Source: Kudoa neothunni (lineage: Eukaryota; Animalia; Cnidaria). Taken from it: a stretch of DNA of 64,000 nucleotides. The notes beneath the pieces are model-generated. The model did no database searches. It was not told the DNA's origin and worked only from the letters and a program-made list of their open reading frames with translations. A program made the translations under genes and the position numbers. The stretch spans positions 5,755,200-5,819,199 of the forward strand of contig OZ199840.1 of the NCBI GenBank assembly GCA_964304625.1, written 5' to 3'. Within the stretch, counting starts at the first letter, position 1, and each line of letters opens with the position of its first letter. Below are positions 1-64,000 of this stretch, in pieces.

Positions 1-51
1 TTTTCTAAAAAGTGATAATATAATAGTGAAAACAATCTCAACTCGAATACC

Positions 52-593
52 AGACTTTTCTTCAGAATAACACTTATCCTTATCAGTGAATGCATTTGCA
101 TTTGGAGTTGTGACGTTGTTGTCGTCATCAAAAGTTTGTTTTTCGTCGGTCTCACTGAGAACTTCCAGTGTACTCTCCCTGGAAACACTCTTCAAGCATC
201 GCCTCTCCTTATGTGACATAGTTGGCGGTTTTGAAAATAATTTCTCACAGTCAATCTCTAATTTTCAACATAAGTACCGTTAAAAAACTTCCAAAATATA
301 ACTCATGTCAACCTACCTTTCATGTTTGGAAGCGATAATCGACATCTACTCTCTGTATTTTTTAATACTCTAAGTTTTGGGTCTAAATTATCCATTGTAA
401 ACCCCCTTTCAATAATATAATCTGGATATGTTTCTTTTGTAACTTTCTGTCTTATGGGTAGTGATTTTTTTATAAAAAATTCCTTTTTCTTTAGCAGTGA
501 TGTATCAAAATAGTGAAGAGTCGAGTGAAATTTGGAATCAATGTCATACTTTTTTTTGGATGAAGCTTGTTCACCCGATCTATTATGAGACAT
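52..593 (-). CDS. Hypothetical protein, 5' exons of a spliced gene that runs off the left edge
   Basis: ORF 303-593 ends at a GTAGGT donor near 316. A second open exon at ~52-260 reads EIDCEKLFSKPPTMSHKERRCLKSVSRESTLEVLSETDEKQ... and is followed by a GTATTC donor. No domain recognised and the acceptor position is uncertain. Confidence 0.5.
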
Positions 594-1170
594 ATAAAGA
601 TAATTTTTGGTTGATTCTGAAATTTATTATCCTTAAAAATTGACAACTAAAAACTATAGATTCAACCTTATTGTTATATTCAATGGTTGTACTGTTTCGT
701 GAGCTTTTCTTATAAATCTATCCGAGATAATCTAGGTCGGGACTATTCATACAATTGTTGCTTGATATAACTTCACCAAAAATTATACACGATTAACGAT
801 AATTTATATTAGGTATTTCAGAAGAATAATATCTTTGAAAACATATAAGTGAAACTAACCTAGCATAACACATCAATTTGCGACCAAAAACGTATGTTAT
901 TCACGTATATTATTTGAAGCCGTGATACATCCATTGACGGATACTATCAAAATATATTGTTTCACAAATTAGTGATAAAAATTTTTTATTAGCTATATAT
1001 TTCCGTGCTTACAATCAAATCGTAACTTAATTTGTCTAAATGCTTATTTAGCGGACCTATTTTTTAACGTGACAATAAATACGTGCTTTTTCTTTATTCG
1101 CAGCTATCAGTAAATTACGTAAAATCCTCTTAAGAACTTATGTTTAATCTGGAATAATAATATTATACAC

Positions 1171-1765
1171 CAGGGGTTTTCTAGCGGGGGTGAATTTACC
1201 CCTTGGGAATAAAATTCAAATGAAAGGGGTAGATTAAGTAACAACCAAATTGGATTGGGAAATTTTTGCATTATGAGTTTGTGACGTACTTTAGGATTTC
1301 AAGGAAATTATTATTTAGGGCTATTAACGCAGTATGAATTAGATAGAAATGCTTAAAATGCTATTAGAAATGATTATTTAATAGTTATCTTTGAAACTAT
1401 TATCAGTATTTTTCTGTTATGGCTCGTTTATCTTTTAGTGGTGTGGCCTAATAATAATAATACATAAAATGACTATTTTCTTGCTAAATAATATTCAAGT
1501 GTCATTAGTTTTTATTATTCTTAATTATTTCTGGTCCTAAAAGTTGAGGAATGAAGAAAAAATAATTAAATCTATATACAGCTTGTGATTAAGATAAGAT
1601 GTGACTAAAAATTGTCTCATTGTACAAGCGTACATGCCTATTAGGATTAGAATTTGGCCTGCAAATAACCTCCGCTATAACTAAATCGGTATAAAACCTA
1701 AAAGTAAATATGAATTTGGCTTCCAAGTTAGGGGGTAAATACAAAAAAACGGTTGAGAACCCCTG
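1171..1765. mobile_element. hAT-type MITE relic
   Basis: Ends CAGGGGTTTTCTAG... and ...GGTTGAGAACCCCTG match Charlie/hAT-type TIRs. The 8-bp flanks do not match well. Confidence 0.5.
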
Positions 1766-2324
1766 CTCTATACCAAATATTATACACAGAATTGTATTTA
1801 ACAGTGACTGACAAATGAGTTGTTTAAATAAATTACTAGACTATAAAAAATACAACCTAAATTTTTATTCTATCGTTTTATTAATGATATCAAAGTTTCA
1901 AAAAAATCAGAATTTTAAAGTTAATACAGATAAGTCATGTTTTTATGCCAATATCTCACCAAATCTTAATGTGTTAATTTAAAATTTGTTGGAGAAATTA
2001 TCATAAGAGTTTTCAATCAAACTCAGAAATTTGCCTTAAAGATTGAAATACAATAGAACTGGGCTCATATATAATGGGTTGTCTTGTTGCATTGACTATT
2101 TCATGCCCTGTGTTGTCGTATGGCAACATTTGAATTGACGTCTTATTAAATCACTCCAACAAGTTTTTCTAACTTTATTTAAACAACAATATTTTGTTGC
2201 TCCTAAAAAATATATTCATATTGCGTTATTTTCAGATATTAAAGGGTTAATATAAAGTTTTTTTCTTACACTCTCTATTATAATAAACGTAATAAAAATC
2301 GCGAATTAACTTTTATAAGATTAT

Positions 2325-5300
2325 TAACCTTGGAAAGCTCAGTGGGCCCCCTTTGGGTTCAAAGTTTAATTACATGCTTGTGAAATTATAGGGATATACT
2401 TTATAACAAAATTAACGTTACGTAAATTATATAAAAAAATTTATGTAACTATATTTATAAGAAACAAAAAAAATTTTCATCCCGTATATGTTACTTATAA
2501 GGTCACTTGATTATGGTTAAGTGTCCTTTTATAGTTTATATAACTTAAAATGGTAAACGTTATTTTTTGTTATAATTTCAGGAATCTTTAAGTTAAAAAT
2601 ACCCATAGAGAGTGCTTTTAGTAATATTTAGCTGTTCATTGAATCTATTAATTTTTTGTTCTAAATTAAGATTTTGTGAAGAAATCAAACTTTAATATAT
2701 TAACAACATTTATTCAAATTATAATACACAGTATTGTTAATTTCACCTAAATATGCATGATGTAATGTTGGTTGTGGAATGTTTAAAAAGGAGATTATTG
2801 GGGATGCACAACAAGATTAGTCATTATCATAATTTTTAAAGTAATAACACGGATTTCAGCAAAATATTTTTTCATAGCAATTCAAAATAATTTAATAAAA
2901 TCTACCACTATTTATTATTTATATAGTAAGGTCACGACGCTATTTCCATAGAATCATTGTCGATGTCCAACGATAAATGGAAATTATGGAGAGTGTGGTT
3001 CCCCCATTTTTAACGTTTTTTGTGACTTTTTCGTCGGAAACGATTCTAAAAAATCTTATATGCGCTTCTCATCTGGAGAGAATTAAAATTGTTTCCAAAA
3101 TTTTTAAAATAAATTTTGCTTTTAATCGCATATATGGCGGCGAAATTAACACTATAATCCTCATTTTAAACACTGGTTTCTATGTTTCACTATGGAGGAA
3201 TATGAATGTGACTAAAAATCATGCATCGAACTATTTATTTTATTTTTACATGATATTATTTAAAAAAATTAGCAGTAATTTATTATTAATAGCTGTTTTT
3301 CAGAAATATAGAATATTATAAGTTTCTTCATACTCATAACACTTACTCATTTAAGTTGTTGTTTAATTAAAGCAAAATAACTATTTTGGGCATTATAAAT
3401 CTTTCCAGCCGAAACTCTCTATCATTTTAGTCAAGTGTTGGGTGTTATTGTTAAATTGTCTTCTAACCTTGACTCTATGAAGTGATTATTAACTGGAAAA
3501 TGTATAAACATAATTACACGAGATGATTGTACAGTTTTTTATTGATTCATCAGTTGTTAACATCGAATTATTTGTCTTTATCTAAATATAATGTATTTCA
3601 ATTTAGATTAATATTTTATTTATATATAATCTTATAATTTTTTTTTAGAATTATAATTCATATTTTGACTATTAAAGTATAATAATTCAAGGCAGGCTCT
3701 ATTTATTGATATTTATTATTCGGATCAAAACTTTTCAATCATTAAATCTGAAAAATAATTTTGATAACTTCTAAAAGGTTACCGTTGAATGTTCCCAAGA
3801 ACATAATATTCCTCTTCTCCTAAGATTGTCATTTTCATTATTCCGACGGCGAATGCACATGATGGTTTTTATGCCGGCTGTAAAACCACGAGTCAGTTTT
3901 CTTTTCGTAGGAAATGTTTTCATTGTCCCAATGGCTGAAAATCGCGGCGCACAAACGGATTTATACCCTCAAGAATGGTTATAAATAACTTCATAATTAT
4001 CCCTAGTTCATAAAAGATCTAGATACGTATATCATTTATCATATAAAAGTATTATTTTTAAATCGATATCAACGGTAATATAATTCATTGAAATTAAGAT
4101 GGATAAAGTAAGTATTTTTGGTATTACTCAACTTTCAAAGATCACTTGTTATACAACATCCCCCTTCCTTGTTTTATATCATTTTCTCAATATAAATTTT
4201 TCAATAAAAATAAGTTTCTGCCATTGCATCACCACAAATAAAGAGAAGAGAAATCACCACCATGCCTCAGGGAAACATTAATCATACTTTGTATTGAAAT
4301 AGAAAACCTATTAATTTCTATTTTGAGAATGAATTTTAAAATATGATCTTATAAAAAATCTTCAAATAACAACAAATTAAAAGCATCTAGTTTGAGTCTT
4401 GTATTTTACAAAAAAGTATTAATATTCGACGTCATTAGAATATAATAATTAAATTAACAATATATTCACCAAAATATTTGTTTAAACATAAAAAATAAAA
4501 AAATGTATTTTATTTCGAAGTCGAACTTAAATTAGAGTCAGAAATGTTAAAATATTATTGTAGGTTTTAATTTATTTAATTAAACCCTTAACTCAATATT
4601 TATCATTCTCTGTTCCATTAAAAATCAAGAATATGAAGAAAAAGAAATTATAATAATACAAAAAATATTTCATTAAAATAAAAAAAAATTGATATTAACG
4701 TAAATGCAAAACAAAATTAAATTTATATTAATAATAATCCGCCAAAATAAATTCCGATTCTAAAGATTATTCTCAATTATTAACTTGTTGGAAACTGTTA
4801 TCTTAGTTAATTACAAATTTTCTAATTAATAATCACGCTTTAAGCAGTTTAGGAGACAATTTATCAAATAACGCTCAATACTTTCCCTAATAATGTAGCG
4901 GTTTGACAATAAAAATTCATAATACTAAAAATACTTTTACAGCTTTAATCTGGATAAAATAAACATGAAAAAATGTTATGAGGAAGGAGAAAGTTTCAAT
5001 ATTCTACTTGCCAGAACAACATCCGTTTATAATGACTTATTGTTATATTTTTTCATTATAATACCATGAAAAAATATAATAAACACTTAAATGTACAAAT
5101 TGTTATCACATTCATATTCCTTCATAGTTAAATATAGAAACCAGTGTTTAACATGAGGATTATGTTATTGACCCAGCCATCATGTATGCGATTAGAAGAA
5201 AAATCTATTTTTAAAATTTTGATACGATCCAGATGAGAAGAACATATAAGATTTTTTCAAATTGCTTCTGACGAAAAAAATCGTAAAAACACGCTAAAAA

Positions 5301-5850
5301 TGGGGGAGCCACAAACTTCACAATAGCCCAATAGGTTATTATCTTGTTCGTCCCATAACCTCTGTATATTATGATCAGATTCTTGGAGATCTCATTTGTC
5401 TGTAAAATATTTTATGAAATTTAAGGAGATTGAAATCGAGCGTATTATTCCCAGCCATTGCGAATCTCGCGACGTATAAAACTTCATCTAATTTTGAAAC
5501 CTTCGACAACCGAACCGACATTACATCATGTTTATTTAGGTGAAATTATCAATATTATAGACTATGATTTAAAATAAATGTTCTCTAGAATTTAAAGTTT
5601 AATTTTTTCCAATTAATCTTAATTTTGGGTAAAGTATCACAAGATCTATCGTATAGCTAAATATTATGAAAATCACTCTTTACGGACATTTTCACTTTCT
5701 AAATTCCTGAAATTATAACAAAAAATATTGTTTATCCTCTTTAATTAAATAATCTATATAACAATACTTTACGATAACTAAGTGACTTTATTCGGCCAAT
5801 TTATACTTGTGCCAAAAAGGGGCCCATTGGGCTTGTGTGTAACTATTTTT
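2325..5850. mobile_element. piggyBac-like non-autonomous element with long imperfect inverted arms
   Basis: TTAACC at the left end and AGGGTTAA at the right end. GTGGGCCCCCTTT (~2342) is mirrored by AAAGGGGCCCAT (~5816). TTTTTTGTTATAATTTCAGGAAT (~2563) is mirrored at ~5700-5725. Confidence 0.6.
2980..5325. repeat. Inner ~230-bp inverted repeat pair (2980-3205 / 5110-5325), probably the TIRs of a nested DNA transposon
   Basis: CCCCCATTTTTAACG...CTTCTCATCTGGA...TAAACACTGGTTTCTAT matches the reverse complement of ATAGAAACCAGTGTTTA...TCCAGATGAGAAG...CGCTAAAAATGGGGG. Confidence 0.75.
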
Positions 5851-6599
5851 GGCGACTTTTTTAGGGTTAAACTTGATCTGATCCATTGTTATGCATGATG
5901 GCTCATTCTTCGTACGGCCCTAAAGTTTGATTTCAATATAAATCATTTGTTAAAATTGATCTACTCCTTATTTTAAATTTTGACAGACGTCATGAATTTT
6001 GTGATATTGATCTAAAGAAGAAATGGTACATATAAATAAATTTAAATACACAAATATTACAAATTTTCTAATCGCCATAATGATCAAAGTTTTAAATTAA
6101 TTCATCAAATCTTATCGCTTAATTTTATACAATGAATAATCATTTAAAACATAAAAAAATCTATCCTCAAAGTTCTTAATAATTTCAAAAATAATATCGC
6201 AACAATCCTTTAATCAGTGAAATTGAAAACTCTATTTCTTGCTTTCAGGAATTTCACGTATTACATAACACTTCCCATTGGAATTGATTTCTAAATTATA
6301 GAAACCATGTGAAATTAAGAATTTTCCACAAATCGTTATAGTATAAACATAGTTTTATATATTTAATTATCGTATAGAGCATATTCTCAAATTGGCATGA
6401 AAAATAACATTATATAAAGAATTATCAAGAAACACCAACCAAATGGCTAAGATTATTGATAAAGTCTTGGTATTGTGTTAATTACATAATAATATTTTGA
6501 ATTGAAAATTAAGGGATAGCTTTCTAAATACTAACCAAAATTTTCCGCTAAAGAGAAAAAGGCAAAAATAACAAACAAATCAATATTTTTAACAGAGTT

Positions 6600-7372
6600 T
6601 TAATTTGTAAATTTTTTCCTTATACTTGAAAATCCCCGATTTACACTAGAAGCTAACTTTTTAATGGGCATTGTATTTGATGATTTAACAGATGGTTGAG
6701 GAAGAGTTGAGCTGGTATGGTCGAGGCTAGGGGCCACCGGAGAATATTTTGATGGATTGGTCAGGGCAGATCTACCATTAGGCTCTTTCTCTTGTAAAGA
6801 TTGGGAACTAATAGTAAATCAGTTTTATTACTGCGAAAAGACTAATACGTCGCAAGTCTTGCAGGTCTAGGTGGTTTAACTCTTTATTTAATGTCAAGTG
6901 TTGTTAGTCTATCAGATTGTCACAAATAATAAAATGTACCCTTGTTTTTTCATTTCTTCCCTTTTCTTAAATTCTTCGTGTTCTAATAGACAGACATAAA
7001 ATATAAGTTTATTATTTCAGTCAATAGATCCAGGACATACCTTTAGAGTCCCATTTTGCAACACACCTCTTAGGGAACATTCCTTCCATTTGAGGATTGT
7101 CATTCATATTACCAAACCAAAATGATTGATCATCCTTTTGGGTCACCACTATTACATCGCCTTCTTTCATTGACAAGTCCATTGTGGAGAAGCCTTCAAA
7201 TTTAAAAATACACACGTACAATTCTTTGTTGTTCTTATTCGTAAAGAAGAGATTTATACTCAACGTCAAATACATTAAAAATTACCGCATTGAGATGATT
7301 TGGCTTTTCATCGTCGGAAATATCACCCAAAACCTGCTCTATTTGATCTTTAGTGCTGGTATAGTTGCTCAT
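6600..7372 (-). CDS. Small SH3-domain adaptor protein, about 5 exons
   Basis: Spliced translation MSNYTSTKDQIEQVLGDISDDEKPNHLNA|NNKELYVCIFKFEGFSTMDLSMKEGDVIVVTQKDDQSFWFG...EGMFPKRCV carries the SH3 hallmarks. It continues with KPPRPAR and a Pro/Ser-rich tail ending ...SIRKKFTN*. Introns are short GT-AG. Confidence 0.8.
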
Positions 7373-8427
7373 CGTAATTGGATCGAAGTTATAAAAACTC
7401 AACCCAGTAATGCCCTAATCTAATACTATTAGTCTGTTTGGAATTAATTGTATGATTTAATTTTGAGACTAGCAAACAATTAATTCGGTTATTCTTTGGA
7501 TAGGTTGAGATCTTAGGTGGTCAAGATTATACGTTTGTTTCAAATGAAATATACAAAATATATCTTGGTAATAATTCACGGAATGTTACGACTGCCTAAA
7601 TTAGTCTTATCAATAGAAATTAAATTTGTTTAGCAGCAGCTATACACGTATGAGTCTCGAAGTTGAGTAACAGTGTATGTAATAATGAATATTTTTTGAC
7701 TCTAATATATGTTAATCGACCAGTATAATTGTATTTATTACCCCAAGATCGCATTTAATGGCCTTCTAAGTTTTACCTTAGCGGATTATAAAATATTTCA
7801 CATTAAGATTAAATCTGATAGTTACTCAGCTGACACACCATTATCATGATGATATTATCATTTTTTATTGCATAATTAAGTGGAATCAAGGTCGTCCAAA
7901 AATTAACACTGATTTTTTTCTTTTATAGAGCAGGTAGGATTAAATATGTACCTATGTCTAACGCCTAAATTATTCAATTCCAATTTTTTTCAAAAAATAG
8001 AATTCAGCAAATAATTACTATCAATATTTTGTTGTAGTTGAAAAATAGAAAATAATTAATAATTATTAGAGAGTAAATCTCAGTGATAATATATATAAAT
8101 GATTAACTGATTAGATTATGATTTATGAATGAACCAGTTATTTACATTATAATTATTGGTTTCGATCACATAATAAAAGATGAAGTCAGTGGAAAAAGGT
8201 TTGATGTTCTAGGCGTCAACTTTTTACTATTATTTGGAAAATTTTGCGGCGTTTTAAGTCAAAGAGCCGCTAACTAATGGTATTAATCGTTAAACTTCCA
8301 GATACTTGTACATTCCATCCAGTCTACGTATTGTTGTCGTTGTAATTTAAAGCTCTGTCAACATATTCTTACAACTAAAATATTAATTTTTAGTAATTAA
8401 TAAAAATTAAAATATTTTAAGTTGATT

Positions 8428-9698
8428 TAACCCTCTAACGAACTTGAGGTCTTTTGGACTCCAAAGTAGTTTTTAATTGATTATATGTTACTTATTCTTT
8501 CGAATCACTCGAAATTGATGTTATTTCTATGAAATTACGATATTTAAAACGTAATAAACTTTGAAAAAATTAACAAAATTTCGGATTGAAACAAACAATC
8601 ATACTCCAACGAACACGGGATCTTTTGGACCCCAAGGTTTTATTTTACGAGTATACTATGAAAATTTTTTTAAAAGTAAAAAAGCGATGTTTTATGAATT
8701 CTATCGACACATTCTTTTGTAAAATGGTGATTAATATGCCATTTAATCTGTGTTAATATCTTATTAATAATCTCGGATCCTGTTCGCGAATGATCGTACG
8801 AAAAATGATATTTCGCGTCCATTGTTTTCGTTGATAACTTGAAAACTATATATTCCTCAGACAAAACTAATTATATAAATTGTTAAAAATTTTATCTGAA
8901 TTGTCTAATTATTTGAACAATACTTACATTTCTTTGATGAATGAACCGAGAACTAGTATTTATTGCAACATGAGCATGTAGTTCGAGTTTATTTTATCAG
9001 TTCCTCGAAGACAATATTTACATCGACGTCTTTTTTCGGCTATTCGTAAGCTTTTAAATAAGGTCCTTAAATAGGGCGATTTTACGTTGACAATTTCCCG
9101 TTCTGTAGATTTCGGTCCATGAGAGGTTAATGGTTAATAGAGAACTTGTGCGATTTCCTTTAAAAATATTTTAGTTTCGTCCTTTCGATGGATTAACTGA
9201 GATGAGAGTATAAGTGTATTATTTTAATGATTTTAAAGGTGTTCTTCAACTCAAAATATTTGTATAATTTGACAAAGGCGGGGTTTCGCGCTAGTTTAGA
9301 TTAAAAAAACTAACTGAAGAAGTATTACGGTCTAGGTGAAAATAAATAATAATTGTTATTTTAGTTTATGTATTGAATTATTGTTTATAGAAAATTAAAA
9401 TATTTTTGGCAAATAAGAACCCAAATTATTAATTTAAACAATAAATTAGTTATTAAACAGTGGCTTACATTTTGCGATTATTTCCTAACAGCTTACGAAT
9501 AATTACGTAAAAGATTTAACAGGATTAATTGTTCTATTTCTCATTGCTTTACTGAAAAACTAGTCAATAGAAATCGAAAATACCAGAAAATTGAATCGGT
9601 AACAATTCTTGGAGCTAGTTTATCAAATAATAATCTGGGGTCAAATTAACCCCAAAAGACCTCCGAAAATAGATTTTTGGCGACTTTAGATGGTTAAA
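8428..9698. mobile_element. piggyBac-like MITE relic
   Basis: TTAACCCT left end. The right end TTTTGGCGACTTTAGATGGTTAA resembles the end at 5828-5850. The subterminal motif GGTCTTTTGGAC(C/T)CCA recurs at ~8448 and ~8618. Confidence 0.5.
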
Positions 9699-10613
9699 AT
9701 GAAGTTATATTTAAGGTTTTTATTAAATAAAGATGAAAGCTAACGGTATGAAAATTTCACAACAATAAAATGGATTCTGAATTATCTATTTAAGAATAGG
9801 CCTGAAAATACGATTTGTTATGAAACTCCAAAACAAGCTAGGCGATTTTGTGACTACATCAACTTTAAATTAGATATTGAAGGAATTGAACCAGTGTGTG
9901 AATTCGGCTACATGAATTTAAGAAAAAGAGCTTATGAAAATAAACAATGATTCAAACAAGCGATTTAACTAATTTTATATGACTAAAAAGGCTAAACAAA
10001 CAAAAACTCCCACGTAAATGGGCTCATAAATACAATGGGATCACTTATTTGATATCAATTACTTGATAAAATGCAATAATTCTAAGAGTATTGAAATGGA
10101 AATCGGCTTTAATTTTATGTTTTGGATTTATCAAGAAAATCAACCGTTTCTAAAGTTACTCCGAAATGAATATGAGCATTAATAATTATAAGTGTCAACA
10201 CAAAAGAATAAAATTTCTAGAAGGCCTTAAACTATCAAAATTATCGAAATCGACCTATTTAAATACAAATAATCCTTTGTATTAGTTGCGGAAGCGTTTA
10301 TGTATCTTTAAAGATATAACACGAATAGAATTAAATATAGCTAAAAAAAGAAACAATTACCTTCGACAAATATATAATAAAGCTTTAAATATATGAGGGA
10401 TAATACATATTAATAACAATTGTTGTAAACATTCATATATTTGGGTGGATTTAAAATGTTTATGACCTTTTGTTGAGCTAATAAAGAGTAAAGCATTGTT
10501 TACGACAGGTGCTCGAGAATTAATCAATATAAGTTGGGTTTTATTCTAATTTGAGAGGTTTATCCCTACTAAAATTCTAAAGTTTTGTTGTGGTGGTTAT
10601 AATTGAGTGTTAT

Positions 10614-12605
10614 ATGAAATCCATTGAAAAGTTCTCCCCCAGTGATTTACATGAATCCGGAATATCAATAGATGATTCCAGTTTGATGGAGCAATGTGAA
10701 CGAGATTCCTCTCAAATTTTAACTGAGGCTGAGCGCGAACTGCAAGATTTGAACTTTCGTTTGGCCAATTGTATCGATAAAGCAACGCAAATGAGCATCA
10801 ACAATAGTACGCCTGAAGTAGAGAATTTGGCATCTATTCAAGACCTAGGTAAAAAAGTTGATCAACTTAGAGCAATTTACGATAAAGATATTGCCAGAAT
10901 GGTTAAAAAACTGAATCAAATGCATAGAACTGTGGAAACTCAACTACACACCAACAAAAAACTATCAAGCGAATATCACCAACTAAAAAAAAAGTATTAA
11001 CCTAAAATTTTCCAATTTAACATCAATTACAACTAGATGGAGCAAAAATGTAAGCCAAGTAAAAGAATTAACTGAAAAGTTGGTTCGACAAAATAATCAA
11101 ATTCAAAACGCATCCCATCAAATAGCGACTCTAAAAGAATCCCTTAAAGTCTGTAAAAACGAATACAATGACGTGAGTGCGGAGTGTTCCCAATTGAAGG
11201 AACAAATAGATGTCATTGAATTGGAAATTGTTGAAAAAGATTCCGAGCTCTCTCAGTTAAGAGATGAAGTTTCAAGTGAAACATCTGGAAGACTTTTGGA
11301 TCGTGAGGTGTATCTCAAATGTGAAAAGGAATATTTAGAACAAATTTCTGTACTGGTAGACGCAATACGGAATAAAGAAGATGCGTTGAACGAATCAACT
11401 AATTTTACAGTCAGTAAATTAGATGAACTACGTCAGGAGTTTGAAAATGAATTGCTCCAACATTACGGCGAAATTCAGAGTTTTTATATGGAAAAGTGTG
11501 CCATATTGGAAGCTGCGACCAACCACAAAACCAGTGAAAACAATCAACTTAAAAGTGCACTTGATGATATCCAACCAAAATACCAACATTCTCAATTACA
11601 ACTGGTGGATCTCAAAAGTCAGGTATGAGAATTTTAATTTTTTTGAAACGTGGATGTTTATTGGTAGGTTGCTTCATTGGAAAGCCAACTCGATGAAATT
11701 TCAAAGATGAAGAGAGAAAACGATAGAGCGTACAATGATAAAATTGCAAAATTAGAACAATTGCTAGATCAATTTACTTTAAACTATCAACATTTGTCTA
11801 ATGAATTTGATGTATCAATTGAAAACCAATTTGTTCAAAACACTCAACTACAAACCCTTAAGAAGTTGGTAGAGTCCGAAGAGCATCGTCTCTCAATTTT
11901 ACCAACTCATAGACCTCTCAAAAGAAAATCTTCCTTGTCGATTGATCAAGAAAAAGCCACTTTAGACTATGAAGTGGTCCACAAAAATACCAAATTTCTT
12001 GTTATATCTGATTGGAGCTATCAATATGATTATATAGCAGTCAGAAACATATCTCAGGTATGTCTTAATCGGAAGTATTTTTAGTTGAATTTCCGTAGAA
12101 TAAAATCTTAACTACTGGATATTATCTGGAAAAAATTATGGAAGATAATGAATCTCAGTGCGTTTATTTCCCTTCAGCTATAGAAATCGATTCAAACCAA
12201 TTTATAAGAGTATTAATATAGTTTTTATGATTATTTCATTCGCTTTAATGAAATTTAATAATATTTCATTGGATTCTTAGATTTTCTCCAAACATGCCAA
12301 CTCTTGTTTCGCCACTCCCAAAGATATTATCGCTGAAAATATTCATCATTGGTTTGATTTTCAAACCAAAAATACCGGTTCAAACTGGAAAATAATCCTC
12401 AGGGACTCTGAAAATAAGGTGATTTTTCAATTATCAAATAAATAATCAACTTTTTCGTTGAATTCATCTATATTATAATGTTATCCGATTTTAGGAAATG
12501 TCATGTTTGAACATCCGAAAACATTCAAATGCTCTCGCCAAGAAAAAATTTCTAACACTCCAAGGTCCGATTAACTCCAGTAGAAGAGACTGTGTTCTTC
12601 TTTGA
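10614..12605 (+). CDS. Nuclear lamin (B-type-like), 6 exons, ~571 aa
   Basis: Exons 10614-10993, 11037-11622, 11668-12057, 12099-12209, 12281-12418, 12495-12605 total 1716 nt in frame. Coil 1A motif ELQDLNFRLANCIDK, rod-end motif QLQTLKKLVESEEHRL, NLS RPLKRK, Ig-like lamin-tail domain, and C-terminal CaaX CVLL*. Confidence 0.92.
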
Positions 12606-13900
12606 GTTTTATATTTGATATCGTAAACATAAATTGAGTCATGCCATGAACTGAAAATAGATCATTAAGTGATGTTTTTGTTTTTTTGGATTCATCACAT
12701 TTTTATTTATCCGAATATTTTACGACTATTAGCCTCTGCTCATAATAATTTGTTATTATATTCTACTATACTTGAATGGTATTCTACATAATGAGAATTA
12801 ATATTGTTTTTGGAGAAATTTCAGTTACATTTTTGATATTTTTTTATAAAAAGCTTATATAAATTAATCGTAAACACCTCAGCCCCATAAAGTCAACCAA
12901 TTAGGCATCTCTTTAAAAATAAATGTATACCATTTAACTTCAGTACAAAATATACTTTCTAATTGGTAACTAAATTTAGTTAGGAATTAGAAAAAAGTAA
13001 TCTACGAATGTAGAAAATAATGTGTTTGAGCTGAATAATGAAGAATTATTATTTTCATGAGCACTGTATCATTTTTTTTGATTTTAATGCTAAATTATTT
13101 AGATAATTTTATTGCTCAGTCGTACAAATATTAATGTAATACATTATTTGAAATAGGTGATGTAAATTTTAATGAAAAATAGGCTTCGCAATAATAATCT
13201 AATGATTGACCCTCCAGCAAACTTGGGGTGTAATACACCCAAAGTCTAATTTAATCCTACAATAAAATTTAACAATTTTCTTTAAAACCAATGATATTTT
13301 CGCATTATTCTTGAACAAATGATGTATATCTCAAGGATAAGTTTGGAATAAAAACAATCATGAATTAGCTGTGAAAAAATTACCTTCCAACGAATTTTGG
13401 GTTGAAAATAACTCCGGTTTTTTTAAATCGTTGTTTAAAAATTTTATTTGAAGTGAATGTGAAGATATAAATAAATTCAAACATTCTATTTTGGGGACAA
13501 TTGATAATTATTATTATTATTATTATAGTTAATCTTGAATAATCCGATTCAATGAACTCGCTTTATAATTCGCGAGGTTTTGTTACAAATTAACTGTTGA
13601 AAATAAACATCATTTGATTCGGATTTTTGGAAAATCTTATTATTTTTTGTGTTTAACTGTCGCTTATATGTACAAGTTAGAACTTTAGTTGGACGCCGTA
13701 ATTCCGTAAAGTAATTAATAAGTACGCCGAACCGAGTTAATAGGATTAAATTCGATATGCTTAAGGTTTTTCTCAAAATTTATCGGTCAGAATTTTTTTA
13801 TACTACGCAAATAATTTCAAAATAATTTTGTCGAGATAATAATTAAGGATAAACTGGGGTTATTTTCGCCCAAAGTTAGTCGTTTTCGAATAACTTAAAC

Positions 13901-15668
13901 CAATGGTTCTTAATCTTTCTACCTCGCGGAACCTTAATTTGTTTACTGGAATTATCACGAACCCCATCTCGTTTGAATGCATAATTCAATCATACATATA
14001 AATATTTTACCTTCACGTTCCCATTGTTCACTTCGGTAAACAGATTAAAAAAGATTTAAATAATTGTTAAATTGTTTTTTTAATAAAATTCAAGTTACAT
14101 ATAATTTTAATATTAGTTTAATTAAAATAATACTTGATTAAAAAGAAAAATTTAGGCTGGAAAGGGTTAAATTATTTATCTAATATCCATAATTTTATTA
14201 AAATATTTATTATGTATATTAATTTTGTGGTGGTTTTGTCTTAAAATATACATTAAACATTTATAACCACTATGCTATGAATTTTGTTTGGCATTAAACA
14301 AAAAATTAACAACTATAAAATCCTTCCCTGTAATTTTTTTAGAAATTACTAAAACTCTAACCAAGAAAGACAATGACGCATAATATTTACAATAAAAAAT
14401 TTAACGAAATCTGTTGAATTGTTATCTATACATGGGTAAATGTCTATAAACAAAATATAGAAAAAATTTCTGAGTAAGAAAAGTTCTTATAATAATCGAA
14501 ATATTTTTGTTATATAAAATCTCTGTTTTAGTTAATTATTGTGTTTAATACAATAAAGAGTTAACAAAGGAAGAATTTCTATAACAGAATGTGAGATTAA
14601 CGCAAAAATCCCACTTTTTTATTAGTAATAGATATTAAAAGAATATTTAATGAGATTTTAGTAATCTCAATTTATCATTAAGTTCACAGAATTCTGACGA
14701 ATATTCGAAAGAGAAACACGCATGTAAGTGATTTCGTGAAGTATTTTATGGTAACCTTTTTTTGTTTACAAGGTCAAACCCCTGGCGCAACTTGTTAGGT
14801 TGTGAAGGTTGTGAAGCTCTCGGGATGGTTAAGCCTTCTCCATTCGTGCTTTAGACACCGCAGAATCATATTAAGGATACTTACGTATATGCGGTAGTGT
14901 AGAATTTTAACCCACTAAACATCCTCGTTTCGGAGCAACCACCACTCCAACCATACTCTGGACTAACCCGACATTAGTCTGGAAAAGTCATCTGAATGCG
15001 GACGTCGGCTCTACGGAAACCCTCTACCTCTACAAGGTTGTATTTCTTTCCTGTACCCCGGCGTTTATGAGCGCCCGAGTTCTACCTTTCTACCAGGCTC
15101 CCCTCCCAGCTGAAAACAAGGTTACGATAAATCGCAGATTCTTGCGATTACTACAGCCTTCCTACTTAATTTCGGATTAGGAGTACGGAACGCCCGATTA
15201 AGCTTCGAACTCACAACCTCGAGGTATCCGATCTCGACCTAACACCACTATGCCATATTGTCCAGGTTGTTTTATGGTAACCAGAATGGAAATCTAGTTT
15301 CACAATAATTGGCTGTTGTAAAAGGAGTAATCAACCTAATCGCATATTCTGCAATATGAAAAAGAATATTTTGGAAATTTCTAGTTTTTATCAAATAACC
15401 TGCTGAATAATTATTGTTCTTATAGATTTTTTTACAAAATAGATCATAAAACAATGAAATTTTGTAATAAATATAAAATGTTTATAAAAAACAATAACGT
15501 AAAGATATATTTGAAATTTTTAATAATTACGTTAATTTTCAAAAATACCTAATTATAATGAATGTATGACGATAATACTAGATTCTGATTTTAAAATCTC
15601 TCACGGACCTCCTTAGATTTGTCCTCGGACAACCTGGGGGTCCCCGAACCCCAGGTTAAGAACCATTG
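13901..15668 (-). mobile_element. Internally deleted hAT element retaining the C-terminal dimerisation-domain relic, interrupted by a SINE
   Basis: TIRs CAATGGTTCTTAA and TTAAGAACCATTG. The minus strand encodes AIRLITPFTTANYCETRF (hAT PF.TTY.CE.GFS motif) and continues after the SINE as MRVSLSNI. Confidence 0.75.
14757..15269 (-). mobile_element. tRNA-derived SINE, copy 1 (~513 bp)
   Basis: 13-bp TSD TTTTATGGTAACC at 14744-14756 and 15270-15282. The minus-strand head has A box TGGCATAGTGG and B box GAGTTCGAAGC. The 3' end is ...TGACCTTGTAAAC followed by an A tail. Homologous to 59399-59911. Confidence 0.9.
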
Positions 15669-16121
15669 CCCTAATGAGAATAGTCAGTCAGGGTTAAGAT
15701 ACGATTGAGATTTTATTAGAATACTTAAAAGGCCTAACAACACGAACTGGAGCAAAATTGACCCTAAAACGCACGGAAAATTGAACTCAATTCGTAAAAC
15801 CCCAATAGTTATCGTCAATTGCAACACCTAGCTAGATTTACGTAATAAATACCAAAGTTTTTAACGTTTTGATGGATTTATATGAGGAAATCTACTTCTC
15901 TTTTCAAACTTGATTGCAACTCTTATAGCATTTCATAGATAGAAAAGCATTATATTTGGTTATACAGGATGGAAAAAATTTAATGGCCGAGATAAGTACA
16001 AAGTCGGTCGTGAGTACTCATCAGCACGATAGAATGAGATAATAAAAGAAGGCGATAGAGATTAAAAAAGAATAGAAAATAATGATAAACAATTAAATTT
16101 GAATTTCGTATAAAAATAGGT

Positions 16122-19100
16122 TTATACAGGAAATTTGATTGGGTTTTTTGACACGTTCTGTGTAATATTTTTGCCCAGGTTGTCAATGAATTTTGGAAAT
16201 TCCCTTCGAGCAACACTTCTGACGGCGCCAGCAGGAAGCCAACCTCCCGGATTGACTAAAAATTGTATTAAAGCGAGATGAATTATCAAATAAGTTATTC
16301 GATTTTGTAAAAGGATTACTTGAAGCAAAATAATGAAGACGAGTAAAAATGTCCTCTCTAGTCAATTTTGCTGGATCGGTGCCTGAAGGTTTACGAGAAA
16401 AGGTCTGACAGAGCAATCCCACATTGGCCAAAGCGCGAACACAATTTTCACTCTGATCAAATATGATAAAAACACAGTTCCAAAAAAATATGGTTACCTG
16501 AGCCTTTGGATGGTCAACTGAAAAGTTTACAACCATCCACGAAGGACCGATCAAATTAGCATTGGTTGGAAGATTTTTCTAGATTAGTTCGAAAAATCCA
16601 ATCGAATCCAATAAACAAAACCATTATTTACTTTGGTATTCTCTTCAGTCATTATGTGAAGAAGAGATTCACCAAGTTTGGTGGTGTTGTTGATGCATCG
16701 AATTTCCGAAAAGAAACAACAGTCTCTTCGAGCAGCAGGCCACACATGTTTGTGTAGTTGGTGCACGACACAAGAGTTGTCATCCAGCCATTCTAGCACG
16801 TTAATCTCATCCACATTCACATCCCATCCCAATCTTAATGATGGATCCCAAAAATAGATAGCGACCTCTTCAGCAGTGACACCCTGCGAATAAAACATAG
16901 GGATATCAACTTACTCTGTGTTTATCATTCTTTTAGATTACCTCATAAATGGAAATAACACGGTGAGGATCGACGACAATATCTCCAATTTCAAGAGTTT
17001 TCTTATAGATCTACAATAAGGGGAAAAGGAAAATTATATTTGAAATTCGATGTGCTGTGCACAATGTTGACATACCCTTGTGGGTCCATTTTCCGAGGAA
17101 ATATCCCATGTTCCATCATTACCAATCGGTTCGGTGAGAAATCGTTCAGCTTCCTCAAATTCTTTAATTATCTATGATTTAAAGAGTTAGTCAAATTGCA
17201 CGTTGACATAAGTTCAATCACCTGATCAGCATATCTTTCATCTCTGGGAGGTTGTTCAGTAGAAACACTAATCTTATGTAAACTGCTGTCGGAACGAAGA
17301 GAATTCAGTTGAGCGTTAACTCTATCCATCTCTAATTTGATTCTTCCCGTTTCAATTTCGTAGGCGGTTTCAAACGCATCATAAAATTCATCGGATTCTA
17401 TCATCGAATGGGGACCTTCCTGTAGGAGAATCGAATGAGAAATAAGAATCACAGAGATCAGATAAGATGGGATGATCGAATGAAAAAGTTCAACCATCAT
17501 TAAACATACCACAAAATCAGGTCCACTTTGAAGAACTGACAAATCTTTTCCTTTCAGTCGCAGATTTTTATACTTTTCGCCGAGGATGTGTTTTTTGGAA
17601 CGTTCCTATGTGGTAGGAGGAGTTTAGCATAACAAAAATAAATCGCTGATATCACTTTTAGCAGGTCTTCCTTATAACCTTTATGTACACTTTTGATGGT
17701 TTCAATACAGTGAGTCATGGTAGCAAGTAGGCCGGACGCAGCTGATCTAAAGCCCAGCGCCTGTGAAACAAAATCCATTTTCTACAAAGAAGCATAACAT
17801 TCAAGTGAGACAAAATATAGGAAAATTTACCAACGATTGTACTTTATCTATTTGTTGACAACCAGCACAATTTTTGCTTGGGGTTGTTTTTTTATCCAGG
17901 TATGTTTGTTCTAAAATGAAATATCAATGTAAATGCGTATTTATCATGAACCGCATTCAAAGAATAGGTGGGAATTAAGTTAAAATTTGGCAAAAGTTAC
18001 TATGTTTCGTCATTTATCTGGTGTACGTGAATTTAAAGAGAAGAGATATTTGTTAGCGAGCTTAGCCACTATTGTCAGCCAATACATCTTACGAGAAAAA
18101 AAAACAATATCAGAAATACTACATGTAAGCGGAATCGCTTTTAAGTCATTAAATTATAAAAAGGGAGGCAGTCTTATAATTAGCATAAAAAATCATTCAT
18201 GTTGCATAATTAACGTAATACATTATCTGTGGAGAAAACATCCTAGTGGCAAACTGCACACTATTCAGCTTAACGATTTTATTAAAGTTATTAGAATGAC
18301 AACTTTAACTCACAATGATAATTAACAGTAAACGCATACGTCGCACATATTTTGACTTTTCCTTTTCTGAGTTATGACTATGACTAGGATATCTTTGGTA
18401 TCCATAAAACAATCATTATTCTGCTAATTTAAACTACACTTTTTCTCGCACCAAAATTTCTTATACAATCCTAAAACCCAACACTCTCTTGGTATTACTA
18501 TAAAATAACTTAATTTTACTTTCCAAACTAAAAAATTTACACTATGTAGGTCATGTGATATATCTCAATATTTTATAGAAAAAAATATTTTCATTCAGAA
18601 AATTACTTTGATACTCAGAAAGTGAATCAAATATTATAATAATCCGATCAAATTATTCTTTGTTTATTAGTTGGAGTTTATCGTGTATTTAGCATATTTA
18701 ATGTTCTTATCTATTTAAATATCTATTTTTAATAATAGAAAAATATTCAACACTTTTATACAGATCATTTAAATATTGTTGAGATCTAATGAATAGAGTC
18801 CAGCTTGAGATGGAGTTCGGAACTTTCAGGAAATTTAACTCGTAAAAATATCATTGCTTCTTCATATTCTTATATCAAAGAAAAACTTTTAACGATGGAA
18901 AAAATATCGTTTCATTATAAATTATATTTAATTTAATATTAAACTAGCGTTTTCAAATGTTTACATAAAAATCATAACTTTCTCAGTAACCTGTTCTATT
19001 AGAAAACGAGCAATAATTCTTGTCGATTTAGTACATTGTTTCCTAACCTTGGGGTCCATCCGTCTGTCAGAAGGCTTTTACAATTGAAAATTTAGTCTAT

Positions 19101-21208
19101 CGTAAATTCCTGGATCTAATAAAACCAAATTTAGAAGCATAATTCTTATAAAGATAGTATCATATATATAAATTTACGTTGTTGATACACTTGGGGGTAT
19201 GTAGCCAAAAAGGTTGGGGAACACTGTTTTAGTATAATCCAATTATCCTTACAGTATTCGTACAGTGCATTCCATGTGAGGAAGAGTATGAATAATAAAA
19301 TTCACTTATTTTGATACAACAGTCTTATGTAGTAAAATTAATTTATCACATAATATGCGTTAAATCATTAAACCATTAATATAAACAAAATTTAGGTCAT
19401 TTAAAATAATTAATTTCAAAGAAAATATACAGGCCCAAGCGTGATTCAGTACTACAGGAAAATCTCAGTATTGCGTCATTTTTCCTTGGTCCCCAAAAAG
19501 CAAAGCAATATCGAGCGTTAACTGTAATTGATTCCACGCACAATAACAACAATTATCTAACTTATTTTCGACGAAGTTTATAAATCACTTAATAAATTAA
19601 TTTTAAAGGAGATGGCTATTTCAATAAACCATAATATCCACGTACATTTAGTTCCGACTATAGTTAATAATTAAATACAACAGATTTTAAAACAACCTTT
19701 ATTCATCAACTATAAATGGGAGTAGTTATAGATAAAAATTTCAATTGCGCAACCCCACATGCCATTTAGGATTAAAAATAGGAGGGAATTCTTGGCACGG
19801 TTAAGTTTAATCCAAAATATTATGTTCGCACGCGCGATTAAAATTTTTAATCCAAACAACTCTTACTTACACATTATATACATATTTAATGTGTTTAGAA
19901 TTTGCTTTATTATTTCTGTCTCGCCGCTTCACTCTTGGGGTCCCCAAATAATTAAATATAGTCAAAACTAGTGACACCCGAATATTATTTGCTGTTACCA
20001 TAACCGAATTATGATATTCAATTTAAATTCAACCTAACTATTTATATTTAAAAATTTTGAAAAAATCTATTTTTTGCACATATAAAAACTAATATTTCGG
20101 ATTGATTTAAATATGATAACTAAATTAGCGATAAATAAATGAGTGCATGATGTATTTATTAATAAGATTTCACTTCGAAACAGGGAAAAAATAGAATTTT
20201 TTAAAATACAATAAAAGTGGCTGAATAAATTAAGATTTAATATTATCTTAAAAATAATGCCGCGAATTAATATGAAAATGGAATCTCAAATTTACCTTGA
20301 ATAGGTGCGGTAGACGCAGGCGAGTTAGGAGGTGTGATAACTAGGGACGTAGGACGAGTTGATGAGGATTTTTTGGGTGATTTTGACGTTTTGGCTTTAC
20401 TCTTACTGAAGAAAAACCTACTCAGAACTCCGTTCACAGTGGCACTATCATCATCGGAATCGTCATCATCTGAGGTGTTCAAATCGATTCCAACTTCTGG
20501 AGTGCCAAATGTGTCCGACAATACAGCATACACATTTTGAATAGTATCAATGTGGCCGCAGATCTGATTTTTAAAAAGTTCCAACTCTTCCATACACACA
20601 CTCAACTTAAGCACACTCTAATCAATAATACCACCCAGTAAATTCCAATACATCATGACATAATCATAAAATGAAAATAATACATCATCGTCTGCTGTTC
20701 CTGATGATTTTTGACTGGAATCCGATAACAGTGATGCTATCGAATTCACTCTTGATAGATTGTCGGAATCCTGATTGGTACCAACAGACAAAGTTTCCTT
20801 CCAATATCAAACCATCCATCAATCCACACACACACAAATATCAATTACTTTGATCGTTTCAATTTGACAGATCCATTGATTTCTCGATATAAGTGTATCG
20901 GCACGAAAATAATAAGTCGATTTCCCAGCCCTCACATCGAATCGACATTCATCATAGTTGTTCACTACAACCTTGATCTTGGCCACATTGAGTGATCCTT
21001 TACAACTAACATTTGTATCACCCTTATCTTTGAAATAGGACAATCGTCCATTGCACAAGGTAACGTAACGATCCTGCCAACCGCTGTAATAGTTGGTCCA
21101 TTTTTTCAAATATCCTCCAAACGTTAACGTATCACTATTGTCGGTTGGAACACTAGTCTCCGATTCATCATATCTACGTTCACTCATTGTATTCCAAACA
21201 AATTCCAT
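16122..21208 (-). CDS. CERT1: Ceramide transfer protein (PH - FFAT - START)
   Basis: PH domain GYLKKWTNYYSGWQDRYV...DECRFDV. Middle region GPDFV|EGPHSMIESDEFYDAFE contains the FFAT motif. START domain has HQLHKHVWPAARRD and NPGGWLPAGAVRSVARREFPKF. Many short introns plus one of ~2.4 kb (17911-20295). Start is 21208 or the in-frame ATG at 21187. Confidence 0.92.
19034..19226. mobile_element. 193-bp hAT MITE inside the large CERT intron
   Basis: TIRs CATTGTTTCCTAACC and GGTTGGGGAACACTG. 8-bp TSD ATTTAGTA / TTTTAGTA (7/8 match). Confidence 0.8.
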
Positions 21209-23699
21209 CGCAATATCAACAAAGTAAATGAATGAGGCAAGTGTGTATGTGGTTTTTGTTGCAACTTTCGAACAATTGACACCACGATACGCAAATCAAT
21301 TGACAAAATCAGCTCGCTAGAAACAATAGCGTTTCTGTTCTAAAAAAATGATCACACTTCAATGTCTACTCGTTCTTCACTGTTATCTACTTGGGTCGAT
21401 GAAAGGTAAACTATTGAACTGTGCTTGTGGGCTCACGGTTGCTCACGAGGGATTAAACCTATCATCAATGTGTTAATGTGAGGTATTTTATCAGTTTATT
21501 CTATTATTTAATCTGTAAACGTTTTTCGTAAATAATTGTTAGATTTTTCTTCAGAAATTAAGCTTTATTGTCAATATCAATGTGCGCGTATTATTTTGGC
21601 CATATTCTAAAGTTGTTTGGCTATCGAAGCGGATCTATTTTTTGACTAATTTGGGGTTGGTACAATCTCGATATATTAGTAACATATTATTGGTGTTATC
21701 GTTTGGGTCCAACTATTCATTTACATTCAATTCATCCTCAATTTTAAATTTTCTGTCGTAAAGTTGTTAGAACAACAAATACCAATTTAATATAATTCAA
21801 TTCTAAGAAAGTCAACCACTGTAAAATTTTTAACTTTTCTGTTCTAAGGCGTTAAAATTATATTCTACAATCATCTGATAGATAAATTCCCATGGTAACA
21901 ACTCAATTTGTAGAATAATTCCACCTGAACTTATCTCACAAATTGTATTAATATATTCAAGGAACAATAAATATAACAGATATTTATTCTACTCTATTTC
22001 CCATCAATATGAATATGAATATGAAAATTAAAGTTAAATTAATTAAATGAGAGTGTTCTCTAGCTTAATGCTCTGTTTTAATGTCCGATTCGGTAGCGAT
22101 CTAAAAAGAATTAATTTTCTCACATGGAATCTGAGAAAATCGAGGTCTAAATAATCGAAAGCTTCTAGTTTTCACAAGAACAAGAATAAAATTTTTCGGA
22201 CGAACATATTTGATTTTTTGTGTGCGATAGAAGTTGTAACAATATTCAAAATATGTGATAAATCAAAAATGGGATTAATTCGTTTGAAAGAATAAATAAG
22301 AAATTTTTCACAGCTAAACTCTTTGTCGGACCTACGATAAATGGATATAGAGATATTTGATTAAGACTCCATACTTATATCAAAATTCTCTTCATAAGTG
22401 TAGAATTTTAAAGTCAACTTGCACGCTTAGATTCGTTATAATGCATAATGCTATCTTAGAAAAAATACATATTTTAGCTTTTAGAATTCAGTTAATCAGT
22501 CAAGGGATAACTTTTTGGGCCGACTGATGTAAGAAAATTTAAAAGTATTAAATAGTATTTGCAGCATGTAAATCATTTCATCAATCATGGAAATCCTCCT
22601 TAAAGCTACTGTTAAACTCTATTTAGGACTCCAACCATACAAAATCGCAATTGTTTACATCATAAGGTATTAGCTAAAATATTAAAATATCGGGAAAAAT
22701 TTAAATCTGTTGATAGATAACTATATTATACACATAAGTTTAGAAAAAATATTTTAATTAAAGGTTCAAATTGTGAAGCTGTTCAAAAATAACAACCTTA
22801 GTTTGAAACTCTAATGAATCTCTCGACTTAATAAGAATTTGGCATATGTTGCCTTAAAATATATACAGCCCAACTTTGGTTATCCGGAAAATTTTGGCGC
22901 GGCGATTTTCTTTCCGGGGAGCGGAGCGAGGTTCCGTTTAATCGGATATCGAACATCGAGCATAGACAATGACTTGTGTGCGCGCGTTTTTTAAGAGTCT
23001 ACTTAAAGGATTGTTTACTTGATTTATAAACAATTTTTACCATTTATCTAGTAAAATTATTTAACTCCTGCAATTCAAACTAAAATATGTTGACATATCT
23101 TCTAACTAAGAGTATGGAAACTTTGTCCTCTCGGGACCAAGTGGGGCCCCTCGTGACCCTATTTTAAGTTATTCTTTCTTGTAAAAATTATAACCGCATA
23201 AATTTCCGTACAAAATCCACTTAATCTTAAAAAATATATTCGTATACTGTATGAATTAGAGATTTTTAAAAATATGAGAAGTTATCCTAGAAAAAATGCT
23301 TGTATAATTGAGCACATGCTCTCCATACTTCATGTTTTAACTTTTTATTAAATTATTAAAAGATAAAAATAAACAACAAAATATTACCACAATTAATATA
23401 TATTGGATCTTAAAGAAATGCTCCAATTGTAGGGTTTCCTTTTTCCTAGCGAGGGACTACGATGACGTCAAGTTTAAATTAAGATTTATCGGCTACATGT
23501 GTTTTAGGCGTTAAGAATTAACAAAGTATATTATTTACTTTTTGATTATCAATTTAAAAAGAAATTTATAATTAGGTATGCCCTTTGATAATGATATCAA
23601 TAATTTGAGGCTAAACTGCAGTGTAAGTGTCCCAACTTCGAAGGGGAGGGGCATCGTAACTTATTGGTGAATATTTGCGCCAGACTTTCAAGGATCACT

Positions 23700-23790
23700 A
23701 TAATTCGCATTTAAAATATAGTTTCGAGCTATTTAATGCATGCATTGATATTGGCGAAACGCCTAAATCATGGAAAACATTGGTCCATGG
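23700..23790 (+). pseudogene. Non-LTR retrotransposon ORF2 fragment
   Basis: LFNACIDIGETPKSWKT matches the LINE pre-RT motif LFN..L..G..P..WK. Confidence 0.5.
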
Positions 23791-24898
23791 AAAAGATCAC
23801 GGTGTATATTTTGCTGCCCATGAAATATTAATCGAAAAACTAATATACGGTGCTATAACTGTAAGAGACCTATTCGTATGTCTCACAGATTCAAAAAAAA
23901 AGTTGTATATTGTTAGGCATGTAGTTTAGGATCCGATTGATGTAATCTTTGAAAAAATTGTTCTTTCTTTAGGAAACCTCAGAATTAATGTAATTTATTG
24001 TTAAATAAACCTATTGTAAATTTTTCGTATTTAATTTGTTTTATTTGAATATATAAAAATACTCAAATACTTATAACCATGACCCAGCCTACTTAACCTT
24101 ACTTTCATGTTTGCGATTAACGACTTTGTCAGGAAATTATGCCCGATTTCTTGTGTGGTCGCTTGTGTGCATATCTCATCTATATTTGATTGAACTCCGT
24201 TATTATACTTCCGGAAACTTTAAATAATGTAAATATATCCAAACATATATTTAAACATACGATCTGTTGCAGATGTTTATAATATTTAATCGAAGAATTC
24301 AATACATTTTTTTAATTTTATTCTCTCCAAAGCAAACTTATAAACGAATAGCATAGCTACGTTATGATTAATAACTACAATAATAACTTTTTGATTCAAT
24401 TGTGCAACAAAATAAAAAAATAATAATGGGGTCAAAAACGACCCCCATGGGCATATACTGAAATTTTCAACACACGGTACTTCGACGGTTAAAAGAAAAT
24501 CAGTACACAATTATGACAGTTTTTACACGTCTAAAGAGAGTAATCAATATTTTATAAATAATTGGTAATTAATATTTGTTTTATATACATAATGCCATAT
24601 GTTCAGATTTAGCACAAATTTATGTAAGAACTGAATGCTTAACCTAATTTTCAGAAAAAAAAATTATAAATAATCAACCTAGAAATATTTTCGTTTTAAA
24701 CATTGCGTTCGTGTATATGCTACATTTAATATGTTGTACGATGGTGGGTGGAATTTTTATCCTGAATTATGATTAAATAGTTGTTCCGGTTTTCGAATAA
24801 TCGAACATTTATCTAAATGTAATTTAAATTTTATTTAAATTATCTTCTCGATTGCGCGATTTCAGAATAATCGAATCTAGACTGTTCATATAAAATAG

Positions 24899-25760
24899 TT
24901 AACCCTTTGAACCCCAATGTTGCCATTTGGCAACATTTTAATTTTGTGAGTGTTTTAACCATTTAATAATATTTTTTAATTCCATATTTATTATAATAAT
25001 ATAGTTAATGTTTATTTTATTTTATTTTACAAGGATGAATTATAAAAATTTATATGTTTTATATCAAAAGCAGTACAGATGAGTATCAAACTCTATGGCA
25101 CGTATAAAAAGGATAAAAGTATCCTGCAATTAAACTTAGAATTTGGAGGTTTTGGTAAAATTAAAAATTATGCATATATGCCATTAAATAAGTTTATTCT
25201 AAAAATCATACTAAGAAGGAAATATGTTTTGATATGTATACTATAGGGACAGATTAATCTATGTTGTCATTTGACAACATTGGGCCGGGGGGTATAGCGA
25301 GCGTTGTCACATGGCGACGTTCAGCCTCGATTTAAGTGTTTTTATATTCTTTATAGCGGATTCTAACTAGAATGGAGGAAAAAATAAACAGAACATACTT
25401 TTAAAAAGTTATATTATTTCCAAGTGGGCACAAATCAGGCGTTGGACTGGAATCGGATTCCATATCGTGTAGTTAATATGATGATATTGTTGTATCCCAA
25501 TACAGTTCTAGTGATGAGGAGGAAGATGACTAGCGTTTAAATTAGACGATGAACGCGAAAAGTTTAATAAACAATGATATTGAAACGACTGATATTTTTG
25601 AACAAGTTGAAGATAGCATATTTGAACGTTTCATTTATTTCAACCGATTCTTCAATGATAGATTATTTGAACATATTTGCATTAAGTGTAATGCTCATTT
25701 ATGCCCCAATAAAACAGAAACTGCAAATTTATGACATCATTTGGTCGATGTGTTGAAAAA
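24899..25760 (+). mobile_element. piggyBac-like relic: left end plus decayed transposase N-terminus
   Basis: TTAACCCTTTG end. The subterminal palindrome ATGTTGCCATTTGGCAACAT recurs degenerately at ~25261 and ~25302. An acidic SSDEEEDD stretch follows. The right end was not found. Confidence 0.5.
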
Positions 25761-28700
25761 TTTCCTCATTAGAACAAGATTATATAATGTAGAGCACAAC
25801 ATTCTGTTTCTTCTGATATTTTCGATAATTCCAACAGAGAAAATGCTCTTTTCGGAGAAGCGTTAATCAGAGCTAGAGGAAGTAAAGGTGTGCTGTATTC
25901 TCCCCATAGAATTAAAATATATTTGCCGATAAACAATGGTCGTCAAAAAGGCGATTGTTAATAATTGGATCAAACAAAATTTGATTTTGAGCCCACTCAG
26001 TTCCTTTAATTTCAAACAATTGTATCACAGTCTTTCGTTCGATTTTTGAATAACACGTAACAACTATACCTAGATGAGGTTTTATTTTTAGTGCGACCAT
26101 TTATTCATCAACATTAAGAAAAATTAGTCAAGTAGATGATATTTAGTTAATTTTTAATTTTTTTAGGTGATACTCAAAATTTGAATTTTTTGAAAACTAA
26201 TAACAAACACTTGTAATGATAACTTAGCATTGAATATCACCAGCATCAGACTCTTTTTTTTAAATTCGAGCATTCAGAATTCAAACACAAAAATCGCTTC
26301 GCAATAATTCCAAAATGGTTCATGGCCATGACAAAATTGTGTATTGCCGCTAATAATGGTAAAAAAATCCAAAATATTGGTCCCAACAGGAGCACAAAAT
26401 TTAAAAATGTGTTCATTTTGATAAATTTTTGGCATGTTTTTCTAAGCTCAATTTTTGTATTACGTGGGTTTTAAGAATTATTAAAATTTTCTAATTGTAT
26501 CTTGCGTTTGGTGAACTTCTATTGCAGACATTTTAATTTGAAATAAATCACTGTTCCAAGTATAAAATTATCTATTCGAAGATTTCTCGTAATGAAATCA
26601 GCAACTATTGAAACATTGTTTTGCGATTATTCAGTCTTTCGAAGAACAAGAGTAAAAATCGGACAATTTTAGCTAATTTATCAAAAAAAGGACACGGGTG
26701 GCAACGCTGATTTTCATCGTTCGAATTAATCTACCTTAAATTGAAATAACAATTAATATGCTTATTCCGTAAAACATCTGCACATAGACCCACACATCTA
26801 CTCTACATAGATTGATCATATAGCTAAATTAACAGATTATTTTAGTAGATAAGAGATAATTTTAATTTCAACTGACAATCAATCTGGGATAAACGGATTT
26901 TAATCCTATTATTTAAGGCGTGTAATCCGATTAACAATTATAGAATCTATAAAATCGCCATTTTAAATGAGTTGATAATTTTTGAAGTTTAAATAATAAA
27001 CAAAGGAATATTTCAAATTATCTTATACTTTTAAAAGTTCATATATGTTTCTCCATAAGGAATAAGATTTTATTGCACATGCGTATTTATTGTCATATAT
27101 ATGTACCCTCGTCGGTTGTAGATATATAGTAGATAGTTTAAAATGAACCGAATATAGTAATTAACTTTTGTATTATACTTAATGCATTTAAGTGTGAATC
27201 TTTGAAAATAAAATGTAGAATAATTTTTTCAAGTGTCCCAAAAATGCTCTTATTAAAATTTATGTCCTGGCCGCTTATTCCAACTTAAAATTAATATGAG
27301 CCATAGTTTGGTTTAAAACCGCAGTAATATAGTCATATAACATTACTTACAGGCCAAAAACTCTTTTGGCTTGTTTTGGGAAAACTATCGGCTAAAAATG
27401 AGCGTTAGGATAATTTTAACCGCACATCAGCTTTGTAATAATTAAAGCAAGTATCTGAGTTTTAGTCTCAAAGAGAAGTTAAAAAATTTTAATGGAAATC
27501 TAATAAATTAAAGATTCGGATAAAAAATATGTTTATATAACTCAAAACGTTCATTATACTTGCATCAGATTCCTAAAAAATTAGATTCTCACATGCAAAA
27601 GTCTAACAATTCTTTGCTCAAAAATTCCATGGTATATGATTGATAAAATTATTTGACTTCTATATGATGTTTATATTACAATTAAATATTTTTAAATTCA
27701 AATTATAAAAAAATTGAAATAAATAAATAAATATGTCATCTTTTTAGCTTATCAGGGGGTGATTTTATCATTTTAATTGATTTTAAAATATTAATATATT
27801 TCTACGATATAAATAATATTTAAAAAATAGATTATGTGTAACTTAAACTATATTTCGGATTGAGAATTTTTAATTATAATTAACTTTTACAGTCCATATA
27901 TTATTTAATTTATGAGCAATGTTAATTTTATATTTTACGTAAAATTATTTTGGCTTCACGTTAATTTCTTTATGATTATAATCAATTCATAACCAATTCA
28001 GTCATTATTTTAAATAATTGAAAATTAAATTTTGTTGTCGAATTAAATTCACTTTTATATCATAAATCGTTGTTAAAGTGAAAACCCATACATACAAATT
28101 GTTTCTAATTTATACGAAATACAATTATTGATTATGAAAACAATTAACTTAATTTTATAATATTTTTTAGATCAATGTGTCGTCCGAATTAAGCTCAAAA
28201 ATATAAGTATCAATATCCTAAACTTTGAACTTCGTAATTCTTAAATTTGTAGACCGATAGCTATGGAGATTATCCTTTATATTTATTGTGAAATTTAAAT
28301 TTATTTAAAAATAATAATTTTATTTGGAATATTGTTAAATTTTTATTAATTTTGATTGGTTCCTGACCTCATCTAGCAAAAAGTCCTTGTTTTAACATCA
28401 AATATAAACTTATGTAAATTCTTATAAAGTTCAGTTATTATAATATTAAACTAGTTAATGATAATGTCAGCACAATAGTACGCATCTCTAATAAGATTAT
28501 CTGTATCACTCAATAACAACAGTCTTTTCTTTAATTCTTTTCAGAAAGAATAATGTTATATAGACTAAGCTTTAAGACATGGAACTGAAGTAGAAAATAT
28601 TCTACAAAAATAAATTCACAATAGAAATTCATTACAACAAATTTTTTTTTATTCTTTGATGGGGATTATTTTTACCATTTGTGGATCTCATAATTTATTA

Positions 28701-28858
28701 ATGTCGAATTAATATTATATCCAGGTACTACAACTTCCTCAATATTTTGTTAAAATAAAAAAAACATATTTCAGTTTTTATATAAAATACTAATATAATT
28801 TAGTGTCATACCTAAAAAGTTTAGCATAGATATAAAGAAAATGCAATGCGTGCGCATA

Positions 28859-29483
28859 ATGTCATTTGAAGCATTGTTTGGACTTTTATTTGATGAAATC
28901 AATCAAATATTAGTGTCCTCCTGTTCGAAAGTAGATCATTATTTTAACTTTAATTTATTCAATTGAAAATTAAGGAGATAGGATCACAGTCAATTAAGAA
29001 AATGGGATTTCGAGTAGGATACTCGATTGTGGAAAAGTGAAACGAAAAATGTTTCTTTAGAGCTAAAACTGTGTTTAGAAAATGCAGAACGGAAAGTCTA
29101 ATCAAAAATGAAGGAGATATTATGAAATTTATTTGCAAAGATCTCTGGATTTATTGTTTTGGGCAGCCTGTAGTATCTCTAAAAACCAACATGAACGTGA
29201 GTACACATGTCTATAAGTTTAAGTTAATAAGTTGTGATTTTCCATAAAAAGGGAGCATACATTATCGTTGACACCTGTATTCTGCAGGAGAAACCTAATG
29301 AAATGGGGGATTTTCAGGTGGCATTTATGTGCGGACTTTTTACTGGATTTCTAAGAGCATTTGGTTTTACTCCTGTCGTTTACGGCGAAATCGGCGACTA
29401 CCCTACATGTAACTTTTTTCTTTGTACACATTTGAAATTAGATTTTAGGTGAATTCCATATTATTATTGATAACCAAAGATAG
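28859..29483 (+). CDS. TRAPPC6: Trafficking protein particle complex subunit 6 (Trs33), 5 exons, ~147 aa
   Basis: Exons 28859-28930, 28975-29036, 29079-29196, 29252-29408, 29449-29483 total 444 nt. Motifs MGFRVG, DIMKFICKDLW, LKTN..GAY, AFMCGL..G.L. Alternative in-frame ATG at 28841. Confidence 0.9.
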
Positions 29484-30414
29484 AAAATTTTTTAGACATT
29501 ACTTTGTTATTCATATTCCTATTTGTTTCTCAGACTCCTCATATAATTATTCATTAGAATTTTAATTTTCAAAACTAACTTTCATTACATTAACTAAAAT
29601 TTTTGAATTAAAATTATGTCGAATAAAGTTACACATATTTATGTTATAGTATGTTAACAATCGTTACGGGTTTAGCTTACAGTGTGTAATATCTCTAGTC
29701 TAGTAGAAATATTTGTTATATGAGAAAAATTTCATGTTCATATCATTATTGATATCGTTGTTGTTTTGATAGTCCTCTCTCGAATTGCATCATAAACTAA
29801 TTATTGAATTCCATAACTTTCCAAATCTAGTTCAACATTTCCTTAAGTTTGTTATATCCTTGAAAAAATTTATTTTTAATTTTACAAAATATTGAATAAT
29901 TAAGCTATTTATTTCATAAACCGATTATAAAATAATCTTTTGGCAGATATTTTAGATCTATAATCGTTAATTTTACACGATTTGGTTATCCAATTTGAAA
30001 GTTTACCTACGCTTGCACCCTATCTGTGATTATCACGTGTAATATCGATCAAGATAAGATTTTGTACGCTCTTAAAACAAAATCGATATGTGAGATTTGA
30101 TTTGAGAAAAAGGAATCTAAAGTTAATTAAATGATAAAAAACATAAACATGCGATCCTCATATCTAAATTAGAAGTTTGACGCAATAGGAACCATTCCCA
30201 TACCTATAATTACAAACGATGCATTAACGAGAAAATTATTTATTACTATATTTAAAAGGCATAGAGTCAATGTAATTTGTATAATTTTTTATTTATCTTC
30301 TTAATTTTCTCGAGTGATAATGCGCTCAAATTTCCTTTATTAATTTATTAATCGTCGTGTGTTGACATCACATGTTTGTACAATTAATGATGATAACCAC
30401 TGTGATTTAAATTA

Positions 30415-31395
30415 TGATTGGACTCAAAAATATTTCTTCACACATTCAAGGAATAACGCGGTCTGTTGGCTCTGTCTCGAATCAATTCCCGTATTAAAGG
30501 ATAATAGTTTGAAGCGGTAGCACCAAATGAAACCTGTAGAATTCAGTGAGAAAATCAGCGATCACAATAGAGAATAAATGACCTTAAAATACTTTGAAAG
30601 TTATGAGAAGCAATACCAATTAATTAAGAGATAAAACCTTGTGATAAATATTTATTTTATTTATTGATATAAATAAGTGGAATTGAAAGAAATAATTAAG
30701 GGTAACAAATGATAATTTATGATAACTTTGTCAGGTGGAATTTTTACTCTGAAAAATTATTTTACAAAACCTTAAAAATATGAATATTACATTGATAATT
30801 ATCATTAATTACGAATTTTTTAATTTCAAGTTATTTAGATCATACTTTGGAATTGAAATATTTCCTAATAAATTTTAAGAAAATTACTTCTATGCGTTGG
30901 TGATATTTAGTTCATAATAAATTTGGTGTAATCTGAAATATCATAAATGTAATTTTTTGGCTAACTTTATTATATTCATATTTATAACTTAGACTTCTTT
31001 TAGAGTGTAATATGTTACATGGAATGTTGTGTTTAAAATAATTATGAAACAATTCTATCAGAATCATTGTTTAAATATTTCATGTTTACTTAATGAGTAT
31101 TATTAAATTTTCATAGCTTTAGTTAAAATTAAAGTTTATAAGTAGAAAACCTATTATTTCCGTAGTTTACAATAGTATGCCAATCAAAAAATTTTTATAT
31201 TTAAAAAATCTATTTAATTCCTTATTAGGTTTTATTAATTGGAAGCGTTTTTAAATTAATTTATATACTTACTTTTGTTTGTACCAAAAATGTTAGAAAA
31301 GCCATCAACGAGTATTTAAATTCTCAAAAAAATGCCTGGTCAACAATACGGCCCTCCAAGCTTCTGTAATGTGCTAACTTGGCTCACACACCTAC
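30415..31395 (+). mobile_element. hAT (SPIN/Charlie-like) relic
   Basis: ~30418-30523 reads WTQKYFFTHSRNNAVCWLCLESIPVLKDNSLKR*H, the N-terminal Zn finger of SPIN/GTF2IRD2-type transposases. A hAT-like right end CGGCCCTCC...CACTG lies at ~31349-31394. Confidence 0.65.
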
Positions 31396-34300
31396 AAGTT
31401 GTTCCTGTCACTGTCTTAAAATAAAACCTATTTCACAACATTTGGTACGCCTGCTCAAAATTATAGTTTTACATCTTTGAATTGTGAGACTAGTATTTAG
31501 GTATAAAGTAACTACGTTTTAAAATAATAACTGAATGAATAATCCACACCAATTCTCTCGTGTAATAAAATTTTAGGCATTGGCCTTTGAACGTTCAAGT
31601 TCCATTTGGTGGAGGAAAAACTATATAATTTGTAACAATTGTCGCACCTAAAATAAATAGGAAGCAGACATGTTTTCTCTATAAGTATACTAAACAATTC
31701 AATTGGATTATTAATCAATGAAAAAAAATCGCCATCGGCAATAAACTCAAAGAACTCATTTTCTCTACGCACGAGAAATTTGATAAATTAGTCACTTAAA
31801 TATTTTATATTTTGTCATTTAAATCAAATAATTCATTCCAACAAATGTTATTAAGGCGTATAATAAATGTGGAATTTAATGTTTGCACGATAAAGTTGGC
31901 TTTCATTGGTTACTGGAAATTTAACGAAGATTCACGTGTGTCGACGATGTTGTATTCGGGATTTGTACCAAAATTAAATGTTACCATAATTAGCTGAATA
32001 CTTCCTCCGGTATTCTTTTACTTTACTATGAATATTCGCGAAAGAACCGGCGAAAAAAACGATGCGCATACGGGTGTTTTTAAGTGCCATATCCTATTAT
32101 CCGATTATCCTATTATCAATGGAGTAGCAACACGCTCCAGAATTATCGTGTTGTTTGTCTGTATTTAAAATAACTAAGGAATGGTCCTTTTTATATTAGA
32201 AAAATGATGTAAAATTTTCTTAACGGAAGAAACACGTGTTTCTGAAGACGGTGGACGAAGCGCCAAATTTGAAGGGATTGGTGGGTCTATACTAAAGTTC
32301 AACCATTTATAAATTAAAGGTTAATAAAAATAACTAATCTTAATAATCAATTAACGACTACTTTACGTATTGTATAAGCACATGCGTGTGGCTGCGTTTT
32401 ATTAACCGGATAGATAAATTTTATGATCGTTTTGCCTTTGTTTCACTATAAAAAGTAAAATAAGATTGGTTGCTTTATGATTGTTATATTACAATATTTA
32501 AAAAAATACATTTGATATGATGATCGTTCCAGTTGGGGAGTCTTACCGATATAGCTTGAATATGTTATTCAGATTTTATTATTTTATTTAGCATTGTATT
32601 GTTTTATTTTTCGAGCGAATTTATGAAAAATCGATTAATTAATCATAGTATCAACATAATGTTGTAACGTATTTTATGGAACTTGTGCACAGGATAGCAT
32701 GGTTATACATATAAGATGAACAGCATCGATGGTGGATTAGAAGATAGTGACATTAACACTAAAAAGAATAATTTTTTAACGTCAGTGATACGTTTTTTCC
32801 GCAATTCAAAGTTGAAGTTGAGTATCTAACAATTCGAATATCGGGACAAAAATAATATTTCCGTATTAAATTGCAAAGTCATTGAGAGCGCACAAAAACG
32901 ATATGTTAGAGTATTATAATGTCACATGAAATCATATCAGTAATATTACTGAATGATTTAAATAATAGAGTAAATACTCTTTCTGTCGTCAGCAGAACTT
33001 GTTATAAGACGGAATTGTTCAGAAATATCCTTTTTAAATTAATTCCTAAAATTTTAATAAGTTTCTATAACTATGTTATCTAACATGTGACTAACGTTAT
33101 ATAAGATCGGCGTTTAAGAATATTCTCTCATAATTAATATAGTTTTTTTGAAAATTAAACGAAAATGTATAATTACTTTTCTGGGGCATTAAAAAATGTT
33201 TATTTTACTTAAATAATCAATATAATTTTTATGAATTTTTAGATATGAATATGTTTAAGCTATTTGGCTGCTAGACCAAATAAATTATTTCCATGTTAAG
33301 CATCGTGTGAACTAACTCACTATTATTAGTTTATTGAAATTAAATATCGATAAATTATCGGACTGATATAAATAATATTTTCCTATTCTTGAAAATCAGG
33401 TATAATCTATTTGATCACTATTATTTGTAGGTGCGCTTTAATGGTCAATATAGCACAAAGTTAAATCATCGGAATATATAAATATGAAGTTTAAATTTTT
33501 ATGGAAAAATTAAACTTAATAAATACTTGGATTCAAAAATATAACATTTTATGCAAGGATATAACGTTTCAATAGTTTAACCTTAAAAATCTTGATGCTA
33601 TTCGCTTCTAAATAAGGTCTTCCTACAAATTCTTCAATGAGACGTAACTGCTAAATATATTTATCATTTTAATGTTGAATTTAATGGCATACCAACTTAG
33701 AGTAAATTTATAAAACACGCGATGCTAATCTGCCGGGTCAATAGTCACAGCCACACATATGTGCCTATTGTATATTGAGTTATTTGGAAAACCATATAAA
33801 TAATTTTCCAACCCAAATATTTTATTATGGTTAATAAACTTAAATATATATATATTGTTATGAGTATGAACAATAACTTTATTCCAATATACACAGAAAA
33901 AAAACACAGTTGGAATCATGGGGTACAATCGGAAGATGTCGATTCTACAGGACTCTTAGATTTACTCCTTATTCATTCGATAGAATTATTTTTTACTAAA
34001 AAATGTGAACCAATATGATTTTATAAACTAAAATAAAATATAAAATAGTGAGGTCCATTGTACCCCAAAAACGACGTGGCGTATAAGCGCTTTTGAAGTG
34101 CTTGGAGGGTTAATATAAATTTCTTTCGTAAGAATATTCTGTAACTCATGATAGTAACAAGATAAATTTCACATAACTTCCTTATAATAAATTTTTAAGT
34201 TTCCTTATTTGATTATTAGTAAATGAACAATGAATAACCAACTAGATGTAAAACAATGTAACATTCGTTATCTCTCGGAAGTATTCGCAATATACTTCAG

Positions 34301-35055
34301 AACACTCACCCAAATCAGTATTTAAGTTTCAATATACAACCATTGTGAATAGTTTTTGAAAATATGACATTCAATATTGAAAGATTTAGAAATGTTTCAA
34401 CGAAAAATAAATCAACACATGGTTAATGATAAAATTAAAATTTAATCCTATGTACAATACATAATACATGCACGCCATTTTTAATCCCACCAGAAACATT
34501 TTATAGGCTATATATTGGGTTGTTACTTTAAAAAGGTATTTGTCCAATTATTAACAGTAATCATAACTACGAAAATCTAAATTTCAGTTAAAAAGTTAGT
34601 ATGTAATTTGTACCAATACTTCAAACGAGCATTGTCGAAAATTATTAAACGTGCGCAATCAAAACCTAACAGATACTGCGGTTTGAGGTAGGATACAGTG
34701 GCTACCAGACAACATTATTCAACACATATAGCGTTTATTGAGCGAACCCCGGATGTTGAATGTTCCAAATTTATTTGTATTTGGAACAATTAATCTGGGA
34801 ATATCAATAACAGCAACACCTTTTGTTTTGCACGAATGTGGTACAAATAGGTGACCAGCTGATACATTTGTATTGTATAAATATCGGCAGCTATTTACAG
34901 CTAGATTATATTTACACTTACTATGCGCACGCTTATTATTATATTTGGACTCGGCCAGACTTAGCAACGGTGGCAACCACTTTACCTATTGTCAGTATTG
35001 TTAGAAAATAGTAGGCGACTTCACCATAGATTTTCGGATTTTTTGAATTTTTTTG

Positions 35056-35852
35056 ATGGGTCAAAACCTAAGTACTGCGCTCACCAACGAAGATATCGCA
35101 CTTGTAGCCAACGATACTGGCTGTATTTGAATATTTCCCTATATTACACTTTACTTTATTGATTAGTCACTGATGGGGAGATAAGAAGACTGTTCACACG
35201 ATTTTGTCGTATGGATAGACTCCACCAGGGTTATTTAACGTAAATGCTGTTTTTTCTACCGTTACCATGGCAACAACATAATTTCGTATTTTAGGCGTGA
35301 AGACTTTCTTAGAATACCCGAATTAGCTGTGAATCCTCTAGGAGAATTGATTGTGGATCGATTCTTCGATTTGTCAACCACTCCGTAATTACAATTCGAG
35401 GAAATAGCTGCTCGAAACTAATTAAATTTCATTCATTTTAGAGGTGAAATAAGTTTCTCTACTGAAGGCATAAATTTCAAACAGTTTGCTCATGTCCTTG
35501 CACACTTCAGATTGCCTCGAGCCAATTCCTACCATTTCGTCAATTCGCGCGATGGGAAAATTAAATGTGATAGACACCAATAGAATTCAATTTAACATTT
35601 AACATTTTAGTCCTTTTTGAAATTTTTGATAAAAATAAAGATGGTATGATCAACCTTGAAGATATTCAAGATGTCCTTGTTCATTTAACAGGAAAGCATC
35701 TCAGCGAGGAAGATGTGAATCTGGTTGCCCAATCCATAATGAAAGACACTGATAGAGACAACGATGCATTTATTTCCTATGAAGAATTTCTTGACGTTAT
35801 GTCAAAACATAATATCGAAGTTCTTATGTCAATCAGGTTTAGCTCAGTTTGA
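35056..35852 (+). CDS. CHP1: Calcineurin B homologous protein (EF-hand), 5 exons, ~198 aa
   Basis: Exons 35056-35122, 35167-35239, 35295-35384, 35442-35566, 35611-35852 total 597 nt. Myristoylation start MGQNLS, motif REDFLRIPELAVNPLG, EF-hands DKNKDGMINLED and DRDNDAFISYEE, C-terminal MSIRF. Confidence 0.92.
35261..35274. promoter_or_regulatory. RFX X-box in intron 2 of CHP1
   Basis: GTTACCATGGCAAC is an exact match to the consensus GTNRCC-N(0-3)-RGYAAC. Extra half sites AGCAAC and GGCAAC lie at 34963-34977, upstream of the ATG. Confidence 0.6.
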
Positions 35853-38800
35853 GGCATAATTGCGTAGTCTCAATTAACAAAATAGATATTTTTAATTTTT
35901 TTCTATATTGTATGTATGTTTGTATTTTGGTTAGCAAATTTGTAATTTTTGGGAAATAATTTAATGCGAGTATTAATTATTTGCCGCGGGTGAGACCAAT
36001 TCCCTTTAAAATCGACAGTTGGCATTCAATTATTACCTTCTCTTTATTTTAAATCACGGTAATATGTACAGTCGATGACGCGTCGTGGTTCTTAAATTTT
36101 AAAATATGTCAAAATTAGCAATTATAAAGGAATTGAATGATAAAATTCTAACTCAACATGCACATTAGAGTATATTAATTGATTAGTAATGATATTAGTT
36201 ATTTAATAATTACATTTTTTTGGAGTGAAGCAACATCCAGATCTTTTGTATCGACTATTGAATAAATTAGAAATTGTAAAAAATATTAGAACTATTGCTG
36301 AAAAGTATCAAATAATCAAGTATTTTGAATGTGAGCCTAGAAAAGGTGAACAATCAAGAGCTATTATCGGTTTTACATCCAAAACCGGATTCGTTGTAAT
36401 CTAAGCTAGATCTAAATCAAGCGACATTCAAGATGTCAAAAAAATGCGTCATCCTGGAGATAAGAGCTCTTGCTTGCTATCTTGTCGTTAATAAAGGAAA
36501 AGGCTAGATAGGAATCTCCTATGTTAACACTAAATGATTTGGCTAAAAAAATATAGGGCGACTGATTCACCCAAAAAGATTATTAGGATAGATATCAGAA
36601 ACACTTTAAACTAGATGACTGAACATAATCTAAAAGATCATTTTCAGCATTCGGAGATATTTGTTGGCCTTTGTTTTTCTTGTATGGATATCAAACCGTA
36701 ATTGGATTAAAATAATATGCATATTTGATACTTTTACATGTAGACTTCTCTTTGTTTATCTAGCGATATTGAATAAATAGGAATAATTTCTATTAACCGC
36801 AAGCTAAGGTATTCTAGTTTTTATCGCAACGAATCCGGTTTCGAATGCACCGAGTCCGGCTTTGGATACAAAAACCGGTAAAAATGTTAATATATAATCT
36901 ATAGCAGAGGTTTCCAGACTCGCCCAGATCGGGAATCAACTTTAAGGTTGACCAGATTTTCAACAACCACCAGCCACTAAAATCATTTATGCACCCCTTT
37001 CTTATTTAAAACTTACATTAGTAGAGTATTTTTGATAAATATTAAAATAAAATGTTGTAGAATTATATTTTATGGATTATTTTTAAAAAAGGTACCTATT
37101 TTAAAATTCTAATACGATTCTAAATTTTTTGGTACCGTTTGGTAGGATTCTATTATATTATTTGGTACGATTTACAAAATCATCTGACAGCCTTGATAGA
37201 AACCCTAGTTAAGACGGTTCGGTTATTTGTAAATAATTTTTTCAACTATCCATATTACTTATTCTGAACGCAAAAAATATGTAAAAATGTGACAGATTGA
37301 AATTTTGTTTTAGTCATTCTTTGTTCAAATATATTTTTTAAATCAAAATTTTGAATTATTTTACAGTTTAATTAAATTTTATATTACATTTTATTGTTTT
37401 AATTAATTTTACCATTTAAATTGTTTTTTAAATGCATTATAAAAAATCTCATGACTCAAATTTCAATCGATTTATTTATATTTTTATAGATATACACAAT
37501 GATTCCAAGTTTCGAGTCGCTCGATTTGGTTTTTATCGAGGAAGTAACATGGTTTCGTAGGGAGAAGCGTCTTTCTGAGTCAATACTCGTAGGCCTAACA
37601 TTATAAGAGTTTTACGAACCCTTTCTAAACTAGGGGCATCACTTCGTAATTAACAAAATTGGTCCTTTCGATAAAATCCGAACAATATTTTGATCTTTTT
37701 AATCTGGATATGTAATTTATTAAATTGTCGAAATCCATTTCAGATTCGGAAGGTTCATAGTTTTGGATTTGAGCATTCGGTTCAACAAAATTAATTGTTT
37801 CGTATAGTTCCAAATTTGATTGTATTTTTAAATTTTCGGAAATGGTTCCGTCAATCAGCGAGAAATCCTCAATTGCATTAATGAGTATCAAGTCACATTT
37901 GTTCCATTTCGCTTTTTCATTAACGAGCTTAACAAAATAACTCCAAGCGGCAAATTTCATTACTGTAATCCTGAATAAAAAACTTGTTCACTGTTAAAAA
38001 ACGTGTCACTCCAAAATTATTTTATGCCTTTGTACTATTTTAAAAACGCATTTATTTTTTTAAATACTGTATTAATTAATAATGAATGCTAATTTACACT
38101 AATAGAAAAATAGACTTTTAAAATCGTTTTCGGTTTTGCCGAACACCAAACCAATCTTAACCCCAATATCGAAGCACAAATAGAACCTGTACCTCGTAAT
38201 ATTGTAGAAGCTTGGGTTTGATTAAAAATGTGTCTGGATTTGGTGGCAGAAAAACCATAGTTAATTGTTTTACTAAGACATTTTTTAACCGATAAAATGA
38301 TTCCGCTATTCCTGATAATTTAGATTTTCTAAGGAGATAAAATAATATTCAATTATGCAATAATATCGGAAGTTGTGGATATTGGAAATGCCAATGTTTC
38401 CTATAAACAAGAAAATGTCACAAAAGTTTATGAATATCGAGACGATTCTACCAAACACAAAATCAAAGAGGCTATTAATGAATTCGAAAATAAAGGAATA
38501 ATTTTTAAAATTGCTCTTTTTTACTTAGGCGAACTTAAACAATACCTTACAGAACATGGTTCGAATAAATACAAACGTATTACGTAAACTGAAGATGAAA
38601 TACAATGCAACCTCGGAGCTCGACCAAAAATTTTGAGTTAAAAACACCTTTGAATTCGAACTCATATAGAAAGGGTATTCAGGACAAATCTAGCTGGATC
38701 AAAAAACAGAGAAGAAACGAAATTCTAGAAGAAGAGTCACTTAACCAAATTGTGAGAACGTCGTCGAAGGAGAACACTTTATAATATCTCATATGACAAC

Positions 38801-39817
38801 TAAAAAATATCTATCCCATAATTCATTTTTATTATTATATTTAATATTTATTATTACGTTTCATTTCTATTGTTATATTTTATAACATAGGGTATGCATG
38901 TTTTTTCATGAATAGGAATTAAAATAATTACCTATTTGATGTGCGGTAACGGATTAAACTAATTTTCATTATTTTTCAGGGGGAAAAATTATTTGGAGTT
39001 CGAACACACTTCTAGAACGGATCATGGTCGAAGTCCGAGGTTGCATTGTACGTTCAGTCGTCAGAGAAACATTGAAATTCGATAATACTTTGGAAAGAGA
39101 TTAAATTTACTAATCATCAGCACCTTTTAATTTTTTAATAATTTCAGGGGCGCATCTTCCGAAGGCAATTTTTTTGAAGTCCTGACGAGGTTACGAACGA
39201 ACGTTCCTCTACTGTAGTAATTATCTCACCTGATAACTATTTCGTTGGAATTCAAAAATTTTAATAATTGCGTAAAAAAAGAAAAAATTAAATAAAAAAT
39301 ACTATTTGATATTTTCTCTACAACCGCAGAATCATTTAATCAAAATAAACCATTATCTGGGCAATAAGAAATTAAAAAGACAACAAAAATAACTGTCTAA
39401 GCTGATTAATTGATTAAATTAACAAAAATAAGATGCTAATTTTTTAACAATCCCTAACTATCAACGTATTTATTTAAATAGCTGGAATCAACAAATAAAT
39501 GAATCCTACCAGGATTAGAACTATGTTGATATATCCCATTAATTATTATATAAAAATGAATAGTTGGCTTCCATGAGTGGAAATAATATTTATAATAATC
39601 TTATTAAAACAAATGGAAAGTGGAGAAAAGAAAGCACTAGATGAAGCTCTGCGAATTTCTGATATATTTTTCATTACAGTATATGCATACAATTTTTATC
39701 TAAATAATGAAACATCTTTAATAATAATCGTGGAAACTAATGAGAAAATTCGAAAGAACCCGGCAGCTCAGTTTAACTTGACGATCTTTATTAACGAATC
39801 GAGACGAGTTTCAAATT

Positions 39818-41799
39818 ATGCAGTCGCTTCGTGCTGCCTTAAAAGTCACTTCATATAAAAGTCGATATGAATCTGTTACTGTTCTATATTAGCAATGTAG
39901 ATTATAATGTGAGTCGAGCATTTTTGTCTCAAAGCAACAACCCTTTTTCTGCTGTGACCGATGTATTTAAAAGAGAGGATCTCAGTAAATACAGCAAAGA
40001 AAATTTCAATTTTGATAAGGAAGAGTACAAATCGAATACATTTGATTACATAGTTGTTGGTGGTGGTACTTCGGGGGCTGCGCTCACATGGAGACTGCTA
40101 AACGATGGAAACAACCGTGTGGGTATGTTCGAACGCGGGCCGCTACGTCCCTCTATCTATTCTCGAATTCCTGGTACAATGAATACAGCACTCAAAACGA
40201 AAAGTGCCACATCAAACTACTTTTCGTCCCCTCAATCTCAACTCAACAATAGGTAAATTGATTGTGTTTTAGAGTTCTCTGATAATCATGCCCGTGCTTG
40301 CGTTTTTGTATAGAGAACTTATATATAGAAGAGGTCGCGGCTTTGGTGGCTGTTCCAATATAAACAATATGATTTTGATGAGAGGAGACCCTCATGACTA
40401 TGATAGCTGGACCCGACTTGGCGCAAAAGGTTGGAGTTACAATGATTGTCTTCCCTTTTTCAAGTTGAGTGAGAGTTGTGAATATGGTAATCTTAAAATT
40501 GTCTTTATTCCGTCTGATATTAGGTCGAATGATTTAGGCTCGAATTCGGTGAGAGGTAAACATGGTCCGCTGAATGTAGAGCGTCAGTTGGATGGATTCT
40601 GCAGTTCGATATCGGATGCGTTTCTAAAAGCGGGAAGTGAAGCAGGCTACAAGTTTTGTGATGACTTCAATGGCAAATCAAGAGAAGGTTTTGGATATCT
40701 TGATCTCACTGTTGAAGAAGGCAAGAGATTGAGTGTGTCTGAAGCATATATCCCATTCGACTATTTGCTTGATTATTGGGGATATGATTTGTTTATGAAG
40801 ACGAACCGTAGTGTGGATAGGTTGGTGATTGAGGGAGATCGGGTAGTTGGTGTCGAATCTAAGGGTCGAGTGTATACAGCGAAAAAAGAAGTTATAGTCT
40901 GTACTGGTCCTATAGAGACACCAGTGTTGTTGATGAGATCAGGAATAGGTGATGAGCAGTTGCTTAAGAATAACAATATTCCTGTGAAAGTTAACCTACC
41001 TGGTGTTGGTAACAATCTGCAAGACCATCTTGAATTGAGCTTTCAAGCCCAAACCATCCACCAAACAATGTACGAAGTTGATAAATCGTTATTCACTCAA
41101 ATGATGAGCTTCTATTATTGGTATATCCATGGAGAAGGGCCATTCAAAACCAATCATATGAACGTTGGCGCGTTAGTGAAGTCTGATTCCTCGTTGACAT
41201 CTCCGGATGTGCAATTGTTGTTCGCTCCGTTTCAGAACTCAATCGACACAGGAAACATTTACAAAGGAAACACATTCCAAATTAAAGTGTCTGCTCTCTA
41301 TCCAAAAAGCCGAGGCGATGTGAAAATAGCCAACAATGGCACCAGTGTTGTTATCGATCCAAAATATCTATCCGACAAAAAAGACATGGATGACATGTAT
41401 AGGTGTGTTGAAATTGTTAGGAACCTTATGCAACAACCAAGTCTCAAAAATATCATCACTAAAATTCTCACCAACGGCACATCTCATGTTGAAAGTTTTG
41501 TTAGGAATAATGCAATGAGTGTTAATGACCTTTGTGGCACATGCAAAATGGGTGACACTGATAAGGATCCTGATGCGGTCATTGGAAGTGATCTACGTGT
41601 CAAGGGTTTGAGCAATTTGAGAGTGGTTGACTCCAGTGCCCTCCCTTCGATCATCGGCGCCAACCTCACTGCTACCAATGTGATGATAGCTGAAAAAGCT
41701 GCGAATGCCATTCTTCTCGACAATCCGGTCGTGCAAGAACAGCGATATATTGAAAGCATCGATGGTATAGTTGTCGATGATGTTGATCGAAAATATTAA
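39818..41799 (+). CDS. GMC oxidoreductase, choline-dehydrogenase-like, with a probable mitochondrial presequence and substituted catalytic residues
   Basis: Motifs FDYIVVGGGTSG, RGRGFGGCSNIN, LLMRSGIG, LPGVGNNLQDH, GTCKMG, LRVVDSS, MIAEKAA. Predicted introns 39861-39900, 40253-40313, 40487-40537. The N-terminus MQSLRAALKVTSYKNYNVSRAFLS is basic with no acidic residues. Confidence 0.9.
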
Positions 41800-41988
41800 C
41801 ATCACATTTATGTTTCTACTATTAACACTATTGAAAGCTTACATTTTTGGCTTTTAATTTCCCATTTCTGCCGTTTATATTGCGTTTAATTAGCAGTACC
41901 CATTAAAATTATTTAATTTTGTATGGTCACGAATGAGTTGAGTTAGAATTGCTCGGTTATTAATTGGAGTTTTTTAATTATATTTTTA

Positions 41989-42020
41989 CTAGCGGGAATT
42001 TTCCCAGCGTTGCTTGGGGA
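41989..42020 (-). mobile_element. Helitron-type 3' terminus
   Basis: The minus strand reads CCCAAGCAACGCTGGG (hairpin), AAAATTCCCG, then CTAG|T. Confidence 0.6.
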
Positions 42021-43069
42021 AGATTTCGCCTAGATACGTTTTTTAATAGCATTCGAAAAATATATTGAAATTTCGAATTAACCCCTAGAAATAATATAAT
42101 TAACAAGTTGTAAGCAATATACTTTAACTATTTTGACTATGAAATTTAAATTATGGTCATTTCTTTGATGGAGTGTTCCAATCCCTGCGTTCATTTAAAA
42201 ATTCCATCGCTCAGCACCAACGCTAAATACGTTAAGGTCATCGTCGAATTTTTTTCATTCTCGAATTATTTAAATCCTGTTAAAGTGTCATTTAAAACGT
42301 TATTGTTTGGTCCGGAAGATTTTTAAAAGTCGAATTCTGCCCCGGCTCGGGAATTATATGCACCACGAACTTTTTAAGAGAAAAAAAATAGAGATAGAAG
42401 AAAACGCATGAAAATTTGTTGATATTGCTAAAATCATCATCATCACTTGGCCCGGCAAGAGCTTAACGCACTTTTCCCCATAAACCACCACAAATCGCGT
42501 AAACTTCAACACAATCAATTTAAATAATTGCGTAAAATACAGGTACAACCACAACCATCTGCATTGAATTGAATCACGGAAAGTTAAACTTAGAGGACGA
42601 TTTCAATGAAATCTACGGACGCAGTATTTCCATTATAATGTTCCAATCGACGTAATTTTAACGTTCTCCGCCAATTCATTCTTCAACGAACGTATACAGA
42701 TTTTTTATCATATCTAAAGCGATTAATAGAACCTTCAAAATGTGTTTATCAAGTCAAATACGTTAAAACTCCACAAATAAGGAGTGTATTTGCATAAACA
42801 CCCAAATATACACGCCAATATTATATAAAAAGTCTGAAAACGGCAGTTAATCAACATTTGATGGAACATATAATGGGAAAAGTTAACTTCAACCGAGCAT
42901 CAGCAGATGTTAATCCTATTGTTGAACTCAAGTAATCCAATAAACAAACTTTGAATCGACATAATCACCATTTTCTAAACACTTTTGGAAACATTTTGAA
43001 GAGTGGAAACGATTTAAAGATTTTTTAGAACAATGTGATAGAAGATAGATATGATATGAATAATTTCGT

Positions 43070-46000
43070 GGCAATGGTATAGTGTGCTGCTCTCAAAATT
43101 TGGCTCCTTGCACATCTGTAAATCTACCGACATTAGACCTATTCGAATATTTATAATTTTAAATTATGGTCCGTTCACTAATAAACCACGTAATTCAATT
43201 ATAAAAATTAGGCCTAAATTCTCGTTCGGCCGCCTATCTCGGTCATCGCTCATGATTTTACGTATATGGTTTCTATATTGGTTTCTTTACGGATTTAATA
43301 TTTCTGTCGACCCCTACCCAATTTTTCTAACTAATTTTATTTTTTAGTATTCTTATTAAGTTTGTAACCATGTATCATATTCGAATATTAAATGTAATTA
43401 TAATAATGTTCTTATTATTAATAAGTTTTATATAATAACAATATACCAGTTTTTAGCAGTTAAAATTCCTATAAACGTTTAAAAAATTTGGCGGCACGTT
43501 GCGCAACGCAATCAATACAGTGGTGGTGATCTTAAGTCAGCGCCAATTTCATGGCCTGTTACTTAATCAAGAAAAGTTAATAAAACATTTAGTAGACAAG
43601 AACTTACTTCAAAAACCTGAAAGCTGTAAAAGCTGCTGTCGACATAATAGTTTAAAACTTAAGGTTGTAAAACGAACAATAATTCTATGGATGATCTGTT
43701 CATCAAAAACTGTGATAACTTTTCCTATATATATATTCAAATTAATATATTATGATTTGTTCTTGTAAAGTAGAAACTGCAAAACTCATTTTTCACCTAA
43801 AACTTCGACTTTTTTTCTATAACCAACTCATATGGTTATAACTCATCAGATCTAACCATTCAAGAAATATTTGAACTATTATATCTTAGGTGTTTTGAGG
43901 AACAAAGATGTAAGACAATCAGCCCATCACAAATTTCGGGCAATACAAGAACATATTGGTATGCGAAAATTCGAAACATCTCGACATGTTTTAATCGTCG
44001 CGAAAAATTTGGAGGTCCAAAAAAAGTCTTCGAAATCGATGAATGTCTCTTAAGGGGTAAACGCAAGAATAACAGAGAACGTTTTTTAGAGTTTGATAAG
44101 TGGAAAAATGCTCCTAATGAAACATACATCCCTAGCGAATGCTGCATCAACGACGATGGAAAGAGGACCCTTTTGGAATCTAGGTTCTTTGTTGTTGAGA
44201 GAAGGGACATAGAAACTTTAATCCCGTTTATACTACACGAAGTGGAACCTGGATCAACAATTTTTACCGATGAATGGAAAGCGGCTATTCTTTACAAAAC
44301 GGGACTGCAGTTGAAAACTTTCGTCGCGCGCCCGGAAAATGGAAAACTTCAGGAGAAATTTTGATTTGGAGAATATTGATTCCATCAAAACATTACAGAA
44401 TCTTGGTCTAATTTCATCAGAGAAAACGTGTATTTGTGGGACGATGATGCATCTCATATCAAATAAAAGTTGCCAAGATCTGTTTTTCTTCCGATGCCCG
44501 GGTTGTTTGAAGAAGCAAAATCTACGAGTTGGATCAATATTTCAGCATTCTAAACTGCCACTGTGGAAACTATTTATATTTTTCCTCGTAAAAATTCAAT
44601 TCAGCAAGGTTACCTACGAAGAAATACAAAGGCACGTCGGAATCCTCTCTTCAAAAACAATATGTGATTGGTCCGAATTATTAAGGAGTATTATCACATT
44701 GAAGATTACTGACGAGAGAAAAAAAATTGGCGGTGCAAATGTCGTTGTCCAGATCGATGAAACTGCGGTGACTAAACGAAAATATAATGTTGGTAGACTG
44801 TTAAAAACCCAGAAATATTGGATTGTTGGTGGTATAGAAGAGGAAGGTGAATGTTCCTTTGAACTGACGAAGAGAAGAAGCAGCTCTGTATTGGAAAAAA
44901 TTATTCTCGATAATGTTGAAGAGAATTCTGTTATCTGGACTGATAAATGGAGAGGTTATAATCACCTGAACGATTTAGGATTTTTTCACGATACGGTCTG
45001 TACACAAATAAGATCGAAGCTACGTGGGGAGGATTTAAAAGGAAGTACCGAAATATTACAAATAAAAATGAAGAGTCATTATGACTTCATTTCGGATTAT
45101 ATATTCCGTAAAAAATATAGAGACGTCGAACTTAGCACTTTCTTTGAAGAAATTATGAATAATTATTTAATATAATTTATTGTGTTGTTTTTTTCGCGAT
45201 TTTATCCGAAAGTTTCCGACGGCAGTCCTGTTTTGTAAAGAATAGCCTGGAAAGCTTATCGACCACTTGGAAATTGTGGATTTTGTAATACAAGCGTAAA
45301 CCATTCTTTAAACTATGTTAGCAGAGAAGGTTACCATACGAATACTATAGAAGTAGTATGGCATCACCTTAAAACAAAAATTTTACGAAAAATGAGTGGT
45401 GTGCCAAAACATTTACTGGATTCCTATCTACAAGAAGAGTGACTACGTTATAAATACCCTAATTATTGGGAGCCGCTCGATTATATATTCAACGAAATAG
45501 TCGTCCTTTATCCACTTAATTGATTATAAAATGAAAAAAATATGTTTTGTTTTAATTAATTAATTAAATTATTTTTTCAATTATAAATTTATATTAAACA
45601 TCAGTACATAAATGGTGTTGTATATTGAATCAATAATTTAAAATGAGGAATGAATTATTTTGATTAGTGGTTCTTAAACCCTATCTCTAACAAACTTCCT
45701 TAAAATACAATAATATCTCTCATATAAATAATATTATTTAAATTTTATATTTTTGTATTCACCAATCCTTTTAATATAATTTGTATATAAATTAATTTTA
45801 TGTTGTCTTTGTGTAAAATAAACGTTTTTATTCACTAATACAAGAATTATTTTAATGCTTAATAATAAATTTTTGTGAATTTTTAAATAGTTTTCACATA
45901 AATTATAATAATTTCTTTGATTAAAGAATTGCCGCAATCAATAATATTTAAATTTAAACGAATATTAGAATTTTATGAATACAAATATTATATTTTTTAA

Positions 46001-47026
46001 AATAATCCGTTAAAAGGGTATTGACGGAATTACACTCTTGAGATGATTTTTATATATAATAATATCAATTTAACGTAAAGTACATATTGCCTAATCATAA
46101 ATAATATATCTCAAAATGTTCAATGAAATTATTTCTGTTCCCTTTGGTAAACGAGCACAATAATTTTTCAAAATATTTAGTTAATGTAAAATAAATTACC
46201 AAATCACTCGCGTTTGGGGGTAAAAATTTATAAAGATTTGTTAAGATGATGTGTCCATAACATACGCTGAACTAATTTTTATTTGATTATTTAATTCTAA
46301 ATGACCTACACAAACATTGACATTATTCACAATATCAAACATACAAATTATATCTAATTAATAGTTCATCGCGAAAAGATTGTTTAATAACCTTAAATAT
46401 CCAATAGGTAATAGGGTAATATAGCATAAAATAAAATAGTTTGTTCTCTTTTAAACTATGAATAATACTGTAAATAAAGTAACGACTGCTGATGAAAGGA
46501 AAATTTATTGTAAAAAATGAATAAACTGTTAGGCAACATTTGAAAAACGGCTACGGCATATTTGTTTTCCTCATATTCGATATAAGCAACCATTTATAAT
46601 CTTTAAAAAAATAATAAAACTAGAAAATTTGAAATTGAATCGCATATCATCACCTCAGAATACCATCTTATTATAATGTATTTAATTTTTTTAAAATCTA
46701 ATTTCATTATAATAATCGACGACAAGAAGTATAATTTATAATATAATCGATATCGATAACTAAATTAGTTAGAAAAATTGAGTAGGGGTCGACAGAAATA
46801 TTAAATCCGTAAAGAAACCAATATAGAAACCATATACGTAAAATCATGCGCGATGACCGAGATAGGCCGAACGAGAATTTAGGCCAAATTTTTATAATTG
46901 AATTACGTGGTTTATTAGTGAACGGACCATAATTTAAAATTATAAATATTTGAATCGGTCTAATGTCGGTAAATTTATGGATGTGCAAGGAGCCGAATTT
47001 TGGGAGCAGCACACTATACCATTACC
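43070..47026 (+). mobile_element. Merlin (IS1595/ISXO2-type) transposon with ~270-bp TIRs and a decayed transposase
   Basis: Near-identical inverted repeats at 43070-~43338 and ~46761-47026 start GG(C/T)AATGGTATAGTGTGC. 8-bp TSD AATTTCGT / AATTTCGC. Transposase motifs FGGPKKVFEIDEC, VEPGSTIFTDEWKA|YRPL, VNHS, HTNTIEVVW, with frameshifts and stops. Confidence 0.9.
44283..45247 (+). mobile_element. Second Merlin element (965 bp) nested in the first; transposase ORF 44339-45175 is frameshifted near its 3' end
   Basis: TIRs GGCTATTCTTTACAAAAC(G/A)GGACTGC. Perfect 8-bp TSD TGGAAAGC at 44275-44282 and 45248-45255. Motifs KIGGANVVVQIDET, KRKYNVGR, IWTDKWRGY. The TNKIEATW motif is out of frame after a small deletion. 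Confidence 0.95.
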
Positions 47027-50000
47027 AATTTCGCTTACCTAAGGACCTTAATGTTTATCCTGGAGAAGTTAATATTCTCTTTGGCGCTAAACAATGTAAT
47101 TCTCCTGACAATCAACTAATAAATCCTTTTAATCCAATTCGCCGCCCACATAAAAACATAAAATGGGCTATATATCAGTTAATAATAATGCAGGTGTGTA
47201 TTAAGTTGATTAAATTCCCAGAAAACAGCGATTAGATCATGTCTGCATTATCAAAAGTTTCAACATATATTCCTGTAAGGAAATAGATTTTTCCGCTCAT
47301 GCGTACTTCCCGCGTTACACACACAAATCATCTCCTTATACAGAGACTTTTTAAACTATTTGAGTTTCTTAGTATACTTTAAAAATACAAAATTAACTAC
47401 AAAAATATAACGGGGTTGTCTGCTTCCTTATAAAGTGGCGAATTTGTAGTGTCAACTTTCTGTAAACTGATTAGCGCTGACAATAATGAGATTACTTTAT
47501 CATGCGATTCGCTATAATGTTCAATAATATGCTTACATAACTTTAATTAATATTATTTAAATACACCTGAAACTTTAAATTTACTCTTTTTACACTTTAA
47601 ACTAAGTTAATAAGTTCTACAAGATTCGTTCGTGCGTAGGCGGGGTTTCAGTGCAAACGAAGATTTATTATTTAAAAAGGAGATTAATAAGCCACACGAG
47701 TTGCCAAAACTTATGATTCCTAAATAAAAATAAAGTCCAATAAAGAAGAAGTGAAGATGATCGAGTGATTGCTGTTTATTTTGATCAACCCTTTAGTCAA
47801 AAGATCGATGAAATAATTATAATTGACTCTCAACATAAAATGACCTTGGCCTAAGTCAGTGTGTGTGTTTGCAGCAGTACGCATGTGCCGTGCCACGGAG
47901 AAACTTTCTTTAAATACAGCTTCTAGCATACATTCGAATAGATGATATCATTAATAAAAATCATTCATTTACTTAAATGTATAAACATAACCAATACTTC
48001 AGTTAGAAGTAAGGTATTTTCTGGTTGTTTACTCAAATAGCAGATAAAAAAGTACATGTATGGTATTTAATAGTTATTTGCTTCAGAATGATACTCAATT
48101 AGAATGAACTTTTTACTCATTATATAGAAAAAGTCTCTTAACTTTGATTGTAGAATATTCTAAAAATTTTATATATGCCTGTTAGGAGTTACTTTAAGAC
48201 AAATAAAACTATTAACGTCACATTTACAAGAGTTGTTGCATTTCCCTTAAAACTTCAAGCATAAACAAGTTATTTGGGGTGTGCTTTCTCTTTTCAAGCG
48301 TAATGGATATAGTTAAGCAAAATGGATTATGATCATTTTAAATAAAGCACATAATTTGAGATTACAAGATGTAGCCAATTTGGAATAATTTGACTCTCTA
48401 TATTTATCCTAAAAATTATACTTTATTAGAGTTCCTGAAATCCTGCGAAGATTAAATTGTTTTCGTTACTATTCTATATTTAGTTTATGGTTCTAGGCTA
48501 TATATATTAAAATGATCACAAGTAGTGGATGGAAAAGAAAAATTAGAGGAATACTGCCCTTGGATAGATCCGATAATGGAAAAATCGCTCATTAAAAAGG
48601 AATAATTTAAAACAAATCACTATAAATTTAATTGTTTTTTATAATAATTTTTTGGCGGTGATGCTTCATGTGGTTGGGTCGCCAGGGAGAGACAATCTGC
48701 TCCAAGCAGATTTATTTGGAGGAGACAATCGACCTTTGTTTTTCAACTGGTGTATCTTCAAATTTTTTTTAATGCACCGGTGACACACCAATTGCTTAGT
48801 CATTTTGAATACGATAAATCGTTAAACCGACACGCAATAAAAAGTTTAAATATTTGCCAACTAAAGCGCCGCTACCTGCCTATAATCGTGAAAAATAATT
48901 CTATATTGAGTAAATGCGCCTTATTTAATGATTTTTTCTTAGATTGATTTAGCGTTTTCTTCATCTTTTATCCTTAATATATTGGCCGGTATATGGGTCT
49001 TTTGCACATTTATTATATGAGATAGTTTCTCAAGTCCCCAATCCTCAATTATTTGCATCCTTTAAGAAAAACACCAAATGGTACAATATGAAAAATAAAC
49101 TCATAGAATTATTCCATGTTTATGAATTAATTAAACATTAATCAAACGGATCTCCAATATAGTCAAGTTAGAAATTTAACAAATTTGTTATGTATGATAT
49201 AACATTGAACTTAACCTTATCACATATTTGTGATAAGAAAAGTGTAACAATTGATTTGTGTTTACGCTAATTACTGTTATAAAAATACAAATAGCAGCCT
49301 TAATTTTGTTAAATTAAATGCAAACATAAGAACACACGCTTCACTAAACTAACAAACACATTACTCAATAATAATAAAATGTTAAGTGGGTACCTAAGCG
49401 GCGCTAAGGGGGAAATATAGATTTCACATTCCTAATATTATTCTCCGAAAGTGGGGCGGTATCTGGTTATTGATAGTCTAATTAAGTTATCTTTAAATTT
49501 CAATTGTGAGGATTTTTTATTCGAATAAGAAATAGAGTTGATTGGGATTGGTACAGCATTATTATGCATTATAAGGTAAAAAATTCCTTTAAATGATGTT
49601 ATTATTATTAAATCCAACAATAATTAAACCGCCAAGTGAATAATCCCCAAATTCAGACAAATTATAGATTTATTTACAAATATCTTTTATTTTTTTATTT
49701 ACAGTTAAGTTGTTTTTTTTTCTGTTTTAAATAACCCGCCTAAATTAAGAGTGTCTATTCTAATAAATTTTACCAAAAACACAACAGATGATTGTACAAA
49801 AATATTCAAAAAATTTATTTTTATGTGTTTTATTTGTCATTGCTTTTATATTACAAAAGCAGATCTCGTTACTGGGGTGTCCCGCCCGATGGGATAGTCC
49901 TATGCTAGCTATATAAACAGGTTTATTGATTGATTACCACCGAGTAATATTATTGATAACGACGATTCAATTTCACAAAATTTCACTGTGAATTTTACTC

Positions 50001-50993
50001 AAAATAATATTACAAGTACTTACCCACGAAGACGCACTAGGCTTAATGAACAAAGAAGACGACAGGGAAGAAGAAATCAAAATAGACAACAACGTCTCCG
50101 TGTGGTAAGAGAATAAAGATCACAGGCACGTCAAACCGAACCTGATTAAAGCAGACTACAAAGAAGATTTTCTGACCGAGTTCGTCGTTCAAATCAAAGG
50201 TGTCGTCAACTAACTGATGAAAGTCGGTATAAGGCTGCATTAAACTACAACCCAACAACTAATTATTTGTCAAACAATAATGTTATTATTGGAACTAAGG
50301 GGAAAGTTTGTCCGAATTGTAATGCGAAGAAATTCCCTGGTGAAACAAATGATCTGTGTTGTTCTGGTGGTAAAGTCTTACTGGCCAATTTTCCCAGCCA
50401 CCACCTATTTTACAAATTTTGCTAGCTGGTGTGAGCCGAGATTCTAAAGAATTTTTAAAAAACATACGAAGATACAACAGTGCGTTCCAAATGACATCTT
50501 ATGGAGCCAATGTTGTATCCGAATTTGGTTTTATGCCAACATTCAAAGTTGAGGGTCAGATTTGTCACCGAATTGGCTCTTTGTTACCAACGGTGAATGA
50601 AGAACCAAAATTCTTACAATTGTATTTTATTGACGACTATAATATGCAGGCGCCAAGTCGATCTAGAATCTTCCCTGAACTGAACCAAGATATAATCTTT
50701 TCTCTTCAGCAGATACTCCATACACACAATAGCTATGTCAAAAGTTTCAAATTTTTTTTGGAGATTCATCCTACTTTGGACTTCTCTATATGTATTGACG
50801 CCGATAAGCGTCCATTAGGAGGGCATCAAAGAAGATTTAACGTCCCGGAATGTAATGAATTTGCTGTTATTTTGTCTGATCAACAGCATAGAAGTAGAGA
50901 TATCGTCTTAAGGTGCAGAGATGATATGCTCCAACGTATAAGTGAGACACATCGTTCCTATGATGCGTTGCAATACCCGCTTATTCACATTAA

Positions 50994-53341
50994 CCCATAG
51001 CGGGTTTTCGTTGCTTTTTCGGCTCTGGTATATCAGCACCGCCATAAAAACTTTCATTATTTTTAAAATTTTATTATTTTTTTCCCATCAATTAATGAAT
51101 GCATTTTTTATTTATTACTAAAGTATAATTATAGTTAATAATGTATTTGTAAAGATATGATAATAAATAACTCATACCTTGTGCTTAGGTTATAATGCAA
51201 CAAAAAATTTATGATATTAATCTCTTTGAAGAGTATTTTTGTAAATTTAGACAAATTATATTTAGTTGTTGGATGTAAATTCAATTTAAGAACTACCGAA
51301 TTATCTAAGATAAGTTATAATGGAAGTAATGTGAGACCAAAAAAGCAACGAAGAACAACTAACATACTAAATCCTAATAATCCCTCATTTGTTACTTGAG
51401 AGATGAGGTATAGGAATTTGATCGACGCAGTTGATGAAATTGATAATAATGATGATGAAATAAGTTGCATCGATATTGTAACATTACCTCCTGAAACGGT
51501 CGATATTTTAACGAACCAAGAAGAAAGTTTTGTCGGCCTAGATTCCGACAATGTTGATATCAGGAATGTCCCCCAAGTTTGCGGGGAAGTTGAGATATTT
51601 TCAACATTAGATGATGGTCAGACTGCTGAGAACTTCATGGCTAAGTGGGAAAAAATTCTTCATTCACCAAATTTATAAACCGATGCGGAAACTAATGTTT
51701 TTTCACAAAACAAAAATGAATTCCCAACAAACGTTTCACTCGAAAAATACGATTCACTTGAAGCGTTTTATGAATTTTTCGATGAAAGTTTATTGATGCA
51801 CATTGTTAAACAAAGTAATCTGTACGCTCGCCAGAAGAATGACCATTCTTTCCATTTATCGTTAAAGGAACTAAAATCATTCATTGGTATTTTGCTACTG
51901 TCTGGATATAATAAATTATCCCAACAACATATGTATTGGGAATCTGCAATTGACTCTGGAGTTGATATAGTCAGAAAATGCATGTCCAATAAACGCTTCA
52001 CGACTATAAAATCCTATATTCATTTAAATGATAACGCCAATTTAGATCCTGAAGATAAGCTCTTCAAAGTTACACCAATAATAAAAAAACTAAATGAAAA
52101 TTTTAAGAAATTTGGTATTTTCCATAATAACGTTTGTGTTGATGAACAGATGGTTCCGTATACCGGTCACCACTCATGCAAAATGTTTATGAGAGGAAAA
52201 CCAATTCGGTTTGGTTTTAAGCAGTGGATGTTGGCCTCTGCGGATGGTTTTGTATATAGCTTTGACGTTTATACAGGCAAGTCAGCGAAATATGATAAAT
52301 ATTTTGACCTCGGTGGCAGTGTTGTGCTGAATTTTGCGGACGATCTTAAGGATAAACTAAACGCTCATATTTATATGGACAATTTTTTCACATCCTATAA
52401 ATTGTTCGTTGAACTGAAGAAAAGATCCCTCAAAGCAACCGGCACCGTGAGAACCAATCGTACCTCCAAATGCCCGCTTACAACAAATAAAGTGATGGAA
52501 AAAAAATCGAGAGGTTTCTTCGAAACATTTAAGGAAAAAGAATTTGGCATTAATTGTCTATATTGGAGAGATACAAAACCTGTAGCTCTAATGAGTAATG
52601 CACTAAATGCCGAACCTGTCCAACAGATCCGACGATATTTCCAATCTAAAAAAAGATACGACAATGTTCCTCAACCTTACATGTGTTATATGTATAATAA
52701 ATACATGTGAGGAGTCGATGTCGTCGACGCTTCAGTTTCATGTTACAGAGTAAATATAAAATCTAAAAAATGGTACTGGCCCCTGTTTACCAATATGTTA
52801 TCCCTGGCTGCGGTTAACTCATATAAATTGGTTACCTATACAAATGATGGAAAAATAAAATTGTTAAACCATATTCGGAATATCGTAACATGTTTAATTA
52901 GCATTAGTGACCATGAAAAACTTACCAGAACATCGTCCCTATCCAAACTCCAAGCGTCATCATTGTGCAAAAAACCTTTGCTTAATACCCATCCTGCAAA
53001 AAAGAAACGTAGATGTATAGTTTGTAAAAAAACTACAATACATTTATGTACGAATTGCCAATGTTATATGCACATAAAATGTTCAATAAAATTTCATAAG
53101 GCTTATTTATTTACAATTGTTTCACTTTAAACCAGCTGTTATTTGTATACCGCAAACACAAACCTGCTATTGGAAAATCGCACGTCGGTAGTTTTTCGTT
53201 GCTTTTTCGGCCAATTACTAATTCAATTGTAATTCATTAAATATTTAATATTTCAAAAATCTATTACACCAGTGTTAATTATTAATGATTTAATACATAT
53301 ATAAGTTATAAATAAAATCTAAACATTGGACCCGTTATGGG
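50994..53341 (+). mobile_element. piggyBac transposon inserted in the Helitron; disrupted transposase ~51403-53130
   Basis: TTAA TSDs at 50990-50993 and 53342-53345. TIRs CCCATA(G/A)CGGG. Motifs VDEQM, KPIRFGFK, MDNFF, YNKYM*GVD and a Cys-rich C-terminus. Frameshift near 51670 and nonsense codon at 52708-52710. Confidence 0.95.
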
Positions 53342-53359
53342 TTAATGGAGAAGATGGCT

Positions 53360-53534
53360 TGTTGAAGGACCTGCATGATCCTCCAGATGCTACCCGCCCC
53401 AATTGGGGAGTAAGCGGCATCCATTACAAATTACAATATACATAATTAGAATTATATTGGCACGCGTGTGTCATAAAAATAGTGTGAATAGAAAGTGCCC
53501 TTTTTTGCGCATTATGTATAATAACAGAACAACA
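53360..53534. mobile_element. Solo LTR (175 bp)
   Basis: TGTTG...CAACA termini with a 5-bp TSD TGGCT (53355-53359 / 53535-53539). Removing it restores the Helitron frame GEDG-YHFGIP. Confidence 0.85.
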
Positions 53535-55208
53535 TGGCTATCACTTCGGAATACCTCAAACTGCTTCTAATAAAACTGTTTCATGCAAGGACTTTTACAG
53601 CTACTATTTTATGGTGAGAGAAAATTGTTACAATATTTTACAATTGTGTCGTGGATTGTTTCAACAGCACGCTGTTGATATGTTTGCCAAAATGGAGACG
53701 GAACGACTCTGTTATATTTGAACTCATCAAAAGGAATTGCGTGCTGATTCGTATGCACATTTGAGAGATAGCATTAATAATGATGATGATAGCGTAAGAC
53801 TTGGCGAGTTGTGTATATTACCTTCAAGTTATACTGGATCGCCTAGATACATGCACGAAATAACTCAAGATGCTATGACGTACATGAGATGTTTTGGATG
53901 CCTTGACCCTTTTGTAACATTCACGTGTAATCCACTTTGGTCTGAGATTACCGATAATTTATTTTCCGGTCAAACGGCGAAACACCGACATGATATCACG
54001 GCAAAAGTTTTTCAGTTAAAGATCAAGACCCTCATAAAATTAATAACAAAATTGAAAATATTTGGCGAAACTCAATGCTATATGTACACTGTAGAATGGC
54101 AAAGAGGCTTGCTACATGCACATCTTTTGTTATGGCTCAAAGAAAAGTTACATCCAAATGATCTTGATCGTTTTATATCTGCGGAATTGCCTGATCCAAC
54201 TGTTGATCCTGAATTGTTCGTAATTGTGAAAAAGCAGATGATTCATGGACCAAGTGGTGTGCTTAATTCTAGAATTCCTTGCATGAAGGATGGCAAATGT
54301 ACAAAAAAATATCCGGGGAATTTTGTCCGTCACACTCTAACAGATCAAGATGGTTATCCTTTGTACCGAAAAAGGAAACCTGGAGATGGTGGTCTTGAAT
54401 CATTGTTGAAGATGAAAAATGGATGCGATGTGATAATTGACAACAGATGATGGGTGGTACCATATTGCCCACTTTTATCGAAAATTTTTAACGCACATAT
54501 TAACGTCGAATTTTGTGCTTCGGTAAAATCCATAAAATATGTTTGTAAATACGTCAACAAGGGATCAGATGCAGCAATGTATTTGCTGAACTAGCATCAT
54601 AATGACGAGGTTGTACAGTATCAGATGGGACGATATATAAGAAGCTGCGAGGCCTTTTGGCGAATCTTTGGATTCGATATCCACGGTAGTTATCCTGCTA
54701 TTCAACATCTTGGTGTTCATTTGGAAAATAGCCAGAGGATATATTTTGCGGACGAATATCTACCCAATCACTTACAGAATCCAAAGGATACCACCATATT
54801 AGGATTCTTTAAATTATGCTAAGAGGATTCATTTGCACAAACGCTACTGTACAATGAACTTCCATCGTATTATACTTGGAAAAATAATGCATGGAGCAGA
54901 AGAAAACGAGGTGTACCGGTTGATGGTTGGCCTGATTTAAATTTTGATAACACCTTGAGGAGAGTCTATACGGTTCACCCTAATCAACGAGAATGTTTCT
55001 ACTTAAGAATGCTTCTACATGAAGCAAGAGGTCCTAAAAGTTTTGATGACCTTCGAACTGTTGATGATATTATTTGCTCAACGTACAGAGAGGCATGTAT
55101 GAAACGTGGAATGTTAGAGGATGATAATCAATACGACATCTCAATTGCGTCGTCTATTTGCATTGTTAATTAGAACATGTGAATTGAGTAATCCAAATTC
55201 TTCGTGGC

Positions 55209-55338
55209 TGTGACGGATTTGCATATGTTATTTAACATTGCAATATAATAAACAATGGATAATCCATCTAAGCGGCATTTTATCTGTTATCATCATAAAC
55301 AGTGTGTTTTTCTACGGCGCTACATTAAATTAATAACA
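55209..55338. mobile_element. Solo LTR (130 bp)
   Basis: TGTGAC...ATAACA termini with a 5-bp TSD GTGGC (55204-55208 / 55339-55343). Removing it restores SNPNSSW-LKFRNELSEDY. Confidence 0.85.
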
Positions 55339-57660
55339 GTGGCTAAAATTTAGAAACGAACTTTCAGAGGACTATAGACGTCAACTACAGCTTCAAAATC
55401 CAAATTTGAATGTTGAATTTAATTCTACGATATTCAATATGGCACTTATCCACATTGAAGATATTTTAATTTTAATGGGTGGAGACGCACTTGAAAATTA
55501 TGGATTCTCCCCAATTAATCGCAGCTTTGGTAGCTATATCCCGACTGAAATTCAAAGGGAGTTACGCTACAACGTTAATGAGTTGGCACAGTTTGTATCG
55601 ATAAACAAACCTAAATTAATGACTGATCAATCACATGTTTTCAATACAATCATTGAGAGTATCGAAAACGATTGAGTTGAAGATAAATTGTTCTTCTTAG
55701 ACGCCCCATAATGCTTTCAAATTGCCTCTCAGGTTATCCGACGATGGCACTGTAACTTGTCGAATATGTAAAAGAACAGGTTCGGCGAATTTGTTGAAAC
55801 AATGCAGTGCGATTACTTGGGACGAATGTATCAGGGCTAACAAGATTGCTCTTGAAGCCTTGGATAGAACTCTCCGTGATATAACCGAATTCAGTGTTTC
55901 ATTTGGTGGAATAACTCTATTGTTATCTGGAGATTTTCGTCAAATATTACTCGTGATTCCGAGGGTCACCAGAGGAGATCAAGTAAAATTTTGCATCAAA
56001 TCTTCTTACTTGTGGCCTAATGTGAAAATTTTAAAACTGGCCACTAATATGAGAGTTTTTTTGAATAATGACGAAGAGTCTGGTGAATTTTCAAGCAACA
56101 TTCTGAAAGTTGGATGAATTGAAAGAACGGGTGTTCCCAAATATGATAGAAAATTATTTTATGTTAGAATGGTTATGCGAAAGAGGAATTATCACTCCAA
56201 CCAATAAAATTGTTGATGCTATAAACTATCAAATGATAGGCCTTTTGCCAGGTGAAGAAATTATTTACGAATCCTTTGATACAATTGTTGATACAAACGA
56301 AAGTGTCAACTATCCTGTGGAATTTTTGAATAGTTTGGAAATGTCCGGCATACCATCCCATACATTGGTTTTAAAGATCGGTGCACCTATAATGATTCTT
56401 AGAAATCTCGATTCCCCACGTCTTTGTAATGGAACTCGATTGGTTGTTAGACGATTAATGTCATACTTGATCGAGGCAATTATAATGACTAGATGTGTCA
56501 ACGACTGTATTCATTCCTAGAATGCCACTTATACCACCGAACAGTGTTATCACCTTTAGGCGGTTACAATTCCCTATAAAATTATGTTCTGCAGTGGCCA
56601 TTAATAAAGCACAAGGTCAAACATTGAAAGTGATTGGACTACATTTAGAAGATACTTGCTTTTCTAATGGTCAACTTTATGTGGCCGTTTCTAAAGTTGG
56701 GTCAAAACGAAATTTGTTCGTATTAACTACAAACGAAATTACAAAGAACATTGTCTACTCCAAGGTGTTAGGATAAGACTGAATTTGTTAATTTCCATTA
56801 TACAAAAATTCCACAAAAGTCGTCAACAAAACTCTCTCCTGTCTTCGTGACCAATGAAGTTTACCCTATGAATATATCCTATCAAGAATTCTCCTAAGGA
56901 AAGTACCCCATGAAAAACCCACCAAATGAAGACTACCCTACGAAGACATTCAATTAAGATCGCCATAAGATATCCAATACAGATCGTTTCAAAATAACTT
57001 TTGAAGATTCCCATTTCTATGATACACATCAATAATCCTATTAAAGGTTCGTATTTTAAAGTTTAAAATTCTCTCTTTTAACCATCTTACTAACAGAAAA
57101 AATTAACTCATCATGTTACAAGATACCTATTCTTTAAAATTCCATATTTCAGTATTCAATCCTTTAAAATATCTGTCAAATACGTTAGTCATCGTGTTTT
57201 TGTAATTTTACTGATCTATGCATTTTTAGGAGGTGTAGATTTTGACCTTTTGATTTACGCCAAATCCCATCCATACAAAATTCAAAAAATTTATACTATA
57301 AATATAATTTTATTCAAATACATGTTTTCACATAACTTTTAAATTTGCGGATGTCCAAACAGAAGAACACAAGACACCTTTTGAATAATGTCTTATGTAT
57401 AAATAAAATATTTTTTTAATTAAATATCGTGACAATTTATTTGCAGGCGTTTTAATAAATTTTTGTACAACCTGAGAAACGCTGGGTTTTAGCGCTATTA
57501 GTTACATAAATCAACCTTTATTCGTGTAATCGTTGTACTATTTATCCAAATACTCTTAATTTAGTTTGAACTTGACATGACCTTGGCCTACTCAAGGCTT
57601 TAGCATACCTGGGCTGGGCAAGGATGCCCAAGCGAAGCGGGGTTTTTGCTCTAGTATATA

Positions 57661-58955
57661 CAGTGTTTCAAGTTCAAGATGCATTTACGTCCAATCAAGA
57701 TGCATTATTTGAGAAAAATAGGTAATTACTAAATATCGAAACAATAAATTAATTTTCAATAACTTCGTTATTTAAGCATCGTGGGAAATAACTCTCCGCA
57801 TGATTGCAATAGTTTTGACATTGTGCAAACGTCACATCATTCGGACTAGATTTTATCGCCTCTATGAGTTCAGTTTTGTTTGTTGGATTCTTATGTCTTA
57901 CTATTATTTTTAACTGGTTGAAAAGTTCCTCGATCGGGTTAAGGAACGGGGAATATGGCGGTAGAAACAGAATCGAGTGATTTGTTTCTGCCACAAGATC
58001 CATGATGTAATCAGTTTTGTGAAATCTTACATTGTCCATTATGAGCAATGCGTTTGGTATACCGTCCAATTGTAGCTCCATGAAAAGTTGGATTAAATAT
58101 TCTGAAAATATACTTTCATTTACTGAGCCTTCGTGTACTTTGGTTGACCATACTTTCTGGGGGCTCATTGCGGCTATCCATGTAATATTTTTGGAGCGGA
58201 CGGTTCTCACGGTTAAATTTGCTCTAGATCCAACAGGAGACCTTCCAAAAAAGCGTCTCATTGATAAAGAGAATCCTGCTTCATCAATATAGAGAACAAG
58301 GGAATAGTTTGGCTTTTGTTGAAGATAATTTATGACATAACTAACTTAGATTTCATTTTAATTTATTATATATAATTTACTTTTTTCTTTTCTCTATATT
58401 CTCGAATAGATTTCTGCCAACAGGAACTATGGAAATTTTTTTTAATGAATAGTGAAATCCTTGAAGAACATTAGCAATCGTTTGCCTGGATACACTGATG
58501 TTATATTGTGAATTTAGCATTTCCCCTAAAGATGTTAATGTTATAGTGCAATCGTCGTCAACAAGTTGTTTTAGGAATTGTTTGTGTTCGTCGTATAATA
58601 ATTGACGTCGGTTGCCTCCCATTTTTTTCTTTTCCACACTTCCCGTAAATCCTTCAATTTAAGAATTCCTGTGACAGCAGTTGGATGAACTCCAACATAC
58701 TTGGCGATTTGTTTAGTTGGGACTATTTCGTTAAAGTCATGAAGCTAATTAATTAAAAATAACGAACTTCTGATAAATTTAGAATTAAATCTCGTGAAGT
58801 CATTTGTTTTGTTATATTTTCTTTTTTTCACGGCTGAATTAATTATTACATCAGCTGAACCTATAAGATTTGCTTCATGATCGGATGTGAATGCATCCTG
58901 ATCGTACATTTTGTGCACGAGCGCGCGCCGAATGCATCTTGAAGTTGAAACACTA
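57661..58955 (-). mobile_element. Tc1/IS630-superfamily DD34E transposon with intron(s)
   Basis: TIR (C/T)AGTGTTTCAA(G/C)TTCAAGATGCATT with TA flanks. Motifs YIDEAGF, MDNVRFH and PYSPFLNPIEE, with 34 residues between D and E. A GT-AG intron at ~58341-58380 separates the HTH part from the catalytic part. Confidence 0.92.
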
Positions 58956-58978
58956 TATATATATATATATATATATAT
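58954..58978. repeat. (TA)n microsatellite
   Basis: Direct observation at the right end of the Tc1 element. Confidence 0.9.
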
Positions 58979-59398
58979 GATTTAAGGGTGTAGATTCGAA
59001 TAACTGATTAAGTATTTGTAAGTAATTTTTGCTATTACGAGTAATCACCAGCTAAGTTAAATTAGATGGGAAAATTATTGCATCATGCCTCGGCAATGCG
59101 TATACATGTATGTATATACGGCTCTCAGATAGCACGGATTTTAATTAGGTCGTTAGATCACGAGCCGTGGGTTTTAACCCTGGCGAACTGATGGGATCAT
59201 TGCGTTTGTATTGCGCACATTTTCCCCGTAATGTGAGATGTAGTTAGGTTGATCATCCATCGTTGTTTGATGCCACCTGAAGATAGAATTCATTCCTGGG
59301 CGATATGGCTGTAGCTACTAAATATGCGCGAACATATATTGAGTATTGTATTGTTGTCTTTAAGTTGTGATTGTCTCTCTCTCTCTCTCTGCGCACTG

Positions 59399-59911
59399 AA
59401 CCCTTGCAATGGCATAGGGGTGTTGGGTCGAGCTTGCATATCATGAGGTTGCGAGTTCGATGCCTAGTCCGGGCGTTCCTGTAATCCTAATCCTAAATTA
59501 AGTAGGAAGGCTGTAGTAATCGCAAGGATTTGCGGTTTATCGTGGTCTTGCTTGCAGCTGGGAGGGGAGCCTGGCGGAAGGGTAGAACTCGGGCGCTCAT
59601 TAACGCCCAGGTAGAGGGTCGAAATAAAATCCAGTAGGAGGTTTCCGTATATCTAATGTCCGCAATCTTCAGACAACTCTCCCAGACTTATTCTGGGTTA
59701 ATCCTGGGTATGGTTGGTGTGGTGTGGTGGTTGTTCCGAAACGAGGATGTTTAATGGGTTAAAATCCCACACTACCGCATACACGTAAGTCCCCTTAATA
59801 TGTTAAATATGACGCCGCGGTGCCTACAGCGTAAATGGAGAAGGCCTAACCGGTCCAAAATTCACAACCTAACAAGTTGCGTAAGCGGTTTGACCTTGTA
59901 AACAAAAAAAA
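59399..59911 (+). mobile_element. tRNA-derived SINE, copy 2
   Basis: A box TGGCATAGGGG, B box GAGTTCGATGC, a body colinear with the reverse complement of 14757-15269, and an A-rich tail. TSD unclear. Confidence 0.88.
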
Positions 59912-59947
59912 TGAAGATAGGGTTCGGTCTAGTTTCAAACATGAAAC

Positions 59948-60760
59948 CAGCGGTTCTTAACCTGGAATCTGTGAATGAATCCAAGGGAGTCTATGGATGA
60001 TTTCAATAAAACTAAATACAATCTCATTAATTTACATTCATGATAACTAGATATTTTTAATATTAGCATAATTACTAAAAATATCATTTATACCCTTGCG
60101 TTATTGCTTATAATGAATATTTTATATTTCTTGCAAAATTTTCTTGTGTTATTTATTTTGGAAAAAAGCTCATGAAGACAAAATTTATTTAGTATGGCTT
60201 ATGGTATTGGATAAAAACTAAAAATTTCGAAAAAATATTTCATTATGTCGCAGACTATGTGCGGATAGAATGATCTTTCCTTGTACATCAAAATCAACAT
60301 CAACAACAACCTTTTCTTGCGAATCTAGATTTTCCCTGTTGACTACCACAAAAACAAGGTCACGAAGTTTATTACATGCAAGTTGCTCATTCAAACAGTT
60401 TGTCAAATTTCCATGAACTTGTTGATTTAAAAGAAAATATAATTATATATTTTTTAATATTTATTATATAATAACCCTTCTTTTTTAACTCTATTTTAAT
60501 AAATCCAACAATAAACGAAATTGGGGACTTTTGATTGAAAAAATATTTCTATTATTATAAAGGAATTTTTCATTTAGAAATTTTTGTATGAATTTTACCT
60601 ATAAACGTTTAAATATATGTATTATAAAACAATGTTCATTAAATGTTTAAGTCAAACGTATTATGCGTCATTATCTACGCTTGTTAGGAGTTTTAATAAT
60701 TTTTAAAACCATTCCTATAAAGAATTCCACGGATTTACATTTTTGATTTAATCGTATTTT
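59948..60760. mobile_element. hAT relic related to 13901-15668, opposite orientation
   Basis: End CAGCGGTTCTTAACCTGG. TATTATGCGTCATT...GAGTTTTA (~60660-60700) is the reverse complement of ~14350-14385. The right boundary is approximate. Confidence 0.55.
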
Positions 60761-61389
60761 GTTAATTAAATTTGTATATTTTTAACCAGTAAGTATTATT
60801 GTTAAAAAACAAAGGTTGCATTTATTAAAAAAGTGAAATTACGTTAAAATAGTGAATACGTAAGTTAACACTCACAGATTATTAAAACCTCATTAACATC
60901 ATTTATAAAATGACAAAAAAAGGAGTAATCATTAATATTTTTATTTCTGACGCACCTTAAGTAGATTTTATTTTTTTATCGTTTTTAGATTAATAGTAAA
61001 TTTCATAACTAGAAGGATTAATTTTTATCGAAAAATTTTGAAAAGAATTAAAAGCCCTGTTCAAGTTACTTAATGATTTTGTTTAACAAATAAGTGAACT
61101 TTAATCGTTAATCACATTTCATTTCTCATAAAATTAAGGTCATTATATTTTTGGTCGTAATTTGTAAAATGAACTTAAAAATACTCATTAATTTCCCTCA
61201 ATACCTCTATTTTTATTTAAATGGAAAATGCCTGCGTAATTTTTTTTATCGAAATCATTACACTGCAAAAATAATGACAAGCTTTAAAATGCATAAATTA
61301 AAATAGACCAATAAAATTTACAATGTTTAACGTGTTAACTAGATTAAACTCTTCTGTAAAATATCACCTTCAAAAATAAAATTAAAAGT

Positions 61390-61534
61390 TAAAATTTTTC
61401 ATCACACAATACCTGACAAAGCTGGGCATTAGCATTATATACTTAAAAATCAAAAAGGCTTTAGTCTGCGCCAGGTTTAAGCCTACTTGACTGGGCAAGG
61501 AAGCCTTTGCAGAGCAGCGGGGCGCTCGCATTAG
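61390..61534 (+). mobile_element. Helitron 3'-terminal segment related to 57455-57654
   Basis: Shares ACCTGA..A.GCTGGG..TTAGC, GCCTACT, CTGGGCAAGGA.GCC and GCGGGG...(C/T)TAGT in the same order. Confidence 0.6.
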
Positions 61535-61595
61535 TTAAGAAATAAAACACCAGTTTGATGTTGCGTTGTTTGGTAGAGATCTATTTTAATATAAC

Positions 61596-62238
61596 TGTAA
61601 TATTTGGTTGTAAAGGGATGTGACCAAAGCACCAAGTGCGCGATCAGCATCGGAGTGGTACGGCACCGCCGCCGTTTTAGCTATGGCTCGCGAGTTCGAA
61701 CCCCGCCCGCGACCATTCATTACATTGATGGCGGGGTATCTAAGAACCTACGTAACTTCCAACGCGGGAGGAAAAATGGTGTTGGACTGCCAGTATATTA
61801 TCGTACGGTGTGAGGTTCGTTTGGACATCGAGAGAGCTAAGAACCTACGCAACTTCCAATGCGGGAAGAAGTAGTGTAATGTTGGATTGCCAGTATATTA
61901 TTGTATCGTACGGTGTGAAGTTCGTTTGGACATCAAGGGAGCCTTGTAAGTATTATGGCTGGAATTCGACGCGCGTAAGGTCGGCGCAGATGTACTCGTG
62001 AGGGAGTGCAGCAGTTAGAGATGTCAGGTACCAAGAGACAGGATTTCGTCACATATCTGGATCTGGCGACATGAGCATATGAGGGCTTTCAAACGCGCCC
62101 AGGAGAAATGCAATGGTTGGTTATATAATGGGATGTGATCAAATCGTAGGATGCGCAACCAGCATCGGAGCGGTACGAGCCGCTGCCGTTTAAGCTATGG
62201 CTCGCGGGTTCGAACCCTTCTCGCGACCATTCGTTACA
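61596..62238 (+). mobile_element. TRIM / non-autonomous LTR retrotransposon with tRNA-derived Pol III cassettes inside both LTRs
   Basis: LTRs at 61596-61724 and 62109-62238 (TG...TTACA). Perfect 5-bp TSD ATAAC (61591-61595 / 62239-62243). Purine tract AGGAGAAA at 62101-62108. PBS-like TGATGGCGGGG after the 5' LTR. Each LTR has an A-box-like segment, G(A/G)GTTCGAACC and a CGCGACCA end. Confidence 0.9.
61740..61945 (+). repeat. Two ~100-bp tandem repeats in the TRIM internal region
   Basis: CTAAGAACCTACG.AACTTCCAA.GCGGGA...GTTGGA.TGCCAGTATATTAT...CGTACGGTGTGA.GTTCGTTTGGACATC occurs twice. Confidence 0.9.
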
Positions 62239-64000
62239 ATAACATTAGTTATATTGCTTATAATGTTTGTCTTATATAAGAACAAGTATTTAAGCACAAA
62301 CTATCGTTGTTTATATTTAACAAATTCAATAAGAAGGTTATACTTCTTAAGATATTCAACATAAATATAAGAACATTAATCATTTAATTCAGGAACAAAA
62401 TCAAATATAATATCCACACCAGGGTTATTTATAGCAGCAGTTAGAAAATTTACGTTTATTTATCAAAGATTTTAATACGTTAAATTATTTTAGTTTCGAA
62501 TTATTTTATTAACTTTGGTGGTTCTGACAAAAGTTAAATTCATTATTTCCCATCAGTTGTCACAACGATTTAATTTTCTTAATGAAATACGTTACGCAAA
62601 GTCAATAATATCTTTAAAACATGCGTGTAAAAATTTATGCGAAATTCCAAGTTATTTAAAATCATTAATTGACAACTTTTGTTTAATTAAAATAAACATT
62701 TTATTACGTGATTAGATGTTGATGTCAATATAAAATGTCTTTTTGATTGGATGTTTGATTAACTAAATTTATTTCTATATTAATTTTCTGTTTTGTTAGA
62801 TAAAGTAATAACAAAATTTGTTTCGTTGACTGTAAATATTATGACTAGCATACAAGGATAATAACAAGCATAGTTGGGATGTGCAAATTATATTTACATG
62901 AAACGTCTACAAACACATTATTTCGTATAATAAAAATCTCTAAACTCATATGAATTGATAGTATTATTTAATAAATTCTTTCCTTATGAGAATTCCGGTC
63001 TAATAATGCTGTCAATATCTAGATTTGGGTTATTAAAATGGCGAGTGAACTCAACTGTTTGAAAATAGCTTCAAGTTTTAATAGTTAATTTAAACATAAA
63101 GTGTACTTTTTAAATATCCTCTTTGCACTTAAATATTTTGCGAATAATCTTATTTAAATATTGAATAATTAAAAATAAAAAAAAACTATTAAGTATAACT
63201 GCTGTGCCATGAAATTAAATGAATAGTCACGTGTCTAAAATTTAATGGATAGAAAAATTGACTCCAATCTGTATCAGATTTTCAAGTTAAAGAATTCCTC
63301 GCGAGCATCATAAACGAACGAACTAAAGAGTGAATATTGCTCAATCGGAACACGTGTTGATCATTTCAGCTCGCATGATGAGTTAAGTTTTTACCGTTTT
63401 CCATCTTGAAGTGTGCTGTTATTTATAAAACAAAAATATGTAACTTAATTCAATGTAATATTTTTATTACATCAATATAAAGCGATTCTAAATGTTAAAG
63501 TAACATTTTCTATCTCGAGGGTTTTGTATGCGGCATGGTTCCAAGTTTTCCTATGCCGTCCAAATTAGTCAAAAAATTTTTCATGAACCATATGTGAGTC
63601 ATATTATATATTGAAAGATTATAACTAATATCCTATTGAAAATGATTTTAAAATCCAGGTTTCATTTATCTAAGAATTTAGCCGTAAGTATATAAAGTTC
63701 AGTTAAAATACATATGAGTTCATAATTATTTTTATAGATTCTATGATGACTTCTACATATTCCAAATAACGTTTGATTAAGACCGTTAATATTTATCAAC
63801 CATTTGTCAGGTCCGGGTTTAAAAATTACCCATAACTGTACATGGGATTAATCATTTTCCCGAAGAACTGACGATTTTGGGGATATAACAACATTTATTT
63901 GTACTAGGATTAAATGGCCATTACTTAATAATCTTATAAGCTTTTAAAAATTCCATTCAAAATTTCAATTTATTGATAACCACACCATTGAGTATTAATC

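Follow-up and report, generated by a model that had tools for sequence, protein, structure and literature searches.

TRIMs with tRNA-derived sequence in their LTRs have been described as Helenus (TRIMp3), and TRIMs with a 5S promoter as Ajax (Kojima 2024, PMC10886601). Helenus elements have a total length of 311 to 1263 bp, a box A of the form TRGCY...YGG, and the box B GGTTC, and they duplicate 4 bp of target sequence in animals and 5 bp in fungi and plants (PMC10886601). Their known hosts are scattered among the fungi and animals and include a single plant; in the Arthropoda, only jewel and gall wasps (chalcidoid and cynipid) have been reported (PMC10886601). It has been proposed that Helenus arises by the insertion of a SINE2 into the LTR of a TRIM; transcription of the published Helenus family by RNA polymerase III (Pol III) is putative (PMC10886601). 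An earlier note on the locus studied here had interchanged the two names, with Helenus as the 5S and Ajax as the tRNA group.

The current study deals with a 643-bp element (positions 61596 to 62238) in a 64,000-nucleotide window, i.e., the whole stretch of DNA that was analyzed, from a 40.3-Mb genome consisting of three chromosome-sized contigs and one of about 18 kb. Judged by the published description, this element is quite probably a decayed TRIM of the Helenus/TRIMp3 type. Sequence reading, a repeat finder, and pairwise alignment revealed an LTR-internal-LTR layout with TG..CA ends, and the element lies within the dimensions by which TRIMs were recognized here, i.e., direct LTRs of about 100 to 250 bp or slightly more, TG..CA ends, and a total length below about 1.5 kb. 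All structural features listed in the earlier note were found on reading (Table 1), namely, LTRs of 129 and 130 bp, TG..CA ends, the ATAAC duplication, the purine tract, the PBS-like motif, and the lack of coding capacity, and the segments AGCATCGGAG(T/C)GGTAC, T arm, and CGCGACCA-TTC(A/G)TTACA are located as claimed. The TGG of the PBS-like motif starts 5 nt past the 5' LTR, at 61729, and 7-nt terminal inverted repeats (TGTAATA/TGCAATG ... CATTACA/CGTTACA) bound the window LTRs. The longest ATG-initiated open reading frame of the element has at most 55 amino acids, and the longest with any start (GTG) has 84; the latter frame is not preserved between the window element and its second copy, which also lacks a tandem duplication of about 100 bp in the internal region (61740-61836 and 61837-61942).

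Table 1. Positions of the parts of the element and of its target-site duplication within the window
Feature	Position	Strand	Remark
Target-site duplication, left copy (ATAAC)	61591..61595	+	Identical to 62239-62243
5' LTR, 129 bp, TGTAAT...ATTACA	61596..61724	+	Direct repeat of 62109-62238
U3-like portion of the 5' LTR	61596..61637	+	Family TATAA box decayed here to TTGTAAAGG (cross-family alignment)
tRNA-like module, 78 nt, GCGCGATC...CGCGACCA	61638..61715	+	Alignment and HMM comparison with the genome's own tRNAs
A-box-like or D-loop-like motif AGCATCGGAGTGGTAC	61646..61661	+	Present; statistically not tRNA-like; conservation not above the family average
TTTT in the anticodon-loop remnant	61675..61678	+	Only T run of at least 4 in the element; candidate Pol III terminator
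T arm GCGAG-TTCGAAC-CCCGC, including B box GAGTTCGAACC	61690..61706	+	T-loop conservation, two-sided stem changes
Internal region, noncoding, 384 bp, GC content of 50%	61725..62108	+	Only other genomic match at C2:9541701-9541976
PBS-like motif TGGCGGGGTATC	61729..61740	+	Overlaps an ATG at 61728; kept in the second copy, L002
Polypurine tract (PPT) AGGAGAAA	62101..62108	+	Adjoins the 3' LTR; equivalent in L002 is AGGGGGA
3' LTR, 130 bp	62109..62238	+	TATATAA at 62122-62128; module at 62153-62229; T loop at 62209-62215
Target-site duplication, right copy (ATAAC)	62239..62243	+	Perfect 5-bp match to the left copy

The two window LTRs share 103 of 128 aligned sites, and since they differ at the remaining 25 (19 transitions; divergence of 19.5%; K2P, 0.235), the window copy is an old, decayed insertion. 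As had been stated earlier, conservation between the LTRs is higher in their 3' part (88%) than in their 5' part (77%). The T arm is present in both LTRs, as claimed, but its stem pairs in the 5' LTR only, the 3' LTR having GCGGG...CCTTC with a mutated 3' strand; the T run reads TTTT in the 5' LTR versus TTT in the 3' LTR.

The second collinear copy (L002) is located at C2:9541555-9542115 (561 bp), has different flanks and a duplication of its own that matches at four of five positions, and is arranged like the window element, from the 5' LTR through the PBS-like region, internal region, and PPT to the 3' LTR. Beyond L002, the internal region had no match elsewhere in the genome, even at an E value of up to 1. 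L002 has a chimeric 3' LTR, the distal 88 nt of which are of family D, a larger and younger family than family A, the type of the window element. A tRNA-like T arm within a dispersed repeat of about 130 bp could also be expected if the two repeats were independent insertions of an ordinary tRNA-derived SINE, but a single target duplication encloses the entire 643 bp rather than each repeat, the same composite is present at a second locus, the tRNA-like part occupies positions ~43 to 120 of 130 and not the 5' end, and the duplications are fixed at 5 bp, without any A-rich or simple-repeat tail. A pair of SINEs, which the earlier note had named as an alternative, is thus contradicted and can hardly be given credence.

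The unit of about 130 bp has at least 75 genomic occurrences across related families. In the search of the 40-Mb genome, the window LTR had about 35 further matches and a sister LTR had at least 40, which is beyond what chance would produce. Copies of family A have only the 130-bp unit in common; perfect 5-bp duplications flank the solitary copies L007 (ATTAC) and L011 (CCCTT), and those of L004, L019, and L020 match at four of five positions. For family D, there were 64 to 98 first-look candidates, of which 40 were scored per search. All 20 retrieved copies of this family are solitary, bounded by TGTAACA...TGTTACA, and free of an A-rich tail; 8 are flanked by perfect 5-bp duplications and 12 by duplications that agree at four or more of the five positions, compared with 0 and 3, respectively, of 60 displaced controls. 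Further copies with TG..CA ends and target duplications, for which the earlier note had proposed a genome check, therefore exist in both families. Taken together, the anatomy, the second collinear copy, and the solo LTRs with 5-bp duplications bear out the earlier identification of a nonautonomous miniature LTR retrotransposon, and most other family members are reduced to solo LTRs. For a young family, it is unusual that every family D copy sampled is solitary.

Sampled copies of the youngest subfamily, Dd, are about 95% identical in pairwise comparison, and five of six have perfect duplications. Dd has lost 12 nt of the T loop, of which GGTTCGGACC is left; given this identity and these duplications, it has spread despite the deletion.

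The terminal inverted repeats co-vary between the families (TGTAATG/CATTACA in family A versus TGTAACA/TGTTACA in family D), and both versions fit the gypsy LTR pattern TGTNR...YNACA. The fixed 5-bp duplications and the co-varying inverted termini of the TG..CA type indicate that insertion in this family is of the integrase type and not LINE-mediated as for SINEs. The composite is mobile, with integrase-type insertion of its family, and, being devoid of genes, it depends on functions supplied in trans. Alternatively, the unit of about 130 bp might itself be mobile and moved by an integrase-like DDE enzyme (of the Ginger2 or retroviral type), the 643-bp element then being a two-unit composite mobilized by its outer ends. 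The roughly 50 listed family D positions are all separated from one another by more than 4 kb (one pair on C1 is 4.3 kb apart), and the spread of single units would account for unpaired, solitary family D copies, Dd included; moreover, TGTNR termini are common to gypsy LTRs and Ginger transposons (PMC2836005). Against this stand two independent direct-orientation composites that keep the purine tract at the 3' unit and the TGG after the 5' unit, the documentation of Helenus and Ajax families consisting mostly or only of solo LTRs (PMC10886601), and the inability of a lone LTR to regenerate its own upstream part via an RNA copy. Metazoan Ginger2 elements have inverted repeats of 50 to 180 bp and 4-bp duplications, and a nonautonomous DNA transposon of this kind was rejected here, where the TGTNR ends fit but the inverted repeat has 7 nt and the duplications have 5 bp. 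We consider a self-contained mobile unit improbable and retain the TRIM as the preferred reading.

The resemblance of the LTR to tRNAs is partial. No tRNA was called by ARAGORN in the window or by Rfam (E value of up to 10) in the window LTRs and 40 other copies, so that the comparison with the tRNA model RF00005 suggested in the earlier note remained without a call on all 42 copies; the best Rfam result was tRNA-Sec in a single copy (17 bits; E = 9), and there was no 5S match. A functional tRNA gene was rejected as a candidate, since none of the 42 copies reached the threshold score and no more than 65% of cells are paired in the proposed acceptor helix. For the same reason, the helix GGT(G)CGCG/CGCGACC was discarded as evidence; even this degree of pairing is mostly due to CGCG being palindromic.

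A different picture emerged from the comparison with 38 tRNA genes recovered from the same genome. In global alignments, the whole 78-nt module scored z values of 3 to 6.5 and exceeded all 150 dinucleotide shuffles, whereas its first 48 nt alone did not exceed all shuffles and had z values of 0.5 to 3.2, compared with 4 to 11 for real tRNAs against other isoacceptors. A profile HMM of the 3' half matched 22 of 31 tRNAs with up to 20 bits (best of 1860 shuffles, 7 bits), and that of the 5' half, which includes the A box, matched 0 of 31. After the CTTTTAA loop remnant, the spacing of 5 + 5 + 17 + 7 nt is tRNA-like in families A, D, and E, the last represented by a single variant (L110), and the T stems pair in each family, i.e., GCGGG/CCCGC in A, CCAGG/CCYGG in D, and GTGGG/CTCGC in E, the pairing having been kept between families via changes on both strands. 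These comparisons indicate homology to tRNAs for the 3' half only, the 5' half being not detectably tRNA-like; the earlier view of an LTR built around a tRNA thus holds for T arm, B box, and spacing and is not borne out for the A-box half. The isotype hints conflict, with the loop resembling that of tRNA-Lys(UUU) and the best overall matches being tRNA-Arg(TCT) and tRNA-Thr. Sister families share the 5' half of the LTR, but, beginning with the anticodon loop, the tRNA 3' half that follows it differs between them. The capture of a mature, CCA-tailed tRNA, which the earlier note had inferred, lost its support because the CC lies inside the acceptor strand, 2 nt early, and CCA is absent from the sister families D and E, which read GGACCTTG and GTGACGAC, respectively, at this position of the acceptor strand.

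Conservation along the LTR is uneven. The T loop, i.e., the core of the B box, ranks first among the segments in family A (0.95; mean, 0.77), in family D (0.94; mean, 0.82), and also between the two (0.85), followed in the latter comparison by the T run plus AA (0.82), the 3' terminus (0.79), GCGCGATC (0.77), and TATAA (0.76). Across family comparisons, the values range from 0.76 to 0.92 for the TATAA box, which sits about 30 nt upstream of the module start, and from 0.76 to 0.85 for the T run. The spacer, variable region, and acceptor strand diverge between A and D (0.26 to 0.41), and the A-box-like motif (0.58) shows no special conservation. The expectation that both internal promoter boxes are better conserved than the rest of the LTR was therefore confirmed for the B box but not for the A box, which does not exceed the average. 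Box B GGTTCGAA is present, and box A is partial (CAGCA/GAGCA...GCGG). The alignments show that TATA box, T loop, T run, and termini are under extra constraint.

According to the model that we propose, the TRIM would be copied and inserted in trans by an autonomous LTR retrotransposon, with insertion duplicating 5 bp of the target. Its LTR is composed of four parts. A U3-like sequence of about 42 nt, in which a TATAA box is conserved, is followed by about 40 nt that contain an A-box-like motif and finish in CTTTTAA; the next stretch, of about 35 nt, resembles a tRNA 3' half in sequence and spacing, comprising an anticodon-stem strand, variable loop, T arm with B box, and 7-nt acceptor strand; and the last part is the terminal ATTACA. 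The transcript would start near the beginning of the module at LTR position ~43, with the TATA box lying about 30 nt ahead of it. Pol III would use the B box to make this transcript, and the T run of the 3' LTR would end it, so that the R region would have about 40 nt, comparable to the Cassandra model. The odds between Pol III transcription via the B box and Pol II transcription from the TATA box are put at about even. A depletion of T runs was rejected as a Pol III signature, as base composition (50% GC) accounts for it (P, 0.3 to 0.6).

An ordinary Pol II TRIM, in which the TATA box would be the promoter and the tRNA-like 3' half an old relic of a SINE or tRNA fragment without a promoter role, is a less probable competitor. 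The TATAA box is kept across families about 30 nt upstream of a module whose A-box half is not tRNA-like; the conserved T4 run some 40 nt past the presumed start would also stop, or at least hamper, Pol III in the 5' LTR unless termination is leaky; and Dd went on amplifying with a deleted T loop. An upstream TATA box is, however, also used by Pol III genes in many organisms. The points are further countered by the T loop being the best-conserved segment within and between families while the surrounding stems diverge, by the absence of AATAAA and ATTAAA from the LTR, and by the total length of less than 700 bp, as in other Pol III-type TRIMs (PMC10886601).

The Helenus-type TRIM preferred here would require a primer and a helper. 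Among the 38 tRNA 3' ends plus CCA, the longest complement to the PBS had 7 nt, in tRNA-Pro(TGG); a 10-nt complement was also present in the interior of tRNA-Ser (p of about 0.08). In a genome-wide pattern search for tRNA 3' ends that match the PBS, the counts were no different from those of the control, with a sole exact match that is not a tRNA, and the PBS motif was not found at other loci. The expected helper would generate 5-bp duplications, have the ends TGTAA...TTACA, and ideally have TGGCGGGG in common with the element. The autonomous Ty3/gypsy or BEL element that the earlier note had proposed to look for did not emerge, i.e., the genome search found none sharing LTRs or internal sequence, no LTR copies paired around an integrase or reverse transcriptase (RT) domain, and neither domain between the family D pair on C1. 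The genome contains at least 117 integrase-domain matches, many in long open frames, and the best ten are all Ty3/gypsy by domain order; there are also 27 BEL/Pao protease matches and 6 copia RT matches, the latter mostly broken. BEL/Pao elements point to an animal host; the closest protein cluster to a GMC oxidoreductase in the window is from arthropods. The near-identical copies of one gypsy family (L097 to L100) have a 3' LTR of about 100 bp after a GGAGGGGAGGAA tract, which starts with TGTAG and ends with ATTACA, the last six bases of family A. Many gypsy elements with open pol frames are present and represent possible helpers.

The present findings extend the tRNA-bearing TRIMs, known as Helenus/TRIMp3 since 2024, to a very compact 40-Mb genome, probably that of an arthropod, and the 5-bp duplications point to a helper unlike that inferred for other animal Helenus elements. 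The family structure, with its conserved TATA box, T loop, and T run, its swapped tRNA 3' halves, and the deletion in Dd, represents a set of natural experiments on the parts of the LTR that are needed. These observations are also relevant for genome annotation, because the units of about 130 bp supply tRNA-like fragments and dispersed candidate Pol III promoters.

Compared with known systems, the element has the size, LTR length, TG..CA ends, 5-bp duplication, PBS-like site and PPT, noncoding interior, and frequent solo LTRs of canonical Pol II TRIMs, which, unlike the window family, are without a tRNA-like T arm and B box as the best-conserved LTR segment. With SINE2 elements it shares a tRNA-like B box and the nature of a short, dispersed, noncoding repeat, but it has integrase-type ends and duplications instead of a 5' tRNA head, a tail, and duplications of variable length. 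[quoted passage not shown] The Cassandra model places the transcription start in the 5' LTR and the transcript end within the small-RNA part of the 3' LTR, so that the RNA bears a short terminal repeat. The likeness to Helenus comprises a gene-free layout with two short LTRs, a PBS-like site, and a PPT within 561 to 643 bp, a length inside the published range; a tRNA-like LTR segment with the box B GGTTC that cannot fold as a tRNA and is missed by tRNA finders; and many solo LTRs, several families in one genome, and no autonomous element with the same LTR. The differences are the 5-bp duplications in an animal host, where Helenus has 4 bp (a length that is not part of the definition), a box A that fits only partly (CAGCA...CGG or GAGCA...CGG), and tRNA likeness restricted to the 3' half, as well as the conserved upstream TATAA and sister families with a shared 5' half and different tRNA 3' halves. 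New with respect to known Helenus elements are therefore the host lineage, which lies beyond the chalcidoid and cynipid wasps reported among arthropods, the 5-bp duplications in an animal, the conserved TATA box, and the swapped tRNA 3' halves, and it is plausible that the Helenus type represents a previously undescribed element in this host lineage.

In L002, the second full copy of the element, the 3' LTR is chimeric, its first ~41 nt being of family A, the LTR type of the window element, and the remainder of the larger, younger sister family D, with the switch point within the shared ATGCGCGATC. Such differences between the LTRs of one copy cannot arise in a single round of replication, and later recombination or gene conversion is therefore the likely source. 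Six solitary LTRs constitute a subfamily of family D with a common 12-nt deletion in the T loop, located between GGTTCG direct repeats. Since pairwise identity is ~95% among the four aligned copies, and perfect 5-bp target-site duplications are present in five of the six, the deleted form went on transposing.

On C1, a chromosome-sized contig of the genome (G000), a distance of 4.3 kb separates two full-length LTRs of family D that point the same way, with no reverse transcriptase (RT) or integrase matches between them; they could be the ends of a non-autonomous element of larger size, or solo LTRs that inserted separately. Two further LTR-like units (L022 and L030) share 490 bp of homology (72%), reaching 65 nt upstream and ~295 nt downstream beyond the unit, and this stretch is a further composite repeat, or else a further internal region. 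Near-identical LTR pairs with the same flanks, spaced 17 to 45 kb apart, suggest recent segmental duplications.

Copies of one gypsy family (L097-L100) are near-identical (99%), and their pol frame ends ~82 to 89 nt short of the element's end; the LTR of ~100 bp starts with TGTAG, preceded by a GGAGGGGAGGAA tract, and ends with ATTACA. BEL/Pao protease and RT fragments were repeatedly found ~30 to 130 kb or less from several contig ends, as if they belonged to a subtelomeric repeat. In AT-rich DNA flanking the element, Rfam gave a weak mir-4003 match (21 bits; E 0.41), far under the gathering score and probably due to chance.

Coordinates of LTR-like units, composite repeats and other elements
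Feature	Locus	Coordinates
Chimeric 3' LTR	L002:1783-1915	C2:9541983-9542115
T-loop-deleted family D	L118, L123, L124, L125, L127, L130	
Family D LTR pair		C1:14020381-14020515; C1:14024680-14024816
Extended units	L022:1436-1923; L030:1393-1870	
Near-identical pairs	L009/L010	C2:9832175, 9788756
	L028/L029	C3:1525175, 1508102
		C3:9837835, 9793004
Gypsy copies	L097-L100	C1:7879346-, C3:807775-, C1:12722350-, C1:14268922-
BEL/Pao fragments		C1:23090-24303; C1:17027844-17029622; C2:11973354-11974570; C3:30843-32622
mir-4003 match		window 62330-62384
TTAA-bounded repeat, copies	L008, L013, L014, L016, L018, L021, L023-L029	
TTAA-bounded repeat, example extents	L018:960-2051; L024:965-2068; L008:1021-2097 (minus strand)	

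LTR-like units also occur in a non-coding repeat of ~1.07 to 1.3 kb, present in at least 13 copies, which has TTAA at both bounds and the inverted ends CCCTGCCGGTACTGAC...GTTAGTACAGGGAAGG. Because every copy encloses one complete unit (B box, GGTTTGAAC), the capture of a solo LTR seems to have preceded the amplification of this repeat, which itself looks like a non-autonomous element of the piggyBac type.
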